Source: a virus
Reading direction: 5' to 3' (one strand)
DNA: 64,000 nucleotides
Virus record (IMG/VR): IMGVR_UViG_3300050014_000916
Span: 5,028 to 69,027 of that record
This document shows positions 1 through 64,000 of the stretch, piece by piece. The notes below the pieces were generated by a model. It worked only from the letters and a program-made list of their open reading frames with translations. It did not search any database and was not told where the DNA came from. The position numbers and the translations under genes were made by a program. How positions within the stretch are numbered: the first letter of the stretch is position 1; every line of letters starts with the position of its first letter.

Positions 1-284
1 ATGAATTTTGTTTTTCGTCTACAATTATTACAATGTTCAGGTCTACCGATTCTAATTTTTTTCGTAGTAATAAATGGTTCATTACATTTTTTACATACAT
101 AATTATATTCCAATTTAATACTATTGGGTAAATTTTTTAATTTTAAACTAACTTTTTCATTAATATCATTACGATTTATTTTTGTAGAATATGCTCTGGC
201 ACATTTTTTTGAGCAAAAATCACCATTAGTATATTTACTATATTTAATGGCTTCATTAGTATTACAATTTTTACAGATTTTCAT
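1..284 (-). CDS. Zn-finger-containing putative homing endonuclease, N-terminal part (runs off window)
   Basis: Manual translation MKICKNCNTNEAIKYSKYTNGDFCSKKCARAYS..CKKC..CNNC; same Cys motifs as other endonucleases here; GTATTTATA motif upstream. Confidence 0.55.
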   Translation of the reverse strand, partial: MKICKNCNTNEAIKYSKYTNGDFCSKKCARAYSTKINRNDINEKVSLKLKNLPNSIKLEYNYVCKKCNEPFITTKKIRIGRPEHCNNCRRKTKF

Positions 285-331
285 ATTTAAGTATATTTAA
301 ATATAAATACGTTGAAAAATTGATTTGAACT

Positions 332-363
332 AAAAAGGACTGTAATTATTTTTACAGTCCCTT
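332..363 (-). terminator. Intrinsic terminator closing the Lys/Tyr tRNA operon
   Basis: Minus strand GGACTGTAA-AAATAA-TTACAGTCC followed by TTTTT. Confidence 0.75.
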
Positions 364-364
364 G

Positions 365-436
365 TGCATCCGACAGGATTTGAACCTGTGTAAGTCCGCT
401 TAAGAGGCGGGAACATAACCACTTTGTTACGGATGC
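365..436 (-). tRNA. tRNA-Lys(CUU)
   Basis: GCATCCG/CGGATGC acceptor, anticodon loop CTCTTAA, T-loop TTCAAAT. Confidence 0.9.
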
Positions 437-442
437 ATGTTG

Positions 443-511
443 TGGGGGTAGTAGGCATCGAACCTACTATGTGGGCTTTTACAGAGCTGGTGTCTCCAAA
501 GACTTACCCCC
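443..511 (-). tRNA. Atypical short tRNA-Tyr(GUA)-like RNA
   Basis: GGGGGTA/TACCCCC acceptor, 1-nt linker, D-arm GTCT-TTGG-AGAC, loop CTGTAAA, T-arm GTAGG-TTCGATG-CCTAC; no long variable arm. Confidence 0.7.
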
Positions 512-518
512 AAATTTG

Positions 519-611
519 ACAGAAGGAAAGGATTCGAACCTTTCAAACCCAACACATACCGTTATTAACTGTAATTTATGCGTGGTAACGTTCCATTTTG
601 TTTACTTCTGT
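519..611 (-). ncRNA. tRNA-like RNA with enlarged anticodon arm and no readable anticodon
   Basis: CAGAAG/CTTCTG acceptor-like stem, T-arm AAAGG-TTCGAAT-CCTTT, ACGCATA/TATGTGT stem around an 18-nt loop. Confidence 0.5.
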
Positions 612-614
612 TTG

Positions 615-700
615 TGATCGCAGTGGGACTCGAACCCACAACGGCATAAAGCACCCTTCTCATTAAAAGTGAGAAGCTCCACCAATTGAGCTATACGATC
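615..700 (-). tRNA. tRNA-Lys(UUU) with long variable arm
   Basis: Anticodon arm TCTCA-CTTTTAA-TGAGA, ~18-nt variable region, T-loop TTCGAGT; 86 nt. Confidence 0.85.
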
Positions 701-864
701 AACAATAATATTAGTTTCAAAGAACTTGTACTCATTTTTTATAGAACATCGTTTTTTAAACGTTTTTCACGGGTAATAAACGTTTTTCATAAAATATGTC
801 TTTTTATACCTATTTTTCATAATCTAAGCGTTTTTATGCAACAATATGCGTTTTTATGCATAAC

Positions 865-893
865 AAAAAACCCGACTCTCAGGGAATCGGGTT
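865..893 (-). terminator. Attenuator terminator 1
   Basis: AACCCGATTC-CCTGA-GAGTCGGGTT then TTTT; lies between leader ORF and tRNAs. Confidence 0.85.
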
Positions 894-920
894 ACTAATA
901 TTTGTATTAAAAGGCAATCA

Positions 921-1013
921 TTAATTTTTACCTTTGGACACAGTATTCCCGATTCCTATAAACTGTTTTTTATAAGATTTTTTTCCGTAATAATATGTTC
1001 CAAAAGTTCTCAT
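921..1013 (-). CDS. Tyr/Lys-rich leader peptide MRTFGTYYYGKKSYKKQFIGIGNTVSKGKN
   Basis: Manual translation; contains GGAATCGGG (948-956), complementary to terminator 5' arm. Confidence 0.8.
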   Translation of the reverse strand: MRTFGTYYYGKKSYKKQFIGIGNTVSKGKN

Positions 1014-1052
1014 TGTTTTATTCTTTAACTATTTCATTAATATTTCAGATCA

Positions 1053-1084
1053 CAAATGTATAGTATAAATACGACATATGCAAA
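1053..1084 (-). promoter_or_regulatory. Bacteroidota sigma70-type promoter for leader 1
   Basis: TACATTTG (-7 box, 1053-1060) and TTTG (-33 box) 20 nt upstream. Confidence 0.65.
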
Positions 1085-1101
1085 TAAAATTGTAATTATT
1101 T

Positions 1102-1554
1102 TTATTTATCATAGCCAAATGTTCTCTTGGGATTACTCCAAAACTTCGCAGCTAATTGACTATGAGGAACATCGGGACGTAATTTTTCTTTTGTTAATTC
1201 TTCAATCCATTTATACATATTGCTTGCAATACCCAATCTTCTCTTATCTGGTCTTACATCTACACTTGCTTTTAATATGTCTGTTTCTTTTGCTTTACCA
1301 TATGATGCATTTCCAACCTCAGTTCCATCAGTATTATCGAATGCTTTTATCTCATTCCAAATAAACCAATCATCACCATATGTGCTAACAAAATTAACAT
1401 ATGTTATACCATTAATGGTTTTTTTATCTTGATAATCATTATAGTCGTTTAATTTTTTAGCATCATTTTTAATATAATCAATTCCAACGTCTTCATATGT
1501 TTCATGAAGTATTTTATGTACTTCTTCCTTGATTATATTAATAATGTTTTTCAT
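1102..1554 (-). CDS. GNAT-fold acetyltransferase-like protein with N-terminal IIKEE leader
   Basis: VDVRPDKRRLGIASNMY acetyl-CoA motif A; AAKFW. Confidence 0.65.
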   Translation of the reverse strand: MKNIINIIKEEVHKILHETYEDVGIDYIKNDAKKLNDYNDYQDKKTINGITYVNFVSTYGDDWFIWNEIKAFDNTDGTEVGNASYGKAKETDILKASVDVRPDKRRLGIASNMYKWIEELTKEKLRPDVPHSQLAAKFWSNPKRTFGYDK

Positions 1555-1571
1555 GTCAATAAATTCTACTA

Positions 1572-2069
1572 TTAATTTTCAATATTGTATTCATAATAGT
1601 TCATTAATTCATTTTCGTTATTAAAATATCGGATATTATCGTTATCAGGAGTATAATTTACCATTTCACGACCTCTAATCATTAAACCATCATATCCCAA
1701 TTTAATCATTTCATCCCTAACATTTGTTTTTGTGTCAAAATCTCTTTTCGCAGCAAAATAATCATCGATACCATTTTTTTTACCATATTGCATTACTACT
1801 GTTTGTATAAAAATTTCTGCATCATTCCAAGTATTAACAATTTTGGGATGTTTTGGTATAGCACCGACAACGAAATATACTTTACCATATTTTCTTGCCA
1901 ATTCTTTATTACTTAATGCTGCTGTGTACAAACCCTGACCAAAAGAAGCCATTCCATTATTTTCTTTACCCATTTCTTGAATGCCTCTAATGGTTACGTT
2001 TTGTCGTTTCCACTTTAAGTAATTGACGTGATTATATTCTTCTTTTATTATGTTGATAATATCTTGCAT
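1572..2069 (-). CDS. ADP-ribosyltransferase-fold-like protein with N-terminal IIKEE leader
   Basis: TIRG..FGQGLYTA..ARKYGKVY..GYDGL..EMV pattern typical of phage ART-like domains. Confidence 0.5.
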   Translation of the reverse strand: MQDIINIIKEEYNHVNYLKWKRQNVTIRGIQEMGKENNGMASFGQGLYTAALSNKELARKYGKVYFVVGAIPKHPKIVNTWNDAEIFIQTVVMQYGKKNGIDDYFAAKRDFDTKTNVRDEMIKLGYDGLMIRGREMVNYTPDNDNIRYFNNENELMNYYEYNIEN

Positions 2070-2083
2070 ATCAATAAATACTG

Positions 2084-2911
2084 TTATTTATTTTCCTCAA
2101 CTAATTGAATTACCCAGAAGTCTGCTGCTGCACTTGGTGTAGTGATGTACCAATAAGGAAGATAAAAATATCCTTTTATTCCCCAACTTGTACCCCAACT
2201 ATTTTTTACAATAAGACATTGTTTACTATCATCGTAACCAACTGCTTTAATTGCATGACCACCAATTGGCTTTTCAGTTGCTGTGGGAACAGTTGCCATA
2301 CCTGAGTTAGCAACAGCATCTGTCATGAATGATTCATAGAGTGTAATACCAAAACTTACTACATAGCCATCTGCGAGTGCTTCTTTTACTCCTTGTAATG
2401 TATGATCGGCTATTCTCAGATATTTAATAACCTGATTTTTCATAGCTTCTCTATAACAACGTCTGCATGGTTTTGTTTTAAAATTATTTGTGTCGTATTG
2501 CCACATATCTTCAGGACATACGCCCAAATCAACCATACTCTTGATACCGTCTCTGATCATTGCGCCAGCGTCTTCATTAACTGTACCTTCCATTACTCTT
2601 TCATTATAATAAATAAAAAGTCTTGAGGGCATAAAACCTTTCATACCTTGTTTCATTTGTTCAAACTGAAAAGCAGAACCCAGAGCATTTGCGGTACAAC
2701 TACCAAGATCAAGCTGGTCATATACTGGTGGACATTTTGGTCTAAGGTCTACAAGTGGTGGTAATACTCTTGGTGCTTCGGGAGCACTTACTTTGTATTT
2801 TAAGTCACGTGGGTCATGTAGATCACGCTTCCAACCAAATTTTCTCTCAGAAGATTCTGTTACTTTCGGTGCTTTTTTAAAGCGTCTTAAAAATAGATTT
2901 AGTATATTCAT
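2084..2911 (-). CDS. Papain-like C1A cysteine protease
   Basis: YDQLDLGSCTANA, GGHAIKAVGY, KNSWG catalytic motifs. Confidence 0.92.
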   Translation of the reverse strand: MNILNLFLRRFKKAPKVTESSERKFGWKRDLHDPRDLKYKVSAPEAPRVLPPLVDLRPKCPPVYDQLDLGSCTANALGSAFQFEQMKQGMKGFMPSRLFIYYNERVMEGTVNEDAGAMIRDGIKSMVDLGVCPEDMWQYDTNNFKTKPCRRCYREAMKNQVIKYLRIADHTLQGVKEALADGYVVSFGITLYESFMTDAVANSGMATVPTATEKPIGGHAIKAVGYDDSKQCLIVKNSWGTSWGIKGYFYLPYWYITTPSAAADFWVIQLVEENK

Positions 2912-2943
2912 AGTAAATTCGTTTACCATAAATACAAAAATAA

Positions 2944-2967
2944 AGCGGAATATTGCTATTCCGCTTC
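2944..2967. terminator. Hairpin terminator after ligase C-fragment
   Basis: AAGCGGAAT-ATTGCT-ATTCCGCTT inverted repeat. Confidence 0.6.
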
Positions 2968-2974
2968 ATGATAT

Positions 2975-3613
2975 TTACACACTATATTCGTAACCGTCTC
3001 GGAACGGCTTACTGTACACTGGTCTTACCTGTTTCCAGATAATCTCATCGTATGGTCGTTTGTCATACAATTTAAACAGTATTGCTCGGTGTTCTGATTT
3101 TCCTGCTTCCATTGCAAAACTTTTACGATCAACAATTTCATTTACATGGTAGATTCTCACAAATTCCAACAATGCCAGTCTTTCGATTTCATTGTAATCG
3201 GTTCTGATGATCTTTATTGTTCTTTTCAGCCAATTGTAAAATTCATCAGGAACTCTGTCATACAGTGCATCGAAATCGTAATTAAACATCAAGTGCTCCC
3301 AAACAACTAAGTTTGAAACATTTGTAAGTATTACGTGTAATCTGCAATACTCTTCGAATTTCATTTTCATTCTTAAACCACTTGCAAACCTTATTACGAA
3401 TCCTTCTTTATTGTCTTCACCCTTCATTATAGTTTCTCGTAATTCGCCAAATGACTTCAATTCGAATTTCTTTACGACAGCAAATTGTTTTGAATATGCG
3501 TCTTTTACTGTATCGTAAGGTATTTCTTCTCCTGATGTGGTGTTAATAACTGCAAGCAACACTAAATCATACATATCGCCATAATCGACTACAATTCTAT
3601 TTTTCCCACCCAT
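2975..3613 (-). CDS. T4 Rnl1-like RNA ligase, C-terminal fragment
   Basis: MGGKNRIVVDYG..LVLLAV..EGFVIRF..MKMKFEEY (nucleotidyltransferase motifs IIIa, IV, V). Confidence 0.8.
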   Translation of the reverse strand: MGGKNRIVVDYGDMYDLVLLAVINTTSGEEIPYDTVKDAYSKQFAVVKKFELKSFGELRETIMKGEDNKEGFVIRFASGLRMKMKFEEYCRLHVILTNVSNLVVWEHLMFNYDFDALYDRVPDEFYNWLKRTIKIIRTDYNEIERLALLEFVRIYHVNEIVDRKSFAMEAGKSEHRAILFKLYDKRPYDEIIWKQVRPVYSKPFRDGYEYSV

Positions 3614-3617
3614 ATTA

Positions 3618-4328
3618 TTATTTTTTAAATTTACAATTTTCAAAATGCCATCTATTCATTAATCCTTCGCCTCCTATCTTGCCACAATGTGGACAAGTAA
3701 TTTTTTTTCTTGGTATTCCCTTAGTTTTACTTGGTATTCCAGATTTTGCTTCACTTATGTTTTTTTTTGTTGCTTCTGTTTTATTTTTACCCGGATTGTT
3801 TTTCAGAAAATAATCTCGTCTTGCTTCTTTAAAATTATCGGTATGTGATTTACCAAACATTGGATTATTTTCACCTAACACCTTTAATCTTTGGGATTCC
3901 TTAAATTCATTAGTTCTTTTTTTACCAGTATTTTTTGATATTATTTTATCTGTTATTTGCTTTGCTTTTTCCGCACCATATATTTCAATTCTCGTTTTTC
4001 CAAAAAAATGACTTCTTATTTTGTCTCTCACATCAATAGATGGGTTGTTTAATCCATCACCACCATCAGTCAAATTAACCAATAAACCAAGACCTAAATC
4101 ACGTCTGCCAAATTTTTTAATATATTCAATTTCCTTTAAACATGCGTTTTTCCAAGTTAAGTTATCTTCAAGTATTTCAATAGAATAGTTTGTTTTATTT
4201 ACGATGTGTTTCCAAAACAAATTTCTGCTTTTTCTTTGATATGCCCTATTATGATTTTTATCATCACCAATACCAATATAAAAAATTTCATTAGTATCAT
4301 TTCTTCTGTGTTCATATACATATGCCAT
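3618..4328 (-). CDS. Homing endonuclease (GIY-YIG-like N-terminus, NUMOD3 repeats) inserted in RNA ligase gene
   Basis: YVYEH..FYIGIG..RA..E..LVNLTDGGDG; NPMFGKSHT; C-terminal CPHCGK. Confidence 0.8.
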   Translation of the reverse strand: MAYVYEHRRNDTNEIFYIGIGDDKNHNRAYQRKSRNLFWKHIVNKTNYSIEILEDNLTWKNACLKEIEYIKKFGRRDLGLGLLVNLTDGGDGLNNPSIDVRDKIRSHFFGKTRIEIYGAEKAKQITDKIISKNTGKKRTNEFKESQRLKVLGENNPMFGKSHTDNFKEARRDYFLKNNPGKNKTEATKKNISEAKSGIPSKTKGIPRKKITCPHCGKIGGEGLMNRWHFENCKFKK

Positions 4329-4376
4329 AATTATTCTTTAATATAAATACTTGGCATAATGAAAAACAATTCGATT

Positions 4377-5852
4377 TCAATAAATTATTTCAAACAGGTA
4401 AGTACATTCTTTGTTCAGTTTTTCATAATCTGTGATATTCAGCATCTTCTGTGCTTCAAGTGCTTGCTCAGATATGAATGAACCTCTTGATGCTACAAGC
4501 CATTTCATTCTTGGTTTGTAGTAGAATAAAATAATAAGTGAACCATCCATTTTTTCAAATACGTCAAATGCTTCTGACCAGTCAATTGTAGCTGGGTCAA
4601 ATTCTTCGTAGTTCTTGAACTTTTCAAATGGACGTGCTATGATGTTACCTTCAGCATCAATTACCAGACCACGACAAGATAAAGTATACTCGTCCCAGAA
4701 CTTCTTTGATTGAACTTTTGGGGAATAGTTAAGTATCCAGAGGTCATATTCTGGGTGCTTGTTTGCAATGATTAGGCTGTTATCAACATACTCTTGCAAT
4801 ATTTTCCAATCGATTTTTTCTAATGCTTTCATTTCATAAATAAATAAATAAATAGGTTCATACTTAAACTTCGTGTTTTTATCTCGTAAATTTACATTTG
4901 AAAGTGCGAGATAAAACTTCTTTGCCAATCTGAAACCTGTTTGTGCTGCAACCTGAATCGTTTTGTCTTCCAAATTAATATTGTGTTTGCCTTTTACATC
5001 GGCAATGTTTATTATCATCAAACCATCTGACTTCAAGCCATAATAACAATTTTCAAATGTCGGTCTCAGGAATCCCTCAACCCATGCTTCCTTTGTATTG
5101 AACTTCACATAACTCTGCGAAGGTTCATCTGCATATTTTTCCAAATCAAAGTATGGCGGTGAAGTAAAACATAAATCCAGCATTCCTTTTTCTGGCTGAT
5201 AACATTCACTTCCACATTTAAAAATATCATACAACATATCACCAGCAAAATCTTCTGCCATATCATGCAGTCCATTAAATGTTAATTCTGAAGGTTCGGT
5301 TGCAATATATTCTTTTACTCCACCAGCAATTGCACCAAGCAATCTGCCACCCCAACCACCTGACATGTCCCAAACTACGCCATCCTTTGCAAATGTATTA
5401 TAAATGCAAGCTGCTGCTGTTGGTCGGAAATTTGATACGCCTTGAACTCCTGTGTAAATCTTCAACATTTTTCTTATACCAGAGTCACTAATATACGTGC
5501 CCATCTGCAACCTTTTCCTTATGACCTTCATGAAAATTTCATCATTCATAAATGCTTCATATGGTGTCATTTTATCATTCGACTTAACATTGAATGAATG
5601 AGGAAAATATGACCACGCAAGTCCTAATCCATGCATTGATTGTTTTATTACATCGTTTTCAAACATCGTACTACGATCATATTTCATCAACTTCTCAAAA
5701 TCCTTTCTTCTGGTTTCCATATCTGTTGGATAATAAGGAAAACCCGTTTCTCTATAATGAATAAAAATCTTTGTTGCGAAGTTTTCCAATTCCATTGGCA
5801 GCATGTCTCGCCAATAATTTTCATTTATATTTAAACTTTCTTTATTTTTCAT
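4377..5852 (-). CDS. DNA amino-methyltransferase fused in frame to N-terminal half of RNA ligase (ligase ATG at 4832)
   Basis: DMSGGWGGRLLG and TSPPYF motifs, then CRGL..ARPFEKFKN..EKMDGS..SRGSF..FEIIY-stop. Confidence 0.8.
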   Translation of the reverse strand: MKNKESLNINENYWRDMLPMELENFATKIFIHYRETGFPYYPTDMETRRKDFEKLMKYDRSTMFENDVIKQSMHGLGLAWSYFPHSFNVKSNDKMTPYEAFMNDEIFMKVIRKRLQMGTYISDSGIRKMLKIYTGVQGVSNFRPTAAACIYNTFAKDGVVWDMSGGWGGRLLGAIAGGVKEYIATEPSELTFNGLHDMAEDFAGDMLYDIFKCGSECYQPEKGMLDLCFTSPPYFDLEKYADEPSQSYVKFNTKEAWVEGFLRPTFENCYYGLKSDGLMIINIADVKGKHNINLEDKTIQVAAQTGFRLAKKFYLALSNVNLRDKNTKFKYEPIYLFIYEMKALEKIDWKILQEYVDNSLIIANKHPEYDLWILNYSPKVQSKKFWDEYTLSCRGLVIDAEGNIIARPFEKFKNYEEFDPATIDWSEAFDVFEKMDGSLIILFYYKPRMKWLVASRGSFISEQALEAQKMLNITDYEKLNKECTYLFEIIY

Positions 5853-6367
5853 TTCGTAGCGTATATTATGCCATGTTTTAATTCTGCGTTTGGAAAAACT
5901 TCCTTTACTATCTCCAGATATTCCTTCTGGGTTTTATAATGTTGATAAGTGCCCGATTTAGTCAATCCTGAGACTTTTGCGGGGTTCATATATGTTGAGC
6001 GAACAAACACATATCCACCATCTTTAAGTGCGGATTTTGCCAGATAAAGTACCGACAATTGTGTCAGGCGTGCTTCAATAACATTTAGTACATTAAAGAC
6101 AGTTGCAGTATCAACACTTATTTCCGAAATCCTATTAACAACCTTTAAATTATGTACCATGCTTCTGTTATACGGGTCATAGACCAAATTTGTTACACTT
6201 TTTGCCAATAATCTTTCGGTCATCAGGTCATATTTACCACCACCAATGTCCAAATTAACACTATTTGGTTGCCAACCGAAGTACTTATCAACAATTCCAA
6301 ACCCAGCAGGTACTTGCTTTATGCTTGTTTTTGCTGATCGGTCTTTAAGGATTTCCTTACTATTCAT
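5849..6367 (-). CDS. SAM-dependent methyltransferase
   Basis: LDIGGGKYD, YDPY, NVLNVI motifs. Confidence 0.7.
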   Translation of the reverse strand: MNSKEILKDRSAKTSIKQVPAGFGIVDKYFGWQPNSVNLDIGGGKYDLMTERLLAKSVTNLVYDPYNRSMVHNLKVVNRISEISVDTATVFNVLNVIEARLTQLSVLYLAKSALKDGGYVFVRSTYMNPAKVSGLTKSGTYQHYKTQKEYLEIVKEVFPNAELKHGIIYATK

Positions 6368-6442
6368 ATTATTGTATTAGTTTGCAAATATATAAAAGTA
6401 TTTTAAACTATCATAGAGTATTTATAGAAAATCGAGAATTTA

Positions 6443-6871
6443 ATGAAAATATCCAGCATAATTAATGAAGAAGTAACCAACATGGTCAATGAAGTAACTC
6501 ACATTGAGGATGATAGACTTAAATTCATACAAGATGCCACTGCAAACTTTGCAAATTACGAATCATTCTCTAAGGACTTTGATGTAAATGTTGAATCCGT
6601 ACTACTGAGAATTCATTGGGGAGTTAACTTCTGGGTTAATAAAAGTGGCATTGCAAATTTTAATGTTGAGATTGAAGGAGTTGAAGGACAGTACGCAGTG
6701 CAAATGCTTAACAGACAAACAGATCAGGTTGAACAGGAAGTACAAAAAAACATTGCTGATATTGATTGGAACTTTCAAGTAGGTGATATTACAATCGCAT
6801 ATGGTGGTCATCTTTATGTTAGTGATATGGATTTCGATTTTAAAACAAATACATGTAAGGTTTCATTTTAA
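6443..6871 (+). CDS. Hypothetical protein, IINEE N-terminal leader (probably virion)
   Basis: ORF with GTATTTATA motif upstream. Confidence 0.55.
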   Translation: MKISSIINEEVTNMVNEVTHIEDDRLKFIQDATANFANYESFSKDFDVNVESVLLRIHWGVNFWVNKSGIANFNVEIEGVEGQYAVQMLNRQTDQVEQEVQKNIADIDWNFQVGDITIAYGGHLYVSDMDFDFKTNTCKVSF

Positions 6872-6900
6872 AAATAATATTAATTTAAAAATAAATAATT

Positions 6901-7134
6901 ATGAAAAATCTTTGGACAAAACTTATTACTTGGTTAACAACCGTTGCAGTACCCGCACTTAAAACATGGTTTGCAAAGAACTGGATGATCGTAGCAAACT
7001 ACGTCATTATATTCGCTGCATATTCAATTATATACGGCAAACAAGGTGTTGTTGGCGCAGAAGTATTGTTAGGACTTTGGTTATTTGCATCCGCAGCAAT
7101 TGGTGGATACAAATGGTTTACCAAAAAGAAATAA
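6901..7134 (+). CDS. Small two-TM membrane protein (holin-like)
   Basis: Two hydrophobic segments, basic C-terminus. Confidence 0.45.
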   Translation: MKNLWTKLITWLTTVAVPALKTWFAKNWMIVANYVIIFAAYSIIYGKQGVVGAEVLLGLWLFASAAIGGYKWFTKKK

Positions 7135-7149
7135 CATATTGGAAATTCA

Positions 7150-7174
7150 GAACCCGCTTAATAGCGGGTTTTTT
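7150..7174 (+). terminator. Intrinsic terminator
   Basis: AACCCGCT-TAAT-AGCGGGTT + T tract. Confidence 0.75.
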
Positions 7175-7175
7175 G

Positions 7176-7195
7176 TTGCGACTACCAGAATCGAA
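7176..7195. repeat. 20-bp copy of the tRNA-CAU 3' end (identical to 7938-7957)
   Basis: TTGCGACTACCAGAATCGAA at both positions. Confidence 0.9.
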
Positions 7196-7230
7196 ATTTA
7201 ATTTTGATGTATTTATATCAAAATTAAATT

Positions 7231-7932
7231 ATGAAAATAAATTTTACTGAAACAGATTTTAGTGCAGCAACATCTACGACACTATTACCATGTATATGTT
7301 ATAATTGTAATAATATATTTTACGTATCAAAAAAAAGTATAAAATTCGAACAATTAAATAATAGGGGTAGATTAAAGTTTTGTTCGCCAAAATGTTTACA
7401 TAAATATATTACAACTGAGCAAGAATTAATTTGTAGTAATTGTGGTGTTTCTTTTAAAAAACAAATTGGAAGAATTAATAAATCTGGAAATAATTTTTGC
7501 TCAAGATCGTGTAGTGTAACTTACAATAATTGTCATAAAACTAAAGGTATTCGTAGATCAAAACTTGAAATATATCTTGAGATTGAACTAACTAAATTAT
7601 ATCCAGACCTTGAAATATTATTTAATAATAAAACAACAATTAATTCAGAATTGGATATTTACATTCCTTCACTTAATCTTGCTTTTGAATTAAATGGTAT
7701 TTTTCATTATGAACCAATACATGGTCAAAACAAATTAAACCAAATTCAGAATAATGATGATCGTAAATTTCAGGCATGTTGGGAAAGAAAAATCGAGTTT
7801 TGTATTATAGATACATCACATCAAATATATTTCAAAGAAAATACGTCTATAAAATATTTAAAAATTATTGAATCTTTAGTTGACAAAAAATTGTCATGCA
7901 ATAATCACCACGTGCAGGTAATTCAATATTAA
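7231..7932 (+). CDS. Zn-finger + PD-(D/E)xK (Vsr/DUF559-like) homing endonuclease
   Basis: CxxC..FCSxxC repeats; ELDIYIPSLNLAFELNGIFHY. Confidence 0.75.
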   Translation: MKINFTETDFSAATSTTLLPCICYNCNNIFYVSKKSIKFEQLNNRGRLKFCSPKCLHKYITTEQELICSNCGVSFKKQIGRINKSGNNFCSRSCSVTYNNCHKTKGIRRSKLEIYLEIELTKLYPDLEILFNNKTTINSELDIYIPSLNLAFELNGIFHYEPIHGQNKLNQIQNNDDRKFQACWERKIEFCIIDTSHQIYFKENTSIKYLKIIESLVDKKLSCNNHHVQVIQY

Positions 7933-7937
7933 TTATC

Positions 7938-8009
7938 TTGCGACTACCAGAATCGAACTGGTATCTACTCCTTATGAGAGAGGCGTTCTAACCATTATAC
8001 CAAGTCGCA
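7938..8009 (-). tRNA. tRNA-CAU (Met or Ile2)
   Basis: TGCGACT/AGTCGCA acceptor, loop CTCATAA, T-loop TTCGATT. Confidence 0.85.
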
Positions 8010-8018
8010 GGGTACGCA

Positions 8019-8309
8019 TCAAAAATTGATGCGAGTGTAAGGTAATTTTTTCCAACCCCATTCTTCAACAGTAATTTTGACACCTTTGTCCATCCACTGT
8101 TTGGGATTTTTTGTTGTGAGCTTCCATGATGGATATTTAACTCCACTATCGTCTGCATAACCACCGTAGCATTTTCTTGTGTCGTTTTCGCCACGATTGT
8201 ATCTGCAATAACAGCAACGTATTTTACCTGAATGTTCGAGATAAAATTTGTATGCACGATTAAATTCACCACGGTTTGTGGTAGTTTCACTAATTTCTTT
8301 ACCTTTCAT
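8019..8309 (-). CDS. Hypothetical basic Cys-containing protein
   Basis: 96 aa ORF, CCYC and SWK..QW motifs. Confidence 0.55.
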   Translation of the reverse strand: MKGKEISETTTNRGEFNRAYKFYLEHSGKIRCCYCRYNRGENDTRKCYGGYADDSGVKYPSWKLTTKNPKQWMDKGVKITVEEWGWKKLPYTRINF

Positions 8310-8381
8310 TTTTCTTGTTACGCATTAGAGCGTTACAAGAAATCATATAACCAAGGTCTTTTCATGTTTGTTTTATTGTTT

Positions 8382-8729
8382 TTATATAAAATAATCTTTA
8401 TTTTCAAATTTTGTTTTTGCATCATCCAAATACTCAATGTCATCGTTTGCAACTACAAGACCCTGAAGACCCTTAATATCATTTGCTTTCCAGAGAAAAA
8501 TAGTACAATATACTATTTCATTAAGAAACTCCACAAATCCTTTATAAATACCCTCTTCTTTTGGAATCTCCTTAAAGAAAGAAAAAATATTATAACCTGC
8601 TTTGTCTTGCAGTTCCCCATGAAGATAACTAAAAGATATACGTTTCAATTCATCTTCGCCATAACCCATGAGATTTGTTCCTGTTCCGCAGACTTCTGGT
8701 ACTAAGTGATAGAGACCTTCTTCTTTCAT
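8382..8729 (-). CDS. Hypothetical protein
   Basis: 115 aa ORF preceded by TGTAAC-N15-TCGTATAA motif. Confidence 0.55.
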   Translation of the reverse strand: MKEEGLYHLVPEVCGTGTNLMGYGEDELKRISFSYLHGELQDKAGYNIFSFFKEIPKEEGIYKGFVEFLNEIVYCTIFLWKANDIKGLQGLVVANDDIEYLDDAKTKFENKDYFI

Positions 8730-8792
8730 AATTAAGTTTTATTTCTTATACGATTTTTAATTAAAAAGGTTACAGTTTTTACCAAATAAATT

Positions 8793-8876
8793 TGGTCCTC
8801 AAGGCGGGACTTGAACCCGCACGCCTTTCGACACTGGTTTTTGAAACCAGCAAGTCTACCATTCCATCACTTGAGG
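8793..8876 (-). tRNA. tRNA-Leu(CAA), encoded CCA
   Basis: CCTCAAG/CTTGAGG, CTGGT-TTCAAAA-ACCAG, class II variable arm. Confidence 0.92.
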
Positions 8877-8880
8877 TTAA

Positions 8881-9042
8881 TTATAAATCTCGTTCCTTAT
8901 AATAACGAAACTTCGCTACTTTCTTCTTTGTTACTTTGTATGCAGCAGCAACAGCGCATGCAGTTGATGAACCAAGTCCACCCTGATCATATATCTCCTG
9001 ATCTGCAGTTCTTAGATCAACTTTCTTTGGAAGTTTTTTCAT
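8881..9042 (-). CDS. 53-aa papain N-terminal fragment homolog (catalytic Cys replaced by Ser)
   Basis: Manual translation MKKLPKKVDLRTADQEIYDQGGLGSSTACAVAAAYKVTKKKVAKFRYYKERDL. Confidence 0.6.
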   Translation of the reverse strand: MKKLPKKVDLRTADQEIYDQGGLGSSTACAVAAAYKVTKKKVAKFRYYKERDL

Positions 9043-9129
9043 TTCCTTTTCTTTATTATTTTCTTAACAGCTACTCTTCTTGGGTCTACGGCTTTAAGCG
9101 GTTTACCACAGCAGTTGCTGGTTTTGTTA

Positions 9130-9324
9130 TTATTCTTTACGTCTGCCATAATCAATTTTTTGATCTTCATTAACTCTGGTAGTTGCCATACCATCATTAT
9201 GATATAATGTACCTTCTTTTTGTGCTCTGTAAATATCTTCAGGTTCAGTTATTTGGTACAGATCACCCCAACCATCTTCTTCGTAGAACCCTTCATCCAG
9301 CCAATTCCTAAATAGTAAACCCAT
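9130..9324 (-). CDS. Hypothetical protein
   Basis: 64 aa ORF in minus-strand run. Confidence 0.5.
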   Translation of the reverse strand: MGLLFRNWLDEGFYEEDGWGDLYQITEPEDIYRAQKEGTLYHNDGMATTRVNEDQKIDYGRRKE

Positions 9325-9328
9325 TTTA

Positions 9329-9589
9329 TTAAAATATTAAAGATTTTCCAAAATTATCATTTTCATTTAACATCATTTTACCTTTAACAATTAAGTCACG
9401 TTTTATTCTGTCAAGAACCAAGCAGCAAATATTGCCTTTATCTTCTCTATAATATCTAAGAAATTCTTTACGTTCTTCTCTTGAAGCCAACCGAATAATT
9501 TCTTTTGCCTCTGCGTGACAATCTTTTCGAATTTCTTTCTTGATTGCCACAATACATTCTTCGTATAATATATCAAGTGGTATTTTCAT
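9329..9589 (-). CDS. Hypothetical protein
   Basis: Start reassigned to ATG 9589, outside the tRNA. Confidence 0.5.
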   Translation of the reverse strand: MKIPLDILYEECIVAIKKEIRKDCHAEAKEIIRLASREERKEFLRYYREDKGNICCLVLDRIKRDLIVKGKMMLNENDNFGKSLIF

Positions 9590-9603
9590 ATTATTTTTAT
9601 TTG

Positions 9604-9689
9604 TAGCGAAGATGGGAGTCGAACCCACACGGACATTACTGCCCATAGGTTTTTAAGACCTACATGTCTACCAGTTCCATCACTACGCC
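9604..9689 (-). tRNA. tRNA-Leu(UAA)
   Basis: TAGGT-CTTAAAA-ACCTA, class II arm, T-loop TTCGACT. Confidence 0.9.
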
Positions 9690-10153
9690 ATTTTATCTTT
9701 TCTTGCATTTTTTCCTCTATGTGTTTCTGTTTGACTGTGACAATTAGGACATAACATTTTTAAATTTGGTAACAAGTGATTGGTTCTATTTCCGTCAACA
9801 TGATCTAACTCCATTTCCAATTTTTTTCCATGCCACATACCTTTTTGTCCGCATTCCTCACAAACGTTTTTTTTGTATCCTTCCTTAATTAATCTGTTTT
9901 TTAATTTAAATGTTTGATATTCTGGATGCTTGCCTTCAAATATGATTTCTTCAATTGGTATCATCTTTGAAGGTCTTTTTCGTGTACCCTTTCCTGATTG
10001 ATTTGTTTTATAACAGTTTAAAATTATTGCTCTTCGTTTAAAACTATTGAAATGTATTTTTAATTTTGCAGCAGCTTGCGCCATGCTTGTTGATGTTTTA
10101 CATACAGAAATGAAATCTTTATCATTTATTCTGTCTTTAATTTGTTTTGGCAT
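9683..10153 (-). CDS. HNH homing endonuclease
   Basis: CEECG..ELDHVDGNRTNH..NLKMLCPNCHSQT. Confidence 0.9.
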   Translation of the reverse strand: MPKQIKDRINDKDFISVCKTSTSMAQAAAKLKIHFNSFKRRAIILNCYKTNQSGKGTRKRPSKMIPIEEIIFEGKHPEYQTFKLKNRLIKEGYKKNVCEECGQKGMWHGKKLEMELDHVDGNRTNHLLPNLKMLCPNCHSQTETHRGKNARKDKMA

Positions 10154-10206
10154 AATATTTACTTTTCAATAAATACTACACACTACGGAAAAAGATTTTT
10201 TAGTGT

Positions 10207-10446
10207 TTACCTGTTATCTCTGTCGTAAACATAACCACTTGAAGCATTACCCCAGAAACCGTGTCCATGTGATTGTTCCCATGATGAAATTGATGAATGA
10301 TCACCAAGTGCATCAGAACTCATTCTATCTGCAAAAATTTTATCAACTCTTTTTTGATTTTTTTCTTCAAGTAAATCAGCTACGGTTTTTCCGCATATTA
10401 TGCATTGACCGCCATCAGATTCAAATTTGTGTTTATGCCTTTTCAT
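10207..10446 (-). CDS. Hypothetical protein
   Basis: 79 aa ORF, overlapping start/stop with neighbour. Confidence 0.5.
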   Translation of the reverse strand: MKRHKHKFESDGGQCIICGKTVADLLEEKNQKRVDKIFADRMSSDALGDHSSISSWEQSHGHGFWGNASSGYVYDRDNR

Positions 10447-10751
10447 GATTCTTCAAGTATTATTCTGTTATCGAAACTACCACGATTATATTTTTTGTTT
10501 GCTTTTACTTCTTTGATCTTATCCAGATGAAAGTCATAAAATTTTGCAATTGTTTCAAGCACTTCCATAATATCTGCAAATTCATCTACACTTGGTTTCT
10601 CTTTAAACTCACTTATTTCTTCTTGAAGTTTTTCGTAAAGTTTTGTAAGAAATTCTGTATCATCTTTTGCAATGTGATATTTATAACCTGAACCTGACTT
10701 TTTAATGATTTTGAGAATCTTATCTCTAACCAGTTTATTATAAGTTGTCAT
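10443..10751 (-). CDS. MazG-like nucleoside triphosphate pyrophosphohydrolase (PRA-PH-like)
   Basis: YNKLVRDKI..KLQEEISE..EFADIMEV..RGSF. Confidence 0.85.
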   Translation of the reverse strand: MTTYNKLVRDKILKIIKKSGSGYKYHIAKDDTEFLTKLYEKLQEEISEFKEKPSVDEFADIMEVLETIAKFYDFHLDKIKEVKANKKYNRGSFDNRIILEES

Positions 10752-11176
10752 GCGCTTAACAAATGTTTAAAATCACCCCCATTATATAAATCGAACGCAG
10801 TTCCCTGTCCGTACATTAATCTGAAATAATAACCTTTGAAGAACCATATATCTGTGCCAAACATGTTTTCAAGTTGTGGAACACTTATTGTGTCATAATT
10901 ATGACTTATATAGTCAATAAGAAAGGATAATTTATGGTTTGGATATGGCTCATATCCATTATGATAACATTTTTCTCGCCATTCTTCACCATGTTCCAGT
11001 ATTAATCTGTACATCAATGCTTCAAAGTCATTGTGTTTTAACCATTCTTCAAAACGAGCAAAACGTTTGAGTTTAAGTTCTTGCTTCTGTTTTTCTTTTT
11101 CGAAAAAAGCAATACCTTCTGGAGATTTTATGAAATCATCCAGTGCTTTTTCCATCTTTTTATAATCCAAGCTCAT
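10748..11176 (-). CDS. Hypothetical protein
   Basis: 142 aa ORF, coupled to neighbours. Confidence 0.55.
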   Translation of the reverse strand: MSLDYKKMEKALDDFIKSPEGIAFFEKEKQKQELKLKRFARFEEWLKHNDFEALMYRLILEHGEEWREKCYHNGYEPYPNHKLSFLIDYISHNYDTISVPQLENMFGTDIWFFKGYYFRLMYGQGTAFDLYNGGDFKHLLSA

Positions 11177-11631
11177 TTTGTTTTGTATTTTTTTTGTACT
11201 CTTTCGATTAGCTTAAAAACATAATTTTTACAAAACAATACAGTTAATTCTGCTTGCCAGTCAAGGTCTGGTAAATATTTTTCACTATACGGAATAAATG
11301 TATGTGCATAATCAACTAAAAGTTTAGTGATTTCATCTACTTTTATTTCTGCAAGAACTCTTTCTCTGGTTAATCCTCTCCAATTATCCTCTTTTATTTC
11401 ATAATCATAAATGATTGTACAATCACCATGTTCACTATCACTATTGATTATATTATGTACAATTCTTCTTATCACAGGAAAAATCATTGTTTCTACTAAT
11501 AATTCATCATCGTTTTTATAATAAGGTAGTGAATTAATCTCTACCTCATTAAAATGTTTTTCAACGATTTCACGAGTAGTATTCGTTAATCCTTCCAATA
11601 ATCCAGTTTGTTCCCAATTTCTTTTTTCCAT
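11173..11631 (-). CDS. Protein resembling the major capsid protein N-terminus
   Basis: WEQTGLLEGL..FPVIRRI vs capsid WEKIGLLEGL..FPVIRRV. Confidence 0.6.
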   Translation of the reverse strand: MEKRNWEQTGLLEGLTNTTREIVEKHFNEVEINSLPYYKNDDELLVETMIFPVIRRIVHNIINSDSEHGDCTIIYDYEIKEDNWRGLTRERVLAEIKVDEITKLLVDYAHTFIPYSEKYLPDLDWQAELTVLFCKNYVFKLIERVQKKYKTK

Positions 11632-11645
11632 AACACATTTATTTG

Positions 11646-12000
11646 TGGAGGTATGGGGAGTCGAACCCCGTCCAAATATGTGAACAATACGTTTTCTACA
11701 AGTTTATTCAGATTTTCAAATCTAACAAAATATTAACATTTGTACGCAACTGTTATCAAACCGACCAATTTTTAACCTTCTTCGGTGGAAAGGTTCTTTG
11801 TTGTATTTGCTATTTCTTAAGCTGCTATTTCGAGTTCAACATTCTCTGAAACGAAGCTACCTCTTGTTAAAGAAGTGGGAAGGGACATAACGTCCTCTGA
11901 ATTAATTGCATTTATATTCTCGAACATGTTTAAAGCGAATATTCAACCGCTACTTGCTTACTATACCATTCGGTCACACTGTCAAAACCAAATTACCCCC
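11646..12000 (-). ncRNA. ssrA: tmRNA
   Basis: 5' GGGGGTAATTTGGTTTTGAC; 3' GGACGGGGTTCGACTCCCCATACCTCCA; G3-U70; tag ORF 11817-11909 ending ELEIAA-stop. Confidence 0.92.
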
Positions 12001-12019
12001 AATTATTTTCAATGAACAT

Positions 12020-12697
12020 TTATTTATACCTACTTCCGATTTTAATTATTTTCTCATTAGTATTATAAATTAAATTCTCAATTTGATTTACATCAATATA
12101 ATCATTTTCGTCAATCCTAATCAACCTATATTCATTTGCCATACACCATTCTTCCAAGCATTTATCTTTAACTTGTTTGTCTCTTAATTGACCTTTAATA
12201 TCTTTAAAATGCCAAATTCCATCATATTCAAAACAAATCTTTAATAAATCGGAGTATAAATCTCTAACAATACCAACATCGTTATATTTTATTCTTCCCC
12301 CAGTTTTCCATTCATGTTCTGGATGTTTTGATTTAAAAAATTTACAAATTGTTCTTTCATTTTTTGATGAAAAAATTTTATTTGTACAATATGTTTTATT
12401 ATCATATGAGCCATTCCTCCACGCAAGTTTTATTCTTTCACTGCTTGTCTTTCCGATCTTTTCTTTAGATTGTTTAGTATGTTTTTTACCGTAAAAAGTT
12501 GCATTTTCTTTAATAATTCCCTTATTCCACGCAGTGAAGCCAGTCATTCCCTTATTCCAAGGAATTTTACCTCCAGAATAGTTCTTATGAGTATTAAAGT
12601 TTTTGCCCTCATCAGTATGTACTCTCCACTTATGAACTTTTATGCCTTTATAACTACATACTTTACCACAGATTTCACAAACCAGATTTAATTCCAT
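12020..12697 (-). CDS. C2H2 + NUMOD3 + PD-(D/E)xK homing endonuclease
   Basis: CEICGK..H..H; PWNKG repeats; RDLYSDLLKICFEYDGIWH. Confidence 0.75.
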   Translation of the reverse strand: MELNLVCEICGKVCSYKGIKVHKWRVHTDEGKNFNTHKNYSGGKIPWNKGMTGFTAWNKGIIKENATFYGKKHTKQSKEKIGKTSSERIKLAWRNGSYDNKTYCTNKIFSSKNERTICKFFKSKHPEHEWKTGGRIKYNDVGIVRDLYSDLLKICFEYDGIWHFKDIKGQLRDKQVKDKCLEEWCMANEYRLIRIDENDYIDVNQIENLIYNTNEKIIKIGSRYK

Positions 12698-12717
12698 TTA
12701 TTTTTAAAGAACGTTAA

Positions 12718-12918
12718 TTAAATATGACTACCATCACTTAAAGATATTCCATGACGTAGACCCCTGATGAAATCTTCAGCAGTATTTTCCCTACTGGTAT
12801 ATTGTCCAAGAATCATACCAATTTCATTACCAATGTCTGAAAGATCACCACTGTCTGCTGGTTTCATTACTCCGAATGAAGTCCAAAGTCTTTCTCTTAT
12901 TTCGTCAAAATTTTCCAT
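12718..12918 (-). CDS. Hypothetical protein
   Basis: 66 aa ORF. Confidence 0.5.
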   Translation of the reverse strand: MENFDEIRERLWTSFGVMKPADSGDLSDIGNEIGMILGQYTSRENTAEDFIRGLRHGISLSDGSHI

Positions 12919-13160
12919 TTCGTTTTAAAATATTTTTCAAATTCTCGTGCATCAATAAAAGTAATCTGCTCAAAACCCCTGCCTATCATTAAACCTATAA
13001 GTAAATACTTAGGCTTTTTCATTCCCATTAGAGAAAATTCTTCAAATACAAAGTTCTGTGTTTGTTTGATATCAACCAGACATTTAACCACGTAATTCTT
13101 ACCTTGTTTTCTGACGAATCTTGCTGGTATTATTTGTATTTTTTCAACTTCTTTTATCAT
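12897..13160 (-). CDS. Hypothetical protein
   Basis: 87 aa ORF; TATCTTTG promoter box ~13195. Confidence 0.5.
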   Translation of the reverse strand: MIKEVEKIQIIPARFVRKQGKNYVVKCLVDIKQTQNFVFEEFSLMGMKKPKYLLIGLMIGRGFEQITFIDAREFEKYFKTKWKILTK

Positions 13161-13244
13161 TAGCTATTTAACCATTTAATAAAACTTTCATATGCAAAGA
13201 TAATCTGTTTTTTGATATCTGCAAAGAAATTCTCTACAACATTT

Positions 13245-13976
13245 TCATTTCTTTACTTCTTTATCTTTTCTGAAACTATATTTATCAAAACCGTGTTGAG
13301 CGATCTTATACTTATCCTGTACTTCAATTATTTCCTTTTCACCTTTTCCAAGTACACCACCTAAGAACATCGAAAGTTCTTGAAATGCTATAAAAGTATC
13401 AAATACTCTAAAAAAATCATATTCTTTTAAAAGAGGATTAACTACGAATGCAGATTTCCTGTCATTAGCCATGTATAGCCTATCATAATCACCGTCATAA
13501 ACGAATACTGGTGCATTAAATTTTCTAAAAAGTTCAATTGCATTATATTTTTGAATATAATCCACACTATCAGCCATATTATGACGATATCCCTTTACAT
13601 TAACGTATTTCTGCAATTCATCAAAATCATATGTGATATAAGTTTGCAAAACCGAATTAAAAGGAAATTCCAATTGTTTCTTTTCAAAATGAAGTTTCCA
13701 GCCGATATAAAGTTTACCACAGAAACCCACAATAAAACTACCGTATCTTTGATATTTAAGAACATTCTTTAATTTACCCATACGTTTCATTTCATAATGA
13801 TTTGGGTCGTGAAAGGGATTATAGTCACCATATGCTTGAGTACTGCGAAATTCCTGTGGAAAATCCCGTGCATCATCAAATACTGTTGTTTCACGAACAT
13901 ACACAATGGTCTTATCAACACCCACTGTGCCGATAACACCATCATAATAATCTTTTCTTTTTGAAACTATATGCAT
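13245..13976 (-). CDS. Conserved-type phage hypothetical protein
   Basis: 243 aa ORF (KDYYD..GFCGK..HGFD..SFR). Confidence 0.65.
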   Translation of the reverse strand: MHIVSKRKDYYDGVIGTVGVDKTIVYVRETTVFDDARDFPQEFRSTQAYGDYNPFHDPNHYEMKRMGKLKNVLKYQRYGSFIVGFCGKLYIGWKLHFEKKQLEFPFNSVLQTYITYDFDELQKYVNVKGYRHNMADSVDYIQKYNAIELFRKFNAPVFVYDGDYDRLYMANDRKSAFVVNPLLKEYDFFRVFDTFIAFQELSMFLGGVLGKGEKEIIEVQDKYKIAQHGFDKYSFRKDKEVKK

Positions 13977-14035
13977 AATGAGACAAAATTAGTTTTTTTA
14001 TTTAATAAAAACAAGAAATATCAGAAATTAATGTT

Positions 14036-14419
14036 TTATCTGACTTTCTTCCAGACATAATCACTACAATCCATCGTCCAGACAGTTATTCCAAGGTCAT
14101 TGGCATCTTGTATTAAGATATTAACGAATCTCTGGTCTTTTATACCATCAATAAGTAATAAAATACCTGCTTTTTTATGTAATTTTAAAGCGTAATGATG
14201 TGATTGACCGATACTTTCTGCCCATTTGTGTGCAAAGTCTACTTCAATTGCAAATGTATCAGTTACAATGTCTGCACGAGTCCTGTCATCCAGAACCACT
14301 TCAGTTCTGCCATGAAGTATTTCAGCAAAGTAGTTTTGATAAAACTTCTCAGGTTGATGTTTCTGACTGAAACCTAATGTGGATACAAGTATAAATGATA
14401 ATGTCAATATTGTTTTCAT
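14036..14419 (-). CDS. Signal-peptide protein with PD-(D/E)xK-like fold
   Basis: MKTILTLSFILVSTLGFSQ; RADIVTDTFAIEVDFAHKWAESIGQ. Confidence 0.55.
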   Translation of the reverse strand: MKTILTLSFILVSTLGFSQKHQPEKFYQNYFAEILHGRTEVVLDDRTRADIVTDTFAIEVDFAHKWAESIGQSHHYALKLHKKAGILLLIDGIKDQRFVNILIQDANDLGITVWTMDCSDYVWKKVR

Positions 14420-14599
14420 AACCACTTATACGAAGATCAAGTAAAAAGGTTACAAAAAATTACATGAATTTCTGAAGTGGTAGTGTACTACTAACTGATA
14501 TTGCTCTTGGGTACTTTCGCCCTCAGTGGTGGTCGATGTTCCTTTGGAGAGAACGGTGACCTGCAGTACATACCTGCGATTTTTACTATTGTCTCATTG

Positions 14600-14678
14600 C
14601 ACGGCTGGCTCGAATCGAACAAGCACACCTTTCGGCACAATTTTGGAGATTGCTTACCTCACCAATGGATGCAGCCGT
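14600..14678 (-). tRNA. tRNA-Trp(CCA) with long variable arm
   Basis: ACGGCTG/CAGCCGT-G73, GCAAT-CTCCAAA-ATTGT, variable hairpin GCC-GAAA-GGT. Confidence 0.8.
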
Positions 14679-15463
14679 ATTTATTATCCCATTCAATAAT
14701 TCTACTATTTAATTCTTCTGAAGTAATTGAGCATGCTTTCCATTTACTCGAATTTTCATTATGTATCATTAATTGACAATTAGCAGGATGTTTAATTATT
14801 TCAGGACTTATATTATTTTCATATCCATATTTTACAGAAATCATATGGTCTCTACTAACACCATTTAAATTATTGCCATGATTTTTTGCTTGATACCAAC
14901 CATATTCTTTAATTAAATTAAAATTAAATTCATTGGGATAATCCGATAGATTAAATTTAAATTGACATTCTTTATAATATTTTTGATATTCAGTTAGATT
15001 CTTTCTATCATATATTTTTTTTACATTCAATCGAACAAAATTTCCAATTTCTTTTGCCAAATGAAAGAATTTTATTACATTCAATGCAATAATTAGGATT
15101 AATATAATATTCTTGTGTGTTATATCTTTTATTATTAGCATTAAGAATATTTTTCATTCCTTGTTCAGTATATACTCTTTCTTTACATGTTCTCATTCTA
15201 TTATTATATGATGCTGAACATTTATGTGAACAAAAAGCAGTTTTTATATTATCTCCAATAAATTCAGAACCACAAAACTTACATTTTTTAGTAAGATTAA
15301 AACTATTTTTTTTTCGATAATCTTTATTACATTTAATTGAACAAAAATGTTTTTTATTGTTTTTTTCACTTCGATTAAATTCAGATTCGGTTTTTTTAAA
15401 TATGTTTTGGCAATTTGCACAAACCACATCAATTAATTTTCTTCCCATTTTCCAATTTTTCAT
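14659..15463 (-). pseudogene. Zn-finger HNH-type endonuclease split by a frameshift at an A8 run (15015-15022)
   Basis: ORFs 15008-15463 and 14659-15141 join if one A is removed; SRDHM..HPANC..HNENSSK. Confidence 0.65.
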
Positions 15464-15537
15464 AATAATTACTTTTACATAAATACTATGAAAAATCTGA
15501 AAAGTGGAGAAGTTTGCTATCGAATCCTATTGTTTAG

Positions 15538-15609
15538 TGGAGCATGGGGGAGTCGAACCCCGAACATCTGAGTGACAGTCAGATATGTTAGCCATTACAC
15601 CACAGCCTC
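15538..15609 (-). tRNA. tRNA-Asp(GUC) with mispaired acceptor stem
   Basis: TCTGA-CTGTCAC-TCAGA; 5' GAGGCTG does not pair fully with 3' ATGCTCC. Confidence 0.65.
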
Positions 15610-15621
15610 GAAAATTAAAAG

Positions 15622-15699
15622 CGGACATAGAGGAATTCGAATCCTCGTTTTTGTGGGGTGACAACCCAAATCCCGCACGCCAGTCGAGCACATATGTCC
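15622..15699 (-). tRNA. tRNA-Asp(GUC)
   Basis: GGACATA/TATGTCC-G73, loop TTGTCAC. Confidence 0.8.
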
Positions 15700-15707
15700 A
15701 AAATTCG

Positions 15708-15783
15708 CAGTCCTGACAGGATTTGAACCTGCAACCCCCTCCCGAATCTGAGAGGGATTCACACCCGTATAAACTACAGGACT
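15708..15783 (-). tRNA. tRNA-like RNA with non-canonical anticodon loop
   Basis: AGTCCTG/CAGGACT-G73, normal T-arm, anticodon arm CCCTCTC-AGATTC-GGGAGGG (6-nt loop). Confidence 0.65.
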
Positions 15784-15789
15784 ATAAAG

Positions 15790-15865
15790 CGGTGCTGAAG
15801 GTATTCGAAACCTCCTGATCTCATGAGTGACAGTCATGCGTCCACACCAAGCAGACCCCAGCACC
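15790..15865 (-). tRNA. tRNA-Asp(GUC)
   Basis: GGTGCTG/CAGCACC-G73, CATGA-CTGTCAC-TCATG. Confidence 0.85.
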
Positions 15866-15905
15866 AAATTTCCAACATGTCAAAGAACCTCTACAACCAC
15901 AAAAC

Positions 15906-15939
15906 AAAAAACCCGACTGGATTTAGGACAGTCGGGTTT
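15906..15939 (-). terminator. Attenuator terminator 2
   Basis: AAACCCGACTG-TCCTAAATC-CAGTCGGGTTT + T tract. Confidence 0.85.
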
Positions 15940-15976
15940 CTTTTTTATAAGAAAGGAGGTTGTAATATTCGTTGTA

Positions 15977-16069
15977 TTACCCGACTGTATATAGCTTATC
16001 CTCTTCGGCTGCCCATAATAGGACATCCACCATGAGGACTGCTACCAATATGTCGAATAAATTTTTCAT
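15977..16069 (-). CDS. Leader peptide MKNLFDILVAVLMVDVLLWAAEEDKLYTVG
   Basis: Manual translation; ends in ACAGTCGGGT (15979-15988), complementary to terminator 5' arm. Confidence 0.75.
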   Translation of the reverse strand: MKNLFDILVAVLMVDVLLWAAEEDKLYTVG

Positions 16070-16113
16070 CGTTTTTCTTTTAAATTTGTTTGTCTTTCTA
16101 TTTAAATACTTTG

Positions 16114-16143
16114 CAAAGATAATAAAGTTTTCTGATTTCCAAA
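16114..16143 (-). promoter_or_regulatory. Bacteroidota sigma70-type promoter for leader 2
   Basis: TATCTTTG at 16114-16121, TTTG at 16140-16143. Confidence 0.65.
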
Positions 16144-16175
16144 CATTTTTTCAATTATTTTTAAAAAAAATTAAA

Positions 16176-16403
16176 TTATTTCTTATTTTTTCTAAATGTC
16201 ACTGCTTTTTTACCATTAATAGTTGGCATACCATGCTCGTCTTTTCCTATTGTCTTTACTACTGTTGGTGAATTTTTAAATTTGCCCATCATAATAGTGT
16301 CACCCACTTCTACATCAATATTTATATCTTCCGAAATAGGCTTGAAAGTCTTATCCAATTTTGCCATGACTTCAAAAAGTCTTTGTTTATTATTAGATTT
16401 CAT
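16176..16403 (-). CDS. Small protein with QRLFEVM N-terminal leader (probable internal head protein)
   Basis: Shared N-terminal motif; GTATTTAT motif upstream. Confidence 0.6.
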   Translation of the reverse strand: MKSNNKQRLFEVMAKLDKTFKPISEDINIDVEVGDTIMMGKFKNSPTVVKTIGKDEHGMPTINGKKAVTFRKNKK

Positions 16404-16707
16404 ATAATTTAAATTTATAATAAATACGTAAAAATTACTAATAATATAAATGCTTTATTCCTGTCGTATATTTAAATCGTCATATTTTTTTATTAATTTT
16501 GTAATGATTTTATCAATATACTTAAGACGTAGAGCAATTTTAGCTTCCACCTCACTAATGGTTATAATATTTTTCATAGTATTTTATTGTGTTAGGCTTT
16601 TTACTAAAGAACGTAGACATCTAACACTAATAAATACAATTACTGGTGTATATAAAAGTTATATAATTACGATAAAGATTTATACTATTCACACATTTAA
16701 ACAATTG

Positions 16708-16732
16708 AAAAGGGAAGTTTAGCTTCCCTTTT
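16708..16732. terminator. Bidirectional terminator
   Basis: AAAAGGGAAG-TTTAG-CTTCCCTTTT. Confidence 0.65.
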
Positions 16733-16733
16733 A

Positions 16734-17780
16734 TTATCTTCTTCCACCGCCTGAACTCCTACCACCACTTGAACTTCCACTCGATGAACTTCCACTCGAT
16801 GAACTTCCACCTGAACTCCTTGAACCACTTGAAAAGTTTGAACTACCTGAACTTCTTGGTGCGGAATAGCTTGAACCACCACCGTAACTACCTGAACTTC
16901 TACGATCACTGCCACCGTTATTATTACTACGAGATTCACTGTAACTTCTTGTGGGTGCAGTATATGTACGGGTCTGCGTGCGTGATTCACTTCTGATTGG
17001 CTGAGAATAAGTACGTGGTTGAGTACTTACATCTGCTCTTCTGTTATTTGTAGAGGTATTAGCTCTACTATTGTTATATTGTGGTCTGGTATTCATTCGG
17101 GGCTGATTGTATGAAGGTCTATATGTTCTTTGGTTATCAACTACAGGTCTTCTGTTTTGTACTGAAGAAGTCTGCGTTCTATAATGTACGGGATTCATAC
17201 TATTATTACGTCCACTGTTATTCCAGTTGTGTGTATAGTAATTATTGTAATTGTTGTGATTGTAATTATTAAACCTATAATGATTATAATTTCTCCAAGG
17301 ACTCCAATAATTATATCCGTAGAAACCCTGATAAAATGAATTGTAACTCCAGTAAGGATATCCCGAAAATCTCATATCCCAATAAAAATCATATGGGTCA
17401 TACATCCAATTTGAATAGTAGAAAGAATTGCCATACATCCAGTAATTAAATCCACCATGATAAAATCTACCTATATTATATGAATAATAGTACGGGTCGT
17501 AATTATAATAGTAGTTAACCTGAATATCAGGATTCTCACTTACGAGCGTATCAACAATTACGTCAACGTCTGCTCTTTTGTGTTTCTTGATCTTTTTAGC
17601 GTCTTTACTTGGTTGATAGTATAAGTCATCATACTCAGGCTTTGCGGTTGTGATACTGGCTGTAGACTTGTTAATTGAGTCTTCTCTGGCTTGCCAATAC
17701 TTTTCATAATTGGACTTCTTCTGTGCGAACATCACTGAGGATAAGAGCGCAAGGACAAAAATAAAGAATAATTTTTTCAT
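16734..17780 (-). CDS. Secreted Tyr/Asn-rich, Ser/Gly/Arg-tailed protein of Bacteroidota type
   Basis: Signal peptide MKKLFFIFVLALLSSVMFAQ; YDDLYY; C-terminal SSGGGRR. Confidence 0.7.
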   Translation of the reverse strand: MKKLFFIFVLALLSSVMFAQKKSNYEKYWQAREDSINKSTASITTAKPEYDDLYYQPSKDAKKIKKHKRADVDVIVDTLVSENPDIQVNYYYNYDPYYYSYNIGRFYHGGFNYWMYGNSFYYSNWMYDPYDFYWDMRFSGYPYWSYNSFYQGFYGYNYWSPWRNYNHYRFNNYNHNNYNNYYTHNWNNSGRNNSMNPVHYRTQTSSVQNRRPVVDNQRTYRPSYNQPRMNTRPQYNNSRANTSTNNRRADVSTQPRTYSQPIRSESRTQTRTYTAPTRSYSESRSNNNGGSDRRSSGSYGGGSSYSAPRSSGSSNFSSGSRSSGGSSSSGSSSSGSSSGGRSSGGGRR

Positions 17781-17824
17781 ATATACATTTTTATTTAATA
17801 AATACAAGCAATATTCGTACCAAA

Positions 17825-18217
17825 CTATATTCTTTTGTACTTATTATAGGTATCAAAGAGTGATTTAATGTTTGCGCTCCCTGCTGGATTCATTGAATGT
17901 ATGAGAATTTCTGCTGGTAATTCCAAATTATTATCAATACAATAATTGATGAGCCATTTAGCACAATGGTAACCTGTCTTTTCTTCGTATAGAAGATATT
18001 CTATTTCATCAAGATTTTGATGCGTGCCGTAATGTTCATCAGCAAGATCATGATCGAATGATATAATCTCAGGAATACCGTGTTCCTTAATATAGTCTAC
18101 AAAGTCATCGTAATTTCTTACGACAATCCAATCCAGATTACCATATACGTTTATGCCCAGATAATAAGCTGAATCAATCGGGTCTCTAAAATCATCAAGA
18201 TAAAGGTTGTAGCTCAT
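17825..18217 (-). CDS. Cyclic-phosphate-processing receiver-domain-like protein
   Basis: LYLDDFRDP..ISFDHDL..TGYHCAKW..HSMNPAG. Confidence 0.75.
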   Translation of the reverse strand: MSYNLYLDDFRDPIDSAYYLGINVYGNLDWIVVRNYDDFVDYIKEHGIPEIISFDHDLADEHYGTHQNLDEIEYLLYEEKTGYHCAKWLINYCIDNNLELPAEILIHSMNPAGSANIKSLFDTYNKYKRI

Positions 18218-18218
18218 A

Positions 18219-18428
18219 TTAAAAATGATTTTTTTTGGTGTTGTCTTTTACATTTACGGTGAATCTCGGTATGCAACCACCTTCGACTTTTTCCATTATA
18301 ATAAAGGAAACGTCATATTGCCTTTGTGTTGGATTATATTTGGTGGGCGTTATCAGTACTTCAGCATTATCGCCAAGTAAATCTTCTGTACATTTTTTGA
18401 GGTATATCAACAGTTCTTCTGCTTCCAT
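18219..18428 (-). CDS. Hypothetical protein
   Basis: 69 aa ORF. Confidence 0.45.
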   Translation of the reverse strand: MEAEELLIYLKKCTEDLLGDNAEVLITPTKYNPTQRQYDVSFIIMEKVEGGCIPRFTVNVKDNTKKNHF

Positions 18429-18449
18429 ATTGTTTTTATTTAAAATTAG

Positions 18450-18523
18450 TTGTCCCTGTAGGACTCGAACCTACACTCGCCTGAATCAAAATCAGATGTG
18501 TTAACCAATTACACCAAGGGACA
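18450..18523 (-). tRNA. tRNA-Gln(UUG)
   Basis: TGTCCCT/AGGGACA, loop TTTTGAT. Confidence 0.9.
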
Positions 18524-18528
18524 ATAGA

Positions 18529-18741
18529 TCATAAAACTACTCCGTAAATATCCACGCTACAGACCTTTTTATCTGTTAAAAGAACAATTGCACGTTCATT
18601 TACTTTAAAGGTTTTGCATTGATCAAGCAATATAAAGTCACCAACACATGGAATAACATCAGATTCAAATTCAAACAAAAAACTTACATCAGTAGAGTAA
18701 TCCATTTCTGTTATTTTTGAAAAAACTTTAATTTTTGTCAT
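18529..18741 (-). CDS. Hypothetical protein
   Basis: 70 aa ORF. Confidence 0.45.
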   Translation of the reverse strand: MTKIKVFSKITEMDYSTDVSFLFEFESDVIPCVGDFILLDQCKTFKVNERAIVLLTDKKVCSVDIYGVVL

Positions 18742-18755
18742 AATATATTTTTTAA

Positions 18756-19517
18756 TTAAAAGCTATCTTCAAGTTTCATTAAAAGTTTTTGCATATCTGC
18801 TTTATAAAAACCTGCACAATTAATGCAACCACATTCAACAATTTTATAACCATTCTCAGTTAATGCCAAATCCATTACAAAAGCATCATTCAATTGAAAT
18901 ATATCAATCATCTTATAACAAAACTTATAAGCTGCTTTGTCAATGTCGTCACTAAGTATCAATCTGTTTCCAAGCCTATACTGACTTGCTGTGACGATTT
19001 CGCCTTTGACAATCCAGAACCTGATTTCCTGTTGAATCTTTTTAACTGTTGATATTTGAATTTCAGTGTCGATATCCAGTAATGTACTGTGACCGTTAGT
19101 TAGTGAATATGCAACAAAGTCTCGCCATTCCTGCATGTCAAAAACCCTACCTGTAAATACCTTAGTATCTTTAGTTGGGCGTGCAAAGAACAACTCTTTG
19201 CTGAAGAAATCATCACCGAATTTCTGTATACGTGAATCGTAGTTCAATAGATTTTCTTTATAATAATCTCTGTAAACCAAATAGTCATGATTGGCATTCA
19301 TTTGAGAACCGGGTCGCCAGCCTCTTTTCACTGACAGCCTTGCCATTTTCAATGAGCCGAAAGGAAATACATCTTTTCTTTTGGTTTGTACTCTGAATGA
19401 ATTAATAAATGCTTTAACCTTGACAATCTCGTAAGGTAGAAATAGTTTGTCCAATGCCAACACTAAGTTGTCATAATTTGCTTCGTTAAATACATTTTCT
19501 TGAACTACGTAATACAT
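18756..19517 (-). CDS. ATP-grasp protein (R2K-like)
   Basis: FARPTKDTKVFTG..EIRFWIVKGEIVTASQY..FVMDL..IVECGCINCAGFY. Confidence 0.75.
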   Translation of the reverse strand: MYYVVQENVFNEANYDNLVLALDKLFLPYEIVKVKAFINSFRVQTKRKDVFPFGSLKMARLSVKRGWRPGSQMNANHDYLVYRDYYKENLLNYDSRIQKFGDDFFSKELFFARPTKDTKVFTGRVFDMQEWRDFVAYSLTNGHSTLLDIDTEIQISTVKKIQQEIRFWIVKGEIVTASQYRLGNRLILSDDIDKAAYKFCYKMIDIFQLNDAFVMDLALTENGYKIVECGCINCAGFYKADMQKLLMKLEDSF

Positions 19518-19571
19518 TTTGCAAAGATAGTAATAAAAACAATAAGTCAAAGAACTTTTTATTTTTTGTTG

Positions 19572-19643
19572 TTCCCCCCACAGGGGTCGAACCTGTAGTC
19601 ATCGGGGTCAAAGTCCGATATGTTACCATTACACCAGAGGGGA
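19572..19643 (-). tRNA. tRNA-Gln(UUG)
   Basis: TCCCCTC/GGGGGGA, loop CTTTGAC. Confidence 0.88.
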
Positions 19644-19646
19644 ATA

Positions 19647-20165
19647 TTATACCTGTTCGGGTATATTTTTTTTAATATAATACTTAATCCATTTTCGTAT
19701 AGCATTATCTGAAACACCATATATTTTACCAGTACCAGAATATCCATATTCTTTTATGTTTTGCTGTAATTGTTCATATGACGGACGTTGCGATTTACGG
19801 CTATTTAAACTAATACACGTTAAACACGATTTTGCTCTTCTTCCAATTATATTGCCACATTGACAATATTTATGTGTTTTTATTTTTTTATGTTTTACAT
19901 TTTTACCTGAAAAAGTAGATAGTGTTGCGTTACAATTAGGACAAACGATTTGTAGGTTTTCAATTCTATTATCGGTTTTAATACCATTTATGTGGTCGAG
20001 AATTAAACTCATGTATTTACCACGCCAAGTTTCATTTTGTCCACACAATTCACATATTGGTTGTTTTAAATTTTCTTTATATAGTCTTCTTTTTAAACTA
20101 TTTGTGGATTTATATTTTGAGTTTTCAACTAAAATTAATTCTGTGCGTATCTTAAGTGTTGTCAT
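19647..20165 (-). CDS. HNH homing endonuclease
   Basis: LDHINGIKTDNRIENLQIVCPNCNA; C-terminal HTH. Confidence 0.88.
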   Translation of the reverse strand: MTTLKIRTELILVENSKYKSTNSLKRRLYKENLKQPICELCGQNETWRGKYMSLILDHINGIKTDNRIENLQIVCPNCNATLSTFSGKNVKHKKIKTHKYCQCGNIIGRRAKSCLTCISLNSRKSQRPSYEQLQQNIKEYGYSGTGKIYGVSDNAIRKWIKYYIKKNIPEQV

Positions 20166-20180
20166 TTATGTTTTAATATT

Positions 20181-20258
20181 TGGTTGCCCAACTAAGGCTC
20201 GAACTTAGAAATCTTCAGATTCAGAGTCTGACGTGTTAGCCAATTGCGCCATGTGGCA
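20181..20258 (-). tRNA. tRNA-Gln(CUG), encoded CCA
   Basis: TCAGA-CTCTGAA-TCTGA. Confidence 0.85.
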
Positions 20259-20296
20259 ATGTTTTTGCTGTACATTAAGTAATAAACTAAATTTAG

Positions 20297-20370
20297 GGTG
20301 AAAGGTGAGTTTCGATCTCACTACCTCTTGGTTCACAGCCAAGCACTCTCCCGATTGAGCTACAGTCACC
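20297..20370 (-). tRNA. tRNA-His(GUG)
   Basis: G-1/C73, CTTGG-CTGTGAA-CCAAG. Confidence 0.85.
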
Positions 20371-20373
20371 ATG

Positions 20374-20452
20374 TGGTCGAGATGGTGCGATTCGAACGCA
20401 CGAGTTCTTCTGCTCCCAAAGCAGACGGGGTGACCAACTCCCCAACATCTCG
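20374..20452 (-). tRNA. tRNA-Pro(UGG), encoded CCA
   Basis: CGAGATG/CATCTCG, TCTGC-TTTGGGA-GCAGA. Confidence 0.92.
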
Positions 20453-20455
20453 AAA

Positions 20456-21019
20456 TTATTTCTTTTGAAAATTTTTTATGTATTCATCTATTTTTAATTT
20501 AATAAGATATCTGAATTTACTATGCCAATATTGATGATGTGTCGGACACAATGGAATTAAATTTTCTGGACTATTATTTTTCTTATTTCCATCATAATGA
20601 TGAACTTCTATAATATTTTTTTCATCACAACAAACACATTTCTTTTCGTGATAACGAAAACAAATTGTTCTATATTTTACTTCCGCATTCAAATCATTAT
20701 CGTTTTTATAATTTGGATTTGCTTTCCCTGATCTGAAATATGTGTTTGCACATGCATGTGAACATACTGTTTTTTCTCTTGGATGTCCAGATTTCGTTTC
20801 AAATTCATTATCACATATGGGGCAAACCTTTTTTATAATTAAATATTTTCGTCTTTTGGTTTTTCCTCTATTAAAATGTGTTACATTAAGATTGAAATTT
20901 TTTATTAATTCATTTACTTTTCGTAAACCTGAACCATTTATTTGAAAACCTAATTCACGACAAACATCGCTCTTACTATCGCATTTTGTGATAATATTTT
21001 TAATTTTATTAATATTCAT
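20456..21019 (-). CDS. HNH homing endonuclease
   Basis: CVCC..VHHYDGNKKNNSPENLIPLCPTHH. Confidence 0.88.
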   Translation of the reverse strand: MNINKIKNIITKCDSKSDVCRELGFQINGSGLRKVNELIKNFNLNVTHFNRGKTKRRKYLIIKKVCPICDNEFETKSGHPREKTVCSHACANTYFRSGKANPNYKNDNDLNAEVKYRTICFRYHEKKCVCCDEKNIIEVHHYDGNKKNNSPENLIPLCPTHHQYWHSKFRYLIKLKIDEYIKNFQKK

Positions 21020-21163
21020 AAATTTATTTTATTATAAATACTAATAAAAAGTCGAAAAACGATGATTTGAATAAATTTCAATACATCGTTACTCGATAAT
21101 TTTACAATATTTCAAAGAACTATATCCCGTAATTACGTGATAAACGCTTTTATCACGCTTTTT

Positions 21164-21239
21164 GGTGTTAGAGGGGAATCGAACCCCCAAACCCGTGATT
21201 CACAGTCACGTGAAGAATACCAACATCTACAACTAACAC
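21164..21239 (-). tRNA. tRNA-His(GUG)
   Basis: GTGTTAG/CTAACAC-C73, CGTGA-CTGTGAA-TCACG; irregular D-arm. Confidence 0.8.
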
Positions 21240-21241
21240 AG

Positions 21242-21317
21242 TCGAGTAGGCAGGACTCGAACCTGCGAGTTCTCCTGAATCCAGATCAGGCGGGGTAGCC
21301 AACTCCCCAACTACTCG
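21242..21317 (-). tRNA. tRNA-Pro(UGG) with C33 and A37
   Basis: CGAGTAG/CTACTCG, CCTGA-TCTGGAT-TCAGG. Confidence 0.82.
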
Positions 21318-21326
21318 AAAAATATG

Positions 21327-21421
21327 TCAGGGTGGTGGGGTTCGAACCCACGCACGACAACACCTTTGTGCCGTGACTGGTTTCCAAGACCAGCAGCTTC
21401 AACCAACTCGCTCACACCCTG
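21327..21421 (-). tRNA. tRNA-Pro(UGG) with very long variable arm (95 nt)
   Basis: CAGGGTG/CACCCTG, CTGGT-CTTGGAA-ACCAG, variable stem CACGGCA..TGTCGTG. Confidence 0.85.
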
Positions 21422-21443
21422 AATACATCAAAGAACTAAAATG

Positions 21444-21472
21444 AAAAAACCCCATTCGATATGAATGGGGTT
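21444..21472 (-). terminator. Attenuator terminator 3
   Basis: AACCCCATTC-ATATC-GAATGGGGTT + TTTT. Confidence 0.85.
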
Positions 21473-21507
21473 CTTCTGTTTAACCTAAAACTTTTTCAAT
21501 GAAAAAA

Positions 21508-21576
21508 TTAAGCATAGAATCCCCATTCCAGTGTTTGTGGATGCTGTTGGGGGTTTATGTTCATTAAATTTTTCAT
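21508..21576 (-). CDS. Pro/Gln/His leader peptide MKNLMNINPQQHPQTLEWGFYA
   Basis: Manual translation; contains GAATGGGG (21521-21528), complementary to terminator 5' arm. Confidence 0.82.
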   Translation of the reverse strand: MKNLMNINPQQHPQTLEWGFYA

Positions 21577-21610
21577 CGTCTTACAAATAACATTTATTAA
21601 AAACTCTTCG

Positions 21611-21641
21611 CAAAGATATACATTAAAATCATAAATACAAA
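21611..21641 (-). promoter_or_regulatory. Bacteroidota sigma70-type promoter for leader 3
   Basis: TATCTTTG at 21611-21618, TTTG 19 nt upstream. Confidence 0.65.
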
Positions 21642-21667
21642 CTTTTTTCAAAAAAAATTAAATTATT

Positions 21668-22300
21668 TTATTTATATCCTAATTGCCTCAATATATTTTC
21701 AACATCAATTCTGATTTGAGATATGCTGATTTGAGATGTCTGTGGATTATAACCCAAGTAAGAGAACCAGCTTTTAAATGCAGGTGCAAACTTCTCAGGA
21801 GTATTTACCAGTTTTAATATAGGTGCAATTGTCTTATAGGTAGTATCAGCATATTGTGGTTGTTGTGTTACGTTTTGCTGTTGCTGTTGTTGCTGCTGTG
21901 TATTTGCTGGTGCTGCTGCATTAGCTGCTCCCGCAGGTGCTACTGGTGCTGCAATTTCAGTTATGCCTGATTGCTGCTGATCAAGTCGTGTTAATCTATT
22001 GTTTATATAATCATTTTTAATTCCAGCATTATCCAAGAATTCTTTTTTTGCTGCTGTCATATCGCTTGAGCCAAAACCCTCACCTTCGCTCCAATCAGAA
22101 AAACTATCGACAGTTTCTTCTGCTGCTTGATCAAATAACTGCCTGTTACCATTATATTCTTCTTGCGATATAAGTCCTGTGCGTATTGCACTCATGATTA
22201 AATGTTCTGTACTGAATGGTGCGTCTTCATTTAATTTGTTCTTAAAGTCTGGGTTAACTTTTCCCATTACTTCAAATAATCTTTGCTTTTTGTCTGACAT
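21668..22300 (-). CDS. Probable internal head protein (QRLFEVM leader, Q/A-rich linker)
   Basis: MSDKKQRLFEVMGKVNPDFKNKLNE. Confidence 0.65.
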   Translation of the reverse strand: MSDKKQRLFEVMGKVNPDFKNKLNEDAPFSTEHLIMSAIRTGLISQEEYNGNRQLFDQAAEETVDSFSDWSEGEGFGSSDMTAAKKEFLDNAGIKNDYINNRLTRLDQQQSGITEIAAPVAPAGAANAAAPANTQQQQQQQQNVTQQPQYADTTYKTIAPILKLVNTPEKFAPAFKSWFSYLGYNPQTSQISISQIRIDVENILRQLGYK

Positions 22301-22473
22301 GTTGATCAATTTTCTATAAATACTATTATCTGAGGCAAAAAAAATCAATATAATTATATATAAAAGAACGTCTTTGAATTTATTATTAAATTATCTTTGT
22401 TTTCAATCAAAATAATTATACTTTTGTTCAACTTTTTAGAAAAATCTTTATATTTATACGAAATCAATTAACA

Positions 22474-23676
22474 ATGAACGAACAAAATTTACAAATGACT
22501 CAAACTGAGACAGAATCATCAGATGATTACCCTGCGAAAAGCGCAGACGAACCTTTATTAACCACTAACGACCTTTTGAATTTTATTGAAGAAAATTATT
22601 GCGGAACATCCATTGAAGAATGGAATGATTGGAGATGGCAGATAAGAAATAGTATAACGAATACCGAAAGATTACTTAATGTCTTAGGAAAGAAGAAGAA
22701 CGGTACTATTATTAATATGCCAGAAAATCATTTGCCATTCAGAATAACACCATATTATGTATACCTATTGGATATGCTACCAAGTGATCATCCTCTTTAT
22801 AAGACCATTATACCAACAGTTAACGAATTAAATCAGATTGAAGGAGAACAAGAAGACCCACTGGATGAACAGAAGTTCTCACCAGTGCCAAATATTGTTC
22901 ACAGATATCCTGACAGGGCATTGTTTTTGGTTACAAACTTCTGTAGTACATATTGTAGATATTGTACGAGAAGCCATATGGTTTCAAAAGAAGATCACAT
23001 TACAGCAACCAAAGCGGAATGGGAAAGAGGTTTTCAATACATTGAAAGCCATCCAGAAATCCGTGACGTTATTGTTTCAGGTGGCGATCCTCTGACATTA
23101 AGCAATGATCAGATTGAATATATCCTAAAAAGATTGCGTAGCATTGAGCATGTGGAGATAATTCGTATTGGTACTAAAGTGCCAGTAGTTCTGCCCATGC
23201 GTATAACTTCAAAGTTGATGAATATCTTAAAGAAATATCATCCTTTATATATGAGCATACATTTTACACATCCTGATGAACTTTCGACTGAAACTCAAAA
23301 GGCTTGTAATATGCTGGCTGATGCTGGTATACCTTTGGGTTCACAGAGTGTACTATTAAAGGGTATTAATGATAATGTGGAATGTTTCAGAAAACTTAAT
23401 AAAGGTTTACTCAAAATCAGAGTACGTCCATATTATATTTATCAATGTGACCCCATCCCGGGTTCGTTGCACTTTCGTACTGATATCCAGACAGGACTTG
23501 ATATTATCAAAGGACTTAGGGGATTTACCAGTGGTTATGCAGTGCCACATTATGTGATCGATGCACCTAAAGGTGGTGGTAAAATTCCTCTTTTACCCAA
23601 CTATGTAAAAGAAATTAAAGAGAATGAAATAATTTTGACTAATTATCTCGACAAAGAATACTCATATCCATTATAA
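22474..23676 (+). CDS. kamA: KamA-family radical SAM aminomutase (lysine 2,3-aminomutase-like)
   Basis: WNDWRWQ, HRYPDR, CSTYCRYCTR, SGGDPL, DAPKGGGKIP (PLP lysine). Confidence 0.88.
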   Translation: MNEQNLQMTQTETESSDDYPAKSADEPLLTTNDLLNFIEENYCGTSIEEWNDWRWQIRNSITNTERLLNVLGKKKNGTIINMPENHLPFRITPYYVYLLDMLPSDHPLYKTIIPTVNELNQIEGEQEDPLDEQKFSPVPNIVHRYPDRALFLVTNFCSTYCRYCTRSHMVSKEDHITATKAEWERGFQYIESHPEIRDVIVSGGDPLTLSNDQIEYILKRLRSIEHVEIIRIGTKVPVVLPMRITSKLMNILKKYHPLYMSIHFTHPDELSTETQKACNMLADAGIPLGSQSVLLKGINDNVECFRKLNKGLLKIRVRPYYIYQCDPIPGSLHFRTDIQTGLDIIKGLRGFTSGYAVPHYVIDAPKGGGKIPLLPNYVKEIKENEIILTNYLDKEYSYPL

Positions 23677-23904
23677 AAGAAATGCACCGTTTTTTATGCG
23701 GTGCAAATCTTATTAAATTTTAGCAAGTCTTTGAAATTTTACATAACCACTGTTTGACGATAAAATTTTAAAGGCATTCCTGTTTCTCCAGACTTAACTT
23801 AATTCACGAATTAAGCGATGACTTTTCAATATATAAATACTTTAAACTGTACATTTGTTTAGTGTTTATATGAACTATTCAGTATTTATGTGAAAATAAC
23901 ACTC

Positions 23905-24525
23905 ATGGTTGATAAGAATTTAATAAAAATAATAAACGAGCAGTTAAATGAGTTTGATTTTTTGGGTAATGGGCAATACCTTAAAGAGCAGGAAGTCATT
24001 GATTTATTAGGAAATGAAGAATTTCAAAAACAGTTTATTTGTGATTCACTTTTAGAAAGAAATAACAAAATAAAAATTGATGTTACAGACGCAAGGCTTG
24101 GTGGAGATTGGCAGAATGAACCCGAAGATGTTTCGAAATTAACACTCGAATATTTCATGAAGGTTGAGTACAAATACGATCAAACAAAAGAACCAGTAAA
24201 ATTTGATTTGAGCTTTTATAGCGATTATATTACTGTTAGTACAGACGATAATTACGATGCTGGAAGATCAGGTGGTACAACAGATAGTGACGTTGCTCCT
24301 TCAGGTAGTGCGTGGTTTAATCGTTTTAATTGGGGCGATATTAATGTTGAATTGAATACTACAGAAGGCGATGAAATTGAATTCCTTGCATATATGCACG
24401 CACCGCCAAAGATACAGGTATTATTCATTAGAAATTATCTTGAAGAATATATTAAGAAATATACTAATATGGGTATTGATACACCTGAAATGAATGATAC
24501 ACCACAAAGTGTGCCATATTGTTAA
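23905..24525 (+). CDS. Hypothetical protein (IINEQLNE leader)
   Basis: ORF with GTATTTAT motif upstream. Confidence 0.6.
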   Translation: MVDKNLIKIINEQLNEFDFLGNGQYLKEQEVIDLLGNEEFQKQFICDSLLERNNKIKIDVTDARLGGDWQNEPEDVSKLTLEYFMKVEYKYDQTKEPVKFDLSFYSDYITVSTDDNYDAGRSGGTTDSDVAPSGSAWFNRFNWGDINVELNTTEGDEIEFLAYMHAPPKIQVLFIRNYLEEYIKKYTNMGIDTPEMNDTPQSVPYC

Positions 24526-24536
24526 TAACCACGAAT

Positions 24537-24947
24537 ATGACCGAAGAAAGAAGGTTAATACTTGATAAGGTCGATGAGTTAATTAAAAAAAGAACAACAG
24601 AATTACTCAAGAGCTTGCCATCAATTCACGCAATAGATGACGGTATTATCATTCGTTTTTTTACTGGTTGGGATGATTGTGTTAACAACATTAAATTCAA
24701 GAGAATAGAAAATGATAATGATTCGGACGATATCGTTATATTTTACTTTATACCTAAAGGCGCAGTAATTGATCTAAAGAAAAGAGAATATATTAGCTGT
24801 CTTGCTTGTTTAAGCGGTAAGGTAGAAATTAAATATAGTAATAAAACACATATACTTACTGGTTTTCATAAACTCGTTTTAGATACTGATGTATTTGAAG
24901 GTATTGGCTTGGAAGACTCATATGTATTGACCTCAAGCAAACATTAA
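24537..24947 (+). CDS. Hypothetical protein, possible cupin-like fold
   Basis: ORF; weak beta-strand pattern. Confidence 0.5.
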   Translation: MTEERRLILDKVDELIKKRTTELLKSLPSIHAIDDGIIIRFFTGWDDCVNNIKFKRIENDNDSDDIVIFYFIPKGAVIDLKKREYISCLACLSGKVEIKYSNKTHILTGFHKLVLDTDVFEGIGLEDSYVLTSSKH

Positions 24948-25157
24948 TCACCATCTTTTTTGCATGCATCTGGATTTCGGACTTCTAACCTTTGCTGGCA
25001 TATAACAGCCACATAACGCACAGGATTTATTCTTTTGAAATTTTCCACATTTGTTTTCTACACAAATTGCTATTCTGTTTTTTGCAAGTTCTTCTACTTG
25101 TGGACTTGGAAACATGTAATTTTTCCAGCCATCATAAATTTCCGATAATTGACTCAT
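24948..25157 (-). CDS. Small Cys-rich protein
   Basis: RIAIC..C..CALCGCYMPAK..C..W. Confidence 0.6.
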   Translation of the reverse strand: MSQLSEIYDGWKNYMFPSPQVEELAKNRIAICVENKCGKFQKNKSCALCGCYMPAKVRSPKSRCMQKRW

Positions 25158-25159
25158 AG

Positions 25160-27313
25160 TTAACGATGAATAATTCTACCACCTTTATTTACAATAATGG
25201 TTGGATTTAATAATTTCTCTTCCAAAGCATTATGTAGAACTTCAGGTGAGGTTAATGCGTTATCATAGACCCTTAATTTTTGTATACCGCCAATAAATCC
25301 TGAATTAAAATTTTCCTGAATAAGCAGATTGTCCTTTCTTGCGTCTTGTACGAGAATATCCGCAGCAGTATATGTAAAGCCACTGATAAACAATGGTTTA
25401 TTTGGATTAAAGTTGTTGCTTGTTTCAATCAATAATCCTATATTTACAAACTTCTGACCACTATTTTCTGGTGTTCTGAAAACACTATATAATTTATTCC
25501 AAACATTTTGACCCGATATAATAGGAATCTGCATAGATGGAACAATAAAGTTTGCATTAAGTTCATTAAATAATATAAGATTACCGTTCTGATCATAAAC
25601 AGGTAAGCCGTTTACGCCATAATACATAACGCCATTAATATATATGTATTCAAATTCTTGTCTATCTGGGAATGGATGTAAACCAAGCGCAGTTACCTGA
25701 TCGATACTGGTTATTGGATTTATATATTCCATATCCTTAAGAATACTAATATCAACAGTATCGCTAAATACAACAACAGTAATTTTATTGTGTATTGCTG
25801 TACCAAAGCTATCAAATAATTTAAAGAAGCCACCATCATACATAGATAAATCAATCCTATAATCTCTGTTTGATAAAACGGAAATTGGTTTAATAAATTT
25901 CAGGAAATATGTTTTACCTGTTGTTGTGCCTGTTTCACCAGTGTATTGAATACGTATGGTTGTTTCAGGAATCAAAATTGATGGATTACAAATATCAGGT
26001 GCTTTCCATGTTTGAGTATCTGCACTTACTGATAAACCTGTTATGTGTGTATCGCCAGTGAATGGACTACATAATTCTATAATTGGGTCATTCTGCACGA
26101 AGAAATTACTCTGTATATAATTAATGTCCTGACCGTTATAAATAACGTATGTTTGATAGTCATAATGATATGAATGTTCCAAACCAAATGAGCCACCGCC
26201 CCAACTAATTGAGTATGGTACACCTATTTGTTTTTCTTTGTCGTTATTGAATCTATGAAAATAATATTCAGGGAAATCATGAATTATCCATGTTGCACGA
26301 CCATTTACATAGAATATAATCTTACCTGTTCTTTGTGGTGAACATTCTAATTGTAATGGTGTATCAAATATATTATCTGGTGTGAATACAATATCAATTA
26401 TAGTATAACCAGTTGCTTTAACTACCGATGGGGATGAATTTGTAACTATAAGACCATCTGCATTAATATATTTATAAAAAATTCTTCTATCTTGAGTTAA
26501 TCCGAATGCAATTACATTATTTTTTAAATTATCAATTGGTGGTAATTCATTATGTTCTGTTTTAAATCGATCTTCAAATGCTCTGAATCCCTTTTTTAAT
26601 ACTTGATTTGCAGTGAACGCATCGAGAAAATCATTATAGCTTGTTACCACACCAGTTTCTGTAATGCCAGTTGCTGTTGCAATAACTGTGCCTTGAAAGC
26701 CAATAGTTGTTGAACCAGAAGTGCCGACAGTTGTTTCACCACTGAAATATGGATTATATTTATCTTCCGCACGTGCGCCCATCATATAGAATATACCGTG
26801 TGAGCTTGGGTCAAGATGTAAAATGGTTTCGATTGTCAAACCTTTATTATATCGTGAAGGAAGTAATTCGTAATTAAAACCATCGAGTTTAAAAAATCCC
26901 TGTAAATATCCACCAGTAAGATTAAAATAGTAATATGGAGTAGTTAAGCCTGATGTTGTGCCTGATGTAACTGCGCTTATTGTATATCCACTATATGTTG
27001 TTGTTGCGCTAACTCCGCTTGTATTGCCTGTTGTTGGGTTTATAACTTCATTGAAGCCAACCCTATACACTGAAAATAATGTATCTTCTGGCAATATAGT
27101 TATGCCTTCCCACATTACATTAGTCCTGCCATTATCGAATTCAGTCAGACCGAAATCCATTAAATTTATATTATCAGAAACCGCACCTGCCCACTTAGTT
27201 AAACTAAATGCTGTTAGTCCAGTATTCCAATTTCTCCATGAGTTAACGTTAGTTAAATCAATATGTATTGCAAGATTGTCGGTGATTATACCATTTAAAC
27301 ATTCTAAATTCAT
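25160..27313 (-). CDS. Virion structural protein with LamG/concanavalin-like elements
   Basis: SG/TG-rich; IFYVNG; FIGGIQKLRVYDNALTSPEV. Confidence 0.65.
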   Translation of the reverse strand: MNLECLNGIITDNLAIHIDLTNVNSWRNWNTGLTAFSLTKWAGAVSDNINLMDFGLTEFDNGRTNVMWEGITILPEDTLFSVYRVGFNEVINPTTGNTSGVSATTTYSGYTISAVTSGTTSGLTTPYYYFNLTGGYLQGFFKLDGFNYELLPSRYNKGLTIETILHLDPSSHGIFYMMGARAEDKYNPYFSGETTVGTSGSTTIGFQGTVIATATGITETGVVTSYNDFLDAFTANQVLKKGFRAFEDRFKTEHNELPPIDNLKNNVIAFGLTQDRRIFYKYINADGLIVTNSSPSVVKATGYTIIDIVFTPDNIFDTPLQLECSPQRTGKIIFYVNGRATWIIHDFPEYYFHRFNNDKEKQIGVPYSISWGGGSFGLEHSYHYDYQTYVIYNGQDINYIQSNFFVQNDPIIELCSPFTGDTHITGLSVSADTQTWKAPDICNPSILIPETTIRIQYTGETGTTTGKTYFLKFIKPISVLSNRDYRIDLSMYDGGFFKLFDSFGTAIHNKITVVVFSDTVDISILKDMEYINPITSIDQVTALGLHPFPDRQEFEYIYINGVMYYGVNGLPVYDQNGNLILFNELNANFIVPSMQIPIISGQNVWNKLYSVFRTPENSGQKFVNIGLLIETSNNFNPNKPLFISGFTYTAADILVQDARKDNLLIQENFNSGFIGGIQKLRVYDNALTSPEVLHNALEEKLLNPTIIVNKGGRIIHR

Positions 27314-27389
27314 TTCGTACAAGAATTTATAATAAATACTCAAGTACTTTAATTAATAGTTTTGTATTTATAGAAAATATCGTTTTTAT

Positions 27390-28514
27390 ATGACAAAATA
27401 TACTCCACAGCGACTTTTCGAAATGATGAATAGGGTTGCAGGTATGCCGTTAGATGAGGTTGATTGGGAAGGCAATTTCAGTGATGTATCAAAAGAATGT
27501 ATGAGTGTAGATGAATTAAAAACATATCTCAATAATGTAATTACTAATCACCAACTTCCTAATTCCAAGAGAACAAAAGCATCATTATTGGTACATAATA
27601 AAGCAATTCCTTTTGACGAAAAGGGTGATATTGATGTTGAGGCATTCATTACGAATATAACAAAAATGCCACCCCAAATTTTCAGTCAGAATACTAAAAT
27701 GGAAAAGTCTGGTTCAGAAAATGCAGCCACATTTAATATTGGTATTCCTGCTTTACGTGGTTTAGTATATGACATTCAAAATAAAGAGTTTTATATCGTA
27801 AATACTTGCCCGGGTGCAGGTACGTGCGCACGTGTATGTTATGCAAGGCGTGGTAGATATGTGGTTCAATCGACAATTTTTATTAAGCAAACCAGAATAT
27901 TAAGTCTCTTACTCAATTATCCTGATAAATTCGAAAAAATATTGAAACGTGAAATTGAAGTATTAGCAATAAAAAATAGTGATAAGAAAGTTATATTTAG
28001 ATGGAATGATGCTGGTGATTTTTTTACCAAGAAATATTTTGAAATTGCTGTTAAGATAACCAAAGAATTAAAAGCAGAAGGTTATAATTTTGAATCATAT
28101 GCGCATACAAAAATGGGCGATGTTTATAACCTAAACGACCCAAACATTACATTAAATTTCTCAGTTGATGCAAATAAACAGGAGATTGGTAAAGTAAATT
28201 TGAGTGACGCAAAAACATCAGAGATAGTTCCAAAGGATTTATTTAAAGACCTCTTTATAAAAAAAGCAGCACATTTTGATGTTGATGAAAAAGGTAAACT
28301 CATACCGATTAATGACAACAGTATCAACATATTAAAAGAAAGAATCGCTAAACAATTTAATGTCAATCCTCATACATTATTAACATATGACGAAATGTTA
28401 AAAACACCAGTTGGTAGAGATAAAAGTATTAATGTTATCGTGATGCCTAAAGGTGAGGGAGATGTATCTGCACAGAGAAAGGACGTTAAGAGAACTTTTC
28501 TGCTATATCATTAA
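27390..28514 (+). CDS. Gp88-like Cys-cluster protein with QRLFEMM leader
   Basis: TCPGAGTCARVCYA; FRWNDAGDFF; YAHTK. Confidence 0.7.
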   Translation: MTKYTPQRLFEMMNRVAGMPLDEVDWEGNFSDVSKECMSVDELKTYLNNVITNHQLPNSKRTKASLLVHNKAIPFDEKGDIDVEAFITNITKMPPQIFSQNTKMEKSGSENAATFNIGIPALRGLVYDIQNKEFYIVNTCPGAGTCARVCYARRGRYVVQSTIFIKQTRILSLLLNYPDKFEKILKREIEVLAIKNSDKKVIFRWNDAGDFFTKKYFEIAVKITKELKAEGYNFESYAHTKMGDVYNLNDPNITLNFSVDANKQEIGKVNLSDAKTSEIVPKDLFKDLFIKKAAHFDVDEKGKLIPINDNSINILKERIAKQFNVNPHTLLTYDEMLKTPVGRDKSINVIVMPKGEGDVSAQRKDVKRTFLLYH

Positions 28515-28556
28515 GTATTTATATAAAAATTAAAATAAAGTTAATAAACAAAAGCT

Positions 28557-28886
28557 ATGAAAAAATACGACCAACAAAGACTTTTTGAAGTCATGGGTAG
28601 ACTTGACAAAACATTCCATCCTAAAGCTGAATTACTTAAAGAGTGGAACTTCGATAAGAAAAAAGGCGAAGATAAAGACGAAGACAAAGAAGAAAAAGAA
28701 GAAGGTTCTGAAAAGAAAAAATTCAATTTCGAAAAGAAGGAAGGTAAAGAATCTAAAGAACATGAAGAGTCTGAAACTCCTGAAGAAGAAAAAGAAGAGC
28801 ACGAAGATAAAGAAGAACTTAAAGAAACTGATGCTCCTGCAGCTAAAAAGTTGCCAGTAAACGCAATAGCAAAAGTAGGTAAATAA
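28557..28886 (+). CDS. Charged internal head protein-like
   Basis: QRLFEVM leader, K/E-rich. Confidence 0.6.
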   Translation: MKKYDQQRLFEVMGRLDKTFHPKAELLKEWNFDKKKGEDKDEDKEEKEEGSEKKKFNFEKKEGKESKEHEESETPEEEKEEHEDKEELKETDAPAAKKLPVNAIAKVGK

Positions 28887-28910
28887 TATTACCTTTTATA
28901 TTTCAATAAA

Positions 28911-29294
28911 ATGAAAAAAGTTATTGACTCAAAGAAACTTTTATTTGAGAATATGGAAAAATTAAATCCAGAATTCAAAATAAAAGAAGAGGAAGATAAG
29001 TGGATTCAGGGTGCAGTTAATCCAGAACATAAGGGTTATTGCACTCCGATGACTAAATCTACCTGTACACCAAAACGTAAAGCACTTGCTCAGAGATTCA
29101 AAAAGGGTATTGATGAGACATTTAATATAAATGATTACGGTGAGAACAGCGAAGTCTTTAAGCAAATGACCGATGAGATAAAACATTCTATTGATGAATT
29201 GTATGCTGAAGGTGACTACGAGATTATTCACAATTTATATACACTCATGGGTTTAAAGAAAAATAACACAAGTATTGGGCAAAAAACAGTATAA
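28911..29294 (+). CDS. Internal head protein-like
   Basis: KKLLFENMEKLNPEF leader; KWIQGAV. Confidence 0.6.
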   Translation: MKKVIDSKKLLFENMEKLNPEFKIKEEEDKWIQGAVNPEHKGYCTPMTKSTCTPKRKALAQRFKKGIDETFNINDYGENSEVFKQMTDEIKHSIDELYAEGDYEIIHNLYTLMGLKKNNTSIGQKTV

Positions 29295-30106
29295 TGATTG
29301 AGACAAAAAATAACCCACGTGCGTGGTCAAGCAGATTTTGGTCAAGAAATAATATTTCAGATGTCCTGAAAGAAGTTGTTGAACCAGATGCTGTTGATGT
29401 ATCATCAATTAAAATGAATGATACATTAAATCCGCTTATTTGGGAAAGTGATGAAATCATGAAACCTGATGTTAGGTCAGTCTTACTTAAGAATGCTAAG
29501 AGATTCATTGAATTCTCTGATGTAGAAGGTCTGAAGTTCAATGATGTTATATTAACTGGTAGTATGGCTAATTATAATTACAACGATGAGTCTGATCTCG
29601 ACATACACATTATATTGGATTTTACTCAAATATCTCAAAACAAAGAATTTGTTGGTGATTTTTTTAAGTTAAAGAAACAACTATGGGCAGATCATCTTCC
29701 AATTCAAGTTAAGGGTCATGATGTTGAAATGTATTTTCAGGATAGCAAAGAACCTCACCATTCATCAGGTACATACTCTTTAGTTAAGAATACTTGGATT
29801 AGAAAACCAACTAAAAAGATCGTGAATATTGATTCCGCAGATGTTCAATTAAAATCTGCAGATATAATGAACATGATTGAAGAATTGGAGAAGAACAGAA
29901 ATAAAAGTGATTTCTTGAAGAAGCATGAATTATTAAAAAATAAAATAAAAAAATACAGACAATCAGGTCTTGATACTGGCGGTGAATATTCAATTGAAAA
30001 TTTAGTATTTAAGGTATTAAGAAATACTGGCTATCTGGAAAAAATGGTTGAGCTAAAGAATGATTATTTAACTCAAGAGTTGAGCTTAAACGAATTAATG
30101 TCATGA
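29294..30106 (+). CDS. Pol-beta-like nucleotidyltransferase
   Basis: LTGSMANYNY..SDLDIH..VEMYFQD. Confidence 0.8.
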   Translation: MIETKNNPRAWSSRFWSRNNISDVLKEVVEPDAVDVSSIKMNDTLNPLIWESDEIMKPDVRSVLLKNAKRFIEFSDVEGLKFNDVILTGSMANYNYNDESDLDIHIILDFTQISQNKEFVGDFFKLKKQLWADHLPIQVKGHDVEMYFQDSKEPHHSSGTYSLVKNTWIRKPTKKIVNIDSADVQLKSADIMNMIEELEKNRNKSDFLKKHELLKNKIKKYRQSGLDTGGEYSIENLVFKVLRNTGYLEKMVELKNDYLTQELSLNELMS

Positions 30107-30354
30107 AAAGATTTATATTAACAGAACAACAGTTGCGTGAGTATATTGAGATTAAGAAATCTGAAAAGATTTTTTATGACATTGTAGAAGATTTACATAA
30201 AAATGTGAAGTATCTCAACGAAAACATTTCACGACAAAAAGCAAATCAGTCAGTAATCAACGGTTACGCACAGAAACATTTAATTAACCCAAGAGTGACT
30301 GAAATGTTAGTTAAGCATAAAATTATGAATGAAACTGGTGAAATAATCATCTAA
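30103..30354 (+). CDS. Hypothetical protein
   Basis: MKRFILTEQQ-type leader. Confidence 0.55.
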   Translation: MKRFILTEQQLREYIEIKKSEKIFYDIVEDLHKNVKYLNENISRQKANQSVINGYAQKHLINPRVTEMLVKHKIMNETGEIII

Positions 30355-30431
30355 TACCATTTTTTTGTTCTTAATTAAGTATTTATAAAAAAATATATAA
30401 CGTAAATAATAAAAATTTTAAAAATATTCAC

Positions 30432-32900
30432 ATGAAAAAACATGCATCACAAGAAGCATTTATTCAAAGACTTCAGGAATTGGCACAAACAAAGAAACCT
30501 ATTATAAAGGAAGCAAACGTCCGTAATTTAGGCGACTTGATTGATTATAAGAGGTCAGCCGATGGTATTGCTTATGGTATTGTCAAAGAACAGCACCATT
30601 ATTATATTAAAAAAGCTGGCACTAAAGAAAATCCTAATGTTGCAGATTTTGCATATATTGGTGGATTATCAAATATAACCAATTATCAATACACTAAGTT
30701 ATCTGAAGCTGAGAAGCAAAGGAATATGATATTTCAAACAATCAACGAAAGTATTGCAAATAAACCAAGTTTAACAGGTAGCAAGAAAAAAAGGCTTAAC
30801 GAAGACGTTGCAAAAGACGAACTCGATCAAGCATCGGATAAGGTTGGTGAATTAGATGCTGCAACAAATGCAGAAAATACTCCAGAACCAGCACCAAACC
30901 CAGAGGGTGGTGCACCTACAGATGCAGGAATGCCTTCACCAACTGGTGATAGTAATGCACCTACAGATATGGAAGAACCTGCTCCAGATGCTGGTAATGA
31001 AGAACTTCCACCTGCTGAAGATGCAGAAGCTGGTAGTGAAGAAGAACTTCCACCTACTGATGATACAGAAGAGAATCCTGAAGGCGAAAATCCCGAAGGT
31101 GAAGGAAAAGATGCAATTGCATCTGATATTGGTGAAATTGGCGAAAAAGTACAAAATACAAATCTAAAAGAAGATAAGGTTAAGGAATATGTTGGTACAT
31201 TTCTTGGTTATTTTACAGATTACTTTAAGAAAATGCCACAAGAAGAACTTGATGACTTGGGTGATAAAATTATTAAGGTTAACACCGAAGCAAACATAAA
31301 AGATTTGGAAGCAAATACTCCAAATGAACCAATTGCAGGTGGCGAAGAAGCTGGTATTGAAGAAGAACAAGAACAGTGCGCAGAATGTGGTAAATTCAGT
31401 AAATATGCAGAATCACGTGGTTATGACAGTCCAGAAAAATTCATGGAATGTGATGATGAGGAAAAAACAAATGTTGTTAATGACTATATAACTGCAGGTG
31501 ACGAAGGTATGAATGATGGCGATGAAAAAACTATTAGTTTAATCATCAAATTATCTCCAGATATGCTTGCTAAACTGAAAGACGATTACGGTCAGGAAGA
31601 ATATGCAGAAAAAATTCAACCACAGGTTGATTCAATGAATGAATCCGATGAAGATGCTATGATGCAACTTAAAGAAGCATGGGGTGATGTATGGCAGGGT
31701 ATTAAAGGTGCTGGGCAAGCAATTGCTGGTGCTGCTAAAACTGCTGGTACAGGTATTTCACAGGCTTATCATGGTATTGGTGTTAATCCAGCATGGAATA
31801 AACTTGCAGCTATTGCAACTGATTTGGGAAAACAAATTAATGCAGTAAATGATAAAGCAGTTAAAGCTGGTCAGAGTCCTGTTAAAGTTCAGGATATTCT
31901 TTCAGTAATAAATAAACAATTAACTACTCCAACAGCACCACAGACAAAGACTGGTAAAGACATGAATGCAAGTCAAGCTGCTGCTTGGCAAGCTGGTAAT
32001 AAAGGTCAACAAACTGCTGGAACTAATGTAGATGTTAATGCATTAAAAGGACAACAGGGTATTGCTAAGAAAGCTGCTCAACCACTTTCAAAGGTAGCAG
32101 AAAATCAGATGCCAGTTGATCAAACACAGGTACAACCTAATATATTAAAAGAAGAGGAAGATGAAGAAGAAAAGGATTTTAATATAGATGATCTTGATAC
32201 AGGTGAAGAAAAAGGTGGTGAAGAAGTTACTCCAGAGGAAACTCCTGAAGAAACTCCTGAAATTGAAACTGGTGGTGAAGAAGAGGAAGAAGTTCCTGAA
32301 GAAACTCCAAGTATTTTTGGAAAAGACGCACAAAACTTAGGTGGTGGTGTTGTTAAACCTGAAGGTGCTGGTGTTGAAATTAAAATCGAACCAGATAAAA
32401 GCATCAATATTTCAATGAGTGAATCTGAAAAGAAATTAAGAAAATACATTCGTGAACATCTTGAAGTTAAAGCAGGTTTAAGAAAAGCAAATCTTAATGA
32501 AAGTAAAAAATCACCAACATTAATGAAACTTGACGCTGTAATTGACAGACAATTTAAGCTCTATGAATCAACTATAGTTAAAAAAAAAGTTGAAGAAGGT
32601 GTAGTAACAGATGTAATGGGTAAAATGGGACAAGGACTTGAAGGTAGATTGAAAAAACAAAGAGAATTGAAACGTGCTTTGGAAATTGACCCTGAAAATG
32701 CTGGTTCTGCACTTTATAAGGCATTTGAACAAGATTTTAAATTTCAAGCTGGTGGACTTCAGTATTTAAATAAATTAACACCTGAAGAAAAAATGCAGCT
32801 TGCACAACAAGCAGCAAGCGACCCCAAAGGGTTAGGTCAATTGAAAATTATGAATGATAAACTCACATATATTCCAGTTGATTACTCAGCAAGAGGATAA
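30432..32900 (+). CDS. Large acidic prohead core / internal protein
   Basis: 822 aa, E/P-rich low-complexity blocks, many xxE putative protease sites. Confidence 0.65.
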   Translation: MKKHASQEAFIQRLQELAQTKKPIIKEANVRNLGDLIDYKRSADGIAYGIVKEQHHYYIKKAGTKENPNVADFAYIGGLSNITNYQYTKLSEAEKQRNMIFQTINESIANKPSLTGSKKKRLNEDVAKDELDQASDKVGELDAATNAENTPEPAPNPEGGAPTDAGMPSPTGDSNAPTDMEEPAPDAGNEELPPAEDAEAGSEEELPPTDDTEENPEGENPEGEGKDAIASDIGEIGEKVQNTNLKEDKVKEYVGTFLGYFTDYFKKMPQEELDDLGDKIIKVNTEANIKDLEANTPNEPIAGGEEAGIEEEQEQCAECGKFSKYAESRGYDSPEKFMECDDEEKTNVVNDYITAGDEGMNDGDEKTISLIIKLSPDMLAKLKDDYGQEEYAEKIQPQVDSMNESDEDAMMQLKEAWGDVWQGIKGAGQAIAGAAKTAGTGISQAYHGIGVNPAWNKLAAIATDLGKQINAVNDKAVKAGQSPVKVQDILSVINKQLTTPTAPQTKTGKDMNASQAAAWQAGNKGQQTAGTNVDVNALKGQQGIAKKAAQPLSKVAENQMPVDQTQVQPNILKEEEDEEEKDFNIDDLDTGEEKGGEEVTPEETPEETPEIETGGEEEEEVPEETPSIFGKDAQNLGGGVVKPEGAGVEIKIEPDKSINISMSESEKKLRKYIREHLEVKAGLRKANLNESKKSPTLMKLDAVIDRQFKLYESTIVKKKVEEGVVTDVMGKMGQGLEGRLKKQRELKRALEIDPENAGSALYKAFEQDFKFQAGGLQYLNKLTPEEKMQLAQQAASDPKGLGQLKIMNDKLTYIPVDYSARG

Positions 32901-32919
32901 AATAAATATCGAATAAAAG

Positions 32920-32950
32920 AAAACCGAACTAAAAATAGTTCGGTTTTTTT
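32920..32950 (+). terminator. Intrinsic terminator
   Basis: AAAACCGAACTA-AAAA-TAGTTCGGTTTTTTT. Confidence 0.75.
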
Positions 32951-32983
32951 GTAACATATTATTCAGACATTCGTATAACAACC

Positions 32984-33349
32984 ATGAAAAATAATGTAAG
33001 AGAATACGACAAATTGAAATTGTTCAGGAATAAAAGAAGAAATTCCGAACTACTTCTACTTGCTGAAACTCAGCAGGATTTTGATTACAGAAAACTATTA
33101 ATTGAAGAAAACGAAATTAATTTACACGTATTTTTCAGTAGAATGATAGTAGCAAATTATTTATCGTGGTTTTTACTTGCAGCATCAATTTATTTTATTC
33201 CGTTTCTTGTATTGCCATTGGCAATTGTGTTGCGAGTTTTTTCATATAAATCCAAGAAAAATTTCGAAAAAACATATAAAAGTTATCAGACTGTTTTAAG
33301 TGCAGTTAATCTGATAATTAAAAGAGAATATGGCATTCAATTGACATAA
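32984..33349 (+). CDS. Membrane protein
   Basis: Hydrophobic hairpin; TGTAAC-N15-TCGTATAA upstream. Confidence 0.55.
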   Translation: MKNNVREYDKLKLFRNKRRNSELLLLAETQQDFDYRKLLIEENEINLHVFFSRMIVANYLSWFLLAASIYFIPFLVLPLAIVLRVFSYKSKKNFEKTYKSYQTVLSAVNLIIKREYGIQLT

Positions 33350-33399
33350 AAGTAGTAATATTTTTCCCCGTTGTATCGTATTTATAATAAATTCACGAT

Positions 33400-33879
33400 A
33401 TGGAATATGATGATAGTAAATTGAAGTTGATATATGTCTTGAAAATTGGTTACAATTCAAAAGATGAGGGGTTATATGAGTTTATATTTTCTCTTGATGA
33501 AACTAATATTGATGCTGAAGGTTGGTGTTGGGATATTGCGCCAGCGTGTGATAATGCATTAGCACCTACTGAGGAATTTATAAATGCTGTTTTTAATTTA
33601 AAAACTGCATCATTTGATTTATTCTGCTTGCATGAATCTCCCGAAAGAGAATATATGCATGGTTATCACACCATACATGCACTTGCGTATGAGGTTGAAA
33701 AGAAAGACCAAAATGGTTATAGCGATTATGATAAAATGTTCAATGGAGAGAACGATGATGTTCCATTGTTAGTTTTTCATTATGGCATGTCATTGGCAAA
33801 AGTGAAAGACCTTCTTAATGCAAGAAAAATCATATTAAAGAATAACGAATTCGTTGAAACGTCTTCGCTGAAGTTTTAA
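33400..33879 (+). CDS. Hypothetical protein upstream of terminase
   Basis: 159 aa ORF. Confidence 0.6.
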   Translation: MEYDDSKLKLIYVLKIGYNSKDEGLYEFIFSLDETNIDAEGWCWDIAPACDNALAPTEEFINAVFNLKTASFDLFCLHESPEREYMHGYHTIHALAYEVEKKDQNGYSDYDKMFNGENDDVPLLVFHYGMSLAKVKDLLNARKIILKNNEFVETSSLKF

Positions 33880-33927
33880 GCATTTACGATTTTTACATAG
33901 TCAGAGTATTTATTATAAAATTTTATA

Positions 33928-36012
33928 ATGAGTGCTGCTGATATTAACCCCGATCTTGTTCCTGATGAACTATTCCCAGATCATGTGCCCTTAATTCCCA
34001 TTGATGTACAAAGAGAAAAGGAAAAAGAAGAAATTCGAAGATTAACAAAGGAACTTAAAAAGAATATGGGTGACATTGAGCCAATCATTGTTACCGAAAG
34101 TGGGGGTGTAAAAAAAGCAAGCGAATTAACTCTTGCAGAAAAGCAAAATGAAATTATTCGTTGCGCCAGTAATCCAATATATTTTATTGAAACATATTTA
34201 ACAATCTTTGACCAGACAAAAGGTGTTGCTGGTCTTATTGTTCAATTCAAATTATTTGATTTTCAAGTAGATTTAATTAATTCATATAGAGAAAACCGAT
34301 TTGTTGTTGCTAATAAATATCGTCAGGCTGGTATTTCAACTACCACCTGTGCATATATCGCTTGGTACGTGATGTTCAATAGAAACAGACAGGTTGCTAT
34401 CGTTGCCGATAAACTTGAAACTGCTCGTGATGAATTAATGAATGATGTTGTTGATTTCATTGAAGGTTGTCCTAAATGGCTTAAGCCCAAAACAGGTAGA
34501 AATACTGAAAAGAATCTCAAGGATACTCAGAAACTCAAAGTATATGACAACAATTCGAAGTTAGGTGCTTTCAGTTCAAAAGGTCTTCGTGGTTATACGC
34601 CAACCTTGTTGTTCTGGGATGAAACTGCATGGACAGAAAAGGGAGATAAATTCTGGACATCTGCACAGCCTACATTACAAACTGGTGGTGCTGCAATTAT
34701 GGTTAGTACTCCTTCGGGACTTGATGCTGTCTTCTATAAGACATTCCAAGGTGCAAGAGAAGGTGACAATAACTTTAAAGCAGTTGAGCTTTGGTGGTTT
34801 AATGACCCACGTTATAATAAAGATTTGGTTTGGCTTAAAAATAAAGGAAAGGAAACTGAGAAACGTTGGGTTGATGAGAATTGGAGTACGAAGAGAAGAA
34901 TTGAATTAATGGATGATGGCTGGGAAGCAAGCAGTCCTTGGTTCGAAGATCAGGTTCGTAATGCCAATGGTGATATGCGTAAGATTGCACAGGAACTTTT
35001 GTGTTCTTTCTTAGGTTCTGGCGACAACTTTATTGCTGAAGAATATCTCAAACGTATACAAGAAGATGAAGTACTTCCACCAAAGTCACAGGAATATATT
35101 GACAAGAACATGTGGATTTGGGAAGAGGCACAGGCTGGTGAGCAATACATAATGGCAATAGATGCTTCGCCCGGGCATGGTGAAGATAATTCTACCATTA
35201 ACATGTTGAAAACCAAAGAAACAATTGAAGAAAAGACAATTATAAAAAACGGTAAAGAGAAGAGAATTAAAATTAAAAGACATACCGTTGAACAGGTTGC
35301 CGAATATTATGGCAAGATTGCACCACAGATGCTTGCAGAAATTGCATATCAATATGGTATACGATACAATAAAGCATATTGTGTAGTTGATATAACTGGT
35401 GGTTACGGTGTGCAGACAATTGAAAAACTTCTGGAAATTGGCTATGAAAATATTCATTATGCTGAAGTAACACATAAACCTTCAAGAGACAGACTACAAG
35501 GTTACATCAAAAAAGGTCAAAAAACTATGAATGATGGTGCAATAATGAATGTGGATTTGATACCCGGATTCTTCATCGGTGGCAACCGTGCATCTGTTGT
35601 TCTTGAAATGCAACGTGCGATTCATTTACAGGACGTTATAATTCATTCCGTAAGATTGCTCAATGAATTAAAGACCTTCGTTACAGTGGCTGGAAACCGT
35701 GTTGCTGACCATAAGCGTAGTTTCCACGATGATTCAATTATGGGATTATCAATTGGTTTGTATGTTCTGAACTTTGATATGGTGCGTTACAAACAAAGTA
35801 AAGGTATTACAGAGCATATGCTCAATGCAATTATGACAGTTAACGATATGAAAGAAATGGATAAAAGACATGCTACTGGTAATACTCTTTCCATTAGAAA
35901 TACAAATGTTAAGAACAAACCAATGTTTTCTCCAAATAATACATCACCATTAAATCCATATGGTGCAAATGCATGGTTATTTAATGGTGTAAATGGAAAA
36001 AAGAAAAACTAA
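33928..36012 (+). CDS. Terminase large subunit (T4 gp17-like)
   Basis: KYRQAGISTT Walker A, FWDE Walker B, STPSG, AIDAS, HDDSIM. Confidence 0.95.
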   Translation: MSAADINPDLVPDELFPDHVPLIPIDVQREKEKEEIRRLTKELKKNMGDIEPIIVTESGGVKKASELTLAEKQNEIIRCASNPIYFIETYLTIFDQTKGVAGLIVQFKLFDFQVDLINSYRENRFVVANKYRQAGISTTTCAYIAWYVMFNRNRQVAIVADKLETARDELMNDVVDFIEGCPKWLKPKTGRNTEKNLKDTQKLKVYDNNSKLGAFSSKGLRGYTPTLLFWDETAWTEKGDKFWTSAQPTLQTGGAAIMVSTPSGLDAVFYKTFQGAREGDNNFKAVELWWFNDPRYNKDLVWLKNKGKETEKRWVDENWSTKRRIELMDDGWEASSPWFEDQVRNANGDMRKIAQELLCSFLGSGDNFIAEEYLKRIQEDEVLPPKSQEYIDKNMWIWEEAQAGEQYIMAIDASPGHGEDNSTINMLKTKETIEEKTIIKNGKEKRIKIKRHTVEQVAEYYGKIAPQMLAEIAYQYGIRYNKAYCVVDITGGYGVQTIEKLLEIGYENIHYAEVTHKPSRDRLQGYIKKGQKTMNDGAIMNVDLIPGFFIGGNRASVVLEMQRAIHLQDVIIHSVRLLNELKTFVTVAGNRVADHKRSFHDDSIMGLSIGLYVLNFDMVRYKQSKGITEHMLNAIMTVNDMKEMDKRHATGNTLSIRNTNVKNKPMFSPNNTSPLNPYGANAWLFNGVNGKKKN

Positions 36013-36083
36013 TATGTATTTATATTTAACTGGCTTTTGCAAAAAAGTTTAGTATTTATAAAAAAATATAAAAAATTATAAAA

Positions 36084-39000
36084 ATGGCTGAAGAAAAAAA
36101 AGGTGGAACTATATATCAGGAACTTAGTTCGTTTCTGAATCTCGGTGGTTTTGATGTACAGACTGCACAACCAACGGTATCTGCAAGTACACCGCCTAAA
36201 GAGTCGAAGATTATCATTAAAGGTAATTCTCCTGAAGAAATCTACAGAAAGGGTTTGGAACTGGAACAAAAAAGAGAACTTCAAAATAAGTTTTTCCGTA
36301 CTACTGATAGAGGTTTTCAGAAGGCTTTACAATATGAAGCAGCCAGACTCCCAGCATATATTGATTATGAGGGTATGGAATATTACCCAATTATTAGTAG
36401 TGCATTGGATTTATTTATGGAAGAAGCAACAACCATTGGTTTAAATGGTAAAATGTTGAACATATATTCAAATAAGGAAAGAATCAAGACAATATTAGAA
36501 GAATTTTTCTACGATACGGTTAACGTAAATGTTAACCTACCATTCTGGGTAAGAAACACTGTTAAATATGGTGATAATTTCGTATTACTTTATGGTGAAC
36601 GTAAAAAAGGTATTACTCACGTGAAACAACTCGTAAACTATGAAATTGAGCGTTTCGAGAGAATTCAGAATGGAAAACCACTGGTGAAATTCAAAGAAAG
36701 GATGACTGGTGATGAATTTAACGTATTTGAAATTGCTCATTTTAGACTTCTTGGTGATGACAAATATTTACCCTACGGAAGTTGCTTATTATCAGATAGT
36801 TATATAAAAACAAGCAATGGAATTAAAGAAATTAAAAACATTTTAAAAGGCGATGTTGTTATTGGTTTTGATATCAAAACACAGAAAAAAATAGAATCTA
36901 AGGTATTGGATGTTGTTTGTAATGGAGAAAAACAAACATATAAAATATCAACACAGCATAATTATCTTAAGTTAACTGATAATCATAAATTACCATATTA
37001 CGATTACGATGATGATTTATTTAAAGAAAAATTTGTTAGTGAATTAAAAATCGGTGACGGATTAATTATAAATAATCATGATGATTATAATGAACAAATA
37101 AAAATTAATAAATCTATTGAAATTAAGGAGCATAAAAATAGAATATATGGTGATTTTGTTAATGATTTAAAATATATTCCAGATTATGTTGATAAAGATT
37201 TTGCAAAATTATTTGGATTTTTACTCGGAGATGGTGGTGTAAATGCAACAAGACCTTATATGGTATATTTTGCATATGGTGTACATGATATTATTAACCA
37301 AAAATATATTAATTTATTAGAAAAATACTCAAATAAAGAAATTTATTTAAGAAAAAATAATAAATATTCAAATGGGATTGCTTCAGCAGTTGTTAATTCA
37401 AAATCTTTAGCAACCATATTAAAAAATATGGAATTTGCTGGAGATTCAAGAACAAAAAGAATTCCAAAATGGTTGTTTTCCGCTTCCACAGATATTAGAA
37501 AAGCATTTTTGGAAGGATTACAAGACGCTGATGGGTCAGTAAATGTGGATAAATGGAATTGTAAAAGATTTGGCATTGAAATGTCTAATTATAGTTTAAT
37601 TAATGATGTTAAACTATTAGCACAATCATTAGGATATAAAACTGGTAGTATTAATAAAAGAAAAAAAAGAAATAATATTATTATTAATGGTATTAAAGTA
37701 AAAAATATTGCAGATGCATATCAATTATTTTATTATGAGTCAAAAAATGAACAAACAATGTTTTCCGACATAGAAAATAGATTAACCAATGATTTTATTG
37801 TCGAAAAAATAAAATCGATTGAATTGGATGAAATTGGTTTTGTTTTTGATATTCAAGTTGATAATGAAAATCACAATTTTTTTGCAAATAATATTGTTGT
37901 TCACAATTCAGTACTTAATAAAGTTCGTAGAGTTTTTAGACAGTTAATTATGGCTGAAGATGCTATGTTAACATATCGTATTATCAGGGCAGGTGAAAAG
38001 AAAGTATTTAAAATTGATGTTGGAAACATTGATGAGGATGATATCGAAGAATATATCTACAAAGTAGCTACCAAGTTTAAAAAAACTGCACAGGTAGCTC
38101 CGAATGACGGACAGATTGATTACAGGTTTAATATAATGGGAAATGATGAAGATTATTTCCTTCCAGTGAGAAATGCAAATACTCAAACAGGAATTGAAAC
38201 CCTCCCGGGCGCATCCAATCTTGATGCAATTCAAGATATTGAATATTTACGTGACAATTTATTTATTGGTTTAGGTGTTCCAAAACCATTTCTGAGTTTT
38301 CAAGATGCTGCTGGTGCTGGTAAAAACATGGCACAATATGATATTCGTTTCGCAAAGAAAGTCAATCGTATTCAACAAGCTATGATTCAGGAACTCAATA
38401 AAATGGCAATGATACATTTGTATTTATTGGGTTATACTGGCGAAGACCTTAATGATTTTGTTCTTACACTTACTAATCCTTCAACACAACAAGAATTACT
38501 TAAAGCCGAATTACTTCGTGAAAAAGCACAGACATATGCTGAATTGACACGTGCTGAAGCTGGTATTGCTGCAATGTCACACACAGGTGCAAAACGTATG
38601 TTATTTAATATGAGTGATAGAGATATTGTAAATGACTTGAAACAACAGAAAATGGAAAAAGTTATTATGCAAGAACTTCAGGATTCACCAGTTACAATCA
38701 AGAAAACTGGTTTATTTACCGATATTGATAAGAGATTTGGTGAACCTCAAGGTGCTGCAATGGCAGGTGCTCCAACTGGTGGTACTGCTGGTGCTCCACC
38801 TGCTGGTGGTGCTCCTGCTGGTATGCCACCTCCACCTGCTGGCGGTGCTCCAGAAATAGGACTTCCACCTGAAGGCGGTGCTCCTGCTGGCGGTGCTGGT
38901 GCTCCACCTCCTGCTGGTGCTGGTGCTCCACCTGCTGGACTTCCACCTATGCAAGAAAATAGAATGACCGAAGATCAATATAATCTACAACTTGAAAAAT

Positions 39001-39233
39001 TAGTATATGGTGACAGTTACCATCCAGCAGTGCATAGAAATGAAGTTAAGCGCAGAGAACTTATAAAAGAGAATGATGAAATTAACGATAACTTAAATAA
39101 AAATGCTTTCGATATGGTTAATGAAATTGATGCTTTATTAGAAAAGGGTGAAACTATTAATGCCGAACATAAAATAAATGAAACCGAAGATATTGATTTC
39201 GAATCAATTGAAAACATTGAAGATATTGAGTAA
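36084..39233 (+). CDS. Portal protein (T4 gp20-like) with intein
   Basis: KYGDNF, EDAMLTYRIIRA, KVFKIDVGN, EDYFLP, IETLPG. Confidence 0.93.
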   Translation: MAEEKKGGTIYQELSSFLNLGGFDVQTAQPTVSASTPPKESKIIIKGNSPEEIYRKGLELEQKRELQNKFFRTTDRGFQKALQYEAARLPAYIDYEGMEYYPIISSALDLFMEEATTIGLNGKMLNIYSNKERIKTILEEFFYDTVNVNVNLPFWVRNTVKYGDNFVLLYGERKKGITHVKQLVNYEIERFERIQNGKPLVKFKERMTGDEFNVFEIAHFRLLGDDKYLPYGSCLLSDSYIKTSNGIKEIKNILKGDVVIGFDIKTQKKIESKVLDVVCNGEKQTYKISTQHNYLKLTDNHKLPYYDYDDDLFKEKFVSELKIGDGLIINNHDDYNEQIKINKSIEIKEHKNRIYGDFVNDLKYIPDYVDKDFAKLFGFLLGDGGVNATRPYMVYFAYGVHDIINQKYINLLEKYSNKEIYLRKNNKYSNGIASAVVNSKSLATILKNMEFAGDSRTKRIPKWLFSASTDIRKAFLEGLQDADGSVNVDKWNCKRFGIEMSNYSLINDVKLLAQSLGYKTGSINKRKKRNNIIINGIKVKNIADAYQLFYYESKNEQTMFSDIENRLTNDFIVEKIKSIELDEIGFVFDIQVDNENHNFFANNIVVHNSVLNKVRRVFRQLIMAEDAMLTYRIIRAGEKKVFKIDVGNIDEDDIEEYIYKVATKFKKTAQVAPNDGQIDYRFNIMGNDEDYFLPVRNANTQTGIETLPGASNLDAIQDIEYLRDNLFIGLGVPKPFLSFQDAAGAGKNMAQYDIRFAKKVNRIQQAMIQELNKMAMIHLYLLGYTGEDLNDFVLTLTNPSTQQELLKAELLREKAQTYAELTRAEAGIAAMSHTGAKRMLFNMSDRDIVNDLKQQKMEKVIMQELQDSPVTIKKTGLFTDIDKRFGEPQGAAMAGAPTGGTAGAPPAGGAPAGMPPPPAGGAPEIGLPPEGGAPAGGAGAPPPAGAGAPPAGLPPMQENRMTEDQYNLQLEKLVYGDSYHPAVHRNEVKRRELIKENDEINDNLNKNAFDMVNEIDALLEKGETINAEHKINETEDIDFESIENIEDIE
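36783..37907 (+). mobile_element. Intein with LAGLIDADG endonuclease in portal
   Basis: S|CLLSD..FGFLLGDG..FLEGLQDADG..IVVHN|S. Confidence 0.92.
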
Positions 39234-39301
39234 TTAATATCTTGTATAAAATAAACGTTTATAACTAATTACAGTATTTATAATAAATTAAAGTAAAACA
39301 T

Positions 39302-40084
39302 ATGAAAAGTATCAATATAGGAATTGTTAATTTAATAGTTTCCAAGAAGTTAAAGGACGCTTACTTCAGTAATGCTTTAATTGAAGAATCAAAAAAATTA
39401 ACAAATGATTTCTTTACAATCGTAAGGAACTCACCAATATTGCAGTTGGAGTTCAAGGTGTTTAATAATATTGAAAACAAACACATTGAAAATGACCTTG
39501 CTGCAACCCGTTATATTGACAATAACATTAAGTTGTTTGAAGTATGGACTCTTAAAGAAATTGAAGCTGAACATCAGAAACTCAAAGCATTTCTTAATGA
39601 AGAAGTTCAGGTTGATGACAGCAGAGTTGATTTATATGTTGCAATTGGTAATCTTATTAAAGAATCTCTTAGTAATAGTGAAGATGTAGATGTTGATAGC
39701 ATTCATGAATCATTTACACAAGTATTAAATCATGTTAAAACAGCAAAACAAACTCTTACAGAAAGTGTTGAACCTGAAGTCGAAGAGGTTGATGAAAATG
39801 TTATTGAAATTGCAGTAAATAAATTTAACGAAAGATACGAAACACTTTCTGAAGATGATCGTAATTTATTCATGAAGCTCGTTAATGCCAGCGATAAACA
39901 GAAAGAAGATTTACTCGAAGAATATAAAGCAGAAGACCTTACTTTATTAGAAAGTGTCAACAAAGAAGCGGTTAAGGATAGCATCGGTAAAGCAATGCAG
40001 AAGATTAAAGAAATGAAATTTAATCCCAAAACTGCAGATGATGATATTATCGGTTTACACGAACTTAAAAAGGGTATACTTTAA
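39302..40084 (+). CDS. Head-module helical protein
   Basis: 260 aa ORF after portal. Confidence 0.65.
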   Translation: MKSINIGIVNLIVSKKLKDAYFSNALIEESKKLTNDFFTIVRNSPILQLEFKVFNNIENKHIENDLAATRYIDNNIKLFEVWTLKEIEAEHQKLKAFLNEEVQVDDSRVDLYVAIGNLIKESLSNSEDVDVDSIHESFTQVLNHVKTAKQTLTESVEPEVEEVDENVIEIAVNKFNERYETLSEDDRNLFMKLVNASDKQKEDLLEEYKAEDLTLLESVNKEAVKDSIGKAMQKIKEMKFNPKTADDDIIGLHELKKGIL

Positions 40085-40957
40085 TTATTGTGCGTCAGCA
40101 GATAATGCATTAAAATTAGGATTTGGATATACATTTACACCCAGATCATCATAGCCAAAATACATTCCTTTTGTTCCATTAATTGTTTGGGGATATCCCA
40201 GATATCTGAATATTTTAAATACATAGTCAATTCCCTCAATTTGATAATTTGGAGAATATTTGGTTGCACGTTCAATTGTGTTACTATAAGTACCTTTAAT
40301 AAGTCCCAATCCTCTACTATATCCGAACAGCACCTGACTTGTTAATGATGTTTTTCCAACAGCAGCAATAATTTTCATATATCTGAATTGTGCTTTTATC
40401 ATTATCTCAGGATTATCAATAATATTTTGATGCATTATTGGTCTGTTCTTTTTTCCTATTGCACTTGCAACATTATATGTGGTATCATAACTACCACCAA
40501 TATCAATAGTACCACTTACTATTGCTTGAATTTCAGCAGTAGTCATATGTGGTGCGATATATGAGTAGTTGTTCGTTATAATAACATTATATACCGCATC
40601 AGTAGTGAATTGACCAATTCCCGAAGCAGTACTTGTGGTTGGATAGTTCCAAACAAAGTATCCAGATTCTTGAAATGCTTGTGCTGCCATAACATTAGCA
40701 TCCATTTGATACATGTTGCCGTACTTGTTATACCAATCAATTAATGCTTCACCTAATTGTTGATTTGTGGTGATAGGAACATTATTATGTCTGGCATGTG
40801 AAACCCATATCGTACTTGCTGGTGTTTCAGGGTCGCAATATGGCAGCACACCTTTATTTTTACCTTGTAGTAATGAATTACCACTACCACTGCAAGCTGC
40901 TCGTATGAATGCTTCACCTTTTTGTGTTAATACAAATTTACCTGTTTTTGTTGCCAT
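40085..40957 (-). CDS. Lytic transglycosylase (SLT-like)
   Basis: AAQAFQESG, ASGIGQF motifs. Confidence 0.75.
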   Translation of the reverse strand: MATKTGKFVLTQKGEAFIRAACSGSGNSLLQGKNKGVLPYCDPETPASTIWVSHARHNNVPITTNQQLGEALIDWYNKYGNMYQMDANVMAAQAFQESGYFVWNYPTTSTASGIGQFTTDAVYNVIITNNYSYIAPHMTTAEIQAIVSGTIDIGGSYDTTYNVASAIGKKNRPIMHQNIIDNPEIMIKAQFRYMKIIAAVGKTSLTSQVLFGYSRGLGLIKGTYSNTIERATKYSPNYQIEGIDYVFKIFRYLGYPQTINGTKGMYFGYDDLGVNVYPNPNFNALSADAQ

Positions 40958-40959
40958 AA

Positions 40960-43900
40960 TTATTGAATTTCAAAACCTTTATACATTGAATTATATCTTG
41001 CTTTATCTGCTGCACTTTCACTACCCACACCTCTACTAATATCACCTGCCGATAACATGCTTACGTTTGTTTCTTCAGAATCTCCACCGTCAAAGCCAAT
41101 AAGTGTTGCTGGATTCATTACTCTTGGTACGGGGTATCTTAATATTTTAGTACCACTAAAGCTCGTCATCATTCTATTTGGCTCAATTGTGTGTTCTACA
41201 GATAATATAATATACGCACCATTAAATAAAGGTACGTTTTCTAATTGAAAATATTGAGTCGGCTGAATCATAACATTACCCATACCATTAATTGTTGCCC
41301 TATATGCACGATTTTCATAAAGGTTATATAAGTTCTGACCTTTGGGTATTGGCGTAGTTCCTTTTGCGTCACCAGCCAGTCTTGCAAGAATCTGAATACT
41401 TTCGTTAGTTTCTGGATATTCCTTACTGTCAATTTTAATATCAGTGAACATTGATTGGTTTTGTTCACCAAACCTGACTCTGAATGCTCTTACTTGCCTC
41501 CAAGGGAAACCACCATAATTTGTTTCTTGTGATTGATCTTCGGGACTTGCAGTTCCAGTATCTGGTTTTTTTGTTTGAAAATCACTTGGCATATTAGTTT
41601 CATTGCTTATGTCAGTGATACCATCGTCCTTAAAATCATTATCCATTCCAGTAGGATAACTTGAAGTTCCACCAACAAACATACATACAAATGCTGCACT
41701 GTTTGTTGGAGTACCATTAACATCAATTTTAAATGATTCTTCCCATGCCTGATCATTGTATGACATTAAGTTCTGTAATGGAAAAAATTCAAATCCATTT
41801 AATGATAATAATTGAGATAGTGCAGTAAAGACCGAAATATTTGGGTCATCAAACATCTGTACAAGTGCTTCAGCGTTTATAATCGTATCACCAATTGGAT
41901 TCATTGCTCTATCTACAAATGCAAATATATCAATTAAGTTTTTACCAGAAGGATTAAAAGGATATCCTTGAACATTCTTGACATTTGGATTACATAACCA
42001 TTTATCATTGATATTTTTAAATGAATAGTATGTCTGTGTTACAATATCTTCATCACCTTTTCTTTTCTCATTGTCAGTATCGGCTTGTTTTAAATCGGTA
42101 GCCTTTGCATCAATTTGACTCAATAACGATGTAAAAAATTTCTTAAAATATATGTCGTTAATTGTTTTATTTGAAGAACTTGCATCGTTTAAACTTTTAA
42201 TTGATTTATAACCCTTTTGTTCGGTGACTGGTTTAGTGAATGTTATTTCGCTAAAATTAATAATTTTTGAACCAGTAAGCATTGGCAATAATACGTTTGC
42301 AAAACTTTCTCCTGTGTTATCATCATTATTTGGATATAAAAGGGATTTATATGCAGCAGCTTTTGCTTTTATATATGCATCATCGCTGTTGTATTGTCCA
42401 CGAGTACCTACTTTGTCCTGTACTTGAGTGTATGTTGACTGTAAAGCTGATCTAATTTTAAGATATTGATCATTAAATGTGTTAAATGCTGATTTAAATT
42501 CGGCTTTATCGTTAGCTGATAATACATTTTCAATATCTCCAATATCCGCAAATATAAAAAGTCCCGAACTTTCCAGATTCTTTCCAGAGCCGTTTGTGAA
42601 GAAATTTTTTAATTGGGTAGCTATTCCGTTAGTTTTTGCATCAATTAACGAACCCATGTATGCGGGTAGATATGATGGAACTTCAATTGCTGCAGGAATA
42701 TTAAATAATAATCCATTTAAATTTTTTGGATATTTATTGAATGGACTTGCAGTATATCCAAAGTTTGATAATAATATTATTGCACCCAATGGTGTGCTTT
42801 GATTAATAATGTCGGCATAAATTTCATTATCATGTTTTGAAAGTACATCAATCCAAACAGTAGGTACGCTTGCAAATGAACTACTACTTAATCTGCTGGC
42901 ATTTGATGCAATTGAGCCATTAAATCCATTGTTGCTTAAGAAATATGAATTACCAGTCACTGCCAGTTGGTCAATTGTATTAATTCTATTAAGATTTCTA
43001 CCACTACTATTTATTGTAACTTTAGCATTTAAAACATCGTCAGCATTAAATACCTTAATTACCTCTGGTGTTACAAATCTTGTAATTAAACTCGTACCAT
43101 TATATTTGGTCTGTACATCCAGTAGTTTTAATGTTGCGTCTGCTTCCATAGTGTCTTCAATGTACGGTACGTTTTCGGTTGTAAATTGAAACGAACTCTG
43201 TGGAATTGCATTGAAATTATTTTTAAAGAATCCTCTCCTTGTAGTTTCTTGAAATTTATCAATTGGGTCTTCTGAACCTTGTTGTGGGGTTCTAATATTT
43301 ATTGTTTTACTTGGCGATAACACCATACCTTTATATTGAGTAAATTCTTTATCAACGTAAACGTTATCACTTGTAGTTATCGGTATAGATTCTTTTGTTG
43401 GTGTGCCTGTACTTGGATTTATTTCAGGAAAATCATAAAAGTCGCCATTAAGAGCAGTATTTTCAGATAAATATTTATAAAAAGCATCGGCAGTATTATG
43501 ATCTTGTGCAAATTGTCTTAAATTTTGACCATATTTTGAATCAAATATTGATGCGGTTAGATTATATGCTTCTGCTTCAGCATATAAATTAGCATATGCA
43601 GCACTTATTTTGCCACCCTTATAAAAATTTGTTGGTAATGAGCTTTGTGTCAAAATATAAAACCTATTTAATACAATTTTAAGTACTTGATCTATTCTGT
43701 TGTCAGAACTTATATTAATTGGTTGACCGTTTACTCCACCACCAGTACTGGTGTCAACACCAATATATGGACTCTGTAAGTCTGTAGTTCCAAGTGTTGA
43801 ATCAACTGGTGATATTGGTATCCATTTATTTACACCATTTTCATTTTGATTGGCTCTCATGTTGCTGAGTTCAGTATAGTTTTGTTGGCTATTAAAACTA

Positions 43901-45687
43901 TCAATAAAATCTTCCACTAATGAAATTTCTGGAAAAGGACGTGGTAATTTTCTGCTTAATTCAATTGGTGCTATTCTTACCTGTCTATAACCACCAGCAA
44001 CTGGCTGTTGATTTTTTATTATTAATGGAAATGCAAATATTTTATTATTGCTAACAGTAATACCATCACTACCGCTACCAGTATCTTTATAGCTACCATC
44101 ATTAATTATTAATCTTTTATAATCATCAATATTATGATGCCTGTTTTCCGCTTCGTCAGATGTATCTTTTATTTTTTTAAAAAACTTATCGACATCATCT
44201 AATATAATTTTAAAAATATTATATATTGATGGTCTGAGTCCAAGATTATCAAGTATTTTCTGATTGATCTTAGTGTTAATTGATTTACTAAGAGTAACTT
44301 TTTGTTTTGTTAAATCTGCTTTATTTTTATATAGCTTATTATAATAATCAGTAACGTCAATTCCAACATATTTGGTCGTGCTACTGGTGCTTGCAGCATT
44401 ATTTGCAATATTATAGTTATTATCAAATACCTGTGGGTCTGAAATATCTGTAGTTAATACACTAATTCCATTATCGCTGGCTTTTTGAATAAGACTTGCC
44501 TTGAATGCTAATAATTGGCTACCCAATTCATTTATTAATGCTGCATTGGTTGTAGGCAGTGCTGGACTAATGTTCTGACCAACGATATATGAAATAAATA
44601 ATCTTTTATTTGTATTTGCTTGTACTCCGCTTACTGCATTAAACTGAATTGCACTATCATATCCCAATAAAGTGCTTATTGGTGTTATGATTGCCTTTGC
44701 GTTATCGGCAGTTGGTTGATTACCTTTAAAGTTATAGTATGGCAGTGATGCAATTTGTTGCGATGTTGATGGTACTGTTTGCTGTTGTGCTGGTGCTACA
44801 TCTTTAATTAACATATATGGTTGAGACTGTGCATTTGATAATTGACTATTAAAGCTGTCCAGTACTGTTATTGCATTATTGTTGTTGGCAATTTTAACAA
44901 TTACAGCATCATATTCTTTTGTTTCTGTAGAATTCTTAATATCATCTGAAATTGCAGTATATAAATTCTTCAATTTCATTATTAATTCATATGTGTTGGT
45001 TGGTGCGGTATGTGCATCAGGATTAAGCGATATTTGTGCTGGTGGCATAAGCGGAAAATTAATAACATACCTTAATAATACATCGGTGAGTGGTGCAAAT
45101 GTTACTGCCACAAATTGTGCGTCAATTATGAAGTTACCGTTTTCTGCTTTAAATTCGGTTGTATATTTAACAAGGTGTAATTGATATGATAATGATTTGC
45201 CATAATATCCTTTTAATGTAAGATAAAAAATTGGCGGTGGAAAATCAAATAATATTCTATAAGGTGAGTTTGCACGATTAAAGAAAGCCAAACCTCTTAT
45301 ATCAACAAATTGAATATTGATTTGTGGTACAAATGAAGAATTGAGCACTACCTTGATACCACTCATACCAAAACCTTCATATTGAATATTATTACCATTA
45401 CTACCATCATAATAATTTGTGGTAAAATTTAAGAAATTTGGATTTTTATTATTTTCATCACCTTCAGTTTGATTTATTCCCATGAAATTAACCCTTGTAG
45501 TGCTTTCTAAGCCAGTTGCTTGGATACCATATTTTGCACTACCTTCTGTTGTAACCAATACACTTCTGCCTTTTCTTACACCATACAACTCTGCGAAAAT
45601 GAACATATCTTCATATTTAGGTATGCCATTGACAATTGTAGTATTGATGTTTACATCAAGTGGGTCAATAAGTTTCACATTACTCAT
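40960..45687 (-). CDS. Large virion protein, baseplate-hub-like
   Basis: 1575 aa; C-terminal GNVMIQP..NGAYIILSVEHTI typical of hub proteins. Confidence 0.65.
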   Translation of the reverse strand: MSNVKLIDPLDVNINTTIVNGIPKYEDMFIFAELYGVRKGRSVLVTTEGSAKYGIQATGLESTTRVNFMGINQTEGDENNKNPNFLNFTTNYYDGSNGNNIQYEGFGMSGIKVVLNSSFVPQINIQFVDIRGLAFFNRANSPYRILFDFPPPIFYLTLKGYYGKSLSYQLHLVKYTTEFKAENGNFIIDAQFVAVTFAPLTDVLLRYVINFPLMPPAQISLNPDAHTAPTNTYELIMKLKNLYTAISDDIKNSTETKEYDAVIVKIANNNNAITVLDSFNSQLSNAQSQPYMLIKDVAPAQQQTVPSTSQQIASLPYYNFKGNQPTADNAKAIITPISTLLGYDSAIQFNAVSGVQANTNKRLFISYIVGQNISPALPTTNAALINELGSQLLAFKASLIQKASDNGISVLTTDISDPQVFDNNYNIANNAASTSSTTKYVGIDVTDYYNKLYKNKADLTKQKVTLSKSINTKINQKILDNLGLRPSIYNIFKIILDDVDKFFKKIKDTSDEAENRHHNIDDYKRLIINDGSYKDTGSGSDGITVSNNKIFAFPLIIKNQQPVAGGYRQVRIAPIELSRKLPRPFPEISLVEDFIDSFNSQQNYTELSNMRANQNENGVNKWIPISPVDSTLGTTDLQSPYIGVDTSTGGGVNGQPINISSDNRIDQVLKIVLNRFYILTQSSLPTNFYKGGKISAAYANLYAEAEAYNLTASIFDSKYGQNLRQFAQDHNTADAFYKYLSENTALNGDFYDFPEINPSTGTPTKESIPITTSDNVYVDKEFTQYKGMVLSPSKTINIRTPQQGSEDPIDKFQETTRRGFFKNNFNAIPQSSFQFTTENVPYIEDTMEADATLKLLDVQTKYNGTSLITRFVTPEVIKVFNADDVLNAKVTINSSGRNLNRINTIDQLAVTGNSYFLSNNGFNGSIASNASRLSSSSFASVPTVWIDVLSKHDNEIYADIINQSTPLGAIILLSNFGYTASPFNKYPKNLNGLLFNIPAAIEVPSYLPAYMGSLIDAKTNGIATQLKNFFTNGSGKNLESSGLFIFADIGDIENVLSANDKAEFKSAFNTFNDQYLKIRSALQSTYTQVQDKVGTRGQYNSDDAYIKAKAAAYKSLLYPNNDDNTGESFANVLLPMLTGSKIINFSEITFTKPVTEQKGYKSIKSLNDASSSNKTINDIYFKKFFTSLLSQIDAKATDLKQADTDNEKRKGDEDIVTQTYYSFKNINDKWLCNPNVKNVQGYPFNPSGKNLIDIFAFVDRAMNPIGDTIINAEALVQMFDDPNISVFTALSQLLSLNGFEFFPLQNLMSYNDQAWEESFKIDVNGTPTNSAAFVCMFVGGTSSYPTGMDNDFKDDGITDISNETNMPSDFQTKKPDTGTASPEDQSQETNYGGFPWRQVRAFRVRFGEQNQSMFTDIKIDSKEYPETNESIQILARLAGDAKGTTPIPKGQNLYNLYENRAYRATINGMGNVMIQPTQYFQLENVPLFNGAYIILSVEHTIEPNRMMTSFSGTKILRYPVPRVMNPATLIGFDGGDSEETNVSMLSAGDISRGVGSESAADKARYNSMYKGFEIQ

Positions 45688-45789
45688 TTTTCTGATTTTT
45701 AATATAAATACGGAGTTATAAAAAATCTACTATTGTATTTGCCGATTGAGTTATTCGGACTATTTATTATAAAGTATAATTTTATATAT

Positions 45790-46206
45790 ATGATATTCGC
45801 AATAATAGGTCAAAGTAGTGCAACAGTAGGTCATCAGTACGTTATCATGGGAATGATCGCAATCACTATCGCAATTCTTTCCACGACCATTATTACTGCA
45901 ATGAAAGCACTCAAGAAAAAGGGTATTGAAATGAAACTCATGCAACAGCAACATATTGCAAAAATTGACATGATAAGAAAAGAACAATCAGACGTATTGG
46001 AAAAAATCAGACTGGAAATGTTAAAACGTGAAGAAGAAAGAACACGTCAATGGATGGAAAGCGAAAAAGAAGCGTTACATCTATTGAATGGTGTTTCTAT
46101 TATTTTGGATTTGAGCGACAAACTTAGTAGAGTTGAGGGAGAAAAACTCATGAAAAAACTTGAAGAGCTTCAAACTCAAATTAAAAACATAACATCGAAA
46201 GACTAA
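45790..46206 (+). CDS. TM + coiled-coil protein (possible lysis protein)
   Basis: One hydrophobic helix followed by heptads. Confidence 0.5.
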   Translation: MIFAIIGQSSATVGHQYVIMGMIAITIAILSTTIITAMKALKKKGIEMKLMQQQHIAKIDMIRKEQSDVLEKIRLEMLKREEERTRQWMESEKEALHLLNGVSIILDLSDKLSRVEGEKLMKKLEELQTQIKNITSKD

Positions 46207-46218
46207 TTTTAATTAAAA

Positions 46219-46380
46219 ATGACAAAAATTGAGAAGCTCAAGGAACTAAATGTGCAGCTTAGTACAATAGTAAAAGAATTGGAAATGCGCATTTTTATCG
46301 AAAACGTTGATGATGTTAGAGATAGGAAAAAGTTTGAAGAGAGTCCCAGAGTTCATGCTGAACTAAATCAACAACTATAA
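46219..46380 (+). CDS. Small hypothetical protein (53 aa)
   Basis: Manual translation MTKIEKLKELNVQLSTIVKELEMR..; fills intergenic gap. Confidence 0.45.
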   Translation: MTKIEKLKELNVQLSTIVKELEMRIFIENVDDVRDRKKFEESPRVHAELNQQL

Positions 46381-46405
46381 CTATTTATATACAAAGATAT
46401 TTAAC

Positions 46406-48310
46406 ATGAGTAAGATTTTACAAGCAGGGCAGACAGGATTTGGTATTTTGATCGAACATGATGCTGGATTTATTAGTGCTGATCTCAATCCACAATTTTT
46501 AACTGAAGCATTTGTAATTAAGCCAAATGAACCTGTATTAATAACATGTATATTACAGAAATGGGGTGTTAAAAACAAAAACGGCAGGATATATCCTAAA
46601 GCGGTTTTAGTACCACAGGTCAATTTATATCAAGATTTAATTAATACTAATAGTGCAGTTTCTGAAGCCGACCATCCCGACTGCGTCCAAGCATCTAATT
46701 CAGAGATACTTACAAAAGATGGTTGGAAATTAATTAAAAATATTTCAGAGGATGAAGAAATATTAACATTGAATAATTTAACTAACCAAATTGAAATTCA
46801 GAGAATTGAAAAGAAAATATATTTACCATATAAAGGTAAAATGTATAAATTTTCTGGTCAAAATATTGATATGACAGTCACTGCTAATCATAGATTTTTA
46901 CTTGAAAATTCAAAGGGTGAAAGAAATTATTTTTTTGCTGAAGATATTTTTAATAATAAAAAAAATGTTTTTTCTTCTGGTCATTATAAGTTATTAAAAA
47001 CAGGCGAATGGACGGGTCAATATAATGAATATTATACATTAAATGGTGTTAACAGAAATTCATTAAGTTTCAATATGAAACATGATTTAATTGAAAAATA
47101 TACACAACCAATTGATGTTAAGTCTGAAGATTGGTTTGCATTTATGGGTATTTATTTAGCTGAAGGACATTGTGGTGGTACAAAGTCTAATCAATATAAA
47201 TTGAAGGGATATGATGTTGTTATAACACAGAAAAATGAAGAAAAAAAGAAAATTATTGTAGAATTATTAAATAAATTACCGTTTAAATATTGGATTGATG
47301 AGCATGATAATGGAAAATGTCAATATCATATAGCTGATGCAAGATTATACAATTATTTATTTCCATTAGGACATTCACATAATAAATTTATTCCAGTTGA
47401 ATTAAAACAAGCATCATCAGATTTATTGAAAATATTTTTTAATTGGTTTCAGATTGGTGATGGAAGATCAGTTAAATCAAAGTACGAAAATTGGTCAAAT
47501 AAAGAATCGGTTTTTTCAACATCAAAACAATTGATTGACGATTTGCATGAAATTCTAATTAAAATTGATGGAAACGGTAACATTACTACTTATCAACCTA
47601 AAGATAGATATTTAGTTGATCATTCGGTATTGAAAAGAGAGGTTATTTTATCTGATGGAACAGTTGAATATATCAATGAAGATATAAAAGAAAAAAGATT
47701 AGTTAAGGCTGAAAATAGTCATCTTCAATATAATTTAAATATATCAAAACGAAAAAATATTTGGCTTGATAAAAGAAGTATAACAATAAATAAAATTGAT
47801 TTTGATGAAGAAATTGCTTGTGTTAGGGTAGCCAATAGCAATTTCATGATTAGAGTAAATGGTAAATCACATTGGACTGGAAACTCTTCTATTATTTCTT
47901 TACAAAATCTCTCACATATGATAACAAAAATGTGGTGGGGAACTGGTGATAAAGAAAATGTTTTATATGGTCAATTAAAAATTATTGTAACTCGTGGATA
48001 TATTAATTATGGCGTATGTTCAGTTATTGGTGATAAGATTGTTCTGTATCTTGAAAATAAAATAAGATTAGGTATTTCCAGCCGTGGAGTTGGTACACTT
48101 AAAGAAATTAATGGTGAAAATCTCGTACAAGGAGACTTCGAACTAATTGGTTTTGACTTAGTTGCATCACCAAGTACCCCGGGCGCATTTCTTATGCCAG
48201 AAAAACAAGGCGATAAATCTGTTGGCGAGAATTATGTGCAGAAAAACGGTATATATCTTAAGGAAGACGAACAAAAAATAGTAACTGCTGTTAATAAGTT
48301 CTTATTGTAA
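46406..48310 (+). CDS. Prohead protease (T4 gp21-like) with intein
   Basis: NKNGRIYP, EADHPD, GISSRGVG, FDLVASPSTPGA. Confidence 0.93.
   Translation: MSKILQAGQTGFGILIEHDAGFISADLNPQFLTEAFVIKPNEPVLITCILQKWGVKNKNGRIYPKAVLVPQVNLYQDLINTNSAVSEADHPDCVQASNSEILTKDGWKLIKNISEDEEILTLNNLTNQIEIQRIEKKIYLPYKGKMYKFSGQNIDMTVTANHRFLLENSKGERNYFFAEDIFNNKKNVFSSGHYKLLKTGEWTGQYNEYYTLNGVNRNSLSFNMKHDLIEKYTQPIDVKSEDWFAFMGIYLAEGHCGGTKSNQYKLKGYDVVITQKNEEKKKIIVELLNKLPFKYWIDEHDNGKCQYHIADARLYNYLFPLGHSHNKFIPVELKQASSDLLKIFFNWFQIGDGRSVKSKYENWSNKESVFSTSKQLIDDLHEILIKIDGNGNITTYQPKDRYLVDHSVLKREVILSDGTVEYINEDIKEKRLVKAENSHLQYNLNISKRKNIWLDKRSITINKIDFDEEIACVRVANSNFMIRVNGKSHWTGNSSIISLQNLSHMITKMWWGTGDKENVLYGQLKIIVTRGYINYGVCSVIGDKIVLYLENKIRLGISSRGVGTLKEINGENLVQGDFELIGFDLVASPSTPGAFLMPEKQGDKSVGENYVQKNGIYLKEDEQKIVTAVNKFLL
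46682..47884 (+). mobile_element. Intein with LAGLIDADG endonuclease in prohead protease
   Basis: D|CVQAS..TANHRF..GIYLAEG..WTGN|S. Confidence 0.9.
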
Positions 48311-48453
48311 TGGAATTTATAAGCGCATAAGATAGTTATAATTTTTCTTAAAAACAAGAAAATTAAGGTTGTTTTTATAAAAAAAAATGCTTTTTGGTAA
48401 AAATAACGTATTTATATAAAAATTATAGTATTAGTAAGGACATTTTTAATAAC

Positions 48454-50073
48454 ATGGAAAACGAAAAAAAATCGATAGTAAAGGAAGCGTTAGTTGATTT
48501 TAAAAATATTCAACAAGCTGCGGATGCTAATGCTAAGAAAAGATTGGCTGCAGAATTCCCAAAAGAATTCGGCAATATTTTGAAAGAAGAATTAAATAAA
48601 AATAAACCAGCGAAAGAATCCTATAAAAAACTGGATGAAGCTGAATCAAATAAAGAAACTGATATGAAAAATTTAACAAATGAGACCCCAAAGGTTGTTA
48701 AGGAAGCTGCAGGTAAAGGTTTACCATTTAATACAAAAGCAAAAGGTGTACAAAAAGTAGCAGAAGATGTAAAAATTACTGATACTGTAGGTAAAGGTGA
48801 ACCTTTTGATGAAAAAGCAAAAGGCGTACAGAAAATTGCTGAAGAACGTGAAAAAGATTTCATGGGCGATGTAGAAGGCGAAACACCAAACCAAGGTAAA
48901 GGTGAAGCTGAAAAAGGTAAAATATTTAACGAAAAGCTCAAAGGTCCGACCTCTGGCAAACCAATTGCTAATACAAAAAAAGACGTATCAGAGAATTATG
49001 ATTTAACAGAACTTGATATGAGTGGTGTAGGTACAGCATTAGAAGGTGCAGACAACATGGATGAAGTTCTTTCACTGGAACAAATTGAAGAAGAAATTAA
49101 CGCTATGGAAACAGCAAATGAAGAACTTGCTGGCGGTGGAACACCATCAGTAGGAAGTCCATATGAAGGACTTGTTGAAATGCGTGATAAACTTGATGGT
49201 ATGATTAAAGGCATGGGTAGCATGGGTGAGCAGAAAAACAACGGTGGCAAAGGTGCAAACGTAGTTATGGCTGGCGGTCCTAACCAAGCTAAAATTGATG
49301 AACTTGATGTTTATGAACAAAAAAATAATGGTGGACAAGGTGCTAACAAAGTAAATGCTGGCGGTCCTACCCAACCTATGATTGATGAAGTAGGTAGTGA
49401 AGACGAAATCACTCCTGAAATGATTGATCAAGTATTAGGTCAAAAAGAAGAAAAACCTGTTGAAGAAAGTCTTACACAGACATTAGGAAATATGAAGAAA
49501 GTTCCTTCAACTTCAATCCCGGGTGTTGATTACAAGAGCACAGGCGCAGTTAATAAAATGCGTTCAGGTTTACGTACAGAATCAGAGAAAAAGATTAGTG
49601 GTTTAATCGAAGTTAACAAAAAATTAGCTAAGAAATTAAACGAAACTAAAAAATATAAAGAATCCGTTACAGGATTAGTTGAAAGTTATAAGTCCGCACT
49701 TGACAAGTATCGCAGTCAGTTAAAAGAAATGGCAGTTTTCAATACCAATTTGGCACACGTCAATAATTTATTGGTTAACGAAGAGTTGGCATTAACGCAA
49801 GAGGACAAGATTAAGATCATCGACGAATTTAAAAAAGTCGATAGTATTGTTGCTTCACAGAAGGTGTATAAAAACTTCCTTACAGAAATGAAGGGTGGAA
49901 AGAAAACACTTACTGAAAGTATTGAGGATAAAGTATCAGCTTCTATACAGCCATCTTCAAAACAAAAACTTGATGAAGTAGTAGAAAAAACAGCCTATAC
50001 CAATGATAAACATATCATGAGAATGAGAAAAATCATGGAAACTATAGAGCATAGAGGCAAAAAAATAATTTAA
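48454..50073 (+). CDS. Prohead scaffold/core protein
   Basis: Position between protease and capsid; coiled coil; internal repeats. Confidence 0.75.
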   Translation: MENEKKSIVKEALVDFKNIQQAADANAKKRLAAEFPKEFGNILKEELNKNKPAKESYKKLDEAESNKETDMKNLTNETPKVVKEAAGKGLPFNTKAKGVQKVAEDVKITDTVGKGEPFDEKAKGVQKIAEEREKDFMGDVEGETPNQGKGEAEKGKIFNEKLKGPTSGKPIANTKKDVSENYDLTELDMSGVGTALEGADNMDEVLSLEQIEEEINAMETANEELAGGGTPSVGSPYEGLVEMRDKLDGMIKGMGSMGEQKNNGGKGANVVMAGGPNQAKIDELDVYEQKNNGGQGANKVNAGGPTQPMIDEVGSEDEITPEMIDQVLGQKEEKPVEESLTQTLGNMKKVPSTSIPGVDYKSTGAVNKMRSGLRTESEKKISGLIEVNKKLAKKLNETKKYKESVTGLVESYKSALDKYRSQLKEMAVFNTNLAHVNNLLVNEELALTQEDKIKIIDEFKKVDSIVASQKVYKNFLTEMKGGKKTLTESIEDKVSASIQPSSKQKLDEVVEKTAYTNDKHIMRMRKIMETIEHRGKKII

Positions 50074-50097
50074 GAAAAAATTTAAAACCTTAATAAA

Positions 50098-51777
50098 ATG
50101 GGATTTTTAATGGAAAGTGCGGAAGTTGGCAATATTGGATTAAAACAACTCCGTGAACAAAGAGAAATAACAACAAACCGTTGGGAAAAAATCGGTCTTC
50201 TTGAAGGTCTTGAAGGTAACGTAAAAGAGAATTGCGCACAGCTTTTCGAAAACCAGTTATCACACATGATCAACGAGTCTTCAGATTCAAGCAATAGCGG
50301 ACAGTTCGAAACTGTTGCATTCCCTGTAATCCGTAGAGTATTTGCAAAATTACTTGCAAACGATATCGTGTCTGTACAAGCACTTAACTTACCTATTGGT
50401 AAATTGTACTATATTAACCCTAAAGCAAGCGTAAGAGTTGATCAATCACCTAATTTCAATCACACATCACCAGATGGTGCTTATGGAAACGCTGCTGAAA
50501 AAGCATTGAGCGCAAAAACTCAATTCGAAAGTCGTTCATTATACGATGCATTCTATGCAACTGAGTATGCTGAAGAAGGTACATCATTATTTGATCGCTC
50601 AAAAGGCGACATGATTGTTGTTACTGGTACAACTACTGCATCTGCATGGGTTGTTGGTGTTGATAAATATGTTACCTTAACACTTGCTGGTTTCAGTATC
50701 ACAAATGAAGGTAAATTAATCGGTCCTGCTGGTGTTCCTATGGATACTGAATCTTTCCTTGCTGGTTTGAGAATAACCGCAAGTGTTAAATTAGTAGCTC
50801 CTGCACCTTATGCAACTGACGGTTCAATTACTGCTGGACAGGCTATTCCTTTCAACGTTAAAGTTCAAAAATACGGACAGGCAATCGTTGACAAAACTGG
50901 AAAAATCGTTCTTATAGCTGACGTACAATATGCTGGAACTAATGGTTACAGTGCATTAAGCGCAACAACTGTATCAACTGGTATCACTTTCACTGCAACT
51001 TACAGAGTATACAGTGACCTTGAAGAAGATTCAAGAATGGCTGAAGTAACTTTCGTACTTGACCAAGTAACAGTATCTGTAGAAACACGTAAAATGCGTG
51101 CTATGTGGACACCTGAACTTGCACAGGACGTTAGTGCATTCCACAACATTGACGCTGAAGCAGAGTTAACAGCTTTACTTTCAGAACAAATGGCTGCTGA
51201 AATTGACCGTGAAATTCTTCGTGACCTAAGACGTGGCGCAGCATGGACAGCAAGATGGGACTATAATGGTCTCCGTAAAGGAACTAACACTTACTACGGT
51301 GTTCAGAAAGACTGGAATCAAACATTGATCACAAAGATCAACCAGATTTCAGCACAGATTCACAAAGCAACCTTAAGAGGTGGCGCATCATGGGTAGTAG
51401 TATCCCCAGAAGTTAGTGCAGTATTCGATGACCTTGAATATTTCCACGTATCTAACGCTGCTCCAGAGCAGGATAAATACAACATGGGTATTGAGAAAAT
51501 TGGTACTCTTAGTGGACGTTATCAGGTATATCGTGACCCATACGCACCAGCTAACACAGTATTAGTTGGACATAAAGGAACAAGTATCTTGGAAACAGGT
51601 TACATCTACGCTCCTTACGTACCAATGCAGTTAACCCCTGTAATGTATAACCCATTTGATTTCACACCAATCCGTGGTATCATGACACGTTATGCAAAGA
51701 AAATGGTACTTAACAGATACTATGGTAGAATCTTCTGCGATGGTCTTCAGACCTTCGGAATTGGTGACTTACAGTAA
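50098..51777 (+). CDS. Major capsid protein (T4 gp23-like)
   Basis: WTPELAQD, EIDREI, GYIYAPYVP, RGIMTRY. Confidence 0.96.
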   Translation: MGFLMESAEVGNIGLKQLREQREITTNRWEKIGLLEGLEGNVKENCAQLFENQLSHMINESSDSSNSGQFETVAFPVIRRVFAKLLANDIVSVQALNLPIGKLYYINPKASVRVDQSPNFNHTSPDGAYGNAAEKALSAKTQFESRSLYDAFYATEYAEEGTSLFDRSKGDMIVVTGTTTASAWVVGVDKYVTLTLAGFSITNEGKLIGPAGVPMDTESFLAGLRITASVKLVAPAPYATDGSITAGQAIPFNVKVQKYGQAIVDKTGKIVLIADVQYAGTNGYSALSATTVSTGITFTATYRVYSDLEEDSRMAEVTFVLDQVTVSVETRKMRAMWTPELAQDVSAFHNIDAEAELTALLSEQMAAEIDREILRDLRRGAAWTARWDYNGLRKGTNTYYGVQKDWNQTLITKINQISAQIHKATLRGGASWVVVSPEVSAVFDDLEYFHVSNAAPEQDKYNMGIEKIGTLSGRYQVYRDPYAPANTVLVGHKGTSILETGYIYAPYVPMQLTPVMYNPFDFTPIRGIMTRYAKKMVLNRYYGRIFCDGLQTFGIGDLQ

Positions 51778-51796
51778 TCAATAGATAAATAAAAAG

Positions 51797-51822
51797 AAAG
51801 GTGTCGATAGACACCTTTTTTT
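51797..51822 (+). terminator. Terminator after capsid gene
   Basis: AAAGGTGTC-GATA-GACACCTTTTTTT. Confidence 0.8.
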
Positions 51823-51862
51823 GTTTTTATAAAGTATTTATGGTTGTAACTATTATGGTGGA

Positions 51863-52306
51863 ATGAAAAAGTTAATACTTCTTGTCATATTGTTCTTTGG
51901 ATTTATTGTACTGAATGCGCAGTCGGTTGAAAAAAGCATGAAGTTTGAGGATTTTGGTACATGGGATAAAACAATATCGCCAGTAAACAAGATTAGCATA
52001 TCTTCATACGTAGTAAAAAGAGTTCTGGTTTATGATGATCAAAAAAAAGCCAGTGATTCACCGAAATACAGATACGAGCTAATTGTGGTGAGTAATTCAA
52101 TTTATAATAACAAACCAACGAAGACTTGGATATATGGCACAAGAGTATTCATTGATGACAAAGAAGCAACGATTTCACAATCACCAGATGGATTTACGGC
52201 AATAATTAATACAGAGCCAACAGTAATTTTTAGGTATGAAAGCAGCTTGGATACGATTAATATTAAAATCACTTGGAAAAGTTCTCAATATTTTAGGGGT
52301 AGGTAA
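51863..52306 (+). CDS. Secreted/periplasmic hypothetical protein
   Basis: Signal peptide ..VLNAQ. Confidence 0.6.
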   Translation: MKKLILLVILFFGFIVLNAQSVEKSMKFEDFGTWDKTISPVNKISISSYVVKRVLVYDDQKKASDSPKYRYELIVVSNSIYNNKPTKTWIYGTRVFIDDKEATISQSPDGFTAIINTEPTVIFRYESSLDTINIKITWKSSQYFRGR

Positions 52307-52346
52307 ATGGTTGAAAAATAAATGGTATAAAGAAAAAAAGAAAAAC

Positions 52347-52760
52347 ATGGGACTAAAACAAATTAGTGGAAGCACACAGGTAGTATTTACAGTAAAAACA
52401 TTTATTGCATTTATAATTGCAATGTTATCATTTTTTTATGGTTTCTACCAACTTGTAGTAGTTCCGAGAATGAACACTACCGATGCAATGATTATAGAAC
52501 AAAAAGAACAAAATAAGGCAACTGCTTCAGAACTTATTAAAATTAATACCTCAATTGGTACTTTAACAGGTACACTTCAAGTGCTTGTACAAGAAAAATC
52601 AACCGTTCAGGCAAGCACAAATACTGGTGGTTCATTTAGTAATAATTCCACAAGTAAAAATACTGACAATAGTAATACTCGTCCTAATACTGATAATAGC
52701 AATAGTGGCAGTGGCAGACATTTAAGTAACGGAAGTAATACTGCCAGTGTCTCACATTAA
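52347..52760 (+). CDS. TM + coiled-coil protein
   Basis: FIAFIIAMLSFFYGFY helix; S/N-rich tail. Confidence 0.55.
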   Translation: MGLKQISGSTQVVFTVKTFIAFIIAMLSFFYGFYQLVVVPRMNTTDAMIIEQKEQNKATASELIKINTSIGTLTGTLQVLVQEKSTVQASTNTGGSFSNNSTSKNTDNSNTRPNTDNSNSGSGRHLSNGSNTASVSH

Positions 52761-53065
52761 TCTTCTTTTATTTCAATTGTCTTAAATACTCCAAAGACTT
52801 TTCTGAAATCATCATAAACTTTGATTCGTTCAGCCATTTTATCATATACTTTTGATATATGTTCATTGAGCGATTTTAAATCAATGTTCATTGCATCATG
52901 ATCTTCACTGAAAATAACCCATTGTTTGGATTCGGCAGAAGTAAAAGCATAATCCTTAAATTTAACCTTATATTGACCATAAAATGAGATACTTTCATCC
53001 AATGGGTCGAAAGTCACGAGAATTCTCTCATCGGCTTTACCTTCAATATGAATTAACCATTCCAT
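52757..53065 (-). CDS. Hypothetical protein
   Basis: 102 aa ORF. Confidence 0.55.
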   Translation of the reverse strand: MEWLIHIEGKADERILVTFDPLDESISFYGQYKVKFKDYAFTSAESKQWVIFSEDHDAMNIDLKSLNEHISKVYDKMAERIKVYDDFRKVFGVFKTIEIKED

Positions 53066-53075
53066 AATTTAAATA

Positions 53076-53420
53076 TTAATAGTTACAAATTCTTATTTTT
53101 AATTTATATTGTTTTGCTAAATCAATCATATGACCTGTGCCTTTACTTGTACCATCCCAGAAAGCAATCAGTGCATCACCATACTCAGCCATTTGCTTAT
53201 TCCTGATATAACCTGCTGATCTGCCTTTATTCCAGTCTGCAGGAAATCTGGTTGTTTTATACCCTCTTTCAATTGCGTATCTTTCACCCAGATGATCAGC
53301 ACCCTTCGCTGCACCACTGACAATTTCGATATCCTGTTGATCTTTAAGAACTTTATCACAGAACTCCCGTAGTTTCTGGTAATCATCAAAATCTCTACCA
53401 CCAGCTATTATTACTTTCAT
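53076..53420 (-). CDS. SLOG/YspA-like (DUF2493) protein
   Basis: IIAGGRDF, SGAAKGAD, AGYIRN, FWDGTSKGT. Confidence 0.85.
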   Translation of the reverse strand: MKVIIAGGRDFDDYQKLREFCDKVLKDQQDIEIVSGAAKGADHLGERYAIERGYKTTRFPADWNKGRSAGYIRNKQMAEYGDALIAFWDGTSKGTGHMIDLAKQYKLKIRICNY

Positions 53421-53776
53421 TATTTAGCAGGTATAATTTTTTCTTCAGGATAACACCTATCAAACCATTCTTTTACACTTTCATCAGGGTCGCCATTATC
53501 ACTTAAATGAAAAGCATACCTCTTAATAATCGCTATTATTTCCTCTCTGGTATAAACTTTAAGCGGTATAATATCTGTACAGAATGAATTATCGTCTTCA
53601 CCAATTACATAAGATTCTTTCGATTCAAACATTGCAGCCATATTTACATCAGAATTTCCAACAAGACCATCCAATATGCCTGATTTTTCCCAACGATTAA
53701 TCGTTTCTTCTTTTACTTTGTGAAGTTGTTCTAAACCATTAACGGGTTTTTCGGTTGTTTTTTTAGTTTTCTTCAT
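53420..53776 (-). CDS. Protein resembling the major capsid protein N-terminus
   Basis: TINRWEKSGILDGLVGN vs capsid TTNRWEKIGLLEGLEGN. Confidence 0.6.
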   Translation of the reverse strand: MKKTKKTTEKPVNGLEQLHKVKEETINRWEKSGILDGLVGNSDVNMAAMFESKESYVIGEDDNSFCTDIIPLKVYTREEIIAIIKRYAFHLSDNGDPDESVKEWFDRCYPEEKIIPAK

Positions 53777-53881
53777 AACATCTTTTTTAATAAATAACTT
53801 AAAGAAAAATATTCTCCTTTTTCTTTAGCACAAATTTCATAATAAATCCGTTTATAGTAAAACATCTTTACTTTCATCTCA

Positions 53882-55369
53882 TCAATTTTCTTCATCTATC
53901 CAAGTTCTATCATAAATTAATTCCAATTTTGCTCTGGTTATTGCCACATATTCCAAGTTTTTTTCCTGAATATACTGCCAACCCTTGACGTTTTGCATTG
54001 GTAGTAAGTCTGGGCGTATAATAAATACTCTGTCTGCTTCCAAACCTTTGATTTTATGTACTGTACTCAAAACAATACCCTGAATTTCGTCAGTAAATAT
54101 GGTTTTAATACTTGCTTTAAGGTCTGTTATATTCGTACTGAGTCTGGCAAGGAATAACAATGTTCTGACTTTATCTTCAAGCGCACTGTAACCACTATGT
54201 TCATATGGATTAAGTATACCATCAGCTTTTAAGTCTCTCTTAAAACTATCGAGTTCTGCTTCCCAGAAACTAATAAGTTTTTCAATTGTTGTGATCTTAC
54301 CAATTAACTCAATCAGATGTACACCAATATCCGAACCTTTAATTATTGCTTTTTTCTTCTGTGTTAAAAACTGAAAAAATAGTTTTACCAATGGCATAGT
54401 TGTTCTACAAAGAATAAAGTCACCACTACGTGCTTCACTGACAACACTACCGTCCCTTACAAGACCTTCTGGTGCATCTGGGAGTGCTTTGATGTCTGGA
54501 ACGATCTTCTGTGCTTCTTTTATAACATTTTGTGAGCATCTGAACGATACAGAAAGTGGTAAAATCTTAGTATTAGGAAATTTTTCAAACCATTCAAAAG
54601 ATTTTTCATCAGCAGCGTTAAATCCATAGATTCCCTGAAAGAAATCACCTACACTGATCAGTCTACCTGTGATTTTCTTACTAATTCTGTCTTTCTTCAA
54701 AATCTTTTCCACAATTTTTATCTGGCAACGATTTAAATCCTGAATTTCATCAACGAAAACATAATCCTGTGGGAAAAACCATATACCATTATCAATTGCT
54801 GGTAGATAAATTTCATCTGTGAAATCATATGTGTCCCTGTTGACTGACATCTCATCCAATACTTTAAGTACCCTCTTGATATCCTTTGGTTTTGTGAGGT
54901 TTATGTCATATCTGTCAGCAATGTACGGTATGTATTCAGCCTTATGGGTTAAGGTAAGTCTACAAAGATTGCTGAGTTTCTTAATATTGTTCAAATAATT
55001 ATTAATTGCTTCCTCATCTTTAAGTTCTTCATCCAAATTCCAAGATTTTGCTTTTCTCTGAATTATTTTATCTGCTTTAAATTCATCGAATTGAATACTA
55101 TCACCGTATTTTCTCTTAATTGCACCAGTACCAATGCCGTATGTGGTATAACAACGAATACCCTCATTTAATTTACTTTTAAGTTCTTCCTGAATATGCT
55201 TATTAAATGCTAAAAATATAATATTTTTATCTTTGGGCAATAAATTAACTGCTTCAACAATAGTGCTGGTTTTACCTGTCCCGGCATATGCCCTAATTAA
55301 TATATTTTCATGTCTTTTTTTAATAAAAGTAAATATTCTTTCCTGTTCAGGAGTTGGTTTATGGTTCAT
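53882..55369 (-). CDS. UvrD/SF1 helicase
   Basis: AYAGTGKT, VDEIQD, VGDFFQGIYGF, STVHKIKGLE, YVAITRAK. Confidence 0.92.
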   Translation of the reverse strand: MNHKPTPEQERIFTFIKKRHENILIRAYAGTGKTSTIVEAVNLLPKDKNIIFLAFNKHIQEELKSKLNEGIRCYTTYGIGTGAIKRKYGDSIQFDEFKADKIIQRKAKSWNLDEELKDEEAINNYLNNIKKLSNLCRLTLTHKAEYIPYIADRYDINLTKPKDIKRVLKVLDEMSVNRDTYDFTDEIYLPAIDNGIWFFPQDYVFVDEIQDLNRCQIKIVEKILKKDRISKKITGRLISVGDFFQGIYGFNAADEKSFEWFEKFPNTKILPLSVSFRCSQNVIKEAQKIVPDIKALPDAPEGLVRDGSVVSEARSGDFILCRTTMPLVKLFFQFLTQKKKAIIKGSDIGVHLIELIGKITTIEKLISFWEAELDSFKRDLKADGILNPYEHSGYSALEDKVRTLLFLARLSTNITDLKASIKTIFTDEIQGIVLSTVHKIKGLEADRVFIIRPDLLPMQNVKGWQYIQEKNLEYVAITRAKLELIYDRTWIDEEN

Positions 55370-55372
55370 TAT

Positions 55373-56323
55373 TTATTTAATTTTTAAATTAAATTGATTA
55401 TTATTAGGTTGTTTCATGTGTAAACATATTTCATTGAGCCAATTATTTCTATGCGCTGAATCATATGCTGAAGATGATTCCAAGTGAAAATCATTTCTTT
55501 TATTATATTTAATTGCCTCGTTTTTACAATTTTCATATGTCCAATAATATATTGGTTTTACAATTTCTATCATATGTGAGCAAATTTCATTAAGGCAATT
55601 ATTTCTTCGTGCAGCATTATATGCACCACAAGATTTTTTTTGAAATTCACTTCTCGTATTATATTTTAAAGCCTCTTTCATAAGATTCTTGATACTCCAT
55701 TTAAATATATTACCACCCAAACCGCCTCCCTTTATTTTATTTAATAAAAACCAATTATTCTTTCTATATTCATTAATAAAAAAAATTTCATTAATCGCAG
55801 CATCAGATTCATCAATGGGCGTATTGACCAACATTTTAAATGTTGGATTTAATTTAGTTTTTTTAATATAATTTAAAACTGCTGAATCTGCGGAATTGAT
55901 TAATCCAAGATGTACTTTATTCCTTTTGTTCATATCATACGTTAATCCAACATAAACGTGATTATCAATGAATTCAAATGCATAAACATATCTTTTTTTA
56001 TGTGTTTGATTTGTTACCATATGTGAGCATATTTCATTAAGCCAACCATTTTTTCGTGCAGCATTATATGCACTACTGGAATTTTCAATAAATTTACTTC
56101 TATTTTGATATTTTAATGCCTCAATATGACATCTATCCAACACCCAATAATTAGGTGGATTGATGACCTTTTTCATATGCTGACACAATTCATCAACCCA
56201 ATTATTCTTAATCACCTTATTATAAGCAGTTGGTGATCTATGTTTAAATTCGTTTTTTGTGTTATACTTTAATGCTTCTTTACTACAAACATCTTTACTC
56301 CAATAATTTGCCGATTTTCTCAT
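55373..56323 (-). CDS. GIY-YIG homing endonuclease flanked by repeated helical domains
   Basis: YVYAFEF..VYVGLT; four EALKY..AY..W..ICxHM repeats. Confidence 0.8.
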   Translation of the reverse strand: MRKSANYWSKDVCSKEALKYNTKNEFKHRSPTAYNKVIKNNWVDELCQHMKKVINPPNYWVLDRCHIEALKYQNRSKFIENSSSAYNAARKNGWLNEICSHMVTNQTHKKRYVYAFEFIDNHVYVGLTYDMNKRNKVHLGLINSADSAVLNYIKKTKLNPTFKMLVNTPIDESDAAINEIFFINEYRKNNWFLLNKIKGGGLGGNIFKWSIKNLMKEALKYNTRSEFQKKSCGAYNAARRNNCLNEICSHMIEIVKPIYYWTYENCKNEAIKYNKRNDFHLESSSAYDSAHRNNWLNEICLHMKQPNNNQFNLKIK

Positions 56324-56533
56324 TTATTCATATTTTTCACAAAAATATTCTTTGCATTTATATGGTTTATCATTTTGAATTGTACATTTATTATTCTTAA
56401 AATAAGGGCATTGATCAGTCCAGATATAATTGCCAAATACAATAAATTCTTTAAATAATGATTTTTCATACTCACTTGTTAATCTTAAAAGCCAATGTTT
56501 TTTACAACATTTACCACAACCAATACAAATCAT
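56324..56533 (-). CDS. YkgJ-like CxxCxxCC protein
   Basis: CIGCGKCC..CPY..C..C. Confidence 0.7.
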   Translation of the reverse strand: MICIGCGKCCKKHWLLRLTSEYEKSLFKEFIVFGNYIWTDQCPYFKNNKCTIQNDKPYKCKEYFCEKYE

Positions 56534-56994
56534 AATATTTCAATCCAATCATTATTGGTATTACCACCAGTTAATCTATATATTTTATTTTCGCTTTTGA
56601 CAAGAACTTTCAATCCGTCTTCACGTAAATATATTTTTTCTCCTTCAAGTATGCCTGTGGTAGCCAAACTATCTCTTTCTTCAATAGTATCAACAGCTAC
56701 ATAATATGGTTTACCCAATATCATTTCAGTATCTCCATATGCTTTCATAGTGTTCCAAAGTAATTCTGCCATTTCATCACTAACTTGTCCAAGTACACGA
56801 ATAGTAAGATCAATTTTTTCTGCAGTATCTTTATCAAAGTGATCACTTAATCGATCATATGTATTTTGTAGTACATATCTTGCTATTTCAATTGCAAAAA
56901 ATTTATCTTCAGGTTTATCTTTATAACTTGATGGTAACCCAATGCAAGGTCTGCCTTGCTCATTTAATTTAATTTCGTATTCAATCCTATGCAT
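56530..56994 (-). CDS. Hypothetical protein
   Basis: 154 aa ORF; TATATTTG promoter box upstream. Confidence 0.55.
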   Translation of the reverse strand: MHRIEYEIKLNEQGRPCIGLPSSYKDKPEDKFFAIEIARYVLQNTYDRLSDHFDKDTAEKIDLTIRVLGQVSDEMAELLWNTMKAYGDTEMILGKPYYVAVDTIEERDSLATTGILEGEKIYLREDGLKVLVKSENKIYRLTGGNTNNDWIEIL

Positions 56995-57044
56995 AATAGA
57001 TTCATTAAAGTATTTATAATAAACGACTACAAATATATATCTTT

Positions 57045-58163
57045 ATGGCATTAATAACAACAGTTGATAAAAATAAATTATTCCTTCATGTAAAACATGA
57101 GTTGGGATTCCCACTGAGACCCTTTGAAATTGAGGATGAACAGATGGATTCATATCTTGAAATGGTCGTTGAAGACTATTCTTCACTTGTAAATAGCTGG
57201 TTAATTCAACAGCAATGGATTGGCTTGGAAGGTATGAACAAAGAAACTGGTGACTTTCTCAGTGCATTTACCAATAAGTCAAATCACTATATGGAAAGTT
57301 TTACCTATGGTTATTCACGACAGGTAGGTCTTGGTACAAATGCACCTGCTGCCCAAGGTTGGGAGCTTAAACGTGATTTTATCGTTACCGAAGCACATAC
57401 ACAACATTATATTATACCTGCTGGCAGGGAAGTTAATGAAGTATTATGGGAAACACCACCTGAGATTGATGGTGGACTTGCTGATCCGTTCGCACTGAAT
57501 GCATGGTCACCCGGGATGATGGGCTGGTCATATCTTGGTCGTCCAGCGATGTATGTACAACCGACTTTTTCAACATTATTGGGTGCTCAAGATCGTAGGA
57601 TGAAACAAAGAGTTTTGCAATCAATTTTAACCTATAGAATTACAGGTTTAGCTACTGGTGAAAAAGTCTTGCATTTATATCCCGTACCCGGTGATCGTCA
57701 TGAAATAGCTGGTACATGGGGAAAACATTATGCTGGAAGAAAAGTTTGGTATTGGTATTACGATACAAATCCTGATCAACGTAATAAATGTTTGGAAGAA
57801 AATAATGATGTGGTAAGACTACCTTCCGATGCACCAACATCTGTGCTGGAATGGCAGAATTTAAATGATGTTGCTCGTCAGCAGATAAGAAATTTACTCA
57901 TTGCCAAAGTTAAAATAGTTCTTGGTGGAGTTCGTGGCTTTTACACTGGTGAACTTGGTGTTGCTGAGAAGCAATTAACGATGGATTACAGACACTTGCT
58001 TGATGAAGGTAAAGAGTTAAAGGATGCTACAGAAAAGGTGATCTTAGATCAGCTTACATACCTTAGTCAAGAAAATCTTACAGATATTCGTGCAAGGGTA
58101 GCAGAAAACGTAAATAAAGAACGTGGATATCAACCACCAAAGTTCCCGATTATATCAATTTAA
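57045..58163 (+). CDS. Neck protein (T4 gp13-like)
   Basis: ELGFP..EIEDEQM N-terminus; late motif upstream; context. Confidence 0.65.
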   Translation: MALITTVDKNKLFLHVKHELGFPLRPFEIEDEQMDSYLEMVVEDYSSLVNSWLIQQQWIGLEGMNKETGDFLSAFTNKSNHYMESFTYGYSRQVGLGTNAPAAQGWELKRDFIVTEAHTQHYIIPAGREVNEVLWETPPEIDGGLADPFALNAWSPGMMGWSYLGRPAMYVQPTFSTLLGAQDRRMKQRVLQSILTYRITGLATGEKVLHLYPVPGDRHEIAGTWGKHYAGRKVWYWYYDTNPDQRNKCLEENNDVVRLPSDAPTSVLEWQNLNDVARQQIRNLLIAKVKIVLGGVRGFYTGELGVAEKQLTMDYRHLLDEGKELKDATEKVILDQLTYLSQENLTDIRARVAENVNKERGYQPPKFPIISI

Positions 58164-58164
58164 T

Positions 58165-58716
58165 ATGAAGAAGAAAAAGCAAATAGAAGATATTGAGAAT
58201 GACAGAATGGGCATGTTTATGAATAATAGATCATTCAATCTTGATATTATGTATGGTAGGAATTTCTTAAAGACTGATAATGCACAAGAAGTCACTATAT
58301 ATAAAATTAATGTGATTGAATCCAAGGTACATTCATTATATGGTCAGGCAAAATCAAAAGATAAAAAGTACATGCCACCTGTCAGGATATCGGTTATGGT
58401 AAATGTTGAAGATGGCAAGCAGGAATTTTATGGTGGTAATCAAGGTGGTATTGCCCGTGACGATACAGGACCGATCAGTTTCGGAGTGTATCTTAAAGAA
58501 CTGGAAGAAAAGAATTTGGAAATTGACAGAGGTGATATTATTGAATATAACATGAGTGGCGAAAAGAAAAGATATTATGAAGTTGAAAGTGCTAATAATG
58601 TTACAGATGAAACAAAGAAAACTATAGGTGGCTTTAAACCATACTGGAAACGTGTAACTGGTGTGCCAGTTAAGGAAGACGTTGTACCATTCCTTAGTGA
58701 AACCAAGGGCAATTAA
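58165..58716 (+). CDS. Head closure / neck protein (gp14-like)
   Basis: SLYGQA..RGDII..YYEV; follows neck gene. Confidence 0.6.
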   Translation: MKKKKQIEDIENDRMGMFMNNRSFNLDIMYGRNFLKTDNAQEVTIYKINVIESKVHSLYGQAKSKDKKYMPPVRISVMVNVEDGKQEFYGGNQGGIARDDTGPISFGVYLKELEEKNLEIDRGDIIEYNMSGEKKRYYEVESANNVTDETKKTIGGFKPYWKRVTGVPVKEDVVPFLSETKGN

Positions 58717-58801
58717 AGAAAAATATGGAGTATTGTCAGTATTCTTCATATTTTTTAGTATTTATATAAAAATAACATTAAACAATTTAAAAAATACGGC
58801 T

Positions 58802-58954
58802 ATGAAATTAAATCAAACAACTTACAGACTTTGGCTGAGAACTGGTATTAATGAGACTGGTTATGCTACAGATAATGATATTCTTGCAGCTATCGCAGCA
58901 CTTGTATCAAATACAATCCCTGTAACTCCAAACCCAATTGATAAACAGGACTAA
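58802..58954 (+). CDS. 50-aa protein with C-terminal NPIDKQD motif
   Basis: Paralogous C-terminus with next two genes. Confidence 0.65.
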   Translation: MKLNQTTYRLWLRTGINETGYATDNDILAAIAALVSNTIPVTPNPIDKQD

Positions 58955-58975
58955 GAGTTAAAGAAGAAAAAATAA

Positions 58976-59015
58976 TAAGATATGACATCAATAAATTTAT
59001 TGATGTCATATCTTA
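58976..59015. repeat. Perfect 40-bp palindrome
   Basis: TAAGATATGACATCAATAAA|TTTATTGATGTCATATCTTA. Confidence 0.95.
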
Positions 59016-59037
59016 ATAATATTTAAAATTTATTAAC

Positions 59038-59481
59038 ATGGGACTATCATTTCCTCCAACAGTTACTGGAGCGACTGCTCATTCTATAACATTTGATTCA
59101 GCAGTTGTTACAGGTAAAGTAACAACCAGTGGTAGCACTACAGTTACTTCTCGTGGAACAACATGGAGTATTATTACTGGTGCAACACCAACTGGAAACA
59201 GTCATACTATTGATGGTGTTGGACTTGGCGATTTTACAAGCGCAATGAGTGGTTTACAACAAAACACCAATTATTATTATCGTGCATATGCAAGAAATAG
59301 TTGTGGAATTGGATATGGCGCAGAACATAGTTTATGTACCAATATTCATCCAACGTCTTCTGCAGAACTCAGGATATATGAAAGAACAGGTATTTTTGGT
59401 GGTACACCTACTCCAGATCAACAGCTTGCTATAATTCTTGCGGGTGTTCTGACAGAAAATCCAATTGATAAACAGGATTAA
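59038..59481 (+). CDS. Fibronectin-III-like decoration protein with NPIDKQD tail
   Basis: GLQQNTNYYYRAYARN..GYG. Confidence 0.75.
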   Translation: MGLSFPPTVTGATAHSITFDSAVVTGKVTTSGSTTVTSRGTTWSIITGATPTGNSHTIDGVGLGDFTSAMSGLQQNTNYYYRAYARNSCGIGYGAEHSLCTNIHPTSSAELRIYERTGIFGGTPTPDQQLAIILAGVLTENPIDKQD

Positions 59482-59504
59482 AAATAACTTTAAAATTAAA
59501 AATT

Positions 59505-59951
59505 ATGGTTGGAGGTACACCTACAGTTACAGGTACAACAATAAGCTCAATTACAAGCACATCTGCAATTGGTGCTGGTGACGTTACAGCTAACGGAAGC
59601 GGTCTTTTGGCTCGTGGAGTTATTTGGAACGTGTTAAATGACGTTACAGGAAGAACAGGAAACGGTGATTCGTTTATTGCTGGAACTGGAATGACAGGAA
59701 TATTTACAGTATCACTTACTGGATTAAAATCAAACACCAAATATTATGCTCGTGCATATGCACGTAATGGCAGTGGAACTGCTTACGGTGCTGAAACTAA
59801 TTTTACGACTACTGCATCTGCAACATCTTCAGATGATCTTCGATTATTTGAAAGGACTGGCATTACTGGTGGTAGTCCTACTCCAGAAGAACAGCTTGCT
59901 ACAATTCTGGCAGATATTATGGTTGAAAATCCGATAGATACACAAGATTAA
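59505..59951 (+). CDS. Fibronectin-III-like decoration protein with NPIDTQD tail
   Basis: GLKSNTKYYARAYARN..AYG. Confidence 0.75.
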   Translation: MVGGTPTVTGTTISSITSTSAIGAGDVTANGSGLLARGVIWNVLNDVTGRTGNGDSFIAGTGMTGIFTVSLTGLKSNTKYYARAYARNGSGTAYGAETNFTTTASATSSDDLRLFERTGITGGSPTPEEQLATILADIMVENPIDTQD

Positions 59952-59960
59952 CGAAAATAT

Positions 59961-59987
59961 AAAAGGGGGTCAATTTGACCCCCTTTT
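59961..59987. terminator. Bidirectional terminator between convergent genes
   Basis: AAAAGGGGGTCAA-T-TTGACCCCCTTTT. Confidence 0.75.
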
Positions 59988-59992
59988 ATTAT

Positions 59993-60325
59993 TTAATCTT
60001 CAGTTTCCCCATCATTAGTTTCAATATCATCAAAAGTTTTAAACTCTTCAGTCGCTTCATTAAACATTTCATCATCAACCCAGATTGGTGTTTGCTCACC
60101 AACATAGGCATCTTGAACATTAAAATCAAAATACTCCATTGCCATTTCATATGTCATCTTATCTCTATCGATAAGAATTTTAATACATTTACTTATTGAG
60201 TAAACAAGACGGAATCCACCAGTTACTTTATCATAAGCAACACCGATTACCGCATCATCGAAGCCATCGGCTTTTAAAAGTTCCTCATCTGGATACCAGT
60301 CAATTATTTCATTTAGTTTGTTCAT
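59993..60325 (-). CDS. Conserved-type phage hypothetical protein
   Basis: ADGFDDAVIG..EYFDFN..AYVGEQTP. Confidence 0.7.
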   Translation of the reverse strand: MNKLNEIIDWYPDEELLKADGFDDAVIGVAYDKVTGGFRLVYSISKCIKILIDRDKMTYEMAMEYFDFNVQDAYVGEQTPIWVDDEMFNEATEEFKTFDDIETNDGETED

Positions 60326-60569
60326 CTTTTTTTATTTTAAAATGTTTCACTTTAATCTTTTCAAGTTCATCTATTAGTTTTTTGTGTTGTTCTTTTGATT
60401 GTACTCCTAATTCGTCACCATAGTCTTTATATATATCCATAACAAATACAATAAATTCCTTTTCCTTTTCAGAAAGGTATGTGCCCTTTTTGATATAAAG
60501 CAACAATGCCATTGAAAGGACAAGAACTGCTGATGCCAGTAATGTCAATAATATATATAGTATGATCAT
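60309..60569 (-). CDS. Small membrane-anchored protein
   Basis: N-terminal TM helix. Confidence 0.55.
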   Translation of the reverse strand: MIILYILLTLLASAVLVLSMALLLYIKKGTYLSEKEKEFIVFVMDIYKDYGDELGVQSKEQHKKLIDELEKIKVKHFKIKKDEQTK

Positions 60570-60573
60570 TCAA

Positions 60574-60951
60574 TTATTTTAACTTTCTTTCTCTCACGAG
60601 CGCAATATGTGCTTCTCCTATAACTTTAAGCCAAGGAAATTTAGTGCCATTTTCACGAAAATCGTTCATGTAACTTTGTATTTTTGCAAAGAATCGTTCT
60701 TCCTGTGACTGTCCGTTATAAACCAAACCACGTTCTTTCCATGTGTCGCCATAACGTATTCCGTCATCAGTCAATTGCATTTCAACATCCTGATTGGTTT
60801 CCCAAAGTTCATCAATTAAATTAACATCTTTTAATCTTTCATCCATAATTTTATTATTTATTTTAACCAAATTTTTCCAACATGTACATTGTCCGCTTGC
60901 ATGTAAGCAATACGGACAATAACCACCAGTATGAAAATCGTAATTACTCAT
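60574..60951 (-). CDS. Hypothetical protein
   Basis: 125 aa ORF. Confidence 0.55.
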   Translation of the reverse strand: MSNYDFHTGGYCPYCLHASGQCTCWKNLVKINNKIMDERLKDVNLIDELWETNQDVEMQLTDDGIRYGDTWKERGLVYNGQSQEERFFAKIQSYMNDFRENGTKFPWLKVIGEAHIALVRERKLK

Positions 60952-61270
60952 TCACTTTCTTTTTAGTTTTATCTAAATCGATATCTTCCCAGAGTTTTGC
61001 AAACCTGTATGCTGAATCACATTCTTTCAATGTTTTAAGTTGATCACATACTCTCAATAAAGTATCAAGATGACTATGAAGACTTGCATGGTCAAAATAA
61101 GAATTTCTGACTTTTTTATTGAAATCTTCAAGAGCTTTATCACGTCTTTGGGTAAAATATTCGATTGCTGTTTCCATATCGAATTTGATATTTTTTATTG
61201 CAGTTTCTTCTGCTTCTCTCATCTGATTGATTTCGCTTTCAATCTCTTCGTTACTAAGTTTTTCTTCCAT
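60944..61270 (-). CDS. Hypothetical coiled-coil protein
   Basis: 108 aa ORF. Confidence 0.55.
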   Translation of the reverse strand: MEEKLSNEEIESEINQMREAEETAIKNIKFDMETAIEYFTQRRDKALEDFNKKVRNSYFDHASLHSHLDTLLRVCDQLKTLKECDSAYRFAKLWEDIDLDKTKKKVNE

Positions 61271-61511
61271 AGTTTTATTTGTTTTTATTATTATACTTAT
61301 ATACTCTCACTGCTATCATTGCATCGTTACAGAGTTTAATTCCTTCATTTTACTTAAATATTGCATCAATCAGGCTGTCAACCTTTAATCTGTTTTCAAT
61401 TTGAACACCAGATTTAAGTAAGTCCACCAAATCCCCAATTGTTTCATCACGTTTTTCTTCGCCAATCTTAATGGCAAGCATTAAATCACTATCATTTTCC
61501 ATCTTCGGGTT

Positions 61512-62255
61512 TTATTTAATATATTTATAATTTTCAAATTTCTTATTCTTTGATCGTAATCTCCATAATATGGTTGATATTGAAATTCCCAATTTTTTAT
61601 ATGCATCACCAAGTGAAAAATATTCGATGTTATTAATACTGAACCTAATATTTTGTGTTCCACTATATTTACCTTTTCGCTGTTTTGATAATTCGTTTTT
61701 TGTTTCAATTGTATGATGTTTATTAAAAAACGAATTATTTTCTCCACTAAATGGTCTACAAGATTTACAATATATTGCATTATTCGATATTCTTTTACCA
61801 CAATTACAGTAATTATATGTTTTACCATCTTTCCAATTGGGATTATTTTCCATTGGTCTTGAATATTTATCTTTCCTTTCAACATCATTCATGTTTTTTA
61901 TGGTGGCATGAAGCGTTTTTTTCATTTTAGCAATAATTTCATTCTTTTTGGGATTATTACTTAAATTATCTCCACCGCTTGCGATTTTTCCGATATTATA
62001 TTTTGGTTTCAAATTTAAGTATTTTTGTTCCAAAATCAATAAATCATTAATATCACATTCTTCAATAATTTCAAAAACAAAATTTTTTTCACCATATTTA
62101 TTCCATGCTCTTTGTAATTTAATATTTTCGTGTTTATTATTTCTTAATCCACATCTATGTCTATCCCATCTTCTTGTAATATTTTTTGCTGACCCTATAT
62201 AGCAGTTTTTATTAATTATGTTTTTTATTCTATAAATTCCACTTATCATCGCCAT
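61512..62255 (-). CDS. GIY-YIG homing endonuclease with NUMOD3
   Basis: SGIYRI..CYIGSA..RW..H; free-standing just downstream of thyA. Confidence 0.9.
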   Translation of the reverse strand: MAMISGIYRIKNIINKNCYIGSAKNITRRWDRHRCGLRNNKHENIKLQRAWNKYGEKNFVFEIIEECDINDLLILEQKYLNLKPKYNIGKIASGGDNLSNNPKKNEIIAKMKKTLHATIKNMNDVERKDKYSRPMENNPNWKDGKTYNYCNCGKRISNNAIYCKSCRPFSGENNSFFNKHHTIETKNELSKQRKGKYSGTQNIRFSINNIEYFSLGDAYKKLGISISTILWRLRSKNKKFENYKYIK

Positions 62256-62304
62256 TTTAATAATAAATACTCACATAATTAAAAATTAAATGATAGTCCA
62301 TAAT

Positions 62305-63393
62305 TTATTTCTTTAGTCCAGTAAATAATTCATATTTTATTGAAGGATGTGACTGGTAATTAATTAATTCGAAATCATTTATGTTTAATTCAAGAATATC
62401 ATCAAGATTATTTAATTCTTTATTAATTTTTAATTCTGGTAATTTATATGGAACTCTTTTTAATTGTTCTTTAACCTCTTCTATATGATTTACATATATG
62501 TGTGTATCACCACCAATCCAAGTAGCGATACCTTCTTCCATATTACATGTTTTTGCAAATATTTTTAAAAGACAGCTCATTGAAGCTAAATTAAATGGAG
62601 CACCACATGCGCTATCTACACTTCTTTGGTACATGTTCAAATCAAGATAAAATTTCGGTACATTTTGTTCATCCAATGCATCACTTTCAGTTTTACCATT
62701 TCCCCATGTTAATAAGAACATAATACCTTTGATTCGTTCAGTCCATATTGCACGTCTCTCTTCAATGCTCATTGGTCTTACAATAAATTGGTACATCAAA
62801 TGACATGGTGGTAAAGCCATGTGTTTCTGATCAGCTTTATTCCAAGCATTAATTATATGATACCTGCTGAAAGGATTGGTCTGTAGACCTTCGAGACATT
62901 CTTTAACCTGATCAACACCATTCTGATGTCGCCATTGATACCCATAAACTTTACCCAGATCACCCAACATATATATTGGCATTACTGAACCAAGTAATTC
63001 TTCAGGTATTCCTTTTGAGCCTCTTAAGAAGATATATAAATTACCCTCTTTTATTGTTTCAACAAATTCTTCAATGGTAAATCTTTTTTCTTCGACAATA
63101 CCCATTTTATCACAATATTTTAAATACCAGCCATAAGCGTCTTTATTCCAAATATTTACGTTATTATCAACCAAGTATTTAATATTAGTATCACCCCTGA
63201 GAATCCACAGTAGTTCATGAACCATGCCCTTCCAGTACATCTTTTTAGTTGTAAGAAGAGGATAGCCATCTTGTAAATTCATTTGTATCACTGCATGTGA
63301 TATGCCAATCGTATTAGGCATATTGGCTCTGCCACTTTCCTTCTCAACACCATTGTCAATGATGTTCTGAAGTAAATCCAAATACTGTTTCAT
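62305..63393 (-). CDS. thyA: Thymidylate synthase
   Basis: PLLTTKK, ELLW, YGYQWR, ALPPCH, YQRSVD, GDTHIYVNH. Confidence 0.96.
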   Translation of the reverse strand: MKQYLDLLQNIIDNGVEKESGRANMPNTIGISHAVIQMNLQDGYPLLTTKKMYWKGMVHELLWILRGDTNIKYLVDNNVNIWNKDAYGWYLKYCDKMGIVEEKRFTIEEFVETIKEGNLYIFLRGSKGIPEELLGSVMPIYMLGDLGKVYGYQWRHQNGVDQVKECLEGLQTNPFSRYHIINAWNKADQKHMALPPCHLMYQFIVRPMSIEERRAIWTERIKGIMFLLTWGNGKTESDALDEQNVPKFYLDLNMYQRSVDSACGAPFNLASMSCLLKIFAKTCNMEEGIATWIGGDTHIYVNHIEEVKEQLKRVPYKLPELKINKELNNLDDILELNINDFELINYQSHPSIKYELFTGLKK

Positions 63394-63408
63394 TTTTAAT
63401 TAAAAATA

Positions 63409-63594
63409 CTATCTCTTATTATTTATTGCTTCAATCTCACGATTGATGCGTGCGATATCCGCAGTTAAAAGCGGAATCATGGTAGATGTTGTCTTGCCGT
63501 TGATTTTTTCAGGTTTAGTACCTCTCAGGAGTTGTGCTTCAAGCATTTTTTTAGCAGCTTCCCTTCTCATTTTGTTTCCAGTTGTGCCCTTCAT
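63409..63594 (-). CDS. Hypothetical protein
   Basis: 61 aa ORF. Confidence 0.5.
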   Translation of the reverse strand: MKGTTGNKMRREAAKKMLEAQLLRGTKPEKINGKTTSTMIPLLTADIARINREIEAINNKR

Positions 63595-63608
63595 AGTTAA
63601 AATTGTTT

Positions 63609-63827
63609 TTAAAATATTGCACTAAATGCAATAATATATTTTGGTTTTATTGTATTGTAAATATCTTCAATAAAAACATCATCGGGTTTTATTTCGATTG
63701 TATTAATGTCCGAAAGAAAAAATGCATCACCTTGTACGTGAATTACTACACCATCTTTTGATAAATAAGAAGGTATCATGTCTGAATTTGTATATAGACT
63801 TCCTTTAATTAATATATTTCCCGTCAT
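63609..63827 (-). CDS. Hypothetical protein
   Basis: 72 aa ORF. Confidence 0.45.
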   Translation of the reverse strand: MTGNILIKGSLYTNSDMIPSYLSKDGVVIHVQGDAFFLSDINTIEIKPDDVFIEDIYNTIKPKYIIAFSAIF

Positions 63828-64000
63828 TTTTGTAGTTTATTTATTTGATATTCAGTAAATTCGTGCATGAATTCACATTCAAGACCTAATGAACTAATAC
63901 CGTTGAACTTACCAAAATCATATGCTTCCACAGCAGGACGTACTTCTTTACAGATGTTCAGTACTTCTTCATCACTGAGATCAATCTTTTTAATAATCAA

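What the first reader, a model, noticed from the sequence alone, without database searches (positions are those of the whole stretch)
21327..21641. PQQHPQ leader upstream of a Pro x3 / His x2 / Gln x3 tRNA array
Leader 21508-21576 reads MKNLMNINPQQHPQTLEWGFYA, with codons CCC CAA CAG CAT CCA CAA. All eight tRNAs from 21421 down to 18450 are Pro(UGG), His(GUG), Gln(CUG) or Gln(UUG). GAATGGGG(A)TTCT in the leader pairs with AGAA-CCCCATTC of the terminator. The match covers both Gln codons. This is the cleanest instance.
Basis: partly seen in the sequence, partly recalled or inferred. Interest (0 to 1): 0.92.

Follow-up and report, generated by a model that had tools for sequence, protein, structure and literature searches.

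The report
Codon-matched leader gating phage tRNA genes
A large phage of Bacteroidota places a tiny translated ORF spelling Pro-Gln-Gln-His-Pro-Gln and a switchable transcription stop in front of its Pro, His and Gln tRNA genes, so it probably makes these tRNAs only when ribosomes read those codons slowly, a trp-operon-style control that I could not find described for tRNA genes.

Summary
On the minus strand lie, in order: a Bacteroidota-type promoter; a 22-codon ORF, MKNLMNINPQQHPQTLEWGFYA; a strong intrinsic terminator; a GTTCTTTGA box; and eight tRNAs that are only Pro(UGG), His(GUG), Gln(CUG) or Gln(UUG). The end of the leader copies the terminator's 3' arm and can pair with its 5' arm.

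The unit is one of three in this window. It belongs to a widespread phage class.
- A pattern scan of viral contigs put a tRNA within 60 nt of the box in 64 of 119 hits. In cellular genomes the figure was 2 of 121, within 80 nt.
- All 55 distinct units carry an ORF of at least 22 codons.
- Leader residues match the downstream tRNAs far better than family-level permutation allows: 0.50 against 0.36, 0 of 100,000 permutations.
- Each leader pairs best with its own terminator.
- A homologue in L063 gains an Arg codon where Arg tRNAs join the array.

My best reading is a ribosome-mediated attenuator that senses the supply of the tRNAs it controls. No expression data exist. This scan has noted the same class before on other DNA. 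Ten literature searches found no published account.

The parts
21611..21641 (-). Bacteroidota-type promoter: TTTG, 19 nt, TATCTTTG. The transcription start is inferred near 21605.
   Evidence: Bipartite pattern hit at 21641. -7 box at 21618-21611. It is one of only 7 full bipartite matches on the minus strand of the contig.
21508..21576 (-). Leader ORF of 22 codons plus stop: MKNLMNINPQQHPQTLEWGFYA*
   Evidence: Close relatives keep the frame through an in-frame 6-nt indel.
21535..21552 (-). Regulatory codon block CCC CAA CAG CAT CCA CAA (P Q Q H P Q)
   Evidence: One of 2 runs of six or more P/H/Q codons in 138,054 six-frame codon positions.
21516..21529 (-). Antiterminator strand (segment 2): GGAATGGGGATTCT, a copy of the terminator's 3' arm lying inside the last codons of the leader
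   Evidence: Duplex of -16.6 kcal/mol with its own 5' arm, against a best of -11.2 with 28 foreign arms. Forms 11 pairs in the nascent-RNA fold.
21444..21476 (-). Intrinsic terminator (segments 3 and 4): 14-pair stem, 5-nt loop, T6
21428..21436 (-). GTTCTTTGA box, the boxA type found in rRNA-operon leaders of Bacteroidota. Its end lies 6 nt before the first tRNA.
   Evidence: 6 copies on the minus strand and 0 on the plus strand of the contig. Extended consensus from 51 distinct units. The same box stands upstream of 16S in Bacteroidota genomes.
21326..21421 (-). tRNA-Pro(UGG), 96 nt, with a long variable arm
   Evidence: Rfam 54.4 bits.
21241..21317 (-). tRNA-Pro(UGG)
21164..21239 (-). tRNA-His(GUG)
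   Evidence: ARAGORN only.
20456..21019 (-). HNH endonuclease ORF inserted in the array. A second GTTCTTTGA (21120-21112) precedes it.
   Evidence: Pfam HNH_2 and HNH_3. In relatives L262 and L263, one search places the first seven tRNAs within about 900 nt, which leaves no room for such an ORF.
20374..20452 (-). tRNA-Pro(UGG)
   Evidence: ARAGORN only.
20296..20369 (-). tRNA-His(GUG)
20181..20258 (-). tRNA-Gln(CUG)
19647..20165 (-). Second HNH endonuclease ORF inserted in the array
   Evidence: Pfam HNH, E = 1.1e-6.
19571..19643 (-). tRNA-Gln(UUG), the last tRNA before the next promoter
19522..19551 (-). Internal full promoter (TTTG, 18 nt, TATCTTTG) whose -33 part lies inside a third GTTCTTTGA copy. 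It heads the ATP-grasp ORF and the last tRNA.
18449..18523 (-). tRNA-Gln(UUG). It may be transcribed from the 19551 promoter as well.
15880..16143 (-). Sister unit B: promoter, leader MKNLFDILVAVLMVDVLLWAAEEDKLYTVG (16069-15977), terminator (about 15939-15906), box (15888-15880), then the Asp tRNA array
   Evidence: The family has 12 members with in-frame indels only.
717..1084 (-). Sister unit C: promoter, leader MRTFGTYYYGKKSYKKQFIGIGNTVSKGKN (1013-921), terminator (893-865), box (725-717), then Lys(UUU), Tyr, Lys(CUU)
   Evidence: YYYGKKSYKK is one of 2 windows with 8 of 10 K/Y in the contig.

Best explanation
This is a ribosome-mediated (leader-peptide) transcription attenuator that gates a phage tRNA operon.

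Transcription starts at the TTTG/TATCTTTG promoter. A ribosome translates the 22-codon leader.
- If Pro, Gln and His codons are decoded quickly, the ribosome runs on to the end of the ORF and covers GGAATGGGGATTCT. The terminator hairpin then forms and RNA polymerase stops before the tRNAs.
- If the ribosome lingers on PQQHP (A site at codons 9-13), or no ribosome arrives, that segment is free. It pairs with the terminator's 5' arm and polymerase reads through.

The read-through transcript next carries an rRNA-operon-type boxA, which probably recruits host Nus factors and protects the long untranslated tRNA transcript.

The products are the very tRNAs whose shortage is sensed, so the loop is a negative feedback on decoding capacity for these codons.

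Shown: the anatomy, its recurrence, its covariation and its fold geometry. Inferred: translation of the leader, kinetic competition between the two structures, boxA function, and the physiological signal.
For: (1) Anatomy at the stated coordinates.

(2) The own-terminator antiterminator scores -16.6 kcal/mol, against a best of -11.2 for 28 foreign arms.

(3) Footprint masking on the nascent RNA gives 11 antiterminator pairs with no ribosome or with the A site at codons 7-12. It gives 8 pairs at codon 13 and 0 from codon 14 to the stop.

(4) No TAnnTTTG lies on the minus strand between 21611 and 19529, so seven tRNAs have no -7 box of their own.

(5) The class is real.
- 64 of 119 viral-contig hits of GGGTTTTTT-N(2-30)-GTTCTTTGA have a same-strand tRNA within 60 nt. 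In cellular genomes 2 of 121 do, within 80 nt.
- 55 of 55 distinct units have an ATG ORF of at least 22 codons ending 30-110 nt before the end of the T-run. Shuffles give 10.3 +/- 3.0.
- 36 of 55 have TAnnTTTG upstream, against 3.35 in shuffles.

(6) Leader content tracks array content.
- Over 28 leader families the mean fraction of leader residues with a downstream tRNA is 0.502. Permuted pairings give 0.360 +/- 0.016, and 0 of 100,000 permutations reach the observed value.
- Arrays with a Trp, Tyr or Glu tRNA have that residue in the leader in 13 of 13, 10 of 10 and 10 of 10 families.
- At codon level, 191 of 251 codons match under strict wobble, against 160.4 expected.

(7) Antiterminators covary with terminators across families: mean -13.6 against -9.2 kcal/mol, Wilcoxon p = 1e-6.

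(8) Cognate residues sit upstream of the masking boundary: 355 of 674 before it and 70 of 185 after it, p = 2e-4.

(9) Homologues of this leader keep the block and change it with the array.
- L262, L263 and L265 read PQPQQHPQ before the same array.
- L046 reads QPQPQQHPQ before Pro Pro His Gln His Gln.
- L063 reads QQPRHLQPQ before Arg Arg Pro His Gln Gln. Its antiterminator extension also differs from the window's.
Against: - There are no expression or termination data.
- On the full-length leader RNA the terminator is the minimum-energy structure under every masking (14 pairs). Read-through therefore has to be kinetic. I recall the same being true of the trp attenuator.
- No protector (1:2) hairpin competes. 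Without translation the fold predicts read-through, which differs from the trp paradigm.
- By the coarse residue-fraction score this unit alone is not above permuted pairings (0.29 against 0.36), because its tRNA set has only three amino acids. Its support comes from the clustered run and from homologues.
- CCC is not read by UGG under strict wobble.
- The eighth tRNA has its own upstream promoter, and two HNH genes and two more GTTCTTTGA copies interrupt the array.
- In 7 of the 24 family representatives that form the antiterminator, unit C among them, a ribosome at the stop codon does not mask it.
- Leader families may share deep ancestry, so the permutation test is not made of fully independent points.
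- The crAss001 tRNA array I read has a promoter directly upstream and no leader.
Confidence: 0.8

Rival explanations
1. The unit is a genuine attenuator, but the signal is general translation capacity or amino-acid starvation. Any failure of ribosomes to reach the leader's end would count, rather than supply of the specific tRNAs. The codon match would then be only a by-product of phage codon use.
For: The fold predicts read-through whenever no ribosome covers segment 2, including with no translation at all. An attenuator cannot tell uncharged tRNA from absent tRNA.
Against: A by-product would not make leader composition track array composition between families. It would not add an Arg codon where Arg tRNAs join the array. 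It would not place cognate residues before the masking boundary.
Confidence: 0.1
2. This is an rRNA-operon-like leader without regulation. The hairpin plus box would be the phage's copy of the host rrn leader (boxB-like hairpin plus boxA). The small ORF would be untranslated, or would encode a micro-protein with a function of its own.
For: Host-phylum rrn leaders show a promoter, a hairpin and the same GTTCTTTGA box. The Asp-family leaders look like a hydrophobic helix.
Against: - The hairpins are GC-rich stems followed by T6, that is, terminators.
- ORFs of at least 22 codons are present in 55 of 55 units, against 10.3 in shuffles.
- Leader ends copy their own terminator arm.
- Within the Asp family the residues shuffle among the cognate set while the frame is kept. 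This fits composition constraint, not sequence constraint.
Confidence: 0.06
3. Chance: an ordinary terminator ends the upstream gene, an accidental short ORF lies nearby, and the tRNAs are transcribed independently.
For: The generic TAnnTTTG motif is not enriched in the window (82 found, 108.6 expected). AT-rich DNA holds many short ORFs.
Against: - A full promoter lies between the upstream gene and the leader.
- The P/H/Q run is one of 2 in the contig.
- There is no -7 box between the terminator and seven of the tRNAs.
- The layout recurs in 64 of 119 viral hits, with matching leaders.
Confidence: 0.03

Closest known systems
Leader-peptide attenuators of amino-acid biosynthetic operons (trp, his, leu, thr, ilv, pheA leaders of enterobacteria; the multivalent thr and ilv leaders are the nearest). 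Established knowledge, recalled.
   Same: Both have a promoter, a short ORF enriched in regulatory codons, an antiterminator that overlaps the ORF's end and excludes a downstream intrinsic terminator, and ribosome position as the switch.
   Different: - The controlled genes are tRNAs, so the output feeds back directly on the sensed quantity.
- Related leaders sample up to 12-13 different amino acids once or twice each, not one amino acid many times.
- No 1:2 protector hairpin is seen.
- An rrn-type boxA follows the terminator.
- The unit is phage-borne and uses a Bacteroidota promoter.
Attenuator of the pheST (phenylalanyl-tRNA synthetase) operon of E. coli (recalled, not checked in a call)
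   Same: A translation-apparatus gene is controlled by a leader peptide written in its own cognate codons.
   Different: It controls a synthetase protein, senses one amino acid, and is cellular.
T-box riboswitches
   Same: They sense the state of a specific tRNA through a codon-like match and switch between terminator and antiterminator.
   Different: T-boxes bind uncharged tRNA directly and need no translation. No Rfam family, T-box included, reaches gathering score on 21400-21700.
rRNA-operon antitermination leader (boxA bound by NusB and NusE; function recalled)
   Same: - The exact GTTCTTTGA box lies 60-125 nt upstream of 16S in 4 rrn leaders from 2 Bacteroidota genomes.
- Three further genomes carry close variants.
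- 3 of 121 cellular pattern hits sit 86-160 nt before 16S.
   Different: Here the box follows a translated attenuator and precedes tRNAs. Binding of Nus factors was not tested.
Earlier notes of this scan on other phage genomes (for example e1-5381190, e1-6032651, e1-5876626)
   Same: They describe the same layout and reach the same reading: leader, terminator, boxA, then a tRNA array, with leader content matching the array.
   Different: They concern other DNA and are AI notes, not publications. This window adds a narrow three-amino-acid leader and homologues in which the leader changes with the array.

Membership tests
Ribosome-mediated (leader-peptide) transcription attenuator | Short ORF between the promoter and the controlled genes | tested here: met
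   A 22-codon ATG ORF begins 35 nt after the -7 box. In the wider set, 55 of 55 units have an ORF of at least 22 codons, against 10.3 in shuffles.
Ribosome-mediated (leader-peptide) transcription attenuator | Leader enriched in codons tied to the controlled function | tested here: met
   The PQQHPQ run is one of 2 in 138,054 codon positions. The family-level permutation gives 0 of 100,000.
Ribosome-mediated (leader-peptide) transcription attenuator | Intrinsic terminator between the leader and the controlled genes | tested here: met
   A 14-pair stem plus T6 at 21476-21444.
Ribosome-mediated (leader-peptide) transcription attenuator | Mutually exclusive antiterminator whose 5' strand is masked by a ribosome that finishes the leader | tested here: met
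   11 pairs with the A site at codons 7-12 and 0 pairs from codon 14 to the stop; the pairing is specific to the unit's own terminator.
Ribosome-mediated (leader-peptide) transcription attenuator | Protector or pause hairpin (1:2) that enforces termination when the leader is not translated | tested here: not met
   In the nascent-RNA fold without a ribosome the antiterminator still forms (11 pairs). The same holds in 24 of 29 family representatives. The trp leader has this feature, but not every attenuator does.
Ribosome-mediated (leader-peptide) transcription attenuator | Read-through rises when the cognate charged tRNA is limiting | not testable with these tools
   No RNA run holds the stretch. 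This needs a reporter or Term-seq.
T-box riboswitch | Conserved T-box fold with specifier loop | tested here: not met
   No Rfam family reaches gathering score on 21400-21700. The best hits have E >= 0.16 and belong to unrelated families.
rrn-type boxA antitermination site | The sequence motif shared with host-phylum rRNA-operon leaders, lying on the transcript downstream of a promoter | tested here: met
   Exact GTTCTTTGA stands upstream of 16S in Pseudarcicella (1 operon) and Thermonema (3 operons). Two Flavobacterium genomes and Pedobacter carry variants.
rrn-type boxA antitermination site | Binding of NusB and NusE, with antitermination activity | not testable with these tools
   Inferred from established knowledge of rrn leaders (recalled).

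The most novel reading that the evidence does not exclude
Phages of Bacteroidota carry a whole class of self-referential decoding sensors. Each block of phage tRNA genes sits behind a leader 'barcode' written in the codons that block reads. The block is on by default and is shut off only when ribosomes decode those codons fast enough. tRNA output is thus matched, block by block, to shortage of exactly those tRNAs. Such a shortage could follow a codon-usage mismatch with the host, host shut-off, or an attack by a host anticodon nuclease. The leader co-evolves with the array as tRNAs are gained and lost. This would be the first attenuation control of tRNA genes and a natural multiplexed sensor of tRNA supply.
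Probability: 0.6. Interest if true: 0.9.

Novelty: new variant of a known kind. Interest (0 to 1): 0.85.

Why it matters
Why phages carry tRNA genes, and how they deploy them, is an open question. This unit suggests that expression is conditional and self-correcting: the phage measures decoding speed on a test peptide and answers with the matching tRNAs.

- It extends leader-peptide attenuation from amino-acid metabolism to the tRNA pool itself.
- It shows leaders that report on many amino acids at once.
- It couples an attenuator to an rRNA-type antitermination box.

The idea is directly testable with a reporter in a Bacteroidota host. The leaders could also serve as compact natural sensors of the availability of specific tRNAs.

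Tried and rejected
**Expression evidence.** The look-up of sequencing runs listed 20 holders, all DNA from peat metagenomes. No RNA holder was listed.

**Rfam.** There is no family at the leader. The whole-window run gave only tRNAs and a tmRNA.

**Named phages.**
- blastn of the window's array and of two IMG/VR units against the phage collection hit only tRNA genes and HNH genes.
- Phage crAss001 has a promoter directly upstream of the tRNA array I read, with no leader. TTCTTTGA is not over-represented in crAss001 (17 copies against 17 in the control) or in IAS virus (18 against 16). The design is therefore not universal in crAss-like phages.

**GTTCTTTGA as a promoter for the tRNAs.** Rejected. 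No TAnnTTTG follows it before the tRNAs, and the box ends mostly 14-22 nt before the tRNA. The copy at 19555 does overlap the -33 part of a full promoter.

**E. coli pheV.** I recalled that this tRNA-Phe gene might have a leader-peptide attenuator. The K-12 sequence shows about 105 nt between yqgA and pheV, with no such ORF or terminator. Passages of PMC7049720 say pheU and pheV have 3-4 nt leaders. The recollection is dropped.

**Family alignment.** The alignment of the five unit-A homologues (A2) has an invariant core helix, so I did not run the count of structure pairs on it. Covariation was instead tested between families.

**Literature.**
- Ten searches were seen as listings with abstract starts only.
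- Passages were read in PMC3082878 (irrelevant) and PMC7049720.
- None describes leader-peptide attenuation of tRNA genes.
- Subscription journals and supplementary files were not searchable, so an account may exist there.

**Included against my reading.** Three families that look unlike the rest (L008, L039, L086) were kept in every statistic.
Full report
**Observation**

All features lie on the minus strand.
- A bipartite Bacteroidota-type promoter (TTTG, 19 nt, TATCTTTG; 21641-21611) is one of only seven full matches on that strand of the 69,027-bp contig that holds the window.
- Thirty-five nt downstream an ATG opens a 22-codon ORF, 21576-21508, which translates to MKNLMNINPQQHPQTLEWGFYA*. 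Codons 9-14 are CCC CAA CAG CAT CCA CAA.
- The best terminator-like site of the region follows at 21476-21444: 14 pairs, a 5-nt loop and T6. It dominates the fold of the leader RNA (z = -2.97 against shuffles).
- A GTTCTTTGA box sits at 21436-21428.
- ARAGORN then calls eight tRNAs down to 18449: three Pro(UGG), two His(GUG), one Gln(CUG) and two Gln(UUG). Rfam confirms six of them.
- In all six frames of the contig (138,054 codon positions) there are two runs of six or more P/H/Q codons. One is this leader; the other is a poly-Q stretch of the upstream ORF.

**Surroundings**
- Two HNH endonuclease ORFs (20456-21019 and 19647-20165) interrupt the array. An R2K ATP-grasp gene stands between the last two tRNA-Gln genes.
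- Close relatives L262, L263 and L265 share 87-90 % protein identity in the ATP-grasp gene. They have the same tRNA order. In L262 and L263 the first seven tRNAs span only about 900 nt, so the HNH genes are probably insertions.
- On the minus strand no TAnnTTTG lies between the leader promoter's -7 box (21611) and 19529. Seven tRNAs therefore have no -7 box of their own.
- The eighth tRNA follows a full promoter at 19551.

**Sister units in the window**
- The Asp array is preceded by a promoter, the leader MKNLFDILVAVLMVDVLLWAAEEDKLYTVG, a terminator and the box.
- The Lys(UUU)/Tyr/Lys(CUU) array is preceded by MRTFGTYYYGKKSYKKQFIGIGNTVSKGKN, a terminator and the box.
- GTTCTTTGA occurs six times on the minus strand and never on the plus strand.

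**A widespread class**

I scanned IMG/VR for GGGTTTTTT-N(2-30)-GTTCTTTGA.
- In 64 of the 119 a same-strand tRNA starts within 60 nt of the box.
- The same pattern in one genome per prokaryote species gave 121 sites. Only 2 had a tRNA within 80 nt, and one of those is a 5.8-kb MAG contig carrying the Asp-type leader.
- Of 55 distinct viral units with enough upstream sequence, all 55 have an ATG ORF of at least 22 codons ending 30-110 nt before the end of the T-run. Shuffles give 10.3 +/- 3.0, with a maximum of 22.
- 36 of the 55 have TAnnTTTG 5-90 nt upstream of the ATG. Shuffles give 3.35.

**Leader content mirrors array content**

I picked the leader ORF by a rule that ignores its content: the longest ATG ORF of at least 15 codons ending 30-110 nt before the end of the T-run. 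One of the 64 viral units, L111, had no such ORF because only 130 nt of upstream sequence were held. The remaining 63 viral units and the 3 window units fall into 29 leader families, or 28 after merging window unit C with L031.

Examples:
- MKLVNKQIVKHVIQFCQNWYIRLFASSGVLS precedes Phe Ile Gln Lys Val Tyr Cys His Arg Trp Leu Asn.
- MKKMLDILVVLSVAVLLWDDAAEEKLHEVG precedes Asp Asp Glu x3 Val x3 Leu x3 Ala x4 Trp.
- MKQNSTHNVSNLPTNVGQSWFTIKGQDCRKFRVLNKM precedes Asn Lys Trp Thr Ile Pro Phe Gly Asp Gln.

Tests, with one representative per family:
- The mean fraction of leader residues whose amino acid has a tRNA downstream is 0.502. When arrays are permuted among families it is 0.360 +/- 0.016, and 0 of 100,000 permutations reach the observed value.
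- Arrays that contain a tRNA for Trp, Tyr, Glu, Gln, Cys, His or Pro have that residue in the leader in 13/13, 10/10, 10/10, 13/14, 10/11, 9/10 and 7/8 families.
- Under strict wobble, 191 of 251 leader codons of multi-box amino acids are readable by an anticodon in the array. Synonymous usage in long ORFs of the same loci predicts 160.4.

For unit A alone the coarse fraction is unremarkable (0.29 against 0.36), because only three amino acids are involved. Its support is the contiguous run and its homologues.

**Homologues of this leader**
- L262 and L263 read MKNLVNIVPQPQQHPQILEWGNYA, and L265 reads MKNLINIVPQPQQHPQSLEWGNYA. That is eight consecutive P/Q/H codons. They differ from the window by an in-frame 6-nt indel.
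- L046 reads MKNLVNIQPQPQQHPQGC*, with the stop codon overlapping GAATGGGG. It precedes Pro Pro His Gln His Gln.
- L063 reads MKSLMTQQPRHLQPQVEWGRYA and precedes Arg Arg Pro His Gln Gln. An Arg codon appears in the block where Arg tRNAs head the array.
- The core GAATGGGG / CCCCATTC is invariant in these five.
- The flanking extension differs on both strands: GGGG(A)TTCT with AGAACCCC in the window, and GGGGTCG with CGGCCCC in L063.

**The switch**

Between families the terminators differ, and each leader's end copies its own terminator's 3' arm.
- The duplex energy of a leader with its own 5' arm averages -13.6 kcal/mol. With the other families' arms it averages -9.2 (Wilcoxon p = 1e-6). The own arm is the best partner in 11 of 29 representatives.
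- For unit A the values are -16.6, against a mean of -7.9 and a best of -11.2.

I folded the nascent RNA up to the terminator loop with a 30-nt ribosome footprint masked.
- The antiterminator has 11 pairs with no ribosome or with the A site at codons 7-12.
- It has 8 pairs at codon 13 and none from codon 14 to the stop.
- So a ribosome held on P Q Q H P leaves the antiterminator free. One that has moved on, or sits at the stop, blocks it.
- On the complete leader RNA the terminator is always the minimum-energy structure, so the decision must be kinetic. I recall that this also holds for the trp attenuator.

Across the 29 representatives:
- 24 form the antiterminator without a ribosome.
- In 17 of those 24 a ribosome at the stop removes more than half of its pairs.
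- Seven do not fit this simple picture, window unit C among them.
- Residues cognate to the array are enriched before the masking boundary: 355 of 674 before it and 70 of 185 after it, Fisher p = 2e-4.

**The box**

From 51 distinct units the motif extends to roughly GTTCTTTGAcATaTTGGaa. It ends mostly 14-22 nt before the first tRNA, which is too close for it to be a -33 promoter element. I then read the sequence upstream of 16S in five Bacteroidota genomes.
- Exact GTTCTTTGA lies 60-125 nt before 16S in Pseudarcicella (one operon) and Thermonema (three operons).
- Two Flavobacterium genomes carry GTTCCTAGACATATTGAA at that place.
- Pedobacter carries GTTCTTAAAAG, a variant also seen in the phage relative L267.
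- Three of the 121 cellular pattern hits sit 86-160 nt before 16S.

The box is therefore the rrn-leader boxA of the host phylum. That it recruits Nus factors to protect the untranslated tRNA transcript is an inference from what I recall of rrn leaders.

**Mechanism, with status of each step**
1. Transcription starts at the promoter (inferred from the motif).
2. The leader is translated. This is inferred from three things: the ORF is universal in the class, indels are in-frame only in the 12-member Asp family and in unit A, and composition is constrained while sequence is not.
3. Slow decoding of Pro, Gln or His codons leaves segment 2 free to pair with segment 3 (geometry shown).
4. Polymerase reads through, the transcript acquires boxA, and the tRNAs are made (inferred).
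5. More tRNA speeds decoding and restores termination (inferred).

No protector hairpin competes, so an untranslated leader should also read through. The default state is on.

**Rivals**
- Chance is excluded by the recurrence and the statistics.
- An unregulated rrn-like leader does not explain the ORF, its codon content or the copy of the terminator arm.
- A general translation-capacity sensor is a variant of the main reading. It cannot be separated from it without experiments, but the tracking of array content argues for specificity.

**Comparison and novelty**

The unit works like the leader-peptide attenuators of amino-acid operons and meets four of their five sequence-level features. It lacks the 1:2 hairpin. 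It is not a T-box. What is new is the target (tRNA genes), the multi-amino-acid barcode leaders, the coupling to boxA, and the phage setting.

Ten literature searches, seen as listings only, and two papers read in passages turned up no description. Subscription journals and supplements could not be searched. This scan already holds 152 notes of the same class in at least 116 genomes, with follow-up agents reaching the same reading. Those are AI notes, not independent evidence, and I re-derived everything here from my own calls.

**Limits**
- There are no RNA data.
- The host is unknown beyond the phylum-type promoter and boxA.
- The leader families are not fully independent.
- tRNA lists are truncated at locus ends, which weakens the match rather than inflating it.
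- tRNA identities rest on ARAGORN anticodons. The first tRNA-Pro is 96 nt long with a long variable arm, so which amino acid it carries is open.

Noticed in passing
window 11643-12000 (-): A full-length tmRNA gene (Rfam 94.4 bits; ARAGORN tag peptide ending ...ELEIAA) lies in the phage contig among the tRNA arrays.
   Followed up: partly
window 21326-21421, 614-700 (-): The first tRNA after attenuators A and C has a class-I anticodon (Pro UGG, Lys UUU) on a body with a long variable arm (96 and 87 nt). The 96-nt tRNA-Pro is conserved in L262, L263 and L265. Which amino acid it accepts is open.
   Followed up: no
window 520-612 (-): A tRNA-like stretch lies between tRNA-Lys(UUU) and tRNA-Tyr. 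It has an acceptor-like ACAGAAG/CTTCTGT pairing and a GGTTCGAATCC T-loop. Neither ARAGORN nor Rfam calls it.
   Followed up: no
window 15707-15783 (-): ARAGORN calls a tRNA with a four-base anticodon (gatt) inside the Asp array. Rfam scores it 38.6 bits. L044 has a comparable odd tRNA (gcgc) at the same relative place, and L265 has one (taag) before its Trp tRNAs.
   Followed up: no
codons 6-8 of most leaders, e.g. window 21560-21555, 16053-16048: A nucleotide motif close to ACATAT (read as HI, NI or DI) is conserved about 16-24 nt after the ATG in most of the 29 leader families, whatever tRNAs follow. In the Asp family GTCCTATTATGGG is also conserved at nucleotide level. Neither is explained by the attenuator model.
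   Followed up: partly
window 21120-21112 and 19555-19547 (-): Further GTTCTTTGA copies lie inside the array. One follows tRNA-His and a hairpin and precedes an HNH gene. The other overlaps the -33 part of a full promoter. L262 and L263 also have internal copies.
   Followed up: partly
window 20456-21019, 19647-20165 (-): HNH homing-type endonuclease genes sit between tRNA genes. No ORF of that size fits between the same tRNAs in the close relatives L262 and L263. Similar cysteine-rich ORFs lie at about 9700-10150 and 1-280.
   Followed up: partly
window 21576-21562 with 21511-21498 (-): The start-codon region of leader A (ATGAAAAATTTAATG) is nearly complementary to the spacer just after its stop codon (TTAATTTTTTCAT), and the two pair in the MFE fold. 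The pairing is kept in L262. It may sequester the start codon after one round of translation.
   Followed up: no
L263 10500-12670, L265 9300-12590: In close relatives the Asp-type leader precedes a full Asp Asp Glu x3 Val x2 Leu x4 (Ala x2 Trp x2) array. The window keeps the same leader but only Asp-type tRNAs directly downstream. The leader has therefore outlived part of its array, or the array was rearranged.
   Followed up: partly
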